A stretch of 35,895 nt of DNA from a virus, in the IMG/VR virus record IMGVR_UViG_3300020191_000002; one strand, written 5' to 3'. Of the stretch, positions 1 to 35,895 are shown in pieces; the first letter of the stretch is position 1; every line of letters begins with the position of its first letter. Below the pieces are notes generated by a model. It was given only the letters and a program-made list of their open reading frames with translations. It ran no database searches and had not been told where the DNA came from. The position numbers and the translations under genes were made by a program.

Positions 1-65
1 CCCGTGTACTACCACGGAATAACCCGTGTACTACCACGGAATAACCCGTGTACTACCACGGAATA
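1..65. repeat. Left terminal repeat: three tandem copies of the 22-bp unit CCCGTGTACTACCACGGAATAA (third copy 21 nt)
   Basis: Read directly. 1-65 is base-for-base identical to 35831-35895. Each unit contains the inverted repeat CCGTG-N6-CACGG. Confidence 0.9.
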
Positions 66-281
66 CCATGGCGATGGACTGCTATGGACCTCTGCAGAAT
101 TCCTGAGAAGCTTCCCGTGTATTCATAAGGAATCAGGCCTACCGGGGGGGACCCATGGAGCCAACGCTTCTATGTATATACCCTCAGGACCACATGAGAA
201 GCAATTTCGAAGTCCCTGAATTAGATAATTAACTTGAGCATACTAAAATTAACTCTTGACTTCTCAGGTTGGGCGGGGTAT

Positions 282-421
282 TCCTAAGAAGTCCTAAGAA
301 ACTGCTTGACTTTAGTCTCAATATATGATATAATATAGTTATACTTAAGACATCTTAGGTTATTCATTAAGTAGTTTATTAAAATTAATAACATAGTAAC
401 ATCTTAAGACTTCTTAAGTAA
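282..421. promoter_or_regulatory. Three 10-bp-phased pairs of TCYTARGA octamers (282-301, 343-362, 402-421) bracketing the rightward promoter
   Basis: TCCTAAGAAG/TCCTAAGAAA, ACTTAAGACA/TCTTAGGTTA and TCTTAAGACT/TCTTAAGTAA. The core TCTTAAGA is itself palindromic. All copies lie in non-coding DNA. Confidence 0.55.
306..334 (+). promoter_or_regulatory. Sigma70-type promoter for the rightward arm
   Basis: TTGACT (306-311), 17-nt spacer, TATAAT (329-334), with an extended -10 TG (TGATATAAT). It sits about 130 nt upstream of the first SD-led ORF. Confidence 0.75.
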
Positions 422-466
422 GCAAAACCACTAGGTTTTGGAGTTTGTCTTTTAAAGGAGGTCGTC

Positions 467-535
467 ATGTACGGTTACGGTAAGAAGAAACCTACTAAGA
501 AAACTACGAAAAAGAAGCCTAAGAAAAACAAATGA
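467..535 (+). CDS. 22-aa lysine-rich micro-ORF (MYGYGKKKPTKKTTKKKPKKNK)
   Basis: The ATG lies 7 nt after AAAGGAGG. The stop overlaps the next ATG (ATGA). Below the ORF-track size cutoff. Confidence 0.45.
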   Translation: MYGYGKKKPTKKTTKKKPKKNK

Positions 536-780
536 TAACTTATCGTGGCGAAAAGTTCTCAGGTTACAATAAACCAAAGAGAACTCCGGGAAAATCTAAA
601 AAGTTTGCAGTTGCAGCTAAGAAAGGTGACACTGTGAAGCTAATTAGGTTCGGTGATCCAAACATGACAATTAAAAAAGATCAACCTAACCGACGCAAAA
701 GCTTTCGTGCAAGGCATAAGTGCGACACAAGTCCTCCAGATAAACTTAGTGCTAGGTACTGGAGTTGTAAAAAATGGTAG
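532..780 (+). CDS. Small basic protein, unknown function
   Basis: 82 aa, K/R-rich. The RFGDPNM...RRKSFRARHKC...YWS pattern recalls a small conserved viral family (from memory, unverified). ATGA-coupled to the micro-ORF. Confidence 0.7.
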   Translation: MITYRGEKFSGYNKPKRTPGKSKKFAVAAKKGDTVKLIRFGDPNMTIKKDQPNRRKSFRARHKCDTSPPDKLSARYWSCKKW

Positions 781-816
781 ACTTCCTACGTAGTAGGGCA
801 AAGTCAGGGGTAATGA

Positions 817-1188
817 ATGTCAGATACAGAAGTAAAGAAGAAAAGAGGCAATCCTAATTTCCGTAAAGGAATGAAACCCCTGAATCCAGAAGGAAGGCCG
901 AAAGGTTCTCTTAATAAATTTACAAAGCTCTCAAGAGAACTTATGTCCTCCAAAGGACCAGAGATTGTAAACAAGGTTATTGAGTTAGCATTAGAAGGCG
1001 ACAGGCACTGCCTTAAGATGTGCATGGATAGAATTATTCCTACTACAAAAGCTGTAGAGATTACAACAGAACACAAAGATTTAGGAATAAATATCATTAT
1101 TGACAGTGTTAAAGCAGTAGAAAGACAAGAAGAAAAAGAATTTAAGACAATCGAAGCTGAATACGTAGAAGAAAAAAAGAATGACTGA
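817..1188 (+). CDS. terS: Terminase small subunit candidate (DUF5681-like N-terminus)
   Basis: GNPNFRKG...NPEGRPKGS motif. Lies immediately upstream of TerL with an 8-nt overlap. Confidence 0.65.
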   Translation: MSDTEVKKKRGNPNFRKGMKPLNPEGRPKGSLNKFTKLSRELMSSKGPEIVNKVIELALEGDRHCLKMCMDRIIPTTKAVEITTEHKDLGINIIIDSVKAVERQEEKEFKTIEAEYVEEKKND

Positions 1189-2452
1189 TCTTAATGTATC
1201 ACTCCATGATGCACAGATGGAAATCTTTAAGTCAGAGAAACGTTTTAAAGTAGCAAGTTGCGGAAGACGTTTTGGTAAGAGTTACTTAGCTGCTTGGGTT
1301 CTAATCATCAAGGCACTACAAAGCCCAGCAAAGGATGTCTTCTACGTTGCACCTACGTTTCAACAAGCCAAAGATATTCTTTGGAGTATTCTTAAGGATG
1401 TAGGTCAGGATGTAATTAAAGCAGCGCATGAGAATACTGCCACACTTACTTTGGTCAACGACAGGAAAATTTACCTGAAGGGATCAGACAGGCCAGATAC
1501 ATTACGAGGTGTGGGCCTAGCGTATGTTGTAATGGATGAGTATGCCTCTATGAAACCAGAGGTATGGGAGATGATTCTCAGGCCTACCTTGGCAGATGTC
1601 AAAGGCGGCGCGTTGTTCATAGGAACACCCGCAGGTAAGAACCACTTCTTTCAACTGTGGCAGGATGCACAGCTACCAGAAAATGAAGATAACTGGGATT
1701 CGTTTCAATTCAACTCTACTGATAATCCATTCCTTGATCCAGAAGAAATTGAAGCAGCTAAAAAATCAATGTCTACTCAGGCATTTCGACAAGAGTTTGA
1801 AGCAACTTTCGAAAGTTTTTCTGGTGGTGTATTTAAAGAGGAGTGGGTAACGTATGCTGAAGATGATGTCTTCGACGATGATTCAAAAGGCCATTATGTG
1901 GTGTCGGTGGACCCTGCAGGTTACGAAAAAGCTGACAAAGGCCGTGGTATTAAAAGTTCAAAGCTGGATGAAACAGCTATATCAGTGGTTAAAATCGTTG
2001 GTGACGAGTGGCTAGTAAAAGATATCCACCACGGTAGGTGGGGTGTAAAAGAAACTGCTACAAAGATTATTGATATAGCTTCTGATGTTAAAGCAAGCAC
2101 CGTAGGTATTGAAGCAGGTGCGCTGAAAAACGCAGTAATGCCTTACATCGAAGATGAGATGCGTACTAGAAGTAAATGGATTAACATTACCGATGTAACT
2201 CACGGCGGCAAAAGAAAACAAGACAGAATAGTCTGGGCTTTGCAAGGCAGGATGGAACACGGTAAGATTAAATTTAGAAAAGCTAACTGGAACCATGACT
2301 TTATTTCTCAAATGCTAGACTTTCCAAGTTCTCTATCCCATGATGACCTTTTGGATTCTCTGGCCTACATAGATCAAGTCTCAGTTGCGGACTTTGCACA
2401 GTCAATAGAAATCGAAGAATGGGAACCACTAGATACTGTATCGGGATATTAA
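1181..2452 (+). CDS. terL: Terminase large subunit
   Basis: Walker A-like CGRRFGKSY and Walker B-like VVMDEY, with a C-terminal nuclease-like half. Position between TerS and portal. Confidence 0.9.
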   Translation: MTDLNVSLHDAQMEIFKSEKRFKVASCGRRFGKSYLAAWVLIIKALQSPAKDVFYVAPTFQQAKDILWSILKDVGQDVIKAAHENTATLTLVNDRKIYLKGSDRPDTLRGVGLAYVVMDEYASMKPEVWEMILRPTLADVKGGALFIGTPAGKNHFFQLWQDAQLPENEDNWDSFQFNSTDNPFLDPEEIEAAKKSMSTQAFRQEFEATFESFSGGVFKEEWVTYAEDDVFDDDSKGHYVVSVDPAGYEKADKGRGIKSSKLDETAISVVKIVGDEWLVKDIHHGRWGVKETATKIIDIASDVKASTVGIEAGALKNAVMPYIEDEMRTRSKWINITDVTHGGKRKQDRIVWALQGRMEHGKIKFRKANWNHDFISQMLDFPSSLSHDDLLDSLAYIDQVSVADFAQSIEIEEWEPLDTVSGY

Positions 2453-2455
2453 TTT

Positions 2456-4399
2456 ATGGATGAACTGTCGTATAAAGACCCCCAAGCATCCCTAGCTACG
2501 TGGATTATGGATAAGGTTGAAGAGTGGGAAGACCACCGTAATCTTAACTATATGGACAAGTGGGACGAATACTACCGTATTTGGCGTGGCGTGTGGTCAT
2601 ATGAAGACAAGATGCGTGACTCTGAAAAGTCTAAATTGATTTCTCCTGCTACTCAGCAAGCTATTGAGTCTACTGTCTCTGAACTGGAAGAAGCTATCTT
2701 TGGAAGGGATCAGTGGTTTGATTTGAGAGATGACGTTCTTGATCAAAACCCCACAGACGCTACAGTAGTTAAAATCCTTCTTCAGGAAGACCTTGAAAAA
2801 AACAAATGCAAGGACGCTATTGTTGAATGTCTTCTAAATGCTGCTATTTACGGTACTGGCATTGCCAAAATAAACGTAGTAGATGAAATTGAAAGAGTTC
2901 CTTTTGAAGCTCCTGTTCCCAATACGCTTACTACAGAGGTATCAACTGTTGAAACAGTAATCACTGCTGTAAAAGTAGACTCCCTTACTCCTAAAGAGTT
3001 TGTGATTGATCCTTGTGTTACGTCTATTGATGATGCTTTGGGTGTAGCGCAGATCGTTACCAAGCCAAAGTATGAAATCATGGAAGGAATTAAGGAAGGT
3101 GTCTACGAAGATAAACCTCTCGGCAGTTACGATAAAGTAGATTTTGGGTACGATGACGAATCTTCTGCTGATCTTTCTGATATGGATAAAGTTAAGATTG
3201 TAGAATACTGGGGTCGAGTTCCCAAGAAGTATTTGACTTCTAAGAATGACGAAACATACGAAGAATTTGACTACGAAGACGATGAACTTGTAGAAGCTGT
3301 TGTAGTCATTGCCAACGACTCTGTAGTTCTTAAGGCAGCAGAAAACCCTTACCTTATGAAAGATCGCCCGTTCGTTTCTTTCCAGCTAGACCGTGTTCCT
3401 AATAAATTTTGGGGTCGTGGTATAGCAGAAAAGGGTTACAATCCTCAGAAAGCTCTTGACGCAGAGCTTCGTGCAAGGATTGACGCACTAGCTTTGACTA
3501 CTCATCCTATGATGGGAGTAGACGCCACTCGTCTTCCAAGGGGAGTTAAGTTTGAAGTTAAAGCCGGTAAGACTATTCTTACAAATGGCGACCCAAGAGC
3601 TACACTGTTTCCTCTGAACTTTGGAAATGTTTCACAGAATACGTTTACTGAAAGTGCAGAGCTAGAGCGTATGGTTCAAATGGGAACCGGAGCTATGGAC
3701 GGAGCCAATAGTAACTTCTCTAATCCCAGAAACTCTACGGCATCTGGAATGTCCATGATTCAGGCAGCGTCTATTAAGCGACAGAAGCGCACCATTATGA
3801 ATTTTCAGGAAAACTTCCTTATTCCTATGATTGAAAAGACGGCACTGCGCTACATTCAATTTTCACCGGAACGTTATCCTGCAGGGGACTACAAGTTTAA
3901 AGCTTACTCGACTATGGGAATTATGGCGAAAGAGCTAGAAATGACGCAGCTTATCCAGTTGATGTCTATGACCCAGCCGGGAACCCCTCCCCACTCTATG
4001 CTTCTTATGTCCATCTTTGAAAACAGTTCTGCTGCTAATCGTGATCAAATGAAACAAGCCATTGCTATGACAATGCAGCCTGATCCTCAACAGCAGCAGA
4101 TTCAGCAGTTGGTTCAGCAGCTTGAGCTTCAGAAGCTTCAGATGGAAATTGAAGAGATGAAAGCTGGCGCTATGAAGGATACTGCTCATGCAGTAAAGCT
4201 TACTTCAGATGCTCAGGGTGTTCCTAGCGAAGTTGACATGGTTAAGATGCAGGTTGATCTTGCTGAAAAACTAGCACGTATTGAAAAAATTAAAGTAGAT
4301 TCTGAAAACGTAAGGTCCGAAACAATGCGTAACGGTCCTGAAATGCAGCATCTACAATCGGAAACGCTTCTGAATATTGCTAAAGCGAGGCAAGCTTGA
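2456..4399 (+). CDS. Portal protein
   Basis: 647 aa, directly after TerL. Gln-rich coiled C-terminus. Call rests on size and synteny. Confidence 0.75.
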   Translation: MDELSYKDPQASLATWIMDKVEEWEDHRNLNYMDKWDEYYRIWRGVWSYEDKMRDSEKSKLISPATQQAIESTVSELEEAIFGRDQWFDLRDDVLDQNPTDATVVKILLQEDLEKNKCKDAIVECLLNAAIYGTGIAKINVVDEIERVPFEAPVPNTLTTEVSTVETVITAVKVDSLTPKEFVIDPCVTSIDDALGVAQIVTKPKYEIMEGIKEGVYEDKPLGSYDKVDFGYDDESSADLSDMDKVKIVEYWGRVPKKYLTSKNDETYEEFDYEDDELVEAVVVIANDSVVLKAAENPYLMKDRPFVSFQLDRVPNKFWGRGIAEKGYNPQKALDAELRARIDALALTTHPMMGVDATRLPRGVKFEVKAGKTILTNGDPRATLFPLNFGNVSQNTFTESAELERMVQMGTGAMDGANSNFSNPRNSTASGMSMIQAASIKRQKRTIMNFQENFLIPMIEKTALRYIQFSPERYPAGDYKFKAYSTMGIMAKELEMTQLIQLMSMTQPGTPPHSMLLMSIFENSSAANRDQMKQAIAMTMQPDPQQQQIQQLVQQLELQKLQMEIEEMKAGAMKDTAHAVKLTSDAQGVPSEVDMVKMQVDLAEKLARIEKIKVDSENVRSETMRNGPEMQHLQSETLLNIAKARQA

Positions 4400-4617
4400 C
4401 CGATAAAGAAATTCTTGAGCAACGTCTAAGTCTGTTTACTAATGACGCTTGGCTCTCCTTTTCAAAAGAACTGGAAGAGCTTGCACAATCGTTAGAAAAC
4501 ATTCAGACTATAGACGACGAGAAGACCCTCTTCTTAAGGAGAGGACAAGTGGACATGCTAAACATGATTATAAATCTGGAAGCAACCACTAAATTAGCGT
4601 TGGATCAATTAGATTAA
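4396..4617 (+). CDS. Hypothetical protein (73 aa)
   Basis: TTG start 5 nt after GAGG, overlapping the portal stop. No ATG alternative near the 5' end. Confidence 0.5.
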   Translation: MTDKEILEQRLSLFTNDAWLSFSKELEELAQSLENIQTIDDEKTLFLRRGQVDMLNMIINLEATTKLALDQLD

Positions 4618-4675
4618 AACCTAATCCCAACTTGTTTTAACTCCATAATCTTATTTTAGACGGAGGATTAGTTAT

Positions 4676-5467
4676 ATGGATAGTGTTGTTGTAGAAGAAT
4701 ATCAAGAGACTGCCGAGGAAGCTGAACAGTATGCGAGTATCGAAGAGGCTCCAGAAGTGGAACAACCTCAAGCAGAACCGGAGGTCGAACTCCCTGAAAA
4801 GTTTCAGGGTAAATCGATGGAGGAAATTGTTTCTTCATACGAAAATCTCGAAAAAGAACTGGGAAGAAAAGGTCAGGAAATAGGTGAACTACGTAAACTG
4901 ACCGATGGTATTCTTCAGCAACAGGTTGCCAACAACGACAGCGGAGCAACGGCGCAAGAAGAGGATGTAGATTTTTTTGATGACCCTGAACGAGCAGTCA
5001 GTAAAGCCATTGAAAATCATCCGAAGTTTCGTGAATTTGAAGAGCAGCAGAAGATACAGCATATCAATGCTACAACTCAGAAAATTCAACAGGCGCATCC
5101 TGATTTCTTAGATATCGTTCAAGATACTAAATTTCAGGAGTGGGTTAAGGACAGTCCAGTGAGGCAGCATCTTTTTTCTGCTGCTCACAATCGCTATAAC
5201 TACAATGCCGCAATGGAACTTTTCAATAACTGGAAAGAGCGGTCTTTGATTAGCAACACTCAAGAAGCGGAAGCAACTAAAACTGCTAACCGTAGCCAAG
5301 CTCTCAGGGCTGGCAAGGGTGTATCTAGGACTTCTTCTGAATCCACAACCGGTAAGAAAATCTACCGTAGAGCCGATCTTATTCGACTAAAGACAAATGA
5401 TCCTTCGCGTTATGAAGCACTACAGGATGAAATCCTAGCAGCATACGCAGAGGGTCGAGTGAAATAA
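4676..5467 (+). CDS. Scaffolding protein candidate
   Basis: SD GGAGGA. Acidic, helical, low-complexity 263 aa located between portal and capsid. Confidence 0.6.
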   Translation: MDSVVVEEYQETAEEAEQYASIEEAPEVEQPQAEPEVELPEKFQGKSMEEIVSSYENLEKELGRKGQEIGELRKLTDGILQQQVANNDSGATAQEEDVDFFDDPERAVSKAIENHPKFREFEEQQKIQHINATTQKIQQAHPDFLDIVQDTKFQEWVKDSPVRQHLFSAAHNRYNYNAAMELFNNWKERSLISNTQEAEATKTANRSQALRAGKGVSRTSSESTTGKKIYRRADLIRLKTNDPSRYEALQDEILAAYAEGRVK

Positions 5468-5493
5468 CCTCAAAGATTTAAGGAGTAAATACA

Positions 5494-6417
5494 ATGGCTT
5501 TGGGTTCTAATCATCAGACTACCACGACTGCAGCAAACTTTATCCCCGAACTGTGGTCGGATGAAGTTATTGCCGGGTACAAGAAAAATCTTGTTCTTGG
5601 TAATGTCGTTACTCGCATCAACCATGCCGGTAAAAAAGGCGATGCAATCAACATTCCTGCGCCTGTTCGTGGCTCGGCTAATGTTAAGGGAGCTAACTCT
5701 CAGGTTACGCTTCAGGGTGACACGCACAATACAGTTCAGGTCAGCATTAACAAGCACTATGAATATTCTGTCCTGATCGAAGACATCACGGAAGTTCAGT
5801 CGCTTCAGTCGCTTCGCCGGTTCTACACCGACGACGCTGGCTACGCTCTTGCTACTCAGGTGGATACCGACATCTTCGCGCTTACTGAGGGTCTTCAGGG
5901 CGGTGTTGTTGGTGGTACGGGCGCGGCTCTGTACGAAAAGGCTGTTATCGGTGGTGACGGCACGACTCTGTACACGGGTGCCTCTTCAAACGCTACCGAC
6001 ATTACGGATGCTGGTATTCGTGCCATGATCCTTAAGCTGGATAATGCCGATGTTCCTATGGATAACCGCTGCATGGTTATTCCCCCGATTGCTGCCAACG
6101 ACATGCTTGGCATCAACCGTTTCACTGAGCAGCAGTTCATTGGTAACGGCGAAGCAATCAAGACCGGCAAGATTGGTAGCATCTACGGCATGGACGTTTT
6201 TGTTTCGTCTAACTGCCCGTCGATTAACAGCGATGCACAGCGCGTTGGTGTTATGATGCACAAGGATGCTCTGTGCCTTGCTGAACAGATGGGCGTTCGC
6301 TCCCAGACTCAGTACAAGCAGGAATATCTTGGTGATCTCTTCACGGCTGATACGCTGTACGGTGTTTCGGAACTCCGTGACAACGCTGGTGTGGCTTTTG
6401 TTGTACCGGCTGCTTAA
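5494..6417 (+). CDS. Major capsid protein
   Basis: SD AAGGAG. N-terminal FIPELWS motif typical of HK97-fold podovirus capsid proteins. Followed by a strong terminator. G+C-rich. Confidence 0.85.
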   Translation: MALGSNHQTTTTAANFIPELWSDEVIAGYKKNLVLGNVVTRINHAGKKGDAINIPAPVRGSANVKGANSQVTLQGDTHNTVQVSINKHYEYSVLIEDITEVQSLQSLRRFYTDDAGYALATQVDTDIFALTEGLQGGVVGGTGAALYEKAVIGGDGTTLYTGASSNATDITDAGIRAMILKLDNADVPMDNRCMVIPPIAANDMLGINRFTEQQFIGNGEAIKTGKIGSIYGMDVFVSSNCPSINSDAQRVGVMMHKDALCLAEQMGVRSQTQYKQEYLGDLFTADTLYGVSELRDNAGVAFVVPAA

Positions 6418-6425
6418 GTAGTCTA

Positions 6426-6460
6426 GGGGACTCCGGGTAACTCTGGAGTCCCCATTTTCT
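6426..6460 (+). terminator. Intrinsic terminator after the capsid gene
   Basis: GGGGACTCC (6426-6434) pairs with GGAGTCCCC (6445-6453) as a perfect 9-bp stem, followed by ATTTTCT. Confidence 0.8.
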
Positions 6461-6471
6461 CAGGAGGAACT

Positions 6472-6678
6472 ATGCCTACATACGACTATGCTTGCCGAAC
6501 TTGTTATAATGTTCAAGAAGAGTTTCGTACAGTAATTGAACGTTCTGATCCCGTTGAGTGTAATCTTTGTGGAAGCAACATGGTTCAAGCAGTTTCTAAA
6601 CCAAATATTCAAACTCTTACTTCAGATGAACGTTGGGTAAGAGAACATGAAGTAAATGGAAATGGAGTACGATCCTAA
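6472..6678 (+). CDS. FmdB-family zinc-ribbon protein
   Basis: SD AGGAGG. MPTYDYAC..C...(x)...C..CGS is the signature of the FmdB CxxC...CxxC ribbon. Confidence 0.7.
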   Translation: MPTYDYACRTCYNVQEEFRTVIERSDPVECNLCGSNMVQAVSKPNIQTLTSDERWVREHEVNGNGVRS

Positions 6679-7247
6679 TGTTAACTCTTGAGTCGGCCTT
6701 AACAGACACAAGCTATGATCTTGAGCTTGAAAAAATTAAAAATAAAATTAAACAGTTGTACACTAATTTAATTACACAAACTTATAAAGTTTCAAATCCT
6801 TCAGCATCTCCAGAAGACATACAGAATTTTCTTGAGTTAAACGAATTAGAGTTTAAAGGAGACGGCTTTGAAGAAGAGTCAGAGGATTTAGAATCTCTTC
6901 TTGAGGCGCTTTCTAAAGAAGACGACTTAGAAGAAGTTAAAGATAAATCCTACGAAAAACCTGACGTAGAGAACGGAAGAGAACTTAAAAGTAAATCAAA
7001 AGAAAAGACTACTGCTCCGACTACTAAGGTTGTTAACATACAGAGTGGGGGCTTGTTTACACCAAAAGATAAAAACACAATTCCCAAGACTTCTGCTTTA
7101 AAAATACCAACAGGTAAAATACAACGCAGCATTACAGATAATCCTTCGGTAAATACTTTGGGGTTAAAAGATATTTGGGATGAAGAAAGAAACAAACTAC
7201 TTGCGTTAGTACAGAAAAGAAACAAGGAAAACGGGGTTAGGTTGTAA
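6678..7247 (+). CDS. Hypothetical protein (189 aa), acidic N-half and basic C-half
   Basis: TAATG coupling to the upstream gene. No recognisable motif. Confidence 0.65.
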   Translation: MLTLESALTDTSYDLELEKIKNKIKQLYTNLITQTYKVSNPSASPEDIQNFLELNELEFKGDGFEEESEDLESLLEALSKEDDLEEVKDKSYEKPDVENGRELKSKSKEKTTAPTTKVVNIQSGGLFTPKDKNTIPKTSALKIPTGKIQRSITDNPSVNTLGLKDIWDEERNKLLALVQKRNKENGVRL

Positions 7248-7248
7248 A

Positions 7249-7371
7249 ATGAAAACAGTTAAAAATAGAAAAGCTGGTAGTTTCGTTAAAAAGAAAAAGA
7301 AAAAAATGACGGAAGAAAAGAAAAAAAAGAACCTTGCTCGTTGGGCAGGAGAAAGACTTAGAGTTTCTTAA
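7249..7371 (+). CDS. 40-aa lysine-rich micro-ORF
   Basis: MKTVKNRKAGSFVKKKKKKMTEEKKKKNLARWAGERLRVS. Contains A7 (7300-7306) and A8 (7321-7328) runs. TAATG-coupled to the next ORF. Confidence 0.4.
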   Translation: MKTVKNRKAGSFVKKKKKKMTEEKKKKNLARWAGERLRVS

Positions 7372-7568
7372 TGCCCAGAGGAAGAACAAGGCCTTTAGTT
7401 AAACCTTTTCCTCGTAGTCAAACTCCAAAGTGGGACAGGCAGCAACTTTTTATAAAGCTTTCTAATCAACGTCAGGACGAAAGATCACCTGTTGCTGCAG
7501 GAGATCAGGCGTTGTTTGGAAGTCCGCGATCACTATACGGAATAGCTAGATATTCTTCCAACAGTTAA
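7371..7568 (+). CDS. Hypothetical protein (65 aa)
   Basis: Coupled start. The C-terminal SLYGIARY matches SLYGIAKY in ORF 13224..14864. Confidence 0.5.
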   Translation: MPRGRTRPLVKPFPRSQTPKWDRQQLFIKLSNQRQDERSPVAAGDQALFGSPRSLYGIARYSSNS

Positions 7569-7584
7569 ATCTAAGAGGTAACAA

Positions 7585-8094
7585 ATGAGTGACTATACAA
7601 TCCAAGTTAGCTGGTCCGGTAAAGATGGTTTAGCTGATTCAGACCCAAATAAAATTATTTCTGGTGCAGACTTTAATACTGAATTTGCTGCAGTTCAAAC
7701 AGCAGTAAATAGTAAATACGATTCTACTGATCTGGGTGTAACTCTTCAGCAACATGACGCTGATACTGCTAAAACTGACGTTGCTCAAACGTTTACCGTT
7801 AGTCAGCGTGGTACTATTTCCACGGACAATGACCTGTCATTTGACCAGAATGCAACAAACAACTTCAAATGCACACCCAGCGGCACCGGCACCCTGACGT
7901 TCACGAACCACACCGCTGGGCAGTCAGGCAACATCCTGCTGGACAACAGCGGCGGTCATGCAATCTCTCTGGCGGCGACGACCAAGGGTGACGCGAACCT
8001 AGCGACGACGATCAGCGTGGCTGGCACCTATTGGCTTTCGTATTACGACGACGGCACGAACGCTTATGTCGTTACCAGTGCGGTGTTTGCTTAA
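7585..8094 (+). CDS. Tail-fibre-associated protein (169 aa)
   Basis: SD AAGAGG. The N-terminus (ISGADFNTEFAAVQTAVNSK) resembles podovirus fibre N-termini (from memory). TAATG coupling to the large fibre gene. G+C rises mid-gene. Confidence 0.5.
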   Translation: MSDYTIQVSWSGKDGLADSDPNKIISGADFNTEFAAVQTAVNSKYDSTDLGVTLQQHDADTAKTDVAQTFTVSQRGTISTDNDLSFDQNATNNFKCTPSGTGTLTFTNHTAGQSGNILLDNSGGHAISLAATTKGDANLATTISVAGTYWLSYYDDGTNAYVVTSAVFA

Positions 8095-10460
8095 TGTCGA
8101 TTATCCAAGGCACATCCAAGGCGGCTGGCGGTGCTGTCTACGAGATAGATCAGTCGATCCGGTTTAATGACGATGACTCGGCCTACCTTAGCCGGACACC
8201 AAGCAGTTCTGGCTCTGCTACAGACTGGACGCTATCAACATGGCTGAAACTAGGTAATTTAGGAACAGACAGGGTTATCTTGTCTGCGGGTACGGGTGGC
8301 AACCACGATTGGATACAATTTCAAAGCAACGATACTTTACGAATTGTCCGATCTGGCTCTAGCATTTTGGTCAGCAATCAAGTTTTTCGTGATCCATCAG
8401 GTTGGGGAAATTTAGTTGTTGAAAGTGATATTGATAACGCAACCGCTTCCGAAAAGTTAAAGGTCTACTGGAATGGGTCAGAAATTACTAGCTGGTCAAC
8501 AGACACTCGAAGCAGCTATTCAAGTTGGGTCTACTTTAATCAAAATGTAATTCACAACATTGGTCGAAGATCAGGCAGTAATGATCGTTATTTTGACGGC
8601 TACCAAGCAGAAATCAACTTCATCGACGGCACTGCATTAGACCCAACCAGCTTTGGCGAAACCAACGATGACGGCGTGTGGGTGCCGATAGCCTACACAA
8701 ATGCCGCAGGTTACGGAACCAACGGCTTTTATATCACAGGCGAAACAGCCGGTGATCTAGGTGAGGACTTCTCAGGTAACAACAATGATTTCACCAGCAG
8801 TGGACTAGCCACCACAGATCAGATGCTGGATACGCCGACTCTGAACTTCTCTACATTTAACCCACTTAATGTAGACGCTTATACGTTGTCTGACGGTAAC
8901 TTAAACACAGGCGCTGCTGGAGATGCAGGAGCAGTGTCTACATTTGCCATTGATGTTACTGACAGCGATGGATTTTATTTTGAAGTTGCTAGTAGCACGG
9001 CTGCTACCTACCCTGATATTGGTCTTCAAGACGCTGATGCTTTGGCTCTTGCTGGAACAACTACGATCAGTGATTACAACACGGGCAGGTATACGTATCA
9101 AGGCAACACAGGGAACTTCAACGATCAAGGATCAACTTCATCTTATGGTGCAACCTACACCACCAACACTATCGGTTGCCTAGTACAAAGTGGAAACCTG
9201 TACTTTTCTAAAGATGGCGTTATTCAAAACTCAGGCACGGCTGCAAAAACCGGCCTAACCGGCATGATGTATGCACGGGTATCCTACTCTGCTGGTTCGG
9301 GTACACACGCAAACTTTACTATAAACTTCGGGCAGTCAGCGTTTACTCACGATCCCGGCAGTACTTATAAGGCTTGGAATACCGCCAACCTTGCCACACC
9401 ATCGATCAAAGATGGGTCAGCGTACTTTGATACAAGTCTGTGGACGGGAAATGATACTGATGGCCGTGCAATAACTGGTTACAATTTCCAACCGGATTGG
9501 GTTTGGATTAAATCCCGCAGCGGTGCTTATAGCCATAACATTACCGATGCAGTACGTGGCGCTGGTATATACTTACAATCAAACGCCTCTGATCCAGAAG
9601 TAACTGGGCCGGGTGCATTTGGTTCAACGCTTGCTTTTACGAGCGACGGTTTTACGCTTGATAATGGTACCTCCGATAATCTGTACGTGAACGCAGGTGG
9701 CGAAACTTATGTTGGCTGGGCGTGGGCAGCTAACGGCGCTGGCAGCAGCAACACTGATGGCAGCATTACTAGTACGGTGTCTGCTGATACAACAAGCGGC
9801 TTCAGTATTATTCGATGGTCTGGCACAGGAGCGAACGGAACTATTGGACATGGGTTAGGTATCCAACCGTCACTCTATATCGTGAAAAATACCGCGACAA
9901 CAAACAGTTGGTTGGTCGGCAGCACGCTTTACTCTAACACGCAATTTCTGATTCTAAATGCTACTGGTGCTCTTGATACAGCAGCGGCTGTCTGGAACAG
10001 CGCATATCCAACTAGCAGTGTAATTAATCTGGGCAGCAATGTTGGCAGCAATGGTAGCGGCACGAACAACATGATCTGCTATGCGTTTGCAGAAATCCCC
10101 GGATATAGCAGCATCGGGAGTTACATCGGCAATGGATCGACAACAGATGGACCATTTGTGTACACAGGGTTTAAACCAAAATGGATTATATTTAGGTCAA
10201 CGTCTGTAAACCAACGCTGGTATATGTTGGACGTTGATAGAGCGGCTGTACCCGGTGCAAATGTTGTTAATACGCAATTCTTTGCAGAACTAGCAAATGC
10301 AGAGTCAGCACCCGATGCAGGATCAGCAACCGATTTTTTAAGCAACGGATTTAAACTCCGTACTAATGGTATAAATATAAGCGGCCAGACCATTATATAC
10401 ATGGCCTTCGCAGAGAACCCCTTCGGCGGTGACGGCGTTGCACCAGCTACAGCAAGATAA
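8094..10460 (+). CDS. Tail fibre / receptor-binding protein with an N-terminal LamG (concanavalin A-like) domain
   Basis: ATG at 8094 overlaps the upstream stop (TAATG). DWTLSTWLKLG...YFDGYQAEINFIDG pattern. Three internal modules of about 115 aa in the C-half. Confidence 0.75.
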   Translation: MSIIQGTSKAAGGAVYEIDQSIRFNDDDSAYLSRTPSSSGSATDWTLSTWLKLGNLGTDRVILSAGTGGNHDWIQFQSNDTLRIVRSGSSILVSNQVFRDPSGWGNLVVESDIDNATASEKLKVYWNGSEITSWSTDTRSSYSSWVYFNQNVIHNIGRRSGSNDRYFDGYQAEINFIDGTALDPTSFGETNDDGVWVPIAYTNAAGYGTNGFYITGETAGDLGEDFSGNNNDFTSSGLATTDQMLDTPTLNFSTFNPLNVDAYTLSDGNLNTGAAGDAGAVSTFAIDVTDSDGFYFEVASSTAATYPDIGLQDADALALAGTTTISDYNTGRYTYQGNTGNFNDQGSTSSYGATYTTNTIGCLVQSGNLYFSKDGVIQNSGTAAKTGLTGMMYARVSYSAGSGTHANFTINFGQSAFTHDPGSTYKAWNTANLATPSIKDGSAYFDTSLWTGNDTDGRAITGYNFQPDWVWIKSRSGAYSHNITDAVRGAGIYLQSNASDPEVTGPGAFGSTLAFTSDGFTLDNGTSDNLYVNAGGETYVGWAWAANGAGSSNTDGSITSTVSADTTSGFSIIRWSGTGANGTIGHGLGIQPSLYIVKNTATTNSWLVGSTLYSNTQFLILNATGALDTAAAVWNSAYPTSSVINLGSNVGSNGSGTNNMICYAFAEIPGYSSIGSYIGNGSTTDGPFVYTGFKPKWIIFRSTSVNQRWYMLDVDRAAVPGANVVNTQFFAELANAESAPDAGSATDFLSNGFKLRTNGINISGQTIIYMAFAENPFGGDGVAPATAR

Positions 10461-10469
10461 GGATAAATC

Positions 10470-11048
10470 ATGACATCAATTTATAAATGCAATGGAAAAA
10501 CCATCCGCCCCGGTCAGCAGTTCACTGACGCAGATGGCGCTACACATCCGGGTAGCTGGTACACTTACAGCGCAGAACGTAAAGCAGAACTAGGTATCAC
10601 CGAGATCGTGCAGCAGCCGCATCCCAACAGTGTACTGTATAACTGGGGCTACAATGACGACGGCACGGTTACCTCTACAGCCAAGGCGCTGGATGATGTA
10701 GACGAGGTAGACGAGAACGGCGATGCGGTTATGGAAGATGGCGTTCAGGTGGTCACACCCGGCGTCAAGTCAAACCTGATTGCTGAAGTACGGTCGCAGC
10801 AGGGGTCACTCCTGTCTCAAACTGATTGGGCATTGGTTCGCAAGGTGGACACTGCTGTAGCAGTACCTGATAATATCCAGACATGGCGCGATGCAATCCG
10901 GGCCAAGGCAACTGAGATGGAGACGGCTATCGCTGGTGCCGCTGATACAGATGCAGTAGCTGCGTTGTTCGTAACGTATACAGTTGAAGATGATGATAGT
11001 ATTACGAAGTCAGGTATTCTTTATGATTGGCCTGAGTTAGTTGAGTAA
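10470..11048 (+). CDS. Tail-fibre assembly/chaperone-like protein
   Basis: SD AAGGA. LSQTDWALVRK...WRDAIRAK resembles the phage tail assembly chaperone-like domain (from memory). Confidence 0.5.
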   Translation: MTSIYKCNGKTIRPGQQFTDADGATHPGSWYTYSAERKAELGITEIVQQPHPNSVLYNWGYNDDGTVTSTAKALDDVDEVDENGDAVMEDGVQVVTPGVKSNLIAEVRSQQGSLLSQTDWALVRKVDTAVAVPDNIQTWRDAIRAKATEMETAIAGAADTDAVAALFVTYTVEDDDSITKSGILYDWPELVE

Positions 11049-11058
11049 ACAATCAGTT

Positions 11059-11379
11059 ATGACCGCTAAACCATTTTTCATATTTTTGCTGGCTGTTGTT
11101 TTGACCGCTGTTTTTGTGCCTCCCGTTAGCTCAAACGAATACAACTGTCTCGGCGCGGAACAAGCGAAAGTCTTTGAGCCGATAGAAAACGTCAAGGGCG
11201 TAGGTATCAGGGAAGGAGGTCTAGTCAAACTGTCTGTCTCACCAGACGGCTACTGGATGCTCACACTGTCTCCACCGGAACTAAACGGAATGGTCTGTAT
11301 TATAATGATGGGGGAAAGCTGGACGTTTGTTGAACCAAGTCCTGCGGGAGAAAAGGTGAGCCATGGAAGGCGCGATTGA
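11059..11379 (+). CDS. Secreted small protein (signal peptide, no lipobox)
   Basis: ATG at 11059 preferred over the TTG at 11041. N-terminal FFIFLLAVVLTAVFVPPVSS followed by NEY. First gene of the lysis block. Confidence 0.5.
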   Translation: MTAKPFFIFLLAVVLTAVFVPPVSSNEYNCLGAEQAKVFEPIENVKGVGIREGGLVKLSVSPDGYWMLTLSPPELNGMVCIIMMGESWTFVEPSPAGEKVSHGRRD

Positions 11380-11725
11380 TCTCCGTCTGGTTATCACCCT
11401 TGGCGGCATCCTGTTCTCCGTGGCTGGCGCAGCAGCCGTAGGCAAGATGCAGATCAAGGTAATCCTTGAGGCTGTAGCCGACATGGAAAAGCGCCTTCGC
11501 GGTATGGATCGACGCATCGACTCACTCGACACAGGCACCGAAAAACAAGAGCAACGGATCAACATATTGGCTCAGATGTCGTCACCAGAGAATCTACGTA
11601 GAGATCACATGACGATGGCGACACTCTTACGAGACTGTGAGCAGTTGCGAAAAGAAATGGACCACCAACTACACATTCATAATGGCAAACATGTGCCTGT
11701 CAGTGACACAAGGAAAGCAGAATGA
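11363..11725 (+). CDS. N-terminal TM plus coiled-coil protein (i-spanin or holin-regulator candidate)
   Basis: LVITLGGILFSVAGAAAVG TM segment followed by a charged helical region. ATGA-coupled to the holin. Confidence 0.5.
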   Translation: MEGAIDLRLVITLGGILFSVAGAAAVGKMQIKVILEAVADMEKRLRGMDRRIDSLDTGTEKQEQRINILAQMSSPENLRRDHMTMATLLRDCEQLRKEMDHQLHIHNGKHVPVSDTRKAE

Positions 11726-12126
11726 TCGGACTAATATCAGCCGTACTACCTTCAGTTATGGAAGTAGCCGGAAGGTTTCTTCCTGAAGACAAAGAAAAAC
11801 GTGCAGCAGCAGAGCGTGAGATTGAAGAAAAACTGACGACACATTTGGCGCAGATTGATCTTGCTCAGTTAGAGATAAACAAGATTGAAGCAGCAAGCCG
11901 TTCTGTGTTTGTAAGCGGATGGCGTCCGGCTATCGGTTGGATGTGTGGGGGTGCAATGGGTCTTAACTTTATTATATTCCCGATTGCATCGTTTGTGTTG
12001 GCACAGACAGGACATCTGGTAGAACTGCCGACGCTTGATATGTCACAGATGATGCCCGTCTTGATGGGGCTTCTTGGACTCGGAGGATTAAGGACCGTCG
12101 AAAAGATTAAACAGGTTAGTAAATGA
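11722..12126 (+). CDS. Holin, 3-TM GTA-type family
   Basis: QLEINKIEAASRSVFVSGWRPAIGWMC motif and hydrophobic C-half. Immediately upstream of the endolysin. Confidence 0.65.
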   Translation: MIGLISAVLPSVMEVAGRFLPEDKEKRAAAEREIEEKLTTHLAQIDLAQLEINKIEAASRSVFVSGWRPAIGWMCGGAMGLNFIIFPIASFVLAQTGHLVELPTLDMSQMMPVLMGLLGLGGLRTVEKIKQVSK

Positions 12127-12581
12127 CGTTTGAAGAAAATCTAAGATCAGTGATAGAACAAGACGAAGACGTTGTATATAAAACTTATAACGATCATCTT
12201 TGTAATCGTACCTGTGGTATTGGACACTTAGTTTTAAAAACAGAACCAGAATATAATTGGCCTCTTGGAACAGAGATTACTAAAGCAAGGGTAACTCAAC
12301 TGTACAATCAAGACATAGGCATTGCACTAAGAGATGCTAAATGGATTCACCCTGACTTTGATGAACTTCCAGAACCAGCAAAGATTGTAATTGCCAGCCT
12401 TTGTTTTCAACTTGGACTTCCAAGGTATCAAAAGTTTAAATTACACCATGCTGCTGTAGAGGCTAGGGATTGGCGTGAGGCGGCTGCACAGCTTAGGGAC
12501 AGTAACCTATACCGACAAACAAAGAACCGCACAGAGCGCCACTGTAGGCGCTTAGAGAGCATAGGGGAAATCAGTAAATGA
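12123..12581 (+). CDS. Endolysin, T4-type lysozyme (GH24)
   Basis: IEQDEDVVYKTYNDHLCNRTCGIGHLV aligns with the T4 lysozyme E11/D20/T26 region ([23 protein letters not shown]). Confidence 0.85.
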   Translation: MTFEENLRSVIEQDEDVVYKTYNDHLCNRTCGIGHLVLKTEPEYNWPLGTEITKARVTQLYNQDIGIALRDAKWIHPDFDELPEPAKIVIASLCFQLGLPRYQKFKLHHAAVEARDWREAAAQLRDSNLYRQTKNRTERHCRRLESIGEISK

Positions 12582-13234
12582 GTTATAGAACTGTTATAGA
12601 TAAAGTACTGACACGGCTCAGAGAGGACACCATAGGCGCTGACTGGGTTGGTCCTATTGCCGCTGCTTCCGAAGTAGACAGTTATCAAAAACTTATTGGA
12701 GAACTGGTAAATGAAGCTAAAGACCTTGTAGAAGATGCTTGGAACTGGACTGCACTTCGATCCATTGAGACTGTAACTACTTCGTCAGGTACAGTTTCTT
12801 ATACCATTCCTAATGTTAATAGCAGCTCAAGGATTCTTCAGGTTATAGATAATACTAACGATAGTATTCTAAAGCAGATAAGCGATAATGTATTTTTTAA
12901 TTACACATACATAGGAACTACTCAGAATAGTGATCCTACCTATTACAGGTTAAACGGTAACGATATTCATTTCTGGCCCACTCCTGATGGAACTTTTGAT
13001 ATTAAAGTAAACGTTGTAATTCCACAGACTGACCGCACTCTTGCAGCAGATACTTTCACTATTCCTGAAAACTTAGTAACTCTTGGAGCTTACTACCTAG
13101 CTCTTAATGAGCGAGGAGAAGACGGAGGAACAACTAGTGACCTTGGTGGTCAAAGGTTTGCTCAAGCCCTTAGCGATGCAATAGCACAGGACGATGGTCG
13201 AACCATAGACGAGAATACTTGGTATGCCAGCTAA
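12578..13234 (+). CDS. Putative head-to-tail adaptor / tail tubular A-like protein
   Basis: 218 aa. Call rests on position and size only. ATGA coupling. Confidence 0.35.
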   Translation: MSYRTVIDKVLTRLREDTIGADWVGPIAAASEVDSYQKLIGELVNEAKDLVEDAWNWTALRSIETVTTSSGTVSYTIPNVNSSSRILQVIDNTNDSILKQISDNVFFNYTYIGTTQNSDPTYYRLNGNDIHFWPTPDGTFDIKVNVVIPQTDRTLAADTFTIPENLVTLGAYYLALNERGEDGGTTSDLGGQRFAQALSDAIAQDDGRTIDENTWYAS

Positions 13235-14864
13235 ACCAATACGCCCCATTGTTCTCACGGGCATAGGAGCAAGAGGACTTAACACTCAAGCACAGAGTTC
13301 AACACTTGGACCTGAGTGGCTGACTCAAGCTGAGAATGTTGTCTATGATCTTGAAGGCCGTATGGGTCCGAGGAAAGGCATCCAACAAGTATCAAAACCC
13401 ATTGCTAGTCCTATAAAGTCTATAGGAGAATACGTTAAGCCTGATCGTACTAGAGAGTACTACGCAGGAAGTGGAGCTACTATTGTTAAAGTAGACTTTA
13501 CAACAGTGCCTTATTCTTTGATTACTCAAACTTTCTCAGGAACTCCTCAGACTATTACCGATAGTAACTGGCAATGGGTAAACTTTAATGACGAGTTCTG
13601 GGGTGTACAGTCAGGTCACAAGGTTATTAACTTTGACGGAACTGATTGGTACGACATTGATGATCTAGCTGGTTATCATGCTCCGGCTGGTATTACTACC
13701 TTTGATCCTAACTGCGCTCTTGGTGAATTTGGTCGTATATTCTACGGCGGTGTTACCGAAGCAAAAGGAACTTTGTTTTATTCTGATAACCTTGTTGGTC
13801 AGGATTTAAACACAGGTGCGGCAGGTATTATCGATCTTAAAACTGTTTGGGGTAACGACGAGATAGTTGGCTTAGGTTCTTTGGAAGACAAGCTAGTTAT
13901 CTTTGGTAAACAAAACATTGTAATTTACAGCGGCGCTCTCAATCCTGCTACGATGGTTCTTGAAGAACTCATTAGAGATACAGGACTTGCAGGTAGAGAC
14001 AATATTGTTTACATCGGTGCTGATATAGTCTTTATGAGTTATGAAGGTGTGCAGTCAATACAACGTGTACAACAGTCTGACGGTAAAGCTCCCATTGAAG
14101 GGTTATCCACAACAGTTCGTAATGATCTTACTAGGCTTCTTACTGCAGCAGATTTGGCTACGGTTAAAAGCGTTTACTATCAAAAAGAAGGTCTAATGAT
14201 AACCTTTATGCCTGAACAAGACAAGGCATACACGTTTGATTTTTCTTTGGGAAAGAAAGAGTTTCCCAGAATAACTACTTGGACTTTCAATATTAATCCT
14301 CTATGTGCTGTTACTACTCTTGATGGTAAGATGTACATGGGTATTTCCAATGCAGTAGCAAAGTATGATAAATACTATGATACACTTCTTGTAGACTCCA
14401 CTAGTACGTATGGAAGTTCTGGTGTTTGTATTGCTGCAGGAAACACATGGGATGGGGCTGTCTGTTGGTCTACTACCAACTACGAATATAACTGGCTGTT
14501 TGAAACTCCTTGGTCAGATTTTAACGATCCTATCTTTTCAAAGATTATTAAGTCTGGCTTGTTTACAATTACGGGCGGTAAGGGTGCATCAGCCACTATT
14601 GAAATTTCAAAGGATTACGAAGAGGACTCAAGGTTTTCAAAGACGTTTTCTCTTAGTAGTGATTCTAGCTTCTACTTGTACGGAGCAGCAAATTCTTTAT
14701 ATGGGATAGCTAAGTATGCTCCGACATCCGGTCCTGAAGAATACAAAGTATCTCTGGCTAGGACAGGAAAAACTTTGCGTATTAAAATGACCTTTGATGT
14801 TAAAGGTCGGTACTCAAGTCTTATCAACTTAACCCTGCTTACCAAACAAGGTAAAACACGGTAA
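13224..14864 (+). CDS. Putative tail tubular B / nozzle protein
   Basis: 546 aa. 11-nt overlap with the adaptor candidate. Call rests on position and size only. Confidence 0.35.
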   Translation: MPAKPIRPIVLTGIGARGLNTQAQSSTLGPEWLTQAENVVYDLEGRMGPRKGIQQVSKPIASPIKSIGEYVKPDRTREYYAGSGATIVKVDFTTVPYSLITQTFSGTPQTITDSNWQWVNFNDEFWGVQSGHKVINFDGTDWYDIDDLAGYHAPAGITTFDPNCALGEFGRIFYGGVTEAKGTLFYSDNLVGQDLNTGAAGIIDLKTVWGNDEIVGLGSLEDKLVIFGKQNIVIYSGALNPATMVLEELIRDTGLAGRDNIVYIGADIVFMSYEGVQSIQRVQQSDGKAPIEGLSTTVRNDLTRLLTAADLATVKSVYYQKEGLMITFMPEQDKAYTFDFSLGKKEFPRITTWTFNINPLCAVTTLDGKMYMGISNAVAKYDKYYDTLLVDSTSTYGSSGVCIAAGNTWDGAVCWSTTNYEYNWLFETPWSDFNDPIFSKIIKSGLFTITGGKGASATIEISKDYEEDSRFSKTFSLSSDSSFYLYGAANSLYGIAKYAPTSGPEEYKVSLARTGKTLRIKMTFDVKGRYSSLINLTLLTKQGKTR

Positions 14865-14890
14865 TTTAATTTAACAGAAAGAGAAACACA

Positions 14891-15670
14891 ATGAGTTTTT
14901 GGGGAGACGTAATCGGTGGAGGCTTGAGTTTTCTTGGAGCAAGAGAGTCTTCAAAAGCAGCTACACAAGCAGCACAAACAACGGCAGACGCAGCAAGGGC
15001 AAATGCAGCATCGGCTACTGCAGCAGCTATTCCGTACACAATAGGTTCTTTGGGCGGTGTAGCTGATTTCGATCCTGACAAGAAATCAGGTTACCTTGGA
15101 CTTTCTCCGCAGCTTTCAGACATCTACGCTGGTGCTTTAGAGCGCAGTGGGATGTTTGGCGCACAGGGCTATGGCTATGCAGCTATGGACCCTTTTGCAG
15201 CAGGTGAGTTGTTCTTTCAGCAGTCAGACCCTTACTACCAACAGCAGCAGGATCGCACCAGAACAGAGCTAGAGACTAGACTGTTGGCTCAGGGACGCCT
15301 TGGCTCTACTGGCGGCGCTCTTGAGCAAGAGGCTCTTGAGACAGGCATAGCCAACCAACAGATGCAAAGACGAGAAGCTGGGTTTACAAAAGCACAGGCG
15401 CTTATAGATACTCTTCTTGGCAGGGAACGTGGCGACATTGCTCAGGCAGTTGGGCTTCTTGATATACCCCTTCAGCAAGCAAATGTTGGCCGTGGTATCG
15501 GTGGTACTATTGGTGGAACTGCGGCTGCTGGCTTGGCCTCTCAATCTGCATCTCAAAAACTACTGGCTGAAGTTCAGGGGCAAAACCCCGGTATGTTTGG
15601 TGCGGCTGCCGCAGGTCTTGGTCAGTACATCACTAAAAACTTTGGCAGTCAGACGCCTAAGAATCCATAA
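14891..15670 (+). CDS. Putative internal virion protein (Ala/Gly/Gln-rich)
   Basis: 259 aa, low complexity. Placed by synteny with T7 gp14-16-type genes. Confidence 0.35.
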   Translation: MSFWGDVIGGGLSFLGARESSKAATQAAQTTADAARANAASATAAAIPYTIGSLGGVADFDPDKKSGYLGLSPQLSDIYAGALERSGMFGAQGYGYAAMDPFAAGELFFQQSDPYYQQQQDRTRTELETRLLAQGRLGSTGGALEQEALETGIANQQMQRREAGFTKAQALIDTLLGRERGDIAQAVGLLDIPLQQANVGRGIGGTIGGTAAAGLASQSASQKLLAEVQGQNPGMFGAAAAGLGQYITKNFGSQTPKNP

Positions 15671-15681
15671 GAAAGTTTTAA

Positions 15682-16770
15682 ATGTATCAATATCCTTATA
15701 CTGAAGCTCCTTCAGAATCCTATCAGCTTCCTTCATGGCTTTCAAATTACTACAGCAATAGAGAAGCAGGGTTGTTTGGGTCAGAATCTAACAAGTTTTT
15801 CGAAAGTAGACCTGTTCTTACGTATTCTGAACAGGCTGCTCAAACTCCTATGTTTTATTCTAGCCCAAAACCCCGTCGTTTTGACACAAACGCGCCAACA
15901 ATGGAAGACATTGAGGCTGAACTAGCTCAGGCTGGTACGGTAAATAGTTGGGAAGATTGGGCATCGGCTCTTGCAACGGGTTTAGGTATAGTATCTAATC
16001 CGGTTGCAGGAATGTTTGGCCTTGGACTAAATATGGCGATGGGTCGAAACGCCACTAACATGAGTACCTTTGATGCATTAGCTTCAGAGTTTGCAGAACA
16101 AACTGGCTACGCTGCTACACCAGCAGGTATTGAAGCAGCGGTAACTGACAATAGAGGAACTTGGGGAGCTTTTGCAGATTTCTTTGGTTTCGGTGAGAAC
16201 ATCAGTGACATAGACATTGACTATGCAGACATTGCCGATATTACCAGTATATCAAACGATGTAACTGAAAGCGGTGAAGGAGCGGCTAGTTCTTGGAGTG
16301 ATGCAGTATCCGGTTTGGCGGACGGTTACGATGGCTACGGCGTTGACGAGGGCGACGAAAGTAGTACTTCAGGTTTTGACTTTGGCGACATGTCTGATTG
16401 GGGCGGTGGCGGTGGCGGTGGCGGTGGTGCTGGCGGTGGCGGTGGTGGTGGTGCTGGCACATACATCTGCACTGCAGCCTACGCTAACGGAGTAACAGAC
16501 TACAAAACATTTAGTGCTAATCGCAAGTATGGAATAAATCTACGTAGAAACGATCCGTATCTTATGAAGGGCTACGACCTTGTAGGGCCAAGGCTAGCTA
16601 AAATGTTTGGCAGAACTAAAATTGCAAGGGTCTTAACAAACTATTACAAAATGGATTTGGATAAAAAAGTTCTTTCTTTTCGCTATAAGCTCTTGCAAAT
16701 TTTTTTAAAAGGCATAATGAGGCCAGTGGTCAGAACTATAGGTTATTTAGATGAACGCATCTTTAAATAA
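15682..16770 (+). CDS. Putative internal virion protein with acidic centre, poly-Gly linker and AT-rich C-terminal domain
   Basis: 362 aa. G9-A-G7-A-G tract. The C-terminal 105 aa are compositionally distinct. Confidence 0.35.
   Translation: MYQYPYTEAPSESYQLPSWLSNYYSNREAGLFGSESNKFFESRPVLTYSEQAAQTPMFYSSPKPRRFDTNAPTMEDIEAELAQAGTVNSWEDWASALATGLGIVSNPVAGMFGLGLNMAMGRNATNMSTFDALASEFAEQTGYAATPAGIEAAVTDNRGTWGAFADFFGFGENISDIDIDYADIADITSISNDVTESGEGAASSWSDAVSGLADGYDGYGVDEGDESSTSGFDFGDMSDWGGGGGGGGGAGGGGGGGAGTYICTAAYANGVTDYKTFSANRKYGINLRRNDPYLMKGYDLVGPRLAKMFGRTKIARVLTNYYKMDLDKKVLSFRYKLLQIFLKGIMRPVVRTIGYLDERIFK
16402..16458 (+). repeat. (GGY)n trinucleotide tract encoding G9AG7AG
   Basis: Read directly: 19 consecutive GGC/GGT/GCT codons. 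Confidence 0.9.
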
Positions 16771-17530
16771 AGTACGATACCTTTTTATAATAAATTTAAT
16801 TTCACTAGTTTTACTTTTTAGTTTTGTTAATTTTACATTTTCCGCCATACTTTTAAGTTTGCTTATGTATTTTTTGTATGACTGTCTTGGAATTGTAGTA
16901 ACTAACCATAGGTATTGGGCGCATAGCAGTTTTAAATTTAAGAGCAGAGGTATAAAATACTTATTTTCTACTCTTGCATTATTATCAGGCACCGGAAGCT
17001 CATTAGGCTGGGCAGGAATACATAGAATCCATCACAAACATTCTGATAGCAAAGAGGACGATCCACACGACCCTTCGCGGGGTTTTATCAAGATGCTATT
17101 TTTAAGGTACTCGCTAAATGAAATGAAGATGGTTAGACAAGTATTACCACTATCCCGCGATCCTTATATTAAATACACTAATAGATATTGGGTTTTAATT
17201 ATTACAACGTATGTTGGATTGCTTTTATTGTTAGGGGGGTTTCAACTCTTATATTTTATGTTTATTATACCCTCTATTTTAGTAATGTTAGTACAGGCGC
17301 TTACAAACTACGTAAACCATCTTGATGTGGGCTATAAAAATCACACTATTAAAGATAACTCATGTAATTGCGTATGGTTGTCTCTAATTAATTGGGGAGA
17401 GGGGTGGCATAACAATCACCACGCTAATCCAGCAAAAAGCAATCTTCGTGAAAAGTGGTGGGAGTTAGACATCTCAGGAATGATTATAGATTTAATTAAA
17501 GTTAATAAAAAGGAAAACGAAAATGGCTAA
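16751..17530 (+). CDS. Membrane fatty-acid desaturase, Delta9 (stearoyl-CoA/acyl-lipid) type
   Basis: Histidine boxes HRYWAH, HRIHHKHSD..DPHD, NYVNH and GEGWHNNHHANP in canonical order. Hydrophobic hairpins lie before box 1 and between boxes 2 and 3. Confidence 0.85.
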   Translation: MNASLNKVRYLFIINLISLVLLFSFVNFTFSAILLSLLMYFLYDCLGIVVTNHRYWAHSSFKFKSRGIKYLFSTLALLSGTGSSLGWAGIHRIHHKHSDSKEDDPHDPSRGFIKMLFLRYSLNEMKMVRQVLPLSRDPYIKYTNRYWVLIITTYVGLLLLLGGFQLLYFMFIIPSILVMLVQALTNYVNHLDVGYKNHTIKDNSCNCVWLSLINWGEGWHNNHHANPAKSNLREKWWELDISGMIIDLIKVNKKENENG

Positions 17531-18497
17531 TGGTTTATTTTCAGGCAGTGGCAACAACGCACGTATGACACAGTTGTTGCTTCAGAAAGAACGTCAGGAT
17601 CGTATTCAGCAAGCAGGTGCTGGCATGGACCCCTTGGTTGCCACTGTTGCCAGAGCTACTCAGGGTATGCGTGAGAGCGTTGGAGACATAGCTGGTGGCA
17701 TAGGTGGTATGTTGACCGGAGAAGGTAGGCGTCTTGATCCTCGTATGGCGGCTGCGGTTAAGCTTGATAAAGACCGTGATGAAATGATGAAGCTTCTCAG
17801 TGGTTTTGCTGCTGACGGTAATATCACAGAAGAAGAAGCAAAGTTAGGATACACAGAGCTTGTTAAACGTGGGTATATGAATGAGGCTAAAGAGTTTCTT
17901 CAGCAAGCAGCATCCATGGGAACCATGAGAAGGGCCGAAACAGGACTTAAACTTCAACAGAAAGCAGATGTTAGGGCTGAAGCAGCGGCTGAACTGGCAC
18001 GAAAGAGGGCTGAGGCTGAAGCAGAGATGCGACCCCTCGAGAAACAAAAGAAAGAAGCGGAAATTAGGTTGTTGGAAAAAAGAATTGCTACGATGGGTAC
18101 AGGTGGGGACAAGTACAGTGAGCTTCGTGAATCCGAAAAAAAAGCCGTGGAAAAATACATAACAGATAACCCAGAGATTACAAAGGCATTTGATTCAAGA
18201 TTTAAAGACAACGTTGGATCAACATTTGGGAAACCCAATGAAGAAAACATTCGAGCTGTTGTCGAAACGATGGCAAAACTTAGAACTCAAAAAGCTTACA
18301 AAGGTAAATCAACACTAGAACTTCTTAAGATAATTCTTGGGTCTTCTCAAGCTCCCGCTGCAAAAACAGGTGGGGGAAGAACTTTTGAAAAACCGCCTAC
18401 TATTGGAGCGCCTCGACCAGCAGCAATGCCTCAAGGTTCCTTTAGCACTTCTACGGGTGGGATAAACAGCCCAATGCCAAAACCATCATCAAGGTAA
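17523..18497 (+). CDS. Putative internal virion protein (coiled-coil, 324 aa)
   Basis: ATGGCTAA overlap with the desaturase stop. Charged helical centre. Confidence 0.35.
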   Translation: MANGLFSGSGNNARMTQLLLQKERQDRIQQAGAGMDPLVATVARATQGMRESVGDIAGGIGGMLTGEGRRLDPRMAAAVKLDKDRDEMMKLLSGFAADGNITEEEAKLGYTELVKRGYMNEAKEFLQQAASMGTMRRAETGLKLQQKADVRAEAAAELARKRAEAEAEMRPLEKQKKEAEIRLLEKRIATMGTGGDKYSELRESEKKAVEKYITDNPEITKAFDSRFKDNVGSTFGKPNEENIRAVVETMAKLRTQKAYKGKSTLELLKIILGSSQAPAAKTGGGRTFEKPPTIGAPRPAAMPQGSFSTSTGGINSPMPKPSSR

Positions 18498-18503
18498 TCA
18501 AAT

Positions 18504-21371
18504 ATGGCTAATTATGTAATTACCCTAGAAGACATAAGAAACACTACTCAGTATCAGGAGTATCGTGTTCAGCCGGGAGACGAGATAGACGAAGAAGGGA
18601 ATCTTATCCGAAAGTTTTCTGAGGATCAGGAGCCTTCTCCAGTAGGCTTGTCCTTGACTGCTGAGGATATCGCTGCAAATCCTTGGATGCAAGAGGAGGG
18701 CGTTGAACCCGGCGATAGATACACCGAAGACAAAGGAATTATCAAGGACAGGTCCGGCTCTACATGGGAGCAGTTCAAATATCATTATGATAAAAGTGAT
18801 GGTCTGATGGGCTATGCTTTGGACGCAGCTACTATAGCAACTGGCTATGATTTCTGGTTGGATGGAGATGTCAATGAAAACTATGGCGAAGGTTTTGATA
18901 AAGCTACTCCTGCCGAAAGACGGGAGATGCTGTACAGGGCAAAGGAACGTCTTCTCTTAGAAGAGTACGGATATGATTTTACTCCAGATGAAAGCAACAT
19001 AGGTGCTACACTAGGTGGAATAGCTGGGGATATTACTGATCCCTCTATTCTACTACCTTTTACCAAAGGAGTTAAAGGTGCTTTTGTAGGGGGTGCTGGC
19101 TTAGGAGCGGCATACAGTGGTCTGGAGGACTACTCTAAGACAGGTGAGGTAGACCCCGGTAAGATGGCGGTGATGACCGTTGCTGGCGGCGCGTTTGCCG
19201 GTGGAGCCAGTGTTGTTGGAAAGAAACTAGCTGACAGGACTGCCCGTAAGACGGTGGCTAAGGTGCAGAAGACAGTCAACAATGAACTGGCATCTCCGTG
19301 GGGAAGCTTGTCTGCTGAGTCACTTCCACGTCTTGCTGCTCAAGCAGGGGTTTCTGAGCGTAAGTTTATAAACTCGCTGGACAGAACTAAGATGAAGCCT
19401 GAAGACTTAATAGAGGCTGCTGTTCCTGAGTTCTCTAGGTCTAAGGCAATCACAAAAGATAGTGCAGCGTCTAGGTTCTACAGCCCCGGTGCAGATAAAG
19501 TTCTTGGCATTCTTTCCACACAGTTGAGTAACATCTCGCCAGTTATGGCTGCTAGACTTCGTAGATTTGAATACGGAACAATAAATGGCACTAAAGAGTA
19601 TATGGCTCGGATTCGACCTTTTCAGCAGGAGATGAAGTCTCTTGGCAATAGTCCTCTAAAAAAGGAAATTGCAAGGGAGCTTGCTAATGCAGAGACTAAA
19701 GGTTTTTCCAGAGTAGAAGAACTTATGTCTCGCGTTAGTGATACAATGTTTACAAACTTTCAAGAAGTCAGAAAAGTTCTTGATGAGTTGAAACCTGTTA
19801 TTGGTATCGGAGACGAAAAGGGTCTTGTTAATTATTTTCCCCGCCTTGTCAAAGATAAAGAGGGACTCTTCAAAGCTCTGGATACTGGAAACCCTAGACA
19901 TGCTGGACCTTTTAAAGCTGCTCAAGCTGCCTATGCAAAAGAGAAGAAGATTAAAGTAGAGGACATACCTCTTGCTATAAGGGAGTCAATTAACAATGCC
20001 GTACTTAGAGGACGCGCTGCTGGCATTGACACCCCCGGCCCTAGTTTCCTTAAGAGCCGAAGCGTTGATGTAGATAATTCCTTGCTTCCTTTCTATGCAG
20101 AGCCAGAAGCAGCGATAGAAAACTATGTTCGTGGAGCCATCAACTATAATGAACGTAATAAATTTTTCGGTGTAGGAAAGAAAAGAAAAGACGGTACGCT
20201 TATTTCTCCGCCTTTGAAACCGGATGGAACTATTGATCTTGAAGGTTCAATAGGTTCCTTTGTAGAAAGAGAACTAACTGGCCTGTCTCCCGTGGATCAG
20301 CAGAAAGCTATTGATTTGCTTAAGGCTAGGTTTGTTCAAGGGGAAACACCGCTAGGCAGGGTAGCCGCCACTGTCAAAGAAGCTGGCTATCTGTATACCA
20401 TAGCAAAACCTCTTTCTGCTCTAGTTCAGATGGGTGACCTTGCAGTTACAGCAGCACTGAAGGGGGCGTCCAACACGTTCATGTCTCTCATGCTGCCTAA
20501 GAAAGTAAAGCTTTCACAGATCATGGATGACCAGATATCCAGAGAGTTTAACGATCCAAGCGTACTTTCGAAAGCTTTGGAGACTACGTTTAAAGCTTCT
20601 GGATTTAAGTTTGTTGATAGGCTTTCTAAAGAAACTACAGTAAACGCTGCTTACCGTTCTAACCGAAAAGCCGTGCGTACTCCAAAAGGTGAGCAAGCCT
20701 TTAGAGATAAATGGAAGAATACTTTTCCTGATAACATGGACAATGTTGTAGACGATCTTAAAAACAAAAGAGTTACTGAAGATATTAAATTTCTTTTGTT
20801 TAACGAGCTTGCCGATCTACAGCCTATTACTCTTTCTGAGCTTCCTCCCGTTTACCTTACAGCGGGAAACTATAGGCTTGTGTACATGCTAAAATCTTTT
20901 ACACTTAAACAGGCAGACATTGTACGCCGCAATGTTATTCAGGAATACAACAAAGGAAACAAAGCCAAAGCTGCCATGACCGCTATTAGGCTTGGTGCAT
21001 ACCTCAGTGCTTCCGGTGTAGGCATTGATCAGGTAAAGAAAATTATGTCGGGGCAAGAGCTTTCGCGTGTAGAGGATTTGCCAGGTGAAGCACTGTGGGC
21101 CATTCTCAGCATCTACGGTTTAAGCAAGTACACTTCAGAAAAATATCTGCAAAGGGGCGAGGTGACACAGGCCTTTGCCAATACTCTCGCTCCCCCTCTT
21201 ACTCTTCTGGACAACATTGTTAAAGGTGGAATTGACTTGAATGCAGAAGACACAGAAACAACTAAGATTCTAAGAACTATACCCGGCTACGGTAACCTTG
21301 CATATATGTGGTTTGGTGGGGGTGCTGAGAAAGCTATGGAGCGGAAAGAAAGGGAAAGGGCATCTGAGTAA
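18504..21371 (+). CDS. Large putative internal virion / ejection protein (955 aa)
   Basis: Largest ORF in the window, in the T7 gp15/gp16-like position. No catalytic motif recognised. Confidence 0.4.
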   Translation: MANYVITLEDIRNTTQYQEYRVQPGDEIDEEGNLIRKFSEDQEPSPVGLSLTAEDIAANPWMQEEGVEPGDRYTEDKGIIKDRSGSTWEQFKYHYDKSDGLMGYALDAATIATGYDFWLDGDVNENYGEGFDKATPAERREMLYRAKERLLLEEYGYDFTPDESNIGATLGGIAGDITDPSILLPFTKGVKGAFVGGAGLGAAYSGLEDYSKTGEVDPGKMAVMTVAGGAFAGGASVVGKKLADRTARKTVAKVQKTVNNELASPWGSLSAESLPRLAAQAGVSERKFINSLDRTKMKPEDLIEAAVPEFSRSKAITKDSAASRFYSPGADKVLGILSTQLSNISPVMAARLRRFEYGTINGTKEYMARIRPFQQEMKSLGNSPLKKEIARELANAETKGFSRVEELMSRVSDTMFTNFQEVRKVLDELKPVIGIGDEKGLVNYFPRLVKDKEGLFKALDTGNPRHAGPFKAAQAAYAKEKKIKVEDIPLAIRESINNAVLRGRAAGIDTPGPSFLKSRSVDVDNSLLPFYAEPEAAIENYVRGAINYNERNKFFGVGKKRKDGTLISPPLKPDGTIDLEGSIGSFVERELTGLSPVDQQKAIDLLKARFVQGETPLGRVAATVKEAGYLYTIAKPLSALVQMGDLAVTAALKGASNTFMSLMLPKKVKLSQIMDDQISREFNDPSVLSKALETTFKASGFKFVDRLSKETTVNAAYRSNRKAVRTPKGEQAFRDKWKNTFPDNMDNVVDDLKNKRVTEDIKFLLFNELADLQPITLSELPPVYLTAGNYRLVYMLKSFTLKQADIVRRNVIQEYNKGNKAKAAMTAIRLGAYLSASGVGIDQVKKIMSGQELSRVEDLPGEALWAILSIYGLSKYTSEKYLQRGEVTQAFANTLAPPLTLLDNIVKGGIDLNAEDTETTKILRTIPGYGNLAYMWFGGGAEKAMERKERERASE

Positions 21372-23134
21372 TGGGCATGTTTGATAGAATTACTAAGTCT
21401 ATTAGGGACGAGCTACTTCAAACTAGCTCCCCTCCTGCTATAGACGCACTGATAGGAGGCCTACTTACCAAAGAGGCTGCAAAGGGGATGTTCAATGACA
21501 TGTCTACTTTGGACAAGGCTGCTCTTGTAACGTCTCCAGTACCTTATGTTGGTACTGCTACAGGCGTGGCTGCAGATTCAGTAGCTATGGCTAAAGACCC
21601 TTCTGTTCTTAACGCGGCTGCAATAGGTACTAACTTTGTTCCGTTTGCCAGAGGCTTAAGATTTCTTGGGGATGCTTCTAGACCTGCCCGTGAGTATTTT
21701 GCAGACAAGGCTCTTGAGGGTTTAGAAAATGTTCCTAATTATGTAAGGGGTTTCTATGGAAGTCCTCTTGCTGGACTATTTGGTTTGTCCGAATCTGCTG
21801 TTAAGGGAATTGCCAATGTAGCGGAACAACGGTTAAGTCCCCAAGCAAGAGCAAACATAAGAGAGGGAGGGGTTCCTGTTAATCTTAAACGAGTGTCTCA
21901 ACAAGAGCTTAACAAGTATGACAAGATTCCATCAAAAATTGAAAAGCTAGAAAATAAACTTTTGCAGCCGGGTCTTACGGGAAAGCAGCAAAATAAAATT
22001 ACTGAGAAAATTAGAACACTTAGTACGGAAAGATCAACAGCCCTTAAAAAAGTGATGGGTCAGGCAAACGCTAACAAGTTGTATTACGAACAGTACGACA
22101 GGCAGCAGCCTAAGTTCTTAGCTGCTCTTGATGGCCTAGACTTTAGAGGTTTTTCTGATCTAAGTTCTAAATCATATTATGATCTTGTAAAAGGGTCTAC
22201 TGATCTTTCAAAAGGAGAGGCCGATACAGCTTTCAGGGAGATAAAGAAGGCGTGGAATGTAAACCCTGAAAAAAACTATCGCATGGCTCTTAGAAATCCA
22301 AGTACAGGAGCATCTGGAAAACTCATAGACCCTGTAAGGGCGGGAAGAAAAGACCCGTTTGGTGGTGTAAACAGAGAGCAGCTTGCTTCTGTCTTTCAAG
22401 GAGGTACTTTCACAAGCAATAGGAATCTTCTCAAGGCACTTGAGAACGCACCTGATCTGAAGAAGCCTGTGAAAAGCAAAGCAAAAATAGCAGAGCTTAG
22501 AAAGGAAAATAAAATTGTAATGAGAGACGGTGTTGCTTACGAGAAACTTCCTATTAAGATAAGAAACAAAGCCGGTGTGTTAAAAGACAACGAAGCTCCT
22601 ATAATCATGGGCAGTATGAGAAGTGATGCCGTTGAGCTAGGAGGGGTAAACTACGCTACTACTATCAAACCCAACGGTAGAATGATTGTAATGGTTTCGG
22701 ATGAAAACGATCTGCTGAACGTACCTCTTTCTAAACTTAATAAAATTACAGGTGGTAAAACAAATATCAAAGACACTGCCATTAAAGCTCCTCTTGCTAA
22801 GAGCCGTATGATAACTACTGTAACTCCTTTTGAGTTTGACCTTGCAAAGATTGCTAAGGGAGAACAGGGTGTGGTTGAGAGAAGTATGCCAAGGGCAGAA
22901 GGTGTCGGGCAGAAAGTGGAAGCAGCCATGTCCGCAGGACTTCCAGTTTCCGGTAGAAAAGTAGGGGCTGGCTCTGGTAGTGCTAGTAAAGCAAACCTCA
23001 GAACAGCAGAAGCTCTAGCCAATTACAAAGCTCCTATTAGAAATGAAGATATACTAGCTGCAGGATTAGCCCAAGCTAAGGTTGCCGCATTGGCTGGTAA
23101 ACCCTTAGTTAGACAACAGCAAGAGGAAGAATAA
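21371..23134 (+). CDS. Putative internal virion protein (587 aa)
   Basis: TAATG coupling. Call rests on position only. Confidence 0.35.
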   Translation: MGMFDRITKSIRDELLQTSSPPAIDALIGGLLTKEAAKGMFNDMSTLDKAALVTSPVPYVGTATGVAADSVAMAKDPSVLNAAAIGTNFVPFARGLRFLGDASRPAREYFADKALEGLENVPNYVRGFYGSPLAGLFGLSESAVKGIANVAEQRLSPQARANIREGGVPVNLKRVSQQELNKYDKIPSKIEKLENKLLQPGLTGKQQNKITEKIRTLSTERSTALKKVMGQANANKLYYEQYDRQQPKFLAALDGLDFRGFSDLSSKSYYDLVKGSTDLSKGEADTAFREIKKAWNVNPEKNYRMALRNPSTGASGKLIDPVRAGRKDPFGGVNREQLASVFQGGTFTSNRNLLKALENAPDLKKPVKSKAKIAELRKENKIVMRDGVAYEKLPIKIRNKAGVLKDNEAPIIMGSMRSDAVELGGVNYATTIKPNGRMIVMVSDENDLLNVPLSKLNKITGGKTNIKDTAIKAPLAKSRMITTVTPFEFDLAKIAKGEQGVVERSMPRAEGVGQKVEAAMSAGLPVSGRKVGAGSGSASKANLRTAEALANYKAPIRNEDILAAGLAQAKVAALAGKPLVRQQQEEE

Positions 23135-23313
23135 TGGCACAATCTAAATCAATACCCAAAGACCCATCTAAGTGGTCACAGGCAAAGGCCAAAGCTAAAC
23201 GAAAGTTCAAGGTGTACCCATCTGCCTATGCAAACGCTTGGGCTGCTAAGGAATACAAAAGAATGGGAGGCTCTTGGAAGGGTGCTGACAACCGTGTAAA
23301 GAGGAAATCATAA
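23134..23313 (+). CDS. Small basic protein (59 aa)
   Basis: Hand-translated. YPSAYANAWAAKEYKRMGGSW motif recalls a conserved small viral family (from memory). TAATG coupling at both ends. Confidence 0.6.
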   Translation: MAQSKSIPKDPSKWSQAKAKAKRKFKVYPSAYANAWAAKEYKRMGGSWKGADNRVKRKS

Positions 23314-23489
23314 TGGCTAAAGGAATGAAGCACTACTTCAGAGACGGGAAAGAACACAAGGGTGGTATGCATAAGATGCCCAATGGTCAGCTACACTCAG
23401 GTAAAACTCATGGTAAAACCAGCCAACGTTTGTATCACTTCAAAGACCTATCGAAGACTGCTAAGATGAAGGCTAAGAAGAATGGCTAA
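23313..23489 (+). CDS. Small basic His/Lys-rich protein (58 aa)
   Basis: Hand-translated: MAKGMKHYFRDGKEHKGGMHKMPNGQLHSGKTHGKTSQRLYHF... Coupled starts and stops. Confidence 0.55.
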   Translation: MAKGMKHYFRDGKEHKGGMHKMPNGQLHSGKTHGKTSQRLYHFKDLSKTAKMKAKKNG

Positions 23490-23697
23490 GGGTGGTCTTG
23501 GTAAATGGTTTGGTGAGGAATGGACTGACGTTAAGACAGGTAAGCCTTGTGGTCGAAGCGGTAAGAACGACAAGAGAGCTTACCCTGCCTGTAGACCTAA
23601 GTCTGTAGCCTCCCGTATTTCTAAAATGGAAGCTAGTAAAAAGACCGGCCCAAGCAGAGTAAGCTGGTCTGTCACTCCATCAGGGAAGAAGTCTTAA
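23482..23697 (+). CDS. Small basic protein (71 aa)
   Basis: GLGKWFGEEWTDVKTGKPCGR...YPACRPK pattern. Its 3' end overlaps the convergent leftward ORF by 26 nt. Confidence 0.6.
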   Translation: MAKGGLGKWFGEEWTDVKTGKPCGRSGKNDKRAYPACRPKSVASRISKMEASKKTGPSRVSWSVTPSGKKS

Positions 23698-23857
23698 CCC
23701 TTTCGAGAACTCTTGCCTTCTCAAGTTCTGTATAGGTCATCCAATCTGCAATCTCCTCTTGCGTTCTCAGACAACCTATACAGATCATGTTGTGTGTCCT
23801 GTTCTCTAGCTGACACACGTTCACACAGGGACTCTTAGACTCCACAACTTCCGCCAT
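23672..23857 (-). CDS. DUF1289-like Cys-rich (putative Fe-S) protein
   Basis: SPCVNVCQL....CIGCLRTQEEIADW pattern. Start chosen at MAEVV (23857), 23 nt inside the RNR 3' end. Confidence 0.6.
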   Translation of the reverse strand: MAEVVESKSPCVNVCQLENRTHNMICIGCLRTQEEIADWMTYTELEKARVLERVKTSSLME

Positions 23858-25517
23858 GTCCTGTGATGTCACAGATGTCATGTGTCTCCAATCCCTCTTC
23901 AAACTCCTCACCGAGCTTGTCTACAGCCTCGCTATAGGACACTGAAGATAGAGGCTGTCCGCCCCTGCATCCATCAGGGTACACCGTGAAGCCTCGCAGC
24001 CTGTGAGCGTAACTAGCAAGGGTATTAGCAAAGTCCTCCACCGTGTCCTCGTTGTTAAGCTTGCTTCCCCACTCTGGCAGGTTGATCGTGCTGCTGATGG
24101 ACATATCAACATAGTCCTGTACGTCAGCTTGGAACTTCATCCGACGCTTGTAGTCACTCGCTAGGTCCAAGGCAGACTCAATGCCATCAGGTTTCACACC
24201 GTACAGATCAATGATCTCCTGTGCTGCACTGTCTACAACGTACTGATAGTGCCACTTGTTACCGCCTTTGAGATACCTGCGCTTGTAGGCAACAGCAAAG
24301 ATAGGCTCAACACCAGTAGAAGTACCAGCAAGAATACCAATGCTGCCAGTAGGAGCGATAGCCCTATTAGCAACAGGACGGGTAACGCCAAACTCATCAG
24401 CAGTTTCTCTGCTAACCTTATCACTGACACCTTTGTATACTGATAGCCACTGGTGAAGTTCATCTGTGACTTCATACTTCTGACCTTTCTTAATTAACCA
24501 TTCATGCATACCCATCAGACCAAGGCCAAGTCTACGGTTCTTCTCGCGTGTCTCATAGACCTTCTCATAAGGCAGCTTTGCTTTCATAGTACCACACATC
24601 AGGAACTTGGTTGCTAGTTCTACGGTCTGGCTGAACTCCTTAAGGCTACTGATGCGTCCCATGTTGATAGAACCAAGGTTGCACACGTCGCTATCGTCAG
24701 CGGATGTCACCTCAGTGCAAGCGTTGCGGAGTGTCTCATCTTCCTTATCAAAGAAGTTAAAACTAAACCCCGGTTCAGCAGTCTTCAGAGCCTGTCTGAC
24801 GTTAGTCGTAAACGTCTCACCTACTTCCCCTGTCTTCCAGTAATTCAATAGCCACTCTGTGTCATAGTTGACACTGATGTTTGTCATGTCCAGTGGTGCC
24901 GCGAAGTTGAAGTCCTGTTCTTTGACCTGACCTATGCTGAAACCTGTCTGGCCTACGTCCATATCGTACCAGTTCTTACTTGCCAAGAAGGCACCAATGT
25001 CACGGTGTTTCCAGTTCAGGCTGGCATAGATGGCAGACCTACGACTACCACCCTGCATAACCCTGCGACCAATTTCGTTCAGCATCTGCATCTTAGGTAT
25101 AGGTCCGCTGGATAGACCACCTGTCTTGCTCAGACCAGAACCTTCTGGACGATAGACCGAATAGTCCACACCGATACCACCGCCTGTCATCAGGCAGGAC
25201 TCAGCCTTCCAGCTAAGGTTGGCCCAATCTTCTCGGCTATCCTCTTCAGCCTTCAAGAGATAGCAGTTGTTGAAGAACTTGTTAGGACGGCCAGCGTAGT
25301 ACAGGTAGCGACCACCGGGTATGAACTTAAGTTCTCGTACCATCTCTGTAAGAGTACCTACCTCATCCTTCGTAAGGAGATCACCACATACATCATCAAC
25401 CAAGGTCTTAGCTAAGTCATGCCAAGTCATGCACCCTTCATGGGCATACTTGTGTTTGAAGATGTCTTCGCTAAACTTGGAGCGGAACATTGGATTCTCG
25501 TTAGATTTAAAAGTCAT
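23835..25517 (-). CDS. nrdJ: Ribonucleotide reductase, probably class II (B12-dependent)
   Basis: GGGIGVDYS..RP, GGSRRSA, NACTEV, CNLGSIN, APTGSIGILAGTSTGVEP and a C-terminal Cys pair (CDITGHGGSCGV). No beta subunit in the window. Confidence 0.7.
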   Translation of the reverse strand: MTFKSNENPMFRSKFSEDIFKHKYAHEGCMTWHDLAKTLVDDVCGDLLTKDEVGTLTEMVRELKFIPGGRYLYYAGRPNKFFNNCYLLKAEEDSREDWANLSWKAESCLMTGGGIGVDYSVYRPEGSGLSKTGGLSSGPIPKMQMLNEIGRRVMQGGSRRSAIYASLNWKHRDIGAFLASKNWYDMDVGQTGFSIGQVKEQDFNFAAPLDMTNISVNYDTEWLLNYWKTGEVGETFTTNVRQALKTAEPGFSFNFFDKEDETLRNACTEVTSADDSDVCNLGSINMGRISSLKEFSQTVELATKFLMCGTMKAKLPYEKVYETREKNRRLGLGLMGMHEWLIKKGQKYEVTDELHQWLSVYKGVSDKVSRETADEFGVTRPVANRAIAPTGSIGILAGTSTGVEPIFAVAYKRRYLKGGNKWHYQYVVDSAAQEIIDLYGVKPDGIESALDLASDYKRRMKFQADVQDYVDMSISSTINLPEWGSKLNNEDTVEDFANTLASYAHRLRGFTVYPDGCRGGQPLSSVSYSEAVDKLGEEFEEGLETHDICDITGHGGSCGV

Positions 25518-25528
25518 TGTTATTTTCC

Positions 25529-25732
25529 TTAGTGAACTGATGGTGCATGGGTGGCAAAGAAGTCGGCTTCCTGATTCATTTGAATAGCAAAGTCTTCAAG
25601 AGCTTCGATTACAAAGTACGTAAGACTCCTTTCATTCAACATTGCTAACTCTTTAAAAAGAATAACTACTTCTTCTGACAATCCTTCTTTTAAAAGCTCC
25701 GTCATGTATGCTTGTTCGATGTACTCATCCAT
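25529..25732 (-). CDS. Hypothetical protein (67 aa), possible ribbon-helix-helix
   Basis: Start at MDEY (25732), 8 nt after GGAGGA. SLTYFVIEALEDF resembles an RHH second helix (weak). Confidence 0.45.
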   Translation of the reverse strand: MDEYIEQAYMTELLKEGLSEEVVILFKELAMLNERSLTYFVIEALEDFAIQMNQEADFFATHAPSVH

Positions 25733-26018
25733 GAGGTTCGTCCTCCGTTGGGGTGACTGCTGACATCTCTGCTGCCAGTGCAGCGTAACCACATATATCA
25801 ATAAAGCTGTCGTCTTTGTATGTCTCCATGCACCTAGCTACCTTAACAAGTATCATCATAATAGCAACATCAGAGGCAGACAACTTAAGCTGATGATCAG
25901 TATAATTATTCCAGAACTCTGCAATTCTCATATGATTTAGAGTGGCATCTCCATAGTCTACTGCACGATCACCGTTGATAAGGTCGCTTGCTTCTGCAAG
26001 AATGTTGTCACGCTTCAT
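25725..26018 (-). CDS. DUF6378-like protein
   Basis: GDRAVDYGD....IAEFWN....L...DVAIMMILVKVAR pattern (from memory). Confidence 0.55.
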   Translation of the reverse strand: MKRDNILAEASDLINGDRAVDYGDATLNHMRIAEFWNNYTDHQLKLSASDVAIMMILVKVARCMETYKDDSFIDICGYAALAAEMSAVTPTEDEPHG

Positions 26019-26019
26019 T

Positions 26020-26664
26020 TTAATTCTCCTCTTTCATCAGTGCATCCCAACTTATATTATAAAACATTTTAGCACGACTGTCAATCTCTTTTGCAATGAA
26101 GCTTGTCTCTGCCTGTGCATCCTCAGCCAACCTCAGTTTACATACACGGCTGAAGGCGTACAATGATCCGGTCCAGTACCACTCAGTATACGCACTCTGA
26201 GGCAGCACCATACGTGCCTGTTCAGGAGATACCCCCAGTTCTAATAGATGTTTGTATGTCCACAGGGCTTTGTTCAAGGACATATGATAAGGATCAACCA
26301 TTTGATCATGTTGATTGATGTCTATAATCTCATCAGAAGAACCCTGCTTTTTATTCTCCGCAGCCCCTCTCCAATGTTCAGGTTCATAGAACTCTGGATC
26401 ATCAGACACGTACCGCCTACTTACCTCGTTCCAGACCAGACCTACTTGGTGCTTGGCAAGCTGCCGAGCTACAAAGATAGGTGCTTTGATACGAAACTGT
26501 AGGCTAGTATGTGCAAAAGGGGACCAATGTTTATGAGAGGCAAGGTAGTTGATAAGTTTTTCATCACCGTCTTGTAAGTCTGAATGTTGTTTACTGAAGC
26601 TAACCCTTGCTGCGTTTACGATAGTCAGGTCAGACCCCATGTAATCTATAAGTTGAACCTTCAT
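26020..26664 (-). CDS. thyX: ThyX-family (flavin-dependent thymidylate synthase-like) protein with an altered signature
   Basis: GSDL..VNAARVSF, HWSPFAH, KAPIFVARQ, NEVSRRY and a C-terminal LRL..DAQAE fit ThyX. RHR..S is replaced by KHQ..L. Confidence 0.7.
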   Translation of the reverse strand: MKVQLIDYMGSDLTIVNAARVSFSKQHSDLQDGDEKLINYLASHKHWSPFAHTSLQFRIKAPIFVARQLAKHQVGLVWNEVSRRYVSDDPEFYEPEHWRGAAENKKQGSSDEIIDINQHDQMVDPYHMSLNKALWTYKHLLELGVSPEQARMVLPQSAYTEWYWTGSLYAFSRVCKLRLAEDAQAETSFIAKEIDSRAKMFYNISWDALMKEEN

Positions 26665-26864
26665 TCTCCGTACTCCTCTTCAAACCCCAGTACTTCTTCA
26701 ACATCAATGTCGAAAACTTCTCTGAGATAATACATCCTTTCTTCCAGCAAATCATCAAACCTTTCTAGGATATCTTCGCTGGTGATGTTCAGCAACTCAC
26801 AAAGTAGAGTAGGGTCTGCTACTTCGGAAAGCCTCTGAACAAACTGGTCAGTTGATAAAGGCAT
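26661..26864 (-). CDS. Hypothetical acidic protein (67 aa)
   Basis: ATGA coupling to the ThyX-like gene. No motif. Confidence 0.55.
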   Translation of the reverse strand: MPLSTDQFVQRLSEVADPTLLCELLNITSEDILERFDDLLEERMYYLREVFDIDVEEVLGFEEEYGE

Positions 26865-27213
26865 CTTTTATGTCCTCCAAAGTATACCACTTAAGCTTCT
26901 CCTTCTCACACCACCCAGCCATTGTCATCTTGCTTCCTTTCCTTAGCTTCTTGTTTGGATTGTACAAGAGGAACACTAGCTGTTTCTTTTTGGGGAGACT
27001 GTCCCTAATGGCTTTATACTTCTGAGTATCCCCTACCCTAAAGAAACCTTTAGCTTCCACTAGAATATCAATCCTGTTCTTGTCATTACGACCTACAAAA
27101 TCAGGTATATAATTCCGGTGAACTACGTAGGGGATTTTCTCAGGTTCATACTTACAGTAATCTTTCAGAAGAAGTCCCGCAGTCTCTTCAAACTTATTAC
27201 GATACGGTGTCAT
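26848..27213 (-). CDS. Endonuclease I (T7 gp3-like Holliday junction resolvase)
   Basis: YIPDF...(x)...ILVEAKG matches the PDF...E.K catalytic pattern of phage endonuclease I. Confidence 0.7.
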   Translation of the reverse strand: MTPYRNKFEETAGLLLKDYCKYEPEKIPYVVHRNYIPDFVGRNDKNRIDILVEAKGFFRVGDTQKYKAIRDSLPKKKQLVFLLYNPNKKLRKGSKMTMAGWCEKEKLKWYTLEDIKDAFIN

Positions 27214-27385
27214 TAGACTTTTTTACGCGAGAGGTCTTTACTTCTTTGACCAAGGCCTGTGTCATCCCGCCTGTCTGGGACACGAAGGGTGTTCCATGAA
27301 GCTCCCATCCGTCATTCAATAGTGCTGAGACTGTCGTTTCAAAACGATCATGTCGCGGTGTGTTGACTACTTTAAATTCAATCAT
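27197..27385 (-). CDS. DUF1737-like small protein
   Basis: Start at MIEFKVV (27385), 7 nt after GAGGAG. LLNDGWELHG...TQALVK pattern. Confidence 0.5.
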   Translation of the reverse strand: MIEFKVVNTPRHDRFETTVSALLNDGWELHGTPFVSQTGGMTQALVKEVKTSRVKKSNDTVS

Positions 27386-28289
27386 AGTTGTTCTCCTCAT
27401 TGTCTAGGTTTATTTCGGGATAGGGATATCCCTTACGATTCTTAGGAACTTTTACGGTAGTTGTTAAGAACTTTGGTCCAGAGCCTGTAGCAAAAGCCCG
27501 CACTTCTGGATAGCAATGTCTCTTGAACTGGCAGTATGAGCAGGTAGTAGAGAGTTTTAAATTTCCTGACTTCCCATCCTCCACTGGAGAGTAACATCTT
27601 GATGGTCGGTCTTCCTGCTTGACGGACTTTTTTACATGCTCAATCCTTTCTTCAATGTCACCTGAGAAGAACTCATGCATTGGATCGTCAGTGTTATCAA
27701 GGTCGTACTGTAGGACTGCAAGCTTACCGCTGTCTCTGTCCATTGCAAGCCATGCCCACTTACGATCTCCCTCTGCATGTGCGTAGGCTTTGATCTGATC
27801 CACGTATCCAAAGTCATCGTGCTTTGCAAGTGACCTGTCTTTGAATTTCATCAGGCCAAACTTGGTGGTAGACTTAACGTCCGTTACAAGACCATCGATC
27901 TTACAGTCCATGTGTCCGGTAACACCTGCCACCTTAACCTGCTTCTGTTCATCAGTAACCTCATGGCCTGAGAGCCTTACGAAAAGCAGGAGCATCTCCT
28001 CTACCATGTGTCCGTACATAAACTTGATAAGGGTATATGGTTTGATCTTCTCGCCACGATATCCGTTGTATGAATACCACTGAACTAGATCGTTCTTACC
28101 TACCGCAGAGAGACGAAGCTTACTGCTCTGTCTTGCGCCTGTGCTAGGCAGGAACTCCTTACGCATGATGTCTTTCATAGCTTCACCGAACTTATCAATC
28201 TCGGTTTCGACATCGACACTCTTATCAGAGTTGCGATCCTTCATTAGTTTGTAGACATCTTCTACTAAGGTGTCGATTGTCTTATCCAT
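27378..28289 (-). CDS. PD-(D/E)XK exonuclease with a C-terminal Cys cluster (Cas4/RecB-like)
   Basis: GHMDCKIDGLVTDVKS (D...D-x-K) and C-x17-C-x2-C-x5-C at the C-terminus. Confidence 0.65.
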   Translation of the reverse strand: MDKTIDTLVEDVYKLMKDRNSDKSVDVETEIDKFGEAMKDIMRKEFLPSTGARQSSKLRLSAVGKNDLVQWYSYNGYRGEKIKPYTLIKFMYGHMVEEMLLLFVRLSGHEVTDEQKQVKVAGVTGHMDCKIDGLVTDVKSTTKFGLMKFKDRSLAKHDDFGYVDQIKAYAHAEGDRKWAWLAMDRDSGKLAVLQYDLDNTDDPMHEFFSGDIEERIEHVKKSVKQEDRPSRCYSPVEDGKSGNLKLSTTCSYCQFKRHCYPEVRAFATGSGPKFLTTTVKVPKNRKGYPYPEINLDNEENNYD

Positions 28290-28301
28290 TTTAATCTCCT
28301 G

Positions 28302-28324
28302 TTTTATGGGACGGTCCCAGATTA
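28302..28324 (-). promoter_or_regulatory. Palindromic intergenic element, copy 1 (subtype TGGGAC-N-GTCCCA)
   Basis: TTTTATGGGACGGTCCCAGATTA. Overlaps the polymerase stop codon and lies 1 nt from the exonuclease SD. Confidence 0.6.
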
Positions 28325-30052
28325 ATGAGTTGATGCCCAGTTGTCTCCGACTTTGTACTCACCGTCCAAAGGACACTTGAGTTCCATCCGAGTACCAGCC
28401 GCTTTGATACACTCTACTGCCAACCATCCAAACTTTTCTGCATGAGCTTCCTTAACTTCTACCTGAAACTCATCATGTATATTTCCTACAAATCTGTAGT
28501 CCATGCTATGTATGATAGCATACTCATCTAAGATTGTCAATGCTTTCTTCATAATAACTGCACCGGCTGACTGTAAAAGTGTATTCAAAGCAGCGTGTTC
28601 GCTTCGTACTATCAGGCGTCTGCCGTCGAGTCCTCTGAGGTGGCCCCGCTTGGCCGCCCGTAGGACTCGTTCCCGTAGAGTTCGAAGAGATGGTGTGTTA
28701 GTGAGAAACTTTTCTTTAAGTTTTGCTCCGTCTCGTTTAGAACCGCCGACAACGCTTCCGATCTTGGCATCTCCTGCGCCGTAGAGGAAAGCATAGATAA
28801 AAGTTTTAGCGTTGTCTCTTGTTGAAAGGCCAGCAGCTTTCTGGTTTGCTGTATGTACGTCTCCGTGCGTGACTTCATGTGTGTACTCCTCATCGTTCAT
28901 GTAATGGGCTAACATTCTAAGCTCCAGACCTGCCGCGTCTATGCCTACAAGCTTGTAACCTTTTGGTACTGTCCAGCACTGACGACATTCAGTGCCATAC
29001 GGGGAGTAAGAGGCAGGGACTTGTGCCATATTAGGGCTGCTATGGGTCATGCGTCCCGTTACTGCACCGATAGGATTGACCCTACCGTGTACCCTGCCGT
29101 CTTCCTCCACCGCTTCTATCCAAGACTGAACTTGCGCTGATCTCTTCTGCAACATAAGATACTCAGCTATTAGTTTGGCTTCGGGTATATCAACCTTGGA
29201 TAAAATTCCTTCGTCTACTATCGGCTGACCCTTCTCAGTAAAGTTCTCTGGCTTCCATCCGTAGAACTTAAGATGTCTTCCGATCTGTTGTCTCGAACCT
29301 AGATTAAACTCAGGCCAGTCTACCCTAGAAAACGGACCAGCGATGCTACTGTAATCATCACCAAGAAACCTAAGACCAACACTGCTAAGGGTGTTATCTT
29401 TTTTAATTTTAGGAGTGACCTCCCTGACAAATACAGGTAGCGGCGTAAACCTTTTATGCACTTCTTTTTCAACTTCAATACTCCTTTGTTTTAGTTGCGC
29501 TTGTATGTCAAAAGCTTTCTTCATATCAAGCAACCAACCAGTTCGTTCTTGTTTAGAGATAATCTGCTGAACTTTATGCTCCAGTTCTACAGACTCTCCG
29601 GGAAACTTACTGAGCAATTCAGCAAGCTTGGTGTATAACTTAGCAGTAACTTCAACGTCTATCGTGCAGTACTTAATCATCTCTTCTGAGAGCTTAGTCC
29701 AATCATCATGCTCAGACTTTGGAAACTTCAGCCTCTCTCCCCATGCACGTAGCGAGTGACCCCCGTCTAATTGTGGATCGTACAGCCTCGACATGACAAG
29801 AGTATCCTCAATCTCCACGCTATCAAAAGAAATACCAAGGTGTTTTTCTAAAACTGGTTGATCAAAATTTGTAATATTGTGACCAATAATAATGTCAAAC
29901 CCATTGATATACTCCTGTATTTCTTCTCTCTCAACCGCTGGATTTAAAAAGTTCTTCTTGTATCCAGAATCCAAACTCATTGTCCCAATCATCCAGATGT
30001 TCTTGACGGGGAAAGCGGTGGTTTCGATATCTAGTATAAGCTTCTGTGTCAT
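28322..30052 (-). CDS. Family A DNA polymerase with 3'-5' exonuclease domain
   Basis: Exo motifs LDIETT, HNITNFD, YCTIDV. Pol motifs A (IDAAGLELR), B (RDNAKTFIYAFLYGAG) and C (NIHDEF). Confidence 0.9.
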   Translation of the reverse strand: MTQKLILDIETTAFPVKNIWMIGTMSLDSGYKKNFLNPAVEREEIQEYINGFDIIIGHNITNFDQPVLEKHLGISFDSVEIEDTLVMSRLYDPQLDGGHSLRAWGERLKFPKSEHDDWTKLSEEMIKYCTIDVEVTAKLYTKLAELLSKFPGESVELEHKVQQIISKQERTGWLLDMKKAFDIQAQLKQRSIEVEKEVHKRFTPLPVFVREVTPKIKKDNTLSSVGLRFLGDDYSSIAGPFSRVDWPEFNLGSRQQIGRHLKFYGWKPENFTEKGQPIVDEGILSKVDIPEAKLIAEYLMLQKRSAQVQSWIEAVEEDGRVHGRVNPIGAVTGRMTHSSPNMAQVPASYSPYGTECRQCWTVPKGYKLVGIDAAGLELRMLAHYMNDEEYTHEVTHGDVHTANQKAAGLSTRDNAKTFIYAFLYGAGDAKIGSVVGGSKRDGAKLKEKFLTNTPSLRTLRERVLRAAKRGHLRGLDGRRLIVRSEHAALNTLLQSAGAVIMKKALTILDEYAIIHSMDYRFVGNIHDEFQVEVKEAHAEKFGWLAVECIKAAGTRMELKCPLDGEYKVGDNWASTH

Positions 30053-30329
30053 CTATCAATGTCTCACCGTTTTTTAAAGCAACGTGTTCAAGTCTATGGC
30101 AGTTACTACATAGTATAGCACACTTGGCAGCTTCGTCAAGAACTTCTTGGTTCAACCTGTTCGACCTCCACTTGGATGCCTTGAGTCCGAACTGTTTTGT
30201 CTTGGGATTTCGATGGTGAAACTCCAGCACCTCTTCAGGATAGTGTTGATTGCATACCTCGCATGAATAGTTTGTCCTGCTCTTGACATACAATGATCGA
30301 TTCAATCTTCCGACATCAGAATTCTTCAT
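29931..30329 (-). CDS. HNH endonuclease (free-standing, homing-type)
   Basis: CEVCNQ...LEFHHRNP...N...LCSNCHRLEH. Overlaps the helicase 3' end (14 nt) and the polymerase 5' end (122 nt). Confidence 0.75.
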   Translation of the reverse strand: MKNSDVGRLNRSLYVKSRTNYSCEVCNQHYPEEVLEFHHRNPKTKQFGLKASKWRSNRLNQEVLDEAAKCAILCSNCHRLEHVALKNGETLIDDTEAYTRYRNHRFPRQEHLDDWDNEFGFWIQEELFKSSG

Positions 30330-31965
30330 CAGCTACTCCCTGAATCTCAGGCGCAGCACCGGCAACCATACGCCCTGTGTCTGTGTCGAAGTACAGCCAG
30401 CCAGCGTGTCCTGTGCGTCCTGTGCGACGACACTTAACAAGCTGAACCTTAGTGCAGTTGCGTTCATAGTCATCCTCAGACAGCTTGTCGCGGCTCAGGA
30501 GGATGGTATTAAATGCAATCTGATTGATAGACCCTGATCCTTTCATGTCGTACTCACTGACATCGTGAGGGTCTTTGACTGCAGGTTTCCTGAGATGGGA
30601 TACGATGATGATAGCTGCATTGGTTTCCTTGGCAAGCTTCAAGCAGCCATCCATGAACGAGTCTATCATCCCGTTCTCATTCGACTGTACTGCTGCCTGT
30701 AGAGGATCAAGGATGATAACCTCACAGTCCAGACCTTTGATCAGGTAACGCATACGAGCGAACAGGTCTTCGATGTCAGACGATCCGGCATGGTCATCGA
30801 TGTGTATACGGTCAGACTCTTTGACCTCATCATAGAAGCCACGGTACTTGGTGTAGTCCCTGTCTTCCTCCTGTATCATCTTGATGTTCACACCGCCGAC
30901 GACACTGACGACGTTCTCGGTCGTCTCTCCAATGGAGGACTCAAGGAAGACAGCCCCTATCCTGCGGGTGGTTTCATTGTACAAACCGTACAACAAGTTG
31001 GTTACGAATGTGGTCTTACCTACAGATGTTAAGGCTCCTATGACAGTCACCTCCCCTGCCCCCATGCCACCGTTCATCATGCGATTGAGTGTACCAAACG
31101 AGGAAGGGAAGGGGATAATCTCCGCCTTGCCTCTGTTCACAAACGCATCCCAGCAAGCTTCGTCAGATAGAGATACAACCCCGGCAGGTTTATATGCCTT
31201 CGCATCCCACCATGCCTTGACGAACTGCTGTACCTTACCCGCAGCCAACATATCACCGGCATCTTTCATAGGCAGTGTAACTACCTTTGCCTTACCCGGA
31301 GAGAATAAAGTCATGGCTTCTTCGGATGCCTTCTGACCTGCAGGATCGTTATCAAAACAGATAACAACTTTATCGAAAGTCTCCAGCCACGGGAGAGATT
31401 CCTTGATGTCCTTAGCTGCTGCTGCTGCTCCTCGCTTGATGCTGACGACGGGGTACTTCCCATCGAACATCTCAGCAACAGCCATAGCATCGATCTCTCC
31501 CTCGGTGATAGTGACAAACCTACCACCTTCAGCCCAGATGCTTTGTCCGAATAGTCCTGTGGCTTCCAAGGTGCCTGTGGAATAGAAGTCTTTTGTCTCG
31601 CACCGACGAACCTTGGTTCCAACTACATCGCCCGACGACTGCAAACGATAGGGGTAATGATGACGGGTTACACGCCCGTCCTTGTCATGCTCAAGAGTAA
31701 CTCCAAACTTTTCTACAATCTTCTGAGAAATACCACGGTCCTTAAGTGGGCCTGAGAGTCCGGTCATTTCTACTTTCCTTTTCGATTTGTATTGAGAGAG
31801 GGGAGCGGGGGGAGCCGAAGCCCCTCCCGCCCGTGTATATCCACACTTGAAGCAATACCCGTGGCCGTCGCTGTAGACCGCTAGGTTGTCTCCCTTCTTG
31901 TCACCACCGGCTGCTCTGCAAGCGGGACAAGATGCCTTGGATACAAACACTGACTGCTCAAGCAT
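30316..31965 (-). CDS. Bifunctional primase-helicase (T7 gp4-like)
   Basis: Zn finger CPAC...(x)...CFKCGY, TOPRIM TEGEIDAMA, Walker A GALTSVGKTT, Walker B VIILDPLQ, and an acidic tail ending ADEEF. Confidence 0.9.
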   Translation of the reverse strand: MLEQSVFVSKASCPACRAAGGDKKGDNLAVYSDGHGYCFKCGYTRAGGASAPPAPLSQYKSKRKVEMTGLSGPLKDRGISQKIVEKFGVTLEHDKDGRVTRHHYPYRLQSSGDVVGTKVRRCETKDFYSTGTLEATGLFGQSIWAEGGRFVTITEGEIDAMAVAEMFDGKYPVVSIKRGAAAAAKDIKESLPWLETFDKVVICFDNDPAGQKASEEAMTLFSPGKAKVVTLPMKDAGDMLAAGKVQQFVKAWWDAKAYKPAGVVSLSDEACWDAFVNRGKAEIIPFPSSFGTLNRMMNGGMGAGEVTVIGALTSVGKTTFVTNLLYGLYNETTRRIGAVFLESSIGETTENVVSVVGGVNIKMIQEEDRDYTKYRGFYDEVKESDRIHIDDHAGSSDIEDLFARMRYLIKGLDCEVIILDPLQAAVQSNENGMIDSFMDGCLKLAKETNAAIIIVSHLRKPAVKDPHDVSEYDMKGSGSINQIAFNTILLSRDKLSEDDYERNCTKVQLVKCRRTGRTGHAGWLYFDTDTGRMVAGAAPEIQGVADEEF

Positions 31966-32339
31966 TAGAAATCCTCTTCGTCTACTCCACCATCCATCTG
32001 TGCCATCTCAAGAACCTTGATCTTCTTGAAGTATGGCGCGACACCATGCTGAGGGTGAGGCTTGCCGGGGTCCCACATAACCTTGACCTTGGAACCGTAG
32101 GGAATGTACTTCGCAGTAGCCTCTCCGTCCGCATCAAGGACAGGGAATCCTGAGAACTTGGTGACAAACTTACGCTGCGGCTGGTTCTTGTACTCCTTCA
32201 GCTTGATACCTTCGCTTGCCAGCTTGGCTGCTTCGTCAGGGTCCAGCGTCAGGGTGATAGAATACTTACCAGTATCCTGTCCGTTGTAAAGTTCAGTCTC
32301 TTCGAGATTTGAAAACGCAACAATGCCTTCGGTAATCAT
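31965..32339 (-). CDS. ssDNA-binding protein (T7 gp2.5-like)
   Basis: SD AGGAG. OB-fold-like pattern, acidic C-terminus ending DEEDF, and position just upstream of the primase-helicase. Confidence 0.6.
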   Translation of the reverse strand: MITEGIVAFSNLEETELYNGQDTGKYSITLTLDPDEAAKLASEGIKLKEYKNQPQRKFVTKFSGFPVLDADGEATAKYIPYGSKVKVMWDPGKPHPQHGVAPYFKKIKVLEMAQMDGGVDEEDF

Positions 32340-32351
32340 AGCTTATGCTCC

Positions 32352-32549
32352 TTATTTAGAGAGAGAATAGCGAACGTAACGGCGACCAGTAGGGTCAGTA
32401 CGTCTTGAACGTTCGATCTTAAAACCTTGTTCTTCAAGGTCGTTGATCCGGCGTGGGAGACTAGCAATCCGGTAAAGGTCGCGAGCTTCGTATCCACTGA
32501 TGGACTTGCCTGTTTCAAGGTGGCGGTAGATTTGTTGAACCTGATTCAT
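32352..32549 (-). CDS. Winged-helix/HTH DNA-binding protein (HTH_39-like)
   Basis: SISGYEARDLYRIASLPRRINDLEEQGFKI....GRRYVRYSL matches the HTH_39 pattern. SD AGGAG. Confidence 0.65.
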   Translation of the reverse strand: MNQVQQIYRHLETGKSISGYEARDLYRIASLPRRINDLEEQGFKIERSRRTDPTGRRYVRYSLSK

Positions 32550-32576
32550 GTTGATCTCCTATCTGTTTACCTAAAT

Positions 32577-32605
32577 ATAATACAAAAGATTCTCTCGTTT
32601 GTCAA
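32577..32605 (-). promoter_or_regulatory. Sigma70-type promoter for the HTH/replication genes
   Basis: On the minus strand: TTGACA (32605-32600), 17 nt, TATTAT (32582-32577). About 28 nt upstream of the HTH ATG. Confidence 0.7.
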
Positions 32606-32608
32606 CTG

Positions 32609-32773
32609 TTATTCTACATCGAACTCCTTCATGTACCATCCATTCCATCTGTCATCCCCTAACTTAGTGGCAAAGTCCCTCCAGATAACAGCATCTTCCT
32701 CGTTTGAAAAAACTTTAGATACCTTGGAGACATCGTACCCGTCATGGCAGAAGACAATCCATACTTTATCCAT
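32609..32773 (-). CDS. Hypothetical protein (54 aa)
   Basis: Hand-translated: MDKVWIVFCHDGYDVSKVSKVFSNEEDAVIWRDF... ATGGATAA overlap with the upstream ORF. Confidence 0.5.
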   Translation of the reverse strand: MDKVWIVFCHDGYDVSKVSKVFSNEEDAVIWRDFATKLGDDRWNGWYMKEFDVE

Positions 32774-32936
32774 CGTGTTCTCCATTCAGATATTCATTAA
32801 GTTCTTGTTCTATTGCTTCGACCGAAAGATCACGCTTAAGACTGCGAAATGTTTTATGACTGTGCATCTTATCCATGTCACGTTTCACAGGGTTTCTTTT
32901 CTTAGGTTCCTTCCGTCGAAAGTTCTTGGAAGACAT
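32766..32936 (-). CDS. Hypothetical basic protein (56 aa)
   Basis: Hand-translated: MSSKNFRRKEPKKRNPVKRDMDKMHSHKTF... SD AAGGAG. Preceded by palindromic element copy 2. Confidence 0.5.
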   Translation of the reverse strand: MSSKNFRRKEPKKRNPVKRDMDKMHSHKTFRSLKRDLSVEAIEQELNEYLNGEHDG

Positions 32937-32957
32937 AACAACTCCTTTCTTGTTTGA

Positions 32958-32980
32958 TTTTATGGGACCGTCCCAGATTT
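32958..32980 (-). promoter_or_regulatory. Palindromic intergenic element, copy 2
   Basis: TTTTATGGGACCGTCCCAGATTT, 11 nt from the SD of gene 32766..32936. Confidence 0.6.
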
Positions 32981-33046
32981 CTTAGGAAGTCTTAAGAATA
33001 TAATCATTAAGAATAATTAATCATATCCCTAAGCCTTCCTAAGTAT
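32980..33046. promoter_or_regulatory. Two further 10-bp-phased TCYTARGA-type pairs (32980-32999 and 33027-33046)
   Basis: TCTTAGGAAG/TCTTAAGAAT and CCCTAAGCCT/TCCTAAGTAT in the intergenic gap. Confidence 0.5.
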
Positions 33047-33047
33047 C

Positions 33048-33227
33048 TTACAGGGGTTCGTCCTCATTGTCAACAACTAAATTTACATCGTTGATAAAAT
33101 CATACTCCTCTGTCGTTTCGTATATGTTTCCGACACACCTATTGCAAATGTCAAGGTGGGTTCCGTCTACGTCCAGACGTTTTAACTCTGTCGAACTGAG
33201 GACCGCGTCACATATTTTACATCTCAT
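33048..33227 (-). CDS. Zinc-ribbon-like small protein (59 aa)
   Basis: Hand-translated: MRCKICDAVL...(x)...CNRCV. SD AGGATAAATAAAATG, identical to that of gene 33995..34675. Confidence 0.55.
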   Translation of the reverse strand: MRCKICDAVLSSTELKRLDVDGTHLDICNRCVGNIYETTEEYDFINDVNLVVDNEDEPL

Positions 33228-33232
33228 TTTAT

Positions 33233-33487
33233 TTATCCTGCGTTAAAAGATGCACAAATTATAGCACCGGGGTAGATGTCATCGTCAGGTTCACCCACGA
33301 CTTCACCCAGATATATATACTTCACTAAATCAGGGCGTGATACCCAATTATCGTATAGCAAAAAGTCATCTGATCCATCACAGGGGTGTATCTTCTGTGC
33401 TTCTTCTGCACTATTAGCAACCACTACAGCACTGTCGAAGGTGTCGTAGCCGTTGTTGATGATCTGGTATATTTTAAATAGTTTCAT
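33233..33487 (-). CDS. Hypothetical protein (84 aa)
   Basis: ORF track. SD GAGG. No function assigned. Confidence 0.6.
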   Translation of the reverse strand: MKLFKIYQIINNGYDTFDSAVVVANSAEEAQKIHPCDGSDDFLLYDNWVSRPDLVKYIYLGEVVGEPDDDIYPGAIICASFNAG

Positions 33488-33547
33488 TAGATCAACCTCA
33501 CAAAGAATATAAACATTAAAATCTGTATCAAGAGTAGTGACAAGTCG

Positions 33548-33706
33548 TCACTTAGTACTGCTTTTAAGATTCTTAGCACTGAACAATTCCTTCTGCATTT
33601 TTACTTCTGTTTCATAAGCATTTCGTCTGACTGTAGGTGACCAATACCATGTCGGCATTGTGTCATACCTACGTTCTAGTTCTTGGCACCAGTTATAATA
33701 ATCCAT
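33548..33706 (-). CDS. Hypothetical protein (52 aa)
   Basis: Hand-translated: MDYYNWCQELERRYDTMPTWYWSP... TAATG coupling to the upstream ORF. Confidence 0.45.
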   Translation of the reverse strand: MDYYNWCQELERRYDTMPTWYWSPTVRRNAYETEVKMQKELFSAKNLKSSTK

Positions 33707-33957
33707 TACTCTTTCTCCTCTTGAAATAATTTATCCCAATAACTGACAAGATACCCTCTTGTGAATACCATTGCAACAAAAACTTTTCTGCCCGGTTCAT
33801 ACTCCTCCTCTGTCTGATACATTCCAGTGTTACCCTTCGGCGGTATGGTATATCCAGCCTTTCTCAAAGCTTTCACAGTATCCTGTGTCTCTTTCTTCGT
33901 CCAAATTCTAGCTACCATCTGTCCTTGTTCCTCCATTATATCATGCCATGCGTTCAT
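33706..33957 (-). CDS. Hypothetical protein (83 aa)
   Basis: ORF track. SD AGAGGA, 2 nt after palindromic element copy 3. Confidence 0.6.
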   Translation of the reverse strand: MNAWHDIMEEQGQMVARIWTKKETQDTVKALRKAGYTIPPKGNTGMYQTEEEYEPGRKVFVAMVFTRGYLVSYWDKLFQEEKE

Positions 33958-33972
33958 AGTTCTATCCTCTAC

Positions 33973-33996
33973 TTTTCTGGGACCATCCCAGATTTT
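33973..33996 (-). promoter_or_regulatory. Palindromic intergenic element, copy 3 (subtype CTGGGA-CCA-TCCCAG)
   Basis: TTTTCTGGGACCATCCCAGATTTT. Overlaps the stop of 33995..34675 and lies 2 nt from the next SD. Confidence 0.6.
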
Positions 33997-34675
33997 AATC
34001 GATCACAAATCCGCTTGTGTCCTTCTTCGCTTTACCCTTCGCATAGAGTGCCACAACTACCCCCTGAGGGTCAAGAAACCTGAGATCGTCGCTATCGCCG
34101 TCTATTACAGGACGCCCCTTGAATACTTTGGGAATCTTGTTTTTGTCCCTGAATACTACAGCGATATTGGCGTTATATTTTGTTGAATACTTCAACACGT
34201 TATCGGCATATTCTACATTAGCCTCGCTGTAGCTCAGTGTCAAGTGATAATTTGAGGGCCATGACCTAGCGACACGATTGTACACTTTTGTATAATCATA
34301 GAATTGTATGCCGGGAAATTCCTCAATAATATCGCGCCAATTATAGTCTGACGTACCGTTAAGACGTACCACAGGTTGAATACCCCGCTTCTGGCAATAC
34401 TTCTGGAACTTTATCAAGTCCGTCCTGAGAAGTCTATAGAATTCCTCGGGCAGCTTGAGAAGCAGGTCCGATTTACGTTTACGCGCCGCCTGTACACTAT
34501 TGAATGCGCCGCGACCTGCAGTGTTCAAGCATCCCTCGCGACACGCTGCAGTGCGAGACATGGGACACAGGAAGTCATCCGGTAGCAGGTAGACAATCCC
34601 TGTCAGATATTCTGAGCCATCGCCCTTGATTGTCTTTGCGTTAGTTCCTACGCCTATGATTTTATAATTAGCCAT
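33995..34675 (-). CDS. GP88-like Cys-rich protein of unknown function
   Basis: Start at MANYKI (34675) after GAGAGGA. NAKTIKG...CP.......C...CLNTAGRG...RLNGTSD...DGDSDDLRFLD pattern (family name from memory). Confidence 0.55.
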   Translation of the reverse strand: MANYKIIGVGTNAKTIKGDGSEYLTGIVYLLPDDFLCPMSRTAACREGCLNTAGRGAFNSVQAARKRKSDLLLKLPEEFYRLLRTDLIKFQKYCQKRGIQPVVRLNGTSDYNWRDIIEEFPGIQFYDYTKVYNRVARSWPSNYHLTLSYSEANVEYADNVLKYSTKYNANIAVVFRDKNKIPKVFKGRPVIDGDSDDLRFLDPQGVVVALYAKGKAKKDTSGFVID

Positions 34676-34692
34676 TTTATTTATCCTCTCAA

Positions 34693-34715
34693 TTTTCTGG
34701 GACCATCCCAGATTT
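34693..34715 (-). promoter_or_regulatory. Palindromic intergenic element, copy 4
   Basis: TTTTCTGGGACCATCCCAGATTT, 3 nt from the SD of 33995..34675. Confidence 0.6.
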
Positions 34716-34725
34716 CTACAGTAAC

Positions 34726-34914
34726 TTACTCGTTTGATTCTTTTATCAGTGAGGGAATATTCCCATCCATTTTCCACAACGTCACTTCAATATCGCCACG
34801 GGAAACCCTATCATTGAACACGACATCAGCTTCACTTTGCGTTTCAGCGTCAAACGGTGGTGCGGCTGTGTGGTTATCAATGAAACCTTGAACAGAAAAT
34901 CTTGTATCAGTCAT
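34726..34914 (-). CDS. Hypothetical protein (62 aa)
   Basis: ORF track. SD AGAGGA, 2 nt after palindromic element copy 5. Confidence 0.55.
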   Translation of the reverse strand: MTDTRFSVQGFIDNHTAAPPFDAETQSEADVVFNDRVSRGDIEVTLWKMDGNIPSLIKESNE

Positions 34915-34928
34915 TTTATTTCCTCTAA

Positions 34929-34951
34929 TTTTCTGGGACCATCCCAGATTT
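34929..34951 (-). promoter_or_regulatory. Palindromic intergenic element, copy 5
   Basis: TTTTCTGGGACCATCCCAGATTT, 2 nt from the SD of 34726..34914. Confidence 0.6.
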
Positions 34952-34972
34952 CCAGCGTTGAATGTACTCTAT

Positions 34973-35002
34973 AGGACCGCCTGAGCATTGTCAAGCGGTC
35001 CT
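34973..35002. other. 8-bp-stem inverted repeat just downstream of the first early gene
   Basis: AGGACCGC (34973-34980) and GCGGTCCT (34995-35002) with a 14-nt loop. No U-tract on either strand. Confidence 0.4.
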
Positions 35003-35015
35003 GAGAATACACCCC

Positions 35016-35555
35016 TCACTTGTTTTTGAAGAGGTTCACGACGTCCTGAATGACTTCTGCGGGGTCATGTCCTGCTTGTTCCGCCTGTATTAGCAGGGCA
35101 TAGATGGAACTGGCGTAATCGTCCTTCTGACCGTCTGGCGTAGTGTCCTCAGTAGGTTCCTCAGTAGCTTCCTCAGTAGCTTCCTCAGTAGCTTCCTCAG
35201 CGGCCTTCTGAGCCTTCTGGATGGCCTTCCTCATGGCGTCTAGTTTACGCCAGCCGTTAGTTTCTCCCTCAGTGATAATCGCGTCATAGTTCTGATAGGT
35301 GAACTTGATATCCCGAACATGCTCAGAACGATCCGCCTGAGATAGCATCACGAACATGTCCTGCAGCACATGAGAACCGTCTATCATTTTTTTAGTCAAT
35401 GATTTCTCAGGCCATGCCGCACCCGTTTCATTCATGATTATCTCAGCGGCCTGCAGATATACCTCGGTTACCAGTTTGCGGGTCTGATGTCCACTCATGA
35501 ATGACGCATCAACAAGGGCGGCGTTTACTGCTTCGACTGTTTCCTGATAAGACAT
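35016..35555 (-). CDS. First leftward gene: strongly acidic protein with EEAT repeats
   Basis: 179 aa. By hand count roughly twice as many D/E as K/R. AEEATEEATEEATEEPTED is encoded by a 12-bp tandem repeat. Confidence 0.7.
   Translation of the reverse strand: MSYQETVEAVNAALVDASFMSGHQTRKLVTEVYLQAAEIIMNETGAAWPEKSLTKKMIDGSHVLQDMFVMLSQADRSEHVRDIKFTYQNYDAIITEGETNGWRKLDAMRKAIQKAQKAAEEATEEATEEATEEPTEDTTPDGQKDDYASSIYALLIQAEQAGHDPAEVIQDVVNLFKNK
35147..35206. repeat. 12-bp tandem repeat (CCTCAGTAGCTT, about 5 units with degenerate outer units) inside CDS 35016..35555
   Basis: Read directly. In frame, so copy-number change would preserve the reading frame. Confidence 0.85.
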
Positions 35556-35598
35556 AGTAGAGAACCTTTCTGAATGTTTGTCATTATTGACACTCAGG

Positions 35599-35627
35599 AA
35601 TATAGAGATGCATCAATATCCCGTCAA
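35599..35627 (-). promoter_or_regulatory. Sigma70-type promoter for the leftward early genes
   Basis: On the minus strand: TTGACG (35627-35622), 17 nt, TATATT (35604-35599). About 45 nt upstream of the ATG at 35555. Confidence 0.6.
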
Positions 35628-35693
35628 TAAAATAATGAACTAATTTTAAATTAATTTCAGTTAGCGTTATAAATCAATAGGTTATCATATGAA

Positions 35694-35717
35694 TTTTATG
35701 GGACCGTCCCACGTTTT
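35694..35717 (-). promoter_or_regulatory. Palindromic intergenic element, copy 6 (upstream of the early promoter)
   Basis: TTTTATGGGACCGTCCCACGTTTT, about 67 nt upstream of the -35 at 35622-35627. Confidence 0.55.
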
Positions 35718-35763
35718 CTGCAGTGTTCTGTGCGCTGAGATGTCCTGATAGATGGCTTGTGAA

Positions 35764-35825
35764 GTCCTGAGAATACCATACTCATGCATTCTTTCTTCTC
35801 ACGTATTCTCCCGTATTCTCAGGAC
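35764..35825. repeat. 12-bp perfect inverted repeat GTCCTGAGAATA / TATTCTCAGGAC next to the right terminal repeat
   Basis: 35764-35775 and 35814-35825. The right arm lies in a 10-bp tandem CGTATTCTCC/CGTATTCTCA (35802-35821). Confidence 0.7.
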
Positions 35826-35830
35826 CTATT

Positions 35831-35895
35831 CCCGTGTACTACCACGGAATAACCCGTGTACTACCACGGAATAACCCGTGTACTACCACGGAATA
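35831..35895. repeat. Right terminal repeat, identical to 1-65
   Basis: Read directly. It is either a short direct terminal repeat or the overlap of a circular assembly. Confidence 0.9.

What the first reader, a model, noticed from the sequence alone, without database searches (positions are those of the whole stretch)
28302..35717. A 23-bp palindrome-centred element occurs six times, only in intergenic gaps of the leftward arm
Copies lie at 28302, 32958, 33973, 34693, 34929 and 35694 (plus-strand reading TTTT[A/C]TGGGAC[C/G][G/A]TCCCAGATTT). There are two subtypes: TGGGAC-N-GTCCCA (three copies) and CTGGGA-CCA-TCCCAG (three copies). Five copies end 1-11 nt upstream of the Shine-Dalgarno of the next leftward gene, and two of these overlap the stop codon of the preceding gene. 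The sixth copy lies about 67 nt upstream of the -35 of the early promoter. It would therefore not be in that promoter's transcript, which argues for a DNA-level role such as an operator or activator site. By eye I found no copy in the 23-kb rightward arm. The phage encodes no RNA polymerase, so this is not a T7-type promoter. In the sense RNA the 6-bp GC-rich hairpin is followed by A's, so it is not a terminator for leftward transcription. Read rightward it is a hairpin plus U-tract, so it could stop antisense read-through from the convergent late arm. TAAAAT or GAAAAT immediately 3' of the palindrome is -10-like, so a regulator-dependent middle promoter is also possible.
Basis: partly seen in the sequence, partly recalled or inferred. 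Interest (0 to 1): 0.7.

Follow-up and report, generated by a model that had tools for sequence, protein, structure and literature searches.

The report
Start-linked palindrome in phage early genes
A 24-base palindrome-centred sequence sits just ahead of a subset of early gene starts in an uncultured marine T7-like phage with no RNA polymerase gene, and in relatives it also sits inside the primase gene ahead of an internal start; it looks like the site of an unidentified gene-expression control, but what reads it is unknown.

Summary

The full motif is AAAYC-TGGGA-Y(S)R-TCCCA-KAAAAY on the sense strand of the leftward arm. In 21 related metagenomic loci there are 87 copies in 111 kb of control region plus early arm, and none in 137 kb of late arm.

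- **Position:** typical copies lie between a stop codon and the next Shine-Dalgarno sequence, with the ATG 15-28 nt downstream.
- **Primase copy:** in nine relatives a copy lies in frame inside the primase-helicase ORF, 19-22 nt before a conserved internal start at the position of the T7 gene 4B start.
- **Other lineages:** two use different palindromes at equivalent places.
- **Transcription:** no RNA polymerase gene was found, and sigma-70-type promoters head both arms.
- **Excluded:** a sense terminator. Disfavoured: a promoter using TAAAAT as its -10, because transcription would start in or after the Shine-Dalgarno sequence.

My best reading (about 0.35) is an RNA hairpin cassette on the early transcripts, read by an unidentified factor that sets translation or processing of the next cistron. 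A DNA operator of the "stoperator" type is nearly as likely (about 0.30). Gene-content breakpoints between relatives fall just after the cassette.

The parts
34929..34951 (-). Motif copy (palindrome 34934-34946, sense TGGGATGGTCCCA) ahead of the 62-aa gene 34726-34914. It lies about 8-10 nt downstream of the predicted start of the sigma-70-type promoter at 34994-34966.
34693..34715 (-). Motif copy (palindrome 34698-34710) between the stop of the 62-aa gene and the Shine-Dalgarno sequence and ATG (34675) of the GP88-family gene.
33973..33995 (-). Motif copy (palindrome 33978-33990). It touches the stop codon of the GP88-family gene and precedes the 83-aa gene 33706-33957.
32958..32980 (-). Motif copy (palindrome 32963-32975) ahead of the small basic 56-aa gene 32766-32936, at the end of a 111-nt gap rich in CTTAGG/CTTAAG words.
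28302..28324 (-). Motif copy (palindrome 28307-28319). It overlaps the DNA polymerase A stop codon and precedes the Cas4-like exonuclease gene. Outgroups have only TAA-GAGGA-N5-ATG at this junction.
35694..35716 (-). Control-region ('inner head') copy (palindrome 35699-35711), 66 nt upstream of the -35 of the early promoter. On the + strand it reads as hairpin + CGTTTTC.
35736..35747 (+). Degenerate relic of the second ('outer head') copy, TGAGATGTCCTG. It aligns with the intact 12-bp form TGGGATGTCCCA of relatives, which points towards the late arm.
31765..31788 (-). 'Empty site' inside the primase-helicase ORF: AAATC|GAAAAGGAAAGTAGAAATG, with both flanks, the internal Shine-Dalgarno sequence and in-frame Met67, but no palindrome. 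Nine relatives carry the palindrome exactly here.
35599..35627 (-). Sigma-70-type early promoter TTGACG-17-TATATT, driving the first early gene.
35016..35555 (-). First early gene (179 aa). It was found only in lineages carrying the TGGGA motif, so it is a weak candidate for the factor that reads the motif. This is inference only.

Best explanation
The element is a cassette on the sense strand of early transcripts made by the host RNA polymerase. It forms a short hairpin (stem UGGGA/UCCCA, loop of 3-4 nt) held between two unpaired A-runs.

It sits directly after a stop codon and 0-4 nt before the next Shine-Dalgarno sequence. In relatives it also sits ahead of an internal Shine-Dalgarno sequence inside the primase-helicase ORF.

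It lets sense transcription through. A factor that reads its sequence, phage- or host-encoded and not identified, would bind or cut there. That would set translation initiation, processing or stability of the downstream cistron for a defined subset of early genes, including the short primase-helicase form that corresponds to T7 gp4B.

The same palindrome followed by a T-run is used at the ends of the arm as a terminator-like hairpin. Because the cassette is about 35 nt of identical sequence, it also serves as a joint for exchanging genes.

**Shown:** sequence, position, orientation, conservation, restriction to the early arm, the in-ORF copy, and breakpoints next to the cassette.

**Inferred:** that it acts as RNA, that a factor reads it, and what the outcome is.
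For: - **Asymmetric motif, always co-oriented with transcription.** AAAYC on the 5' side and KAAAAY on the 3' side. The four A's are kept in at least 36 of 38 copies with a 13-bp core and at least 16 of 18 with a 12-bp core, and they are retained even in copies that are not next to a start.
- **Start association.** 56 unique copies have the ATG 15-28 nt after the palindrome, mostly 17-20 nt. In nine relatives the copy is in frame inside a continuous primase-helicase ORF of about 550 aa, 19-22 nt before a conserved internal Shine-Dalgarno sequence and ATG. That is the position of the T7 short-form start (PMC2910064). A lineage with a different palindrome places it at the same spot.
- **Variable loop length.** The core is 12 or 13 bp within one genome. 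A hairpin tolerates this better than a rigid dimer on duplex DNA.
- **Strand asymmetry at the centre.** On the sense strand T..G outnumbers C..A 26 to 3 among unique copies, and 12 to 3 among site classes.
- **Near-invariant arms.** Only one single-mismatch variant with intact flanks exists in all loci, and it keeps a U.G pair.
- **Folding.** The hairpin is predicted at -5.5 to -9 kcal/mol and leaves the Shine-Dalgarno sequence and AUG unpaired.
- **Translation-region placement elsewhere.** In L068 a copy of that lineage's palindrome overlaps the DNA polymerase start codon.
- **Host transcription.** Sigma-70-type promoters transcribe the arm, and one starts about 8-10 nt before copy 34929.
Against: - **Untranscribed copies.** The control-region copies lie upstream of the early promoter, and no convincing promoter upstream of them was found in the window. 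As RNA they need a separate role, such as terminating transcription in the opposite direction.
- **Fixed promoter spacing.** The control-region copy sits 8-11 nt from the -35 of the early promoter in several lineages and in both orientations. In L184 the lineage's palindrome is part of tandem repeats in the control region. Both look like features of duplex DNA.
- **Pattern of conservation.** An invariant stem with a variable centre is what duplex-DNA operators usually show, not RNA hairpins bound by proteins.
- **No covariation.** No compensatory changes occur within the clade, so pairing itself is untested.
- **No reader found.** The clade-restricted first early protein has no informative structural match.
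- **Loose spacing elsewhere.** In L068 and L184 the distance to the start codon varies much more.
Confidence: 0.35

Rival explanations
1. It is a duplex-DNA binding site for a lineage-specific regulator. One or two operators lie next to the early promoter, and further sites lie along the early arm where the bound protein blocks or modifies elongating RNA polymerase in an orientation-dependent way. This would resemble the operator plus 'stoperator' network of cluster A mycobacteriophages, used here for timed shut-off or tuning of early genes.
For: - The core is a palindrome of up to 17 bp, TCTGGGA-YSR-TCCCAGA.
- The control-region copy lies 8-11 nt upstream of the -35 of the early promoter in L025, L041, L042, L047/L049 (flipped), L201 and L068, the last with a different palindrome.
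- Two control-region copies lie about 110-130 bp apart.
- In L184 the palindrome sits in tandem 43-bp repeats in the control region.
- Three lineages use three different palindromes at equivalent places.
- Copies occur in places with no obvious RNA logic: before a terminator in L025, and at the junction of the arms in L030/L031.
- Precedent: stoperators lie in promoters and in short intergenic spaces, and are oriented with transcription (PMC9283540).
Against: - Half-site spacing differs by 1 bp within one genome.
- The flanks are strongly conserved but not symmetric, and the centre favours T..G over C..A on the sense strand.
- The arms are almost never degenerate, unlike typical sets of operators.
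- No candidate DNA-binding gene tracks the motif. The winged-helix protein at 32352-32549 is missing from many motif-bearing relatives and is about 70% identical in L184, which uses another palindrome.
- The phage shows no integrase or repressor of the temperate type.
Confidence: 0.3
2. It is a phage-specific promoter read by something other than the sigma-70 holoenzyme: an unrecognised polymerase, or host core enzyme with a phage factor. Transcription would start at the end of the KAAAAY flank, just upstream of the Shine-Dalgarno sequence. This is the T7 or N4 pattern.
For: - It is a conserved asymmetric element of about 24 bp, co-oriented with genes and directly upstream of the ribosome-binding site, including an internal start.
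- The two control-region copies point in opposite directions, one towards each arm.
- The sequence is specific to each lineage, as in T7-group promoters.
- The stem of 5 bp with a 3-nt loop, and conservation ending about 11 nt past the loop centre, resemble N4 virion-polymerase hairpin promoters. That comparison is from memory, not tested.
Against: - No polymerase or sigma-like protein is detectable in any ORF.
- Good sigma-70-type promoters already head both arms.
- In L025 a copy is followed within 5 nt by an intrinsic terminator.
- In L068 a copy overlaps the start codon of the gene it would have to serve.
- The junction copy in L030/L031 would fire antisense into the early arm.
- The loop centre is C or G, not a fixed purine.
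Confidence: 0.1
3. It is an array of orientation-specific intrinsic terminators. They stop rightward, antisense transcription that runs out of the convergent late arm, while staying transparent to sense transcription.
For: - On the + strand each copy reads hairpin + GATTT or CGTTTTC, and the consensus scan lists three of the six, at 33976, 32963 and 35699.
- The inner control-region copy is followed by T5-T8 in most subclades, a mean of 5.7 T in the next 8 nt.
- In L030/L031 a flipped copy with CGTTTTTT sits exactly where the early arm ends.
Against: - The stems are short, and the U-tracts of gene-proximal copies have only 3-4 U's.
- In the window no copy lies where the arms meet, at about 23.7 kb. 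The nearest is 4.6 kb inside the early arm.
- A terminator does not need an invariant stem sequence, nor four invariant A's on the non-terminating side.
- It does not explain placement ahead of the internal primase start.
Confidence: 0.1
4. It has no regulatory role of its own. It is a short conserved linker that spreads and persists because it promotes homologous exchange of gene cassettes, like the promoter-stem-loop cassettes (PeSLs) of T4-type phages, or it is a selfish palindromic insertion.
For: - Near-identical relatives share the upstream gene, the motif and the Shine-Dalgarno sequence, then diverge 1-3 nt later into unrelated genes. There are three different genes after one site, and two alternatives after the DNA polymerase gene.
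- The palindrome is precisely present or absent between retained flanks in the primase linker.
- Exact single copies occur in distant lineages with 44% polymerase identity.
- Precedent: PMC2839356, PMC4122927.
Against: - All ten stem positions and the flanks are invariant across lineages whose early proteins have diverged by 25-60%.
- The element is strictly excluded from 137 kb of late arm.
- Orientation is fixed.
- Other lineages independently place different palindromes at the same sites.
Confidence: 0.08

Closest known systems
Start-associated sequences (SAS) and extended SAS of cluster K mycobacteriophages (PMC3203893)
   Same: - A short repeat present in many copies, confined to the non-structural half of the genome.
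- One orientation, immediately upstream of start codons, often touching the preceding stop codon.
- Conserved across subclusters ahead of unrelated genes.
- The inverted-repeat part differs between subclusters.
- Function unknown.
   Different: - An SAS is a non-palindromic 13-mer that contains the Shine-Dalgarno core. Here the element is a palindrome with A-rich flanks lying upstream of a separate Shine-Dalgarno sequence.
- Extended SAS repeats are 17-bp imperfect repeats with spacers of 4-13 bp.
- The host, the phage type and the sequence are unrelated.
- Here there are extra copies next to the early promoter and inside an ORF.
Operator and stoperator sites of cluster A mycobacteriophage repressors (PMC9283540)
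   Same: - One sequence is used both at promoters and in short intergenic spaces.
- There are many copies, and orientation follows the direction of transcription.
   Different: - Stoperators are asymmetric 13-mers bound by a monomeric immunity repressor of temperate phages, and they occur on both arms.
- Here the core is palindromic and the phage appears lytic.
- The sites are confined to one arm, and no repressor was found.
PeSL promoter/stem-loop cassettes of T4-type phages (PMC2839356, PMC4122927)
   Same: - An intergenic repeat containing a stem-loop and ending in the Shine-Dalgarno sequence and start of the next gene.
- It lies at the borders of exchangeable small genes.
- Breakpoints between relatives fall in or next to the repeat.
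   Different: - PeSLs are about 100 bp and contain a full sigma-70 promoter. Their stem-loop acts as a terminator.
- Here the cassette has no -35 or -10, and it cannot terminate sense transcription.
RNase III processing sites between the early genes of T7 (from general knowledge)
   Same: - Conserved hairpins between cistrons, just upstream of ribosome-binding sites.
- They lie in the early operon transcribed by the host polymerase, in a phage of the same replication-module supergroup.
   Different: - RNase III needs about two turns of double-stranded RNA. This stem is 5-7 bp, so a different reader would be required.
Internal start of T7 gene 4, giving the 63-kDa and 56-kDa forms (PMC2910064)
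   Same: - An in-frame internal Shine-Dalgarno sequence and ATG lie directly after the zinc-binding domain of the primase-helicase. This is conserved in the window, its relatives and lineages without the motif.
   Different: - I know of no repeated palindrome described ahead of the T7 internal start (from memory; not checked). Here two lineages have each placed their own palindrome there.

Membership tests
T7-type single-subunit RNA polymerase promoter | A matching phage RNA polymerase gene in the genome | tested here: not met
   Pfam, PHROGs or PDB-sequence searches of the main ORFs, including every ORF of 300 aa or more, find none.
T7-type single-subunit RNA polymerase promoter | A conserved asymmetric element of about 23 bp, co-oriented with genes and upstream of them | tested here: met
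T7-type single-subunit RNA polymerase promoter | Transcription starts inside the element | not testable with these tools
   No RNA data are available.
Sigma-70 promoter with TAAAAT/GAAAAT as the -10 | A -35 hexamer 16-18 bp upstream, and T at the last position of the -10 | tested here: not met
   No -35 is present: the palindrome occupies the spacer, and the consensus scan lists no such promoter at five of the six copies, with only a weak 9-of-12 match starting next to copy 34693. The last position is T in 21 of 38 copies with a 13-bp core.
Sigma-70 promoter with TAAAAT/GAAAAT as the -10 | The start site lies upstream of the Shine-Dalgarno sequence of the gene served | tested here: not met
   The Shine-Dalgarno sequence begins 6-10 nt after the palindrome, so a start 5-9 nt past the hexamer falls in or after it.
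Intrinsic terminator for sense (leftward) transcription | A G+C-rich hairpin followed by a U-tract on the transcribed strand | tested here: not met
   A-runs follow the hairpin on the sense strand. A copy lies inside the primase-helicase ORF.
Intrinsic terminator for antisense (rightward) transcription | A hairpin followed by a U-tract on the + strand | tested here: inconclusive
   Three of six copies pass a permissive scan. Control-region copies have T5-T8, while gene-proximal copies have only 3-4 T.
N4 virion-polymerase hairpin promoter | A stem of 5-7 bp with a 3-nt loop | tested here: met
   The 13-bp form fits. The 12-bp form folds as a 4-5-bp stem with a 4-nt loop.
N4 virion-polymerase hairpin promoter | A large virion RNA polymerase gene, and a fixed purine at the loop centre (as I recall it) | tested here: not met
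   No such gene is present. The loop centre is C or G in equal numbers.
Stoperator/operator network (cluster A mycobacteriophages) | The same site occurs at promoters and in short intergenic spaces, oriented with transcription | tested here: met
   PMC9283540
Stoperator/operator network (cluster A mycobacteriophages) | An asymmetric site bound by a phage immunity repressor, in a temperate phage | tested here: not met
   The core is palindromic. No repressor or integrase was found. Binding cannot be tested here.
Start-associated sequences (cluster K) | Confined to non-structural genes, in one orientation, immediately upstream of start codons | tested here: met
Start-associated sequences (cluster K) | The repeat itself contains the Shine-Dalgarno core and matches GGGATAGGAGCCC | tested here: not met
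   The sequence is different, and the Shine-Dalgarno sequence is separate and variable.
PeSL cassette (T4-type phages) | A composite of a sigma-70 promoter and a terminating stem-loop | tested here: not met
   The cassette has no -35 or -10 and no sense U-tract.
PeSL cassette (T4-type phages) | Lies at the boundaries of exchanged genes | tested here: met
Lambda-type nut site (boxB hairpin) | A conserved loop read by an N-type protein, with a stem free to vary | tested here: not met
   Here the loop varies and the stem is invariant. Only in L025 does the order promoter, first gene, hairpin, terminator resemble cro-nutR-tR1.
RNase III processing site (T7 early region) | About 20 bp of double-stranded RNA | tested here: not met
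   The stem is 5-7 bp and the flanks do not pair.
Any curated RNA family (Rfam 15) | A match at the family's gathering score | tested here: not met
   There are 0 matches in the window.

The most novel reading that the evidence does not exclude
The cassette is the target of a previously undescribed factor that recognises a short hairpin by sequence. One option is a small endoribonuclease or translational regulator that marks off individual cistrons in early operons transcribed by the host polymerase. That would be a natural counterpart of engineered hairpin-cleavage insulators, and it would set the ratio of long to short primase-helicase. The other option is a cryptic transcription system that uses hairpin promoters in a 36-kb phage with no recognisable RNA polymerase.
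Probability: 0.15. Interest if true: 0.85.

Novelty: new variant of a known kind. Interest (0 to 1): 0.55.

Why it matters
T7-like marine phages without an RNA polymerase gene depend wholly on the host enzyme, and I know of no described mechanism for how they time and balance early gene expression. This element gives that question a defined handle:

- It is 24 nt long and nearly invariant.
- It is confined to the early arm.
- It sits ahead of a specific subset of gene starts.
- In relatives it sits ahead of the internal start that would give the short primase-helicase form.
- Other lineages use different palindromes at the same places, which points to a matched site-and-reader pair that can be swapped.

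The cassette also marks where these phages exchange genes, which bears on how their mosaic genomes arise.

The interest is limited because similar start-linked repeats are known in other phages without a known function. These phages are also known only from metagenomes.

Tried and rejected
**Looking for relatives, known families or an RNA polymerase**
- Near-identical DNA search against cultured phages found nothing. By protein, the closest primase-helicases are at most 36% identical, so no annotated relative helps.
- Rfam gave no match.
- No RNA polymerase or sigma factor was found in any ORF. The 955-aa and 587-aa virion proteins have no informative match to PDB sequences.
- The GP88-family protein has no PDB relative.

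**Looking for the factor that reads the motif**
- The first early protein (179 aa) is restricted to the clade. Its AlphaFold model is all-helical with mean pLDDT 78. It has no significant Foldseek match in PDB or BFVD.
- The first early gene of L068 is not detectably related to it.
It is absent from many motif-bearing relatives and nearly unchanged in a lineage with a different palindrome.

**Looking for the motif elsewhere**
- A host repeat or prophage origin was rejected: 22 single hits in 596 Gb, which is about the chance level by my estimate.
- The L068 palindrome has multiple copies only in that lineage.
- A search for degenerate copies with intact flanks gave one, too few to test for wobble-compatible variation.

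**Readings considered by inspection and dropped**
- Sigma-54 promoter: the -12 GC is absent.
- ECF-sigma promoter.
- RNase P minihelix.
- T7-type primase recognition site.
- Integron attC site.
- Nicking site.

**Literature**
- A search for a described motif in podoviruses lacking an RNA polymerase gave nothing relevant.

Full report
**What the window is.** The 35.9-kb window is a complete, circularly closed phage genome. The same 22-bp repeat, CCCGTGTACTACCACGGAATAA, occurs three times at each end.
- A rightward arm (about 0.3-23.7 kb) encodes large terminase, an SU10-type portal, major capsid, tail and internal virion proteins, holin and lysozyme.
- A leftward arm (35.6 to 23.8 kb) encodes small early proteins and a T7-like replication set: Gp2.5-like single-strand binding protein, primase-helicase, HNH endonuclease, DNA polymerase A, Cas4-like exonuclease, endonuclease I, ThyX and ribonucleotide reductase.
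- No RNA polymerase or sigma factor is detectable.
- Sigma-70-type promoters head both arms: 35627-35599 leftward, and 306-334 rightward with an extended -10. Others lie inside the early arm at 34994, 33531, 33073, 32605 and 26084.
- No cultured phage is close.

**The observation.** No other copy exists, even allowing a mismatch, and the chance expectation is below one. The details about the Shine-Dalgarno sequences, the stop codons and the distance to the early promoter are correct.

**Conservation.** IMG/VR holds many uncultured relatives. Every relative with at least 74% DNA polymerase identity carries the motif.

From 56 unique gene-proximal copies, the element on the sense strand is A-A-A-Y-C, TGGGA, Y-(S)-R, TCCCA, K-A-A-A-A-Y.
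- The ten stem positions never vary.
- The four A's after K are kept in at least 36 of 38 copies with a 13-bp core.
- The ATG follows 15-28 nt after the palindrome, mostly 17-20 nt.
- The upstream stop codon is usually 2-4 nt before the palindrome, so it overlaps the 5' flank.

One subclade (82% polymerase identity) mostly uses a 12-bp core, TGGGA-YR-TCCCA, but keeps a 13-bp core at one site. Other subclades do the reverse.

Only one single-mismatch variant with intact flanks exists in all the sequence fetched.

In 21 terminase-anchored loci of the clade there are 87 copies in 111 kb of control region plus early arm, and none in 137 kb of late arm.

The motif with its flanks is not a bacterial repeat.

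**The most informative finding.** In nine relatives from three subclades a copy lies in frame inside a continuous primase-helicase ORF of about 550 aa.
- It sits in the linker after the zinc-binding domain.
- It lies 19-22 nt before an in-frame Shine-Dalgarno sequence and ATG (...GLEM-S/V/I/L-G..GP...).
- This is where T7 gene 4 starts its short 56-kDa form, which lacks the zinc-binding domain (PMC2910064).
- The internal start is also conserved in the window (KVEMTGLSGP) and in the motif-less lineage L054.
- The window keeps both flanks there (AAATC|GAAAAGGAAAG...ATG) but lacks the 13-bp palindrome.
- The amino acids encoded across the motif differ between subclades while the nucleotides are kept.

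So the element is tied to starts and is not just filler in intergenic gaps. It also cannot terminate sense transcription.

**Other lineages use other palindromes.**
- L068/L064 (55% polymerase identity) carry eight copies of TGCGAAC-S-GTTCGCA-A. One lies 9 nt upstream of the -35 of the early promoter. Most of the others lie between genes, one may lie inside a 156-aa ORF, and one overlaps the DNA polymerase start codon.
- L184/185/187 carry AGTAACTAC-N4-GTAGTT. It occurs three times in tandem 43-bp repeats in the control region, once about 15 nt after a TATAAT, and once in frame in the primase linker 27 nt before the internal ATG.
- Several other lineages have no repeated palindrome.
- At the junction between the polymerase and exonuclease genes, outgroups have TAA-GAGGA-N5-ATG. 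The TGGGA clade has an extra tc-palindrome-taaaata.

**Copies that are not next to a start.**
- The control region usually holds two copies 110-130 bp apart.
  - The inner copy lies 8-11 nt from the -35 of the early promoter in L025, L041, L042, L047/L049 (flipped) and L201. The window's own subclade is an exception at 66 nt. On the late-direction strand it is followed by T5-T8.
  - The outer copy is a 12-bp form pointing towards the late arm. In the window it is degenerate, at 35736-35747.
- In L025 the order is early promoter, first gene, stop codon, motif, intrinsic terminator, sigma-70 promoter, motif, next gene.
- In L030/L031 a copy sits in the last seven codons of the last late gene. 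Early-arm transcripts there meet a hairpin followed by CGTTTTTT.

**Breakpoints between relatives.** Close relatives share the upstream gene, the motif and the Shine-Dalgarno sequence, then diverge 1-3 nt later into unrelated genes. Exact single copies also occur in distant lineages with 44% polymerase identity.

**Weighing the mechanisms.**
- *Sigma-70 promoter using KAAAAY as the -10:* excluded by geometry. There is no -35, and the start would fall in or after the Shine-Dalgarno sequence.
- *T7- or N4-style promoter:* this fits the anatomy, including the divergent control-region copies. It lacks a polymerase, and the L025, L068 and junction copies contradict it.
- *Array of antisense terminators:* this fits the control-region copy. 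It does not fit the invariant stem, the invariant A's, or the lack of a copy where the arms meet in the window.
- *RNA-level reading:* favoured by the asymmetric flanks and fixed orientation. It is also favoured by the 12/13-bp tolerance, by T..G outnumbering C..A at the centre on the sense strand (26 to 3 unique copies, 12 to 3 site classes) and by the near-absence of degenerate arms. Placement ahead of the internal start and over a start codon in L068 points the same way.
- *DNA-operator reading:* favoured by the fixed spacing to the early promoter in either orientation, the tandem control-region repeats in L184, the invariant-arms and variable-centre pattern, and the stoperator precedent (PMC9283540).

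I rank the RNA cassette first at about 0.35 and the DNA operator second at about 0.30. No reader was identified. The clade-restricted first early protein is the only candidate that tracks the motif, and its model is uninformative.

**Comparison with known systems.** In outward behaviour the closest match is the start-associated sequences of cluster K mycobacteriophages, whose function is also unknown (PMC3203893). In its link to gene exchange, the closest are the PeSL cassettes of T4-type phages (PMC2839356). As a DNA model, the closest are stoperators. The element fails at least one defining feature of each, so it is a new variant of a known kind and not a member of any of them.

Noticed in passing
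window 1-65 and 35831-35895: The 22-bp unit CCCGTGTACTACCACGGAATAA is repeated three times at each end of the window. Either the contig is circularly closed with up to six tandem repeats, or it carries an assembly overlap. The repeats lie in the non-coding region between the two divergent arms, so they may belong to an origin or a packaging site. Each unit contains its own small inverted repeat, CCGTG...CACGG.
   Followed up: partly
window 31765-31767 (internal ATG) within primase-helicase 30316-31965 (-): A conserved in-frame internal Shine-Dalgarno sequence and ATG lie directly after the zinc-binding domain. This predicts a short primase-helicase form like T7 gp4B. It is conserved in motif-bearing lineages and in the motif-less L054. 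A G/C-rich hairpin (GGGGN...NCCCC) lies about 25 nt upstream in the Gly/Pro linker.
   Followed up: partly
window 34997-35010, 35764-35776, 35813-35826: GGTCCTGAGAATAC occurs three times, twice direct and once inverted. The copies lie around the early promoter region and just after the first early gene. They may be a separate operator.
   Followed up: no
window 270-300, 340-420 and 32976-33047: Clusters of CTTAAGA, CCTAAGAA and CTTAGG words lie just downstream of strong sigma-70-type promoters: the late promoter at 306-334 and the one at 33073-33045. Similar words occur at the same places in relatives, and as a CCTTAGGAC tandem array in L054. This looks like a second regulatory motif.
   Followed up: no
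window 34973-35002: A 12-bp-arm inverted repeat, AGGACCGCCTGA/TCAAGCGGTCCT, follows the first early gene. It encloses the -35 of the promoter at 34994. This stem-loop-plus-promoter arrangement resembles a PeSL.
   Followed up: no
window 26056-26084 (-) and 306-334 (+): A perfect TTGACA-17-TATAAT lies inside the 3' end of thyX. A near-perfect extended -10 promoter lies at the head of the late arm and is conserved in relatives (L181 6721, L201 9142). It is unexplained how such a strong late promoter is kept off early in infection.
   Followed up: no
window 29931-30329 versus 28322-30052 (-): The HNH endonuclease ORF overlaps the longest DNA polymerase A ORF by about 120 nt, so the true polymerase start is probably further downstream.
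   Followed up: no
window 35128-35211: A 12-bp tandem repeat inside the first early gene encodes an acidic (EEAT)n linker. The linker varies in length between homologues.
   Followed up: partly
L061 1-60: A distant relative without the motif begins with four or five tandem copies of TTATCCACAGG, which contains the DnaA-box consensus TTATCCACA. This suggests the control region of these phages is a replication origin.
   Followed up: no
L025 5586-5640: In a G+C-richer relative the first early gene is followed by stop codon, motif and a canonical intrinsic terminator, then by a sigma-70 promoter and a second motif. The order recalls cro-nutR-tR1 of phage lambda.
   Followed up: partly
L019 6919, L010 3742, L001 397, L006 8989: Exact single copies of the 24-nt motif occur in much more distant phages, with 44% polymerase identity and 33-36% primase identity. 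The distribution is patchy relative to the phage phylogeny.
   Followed up: partly
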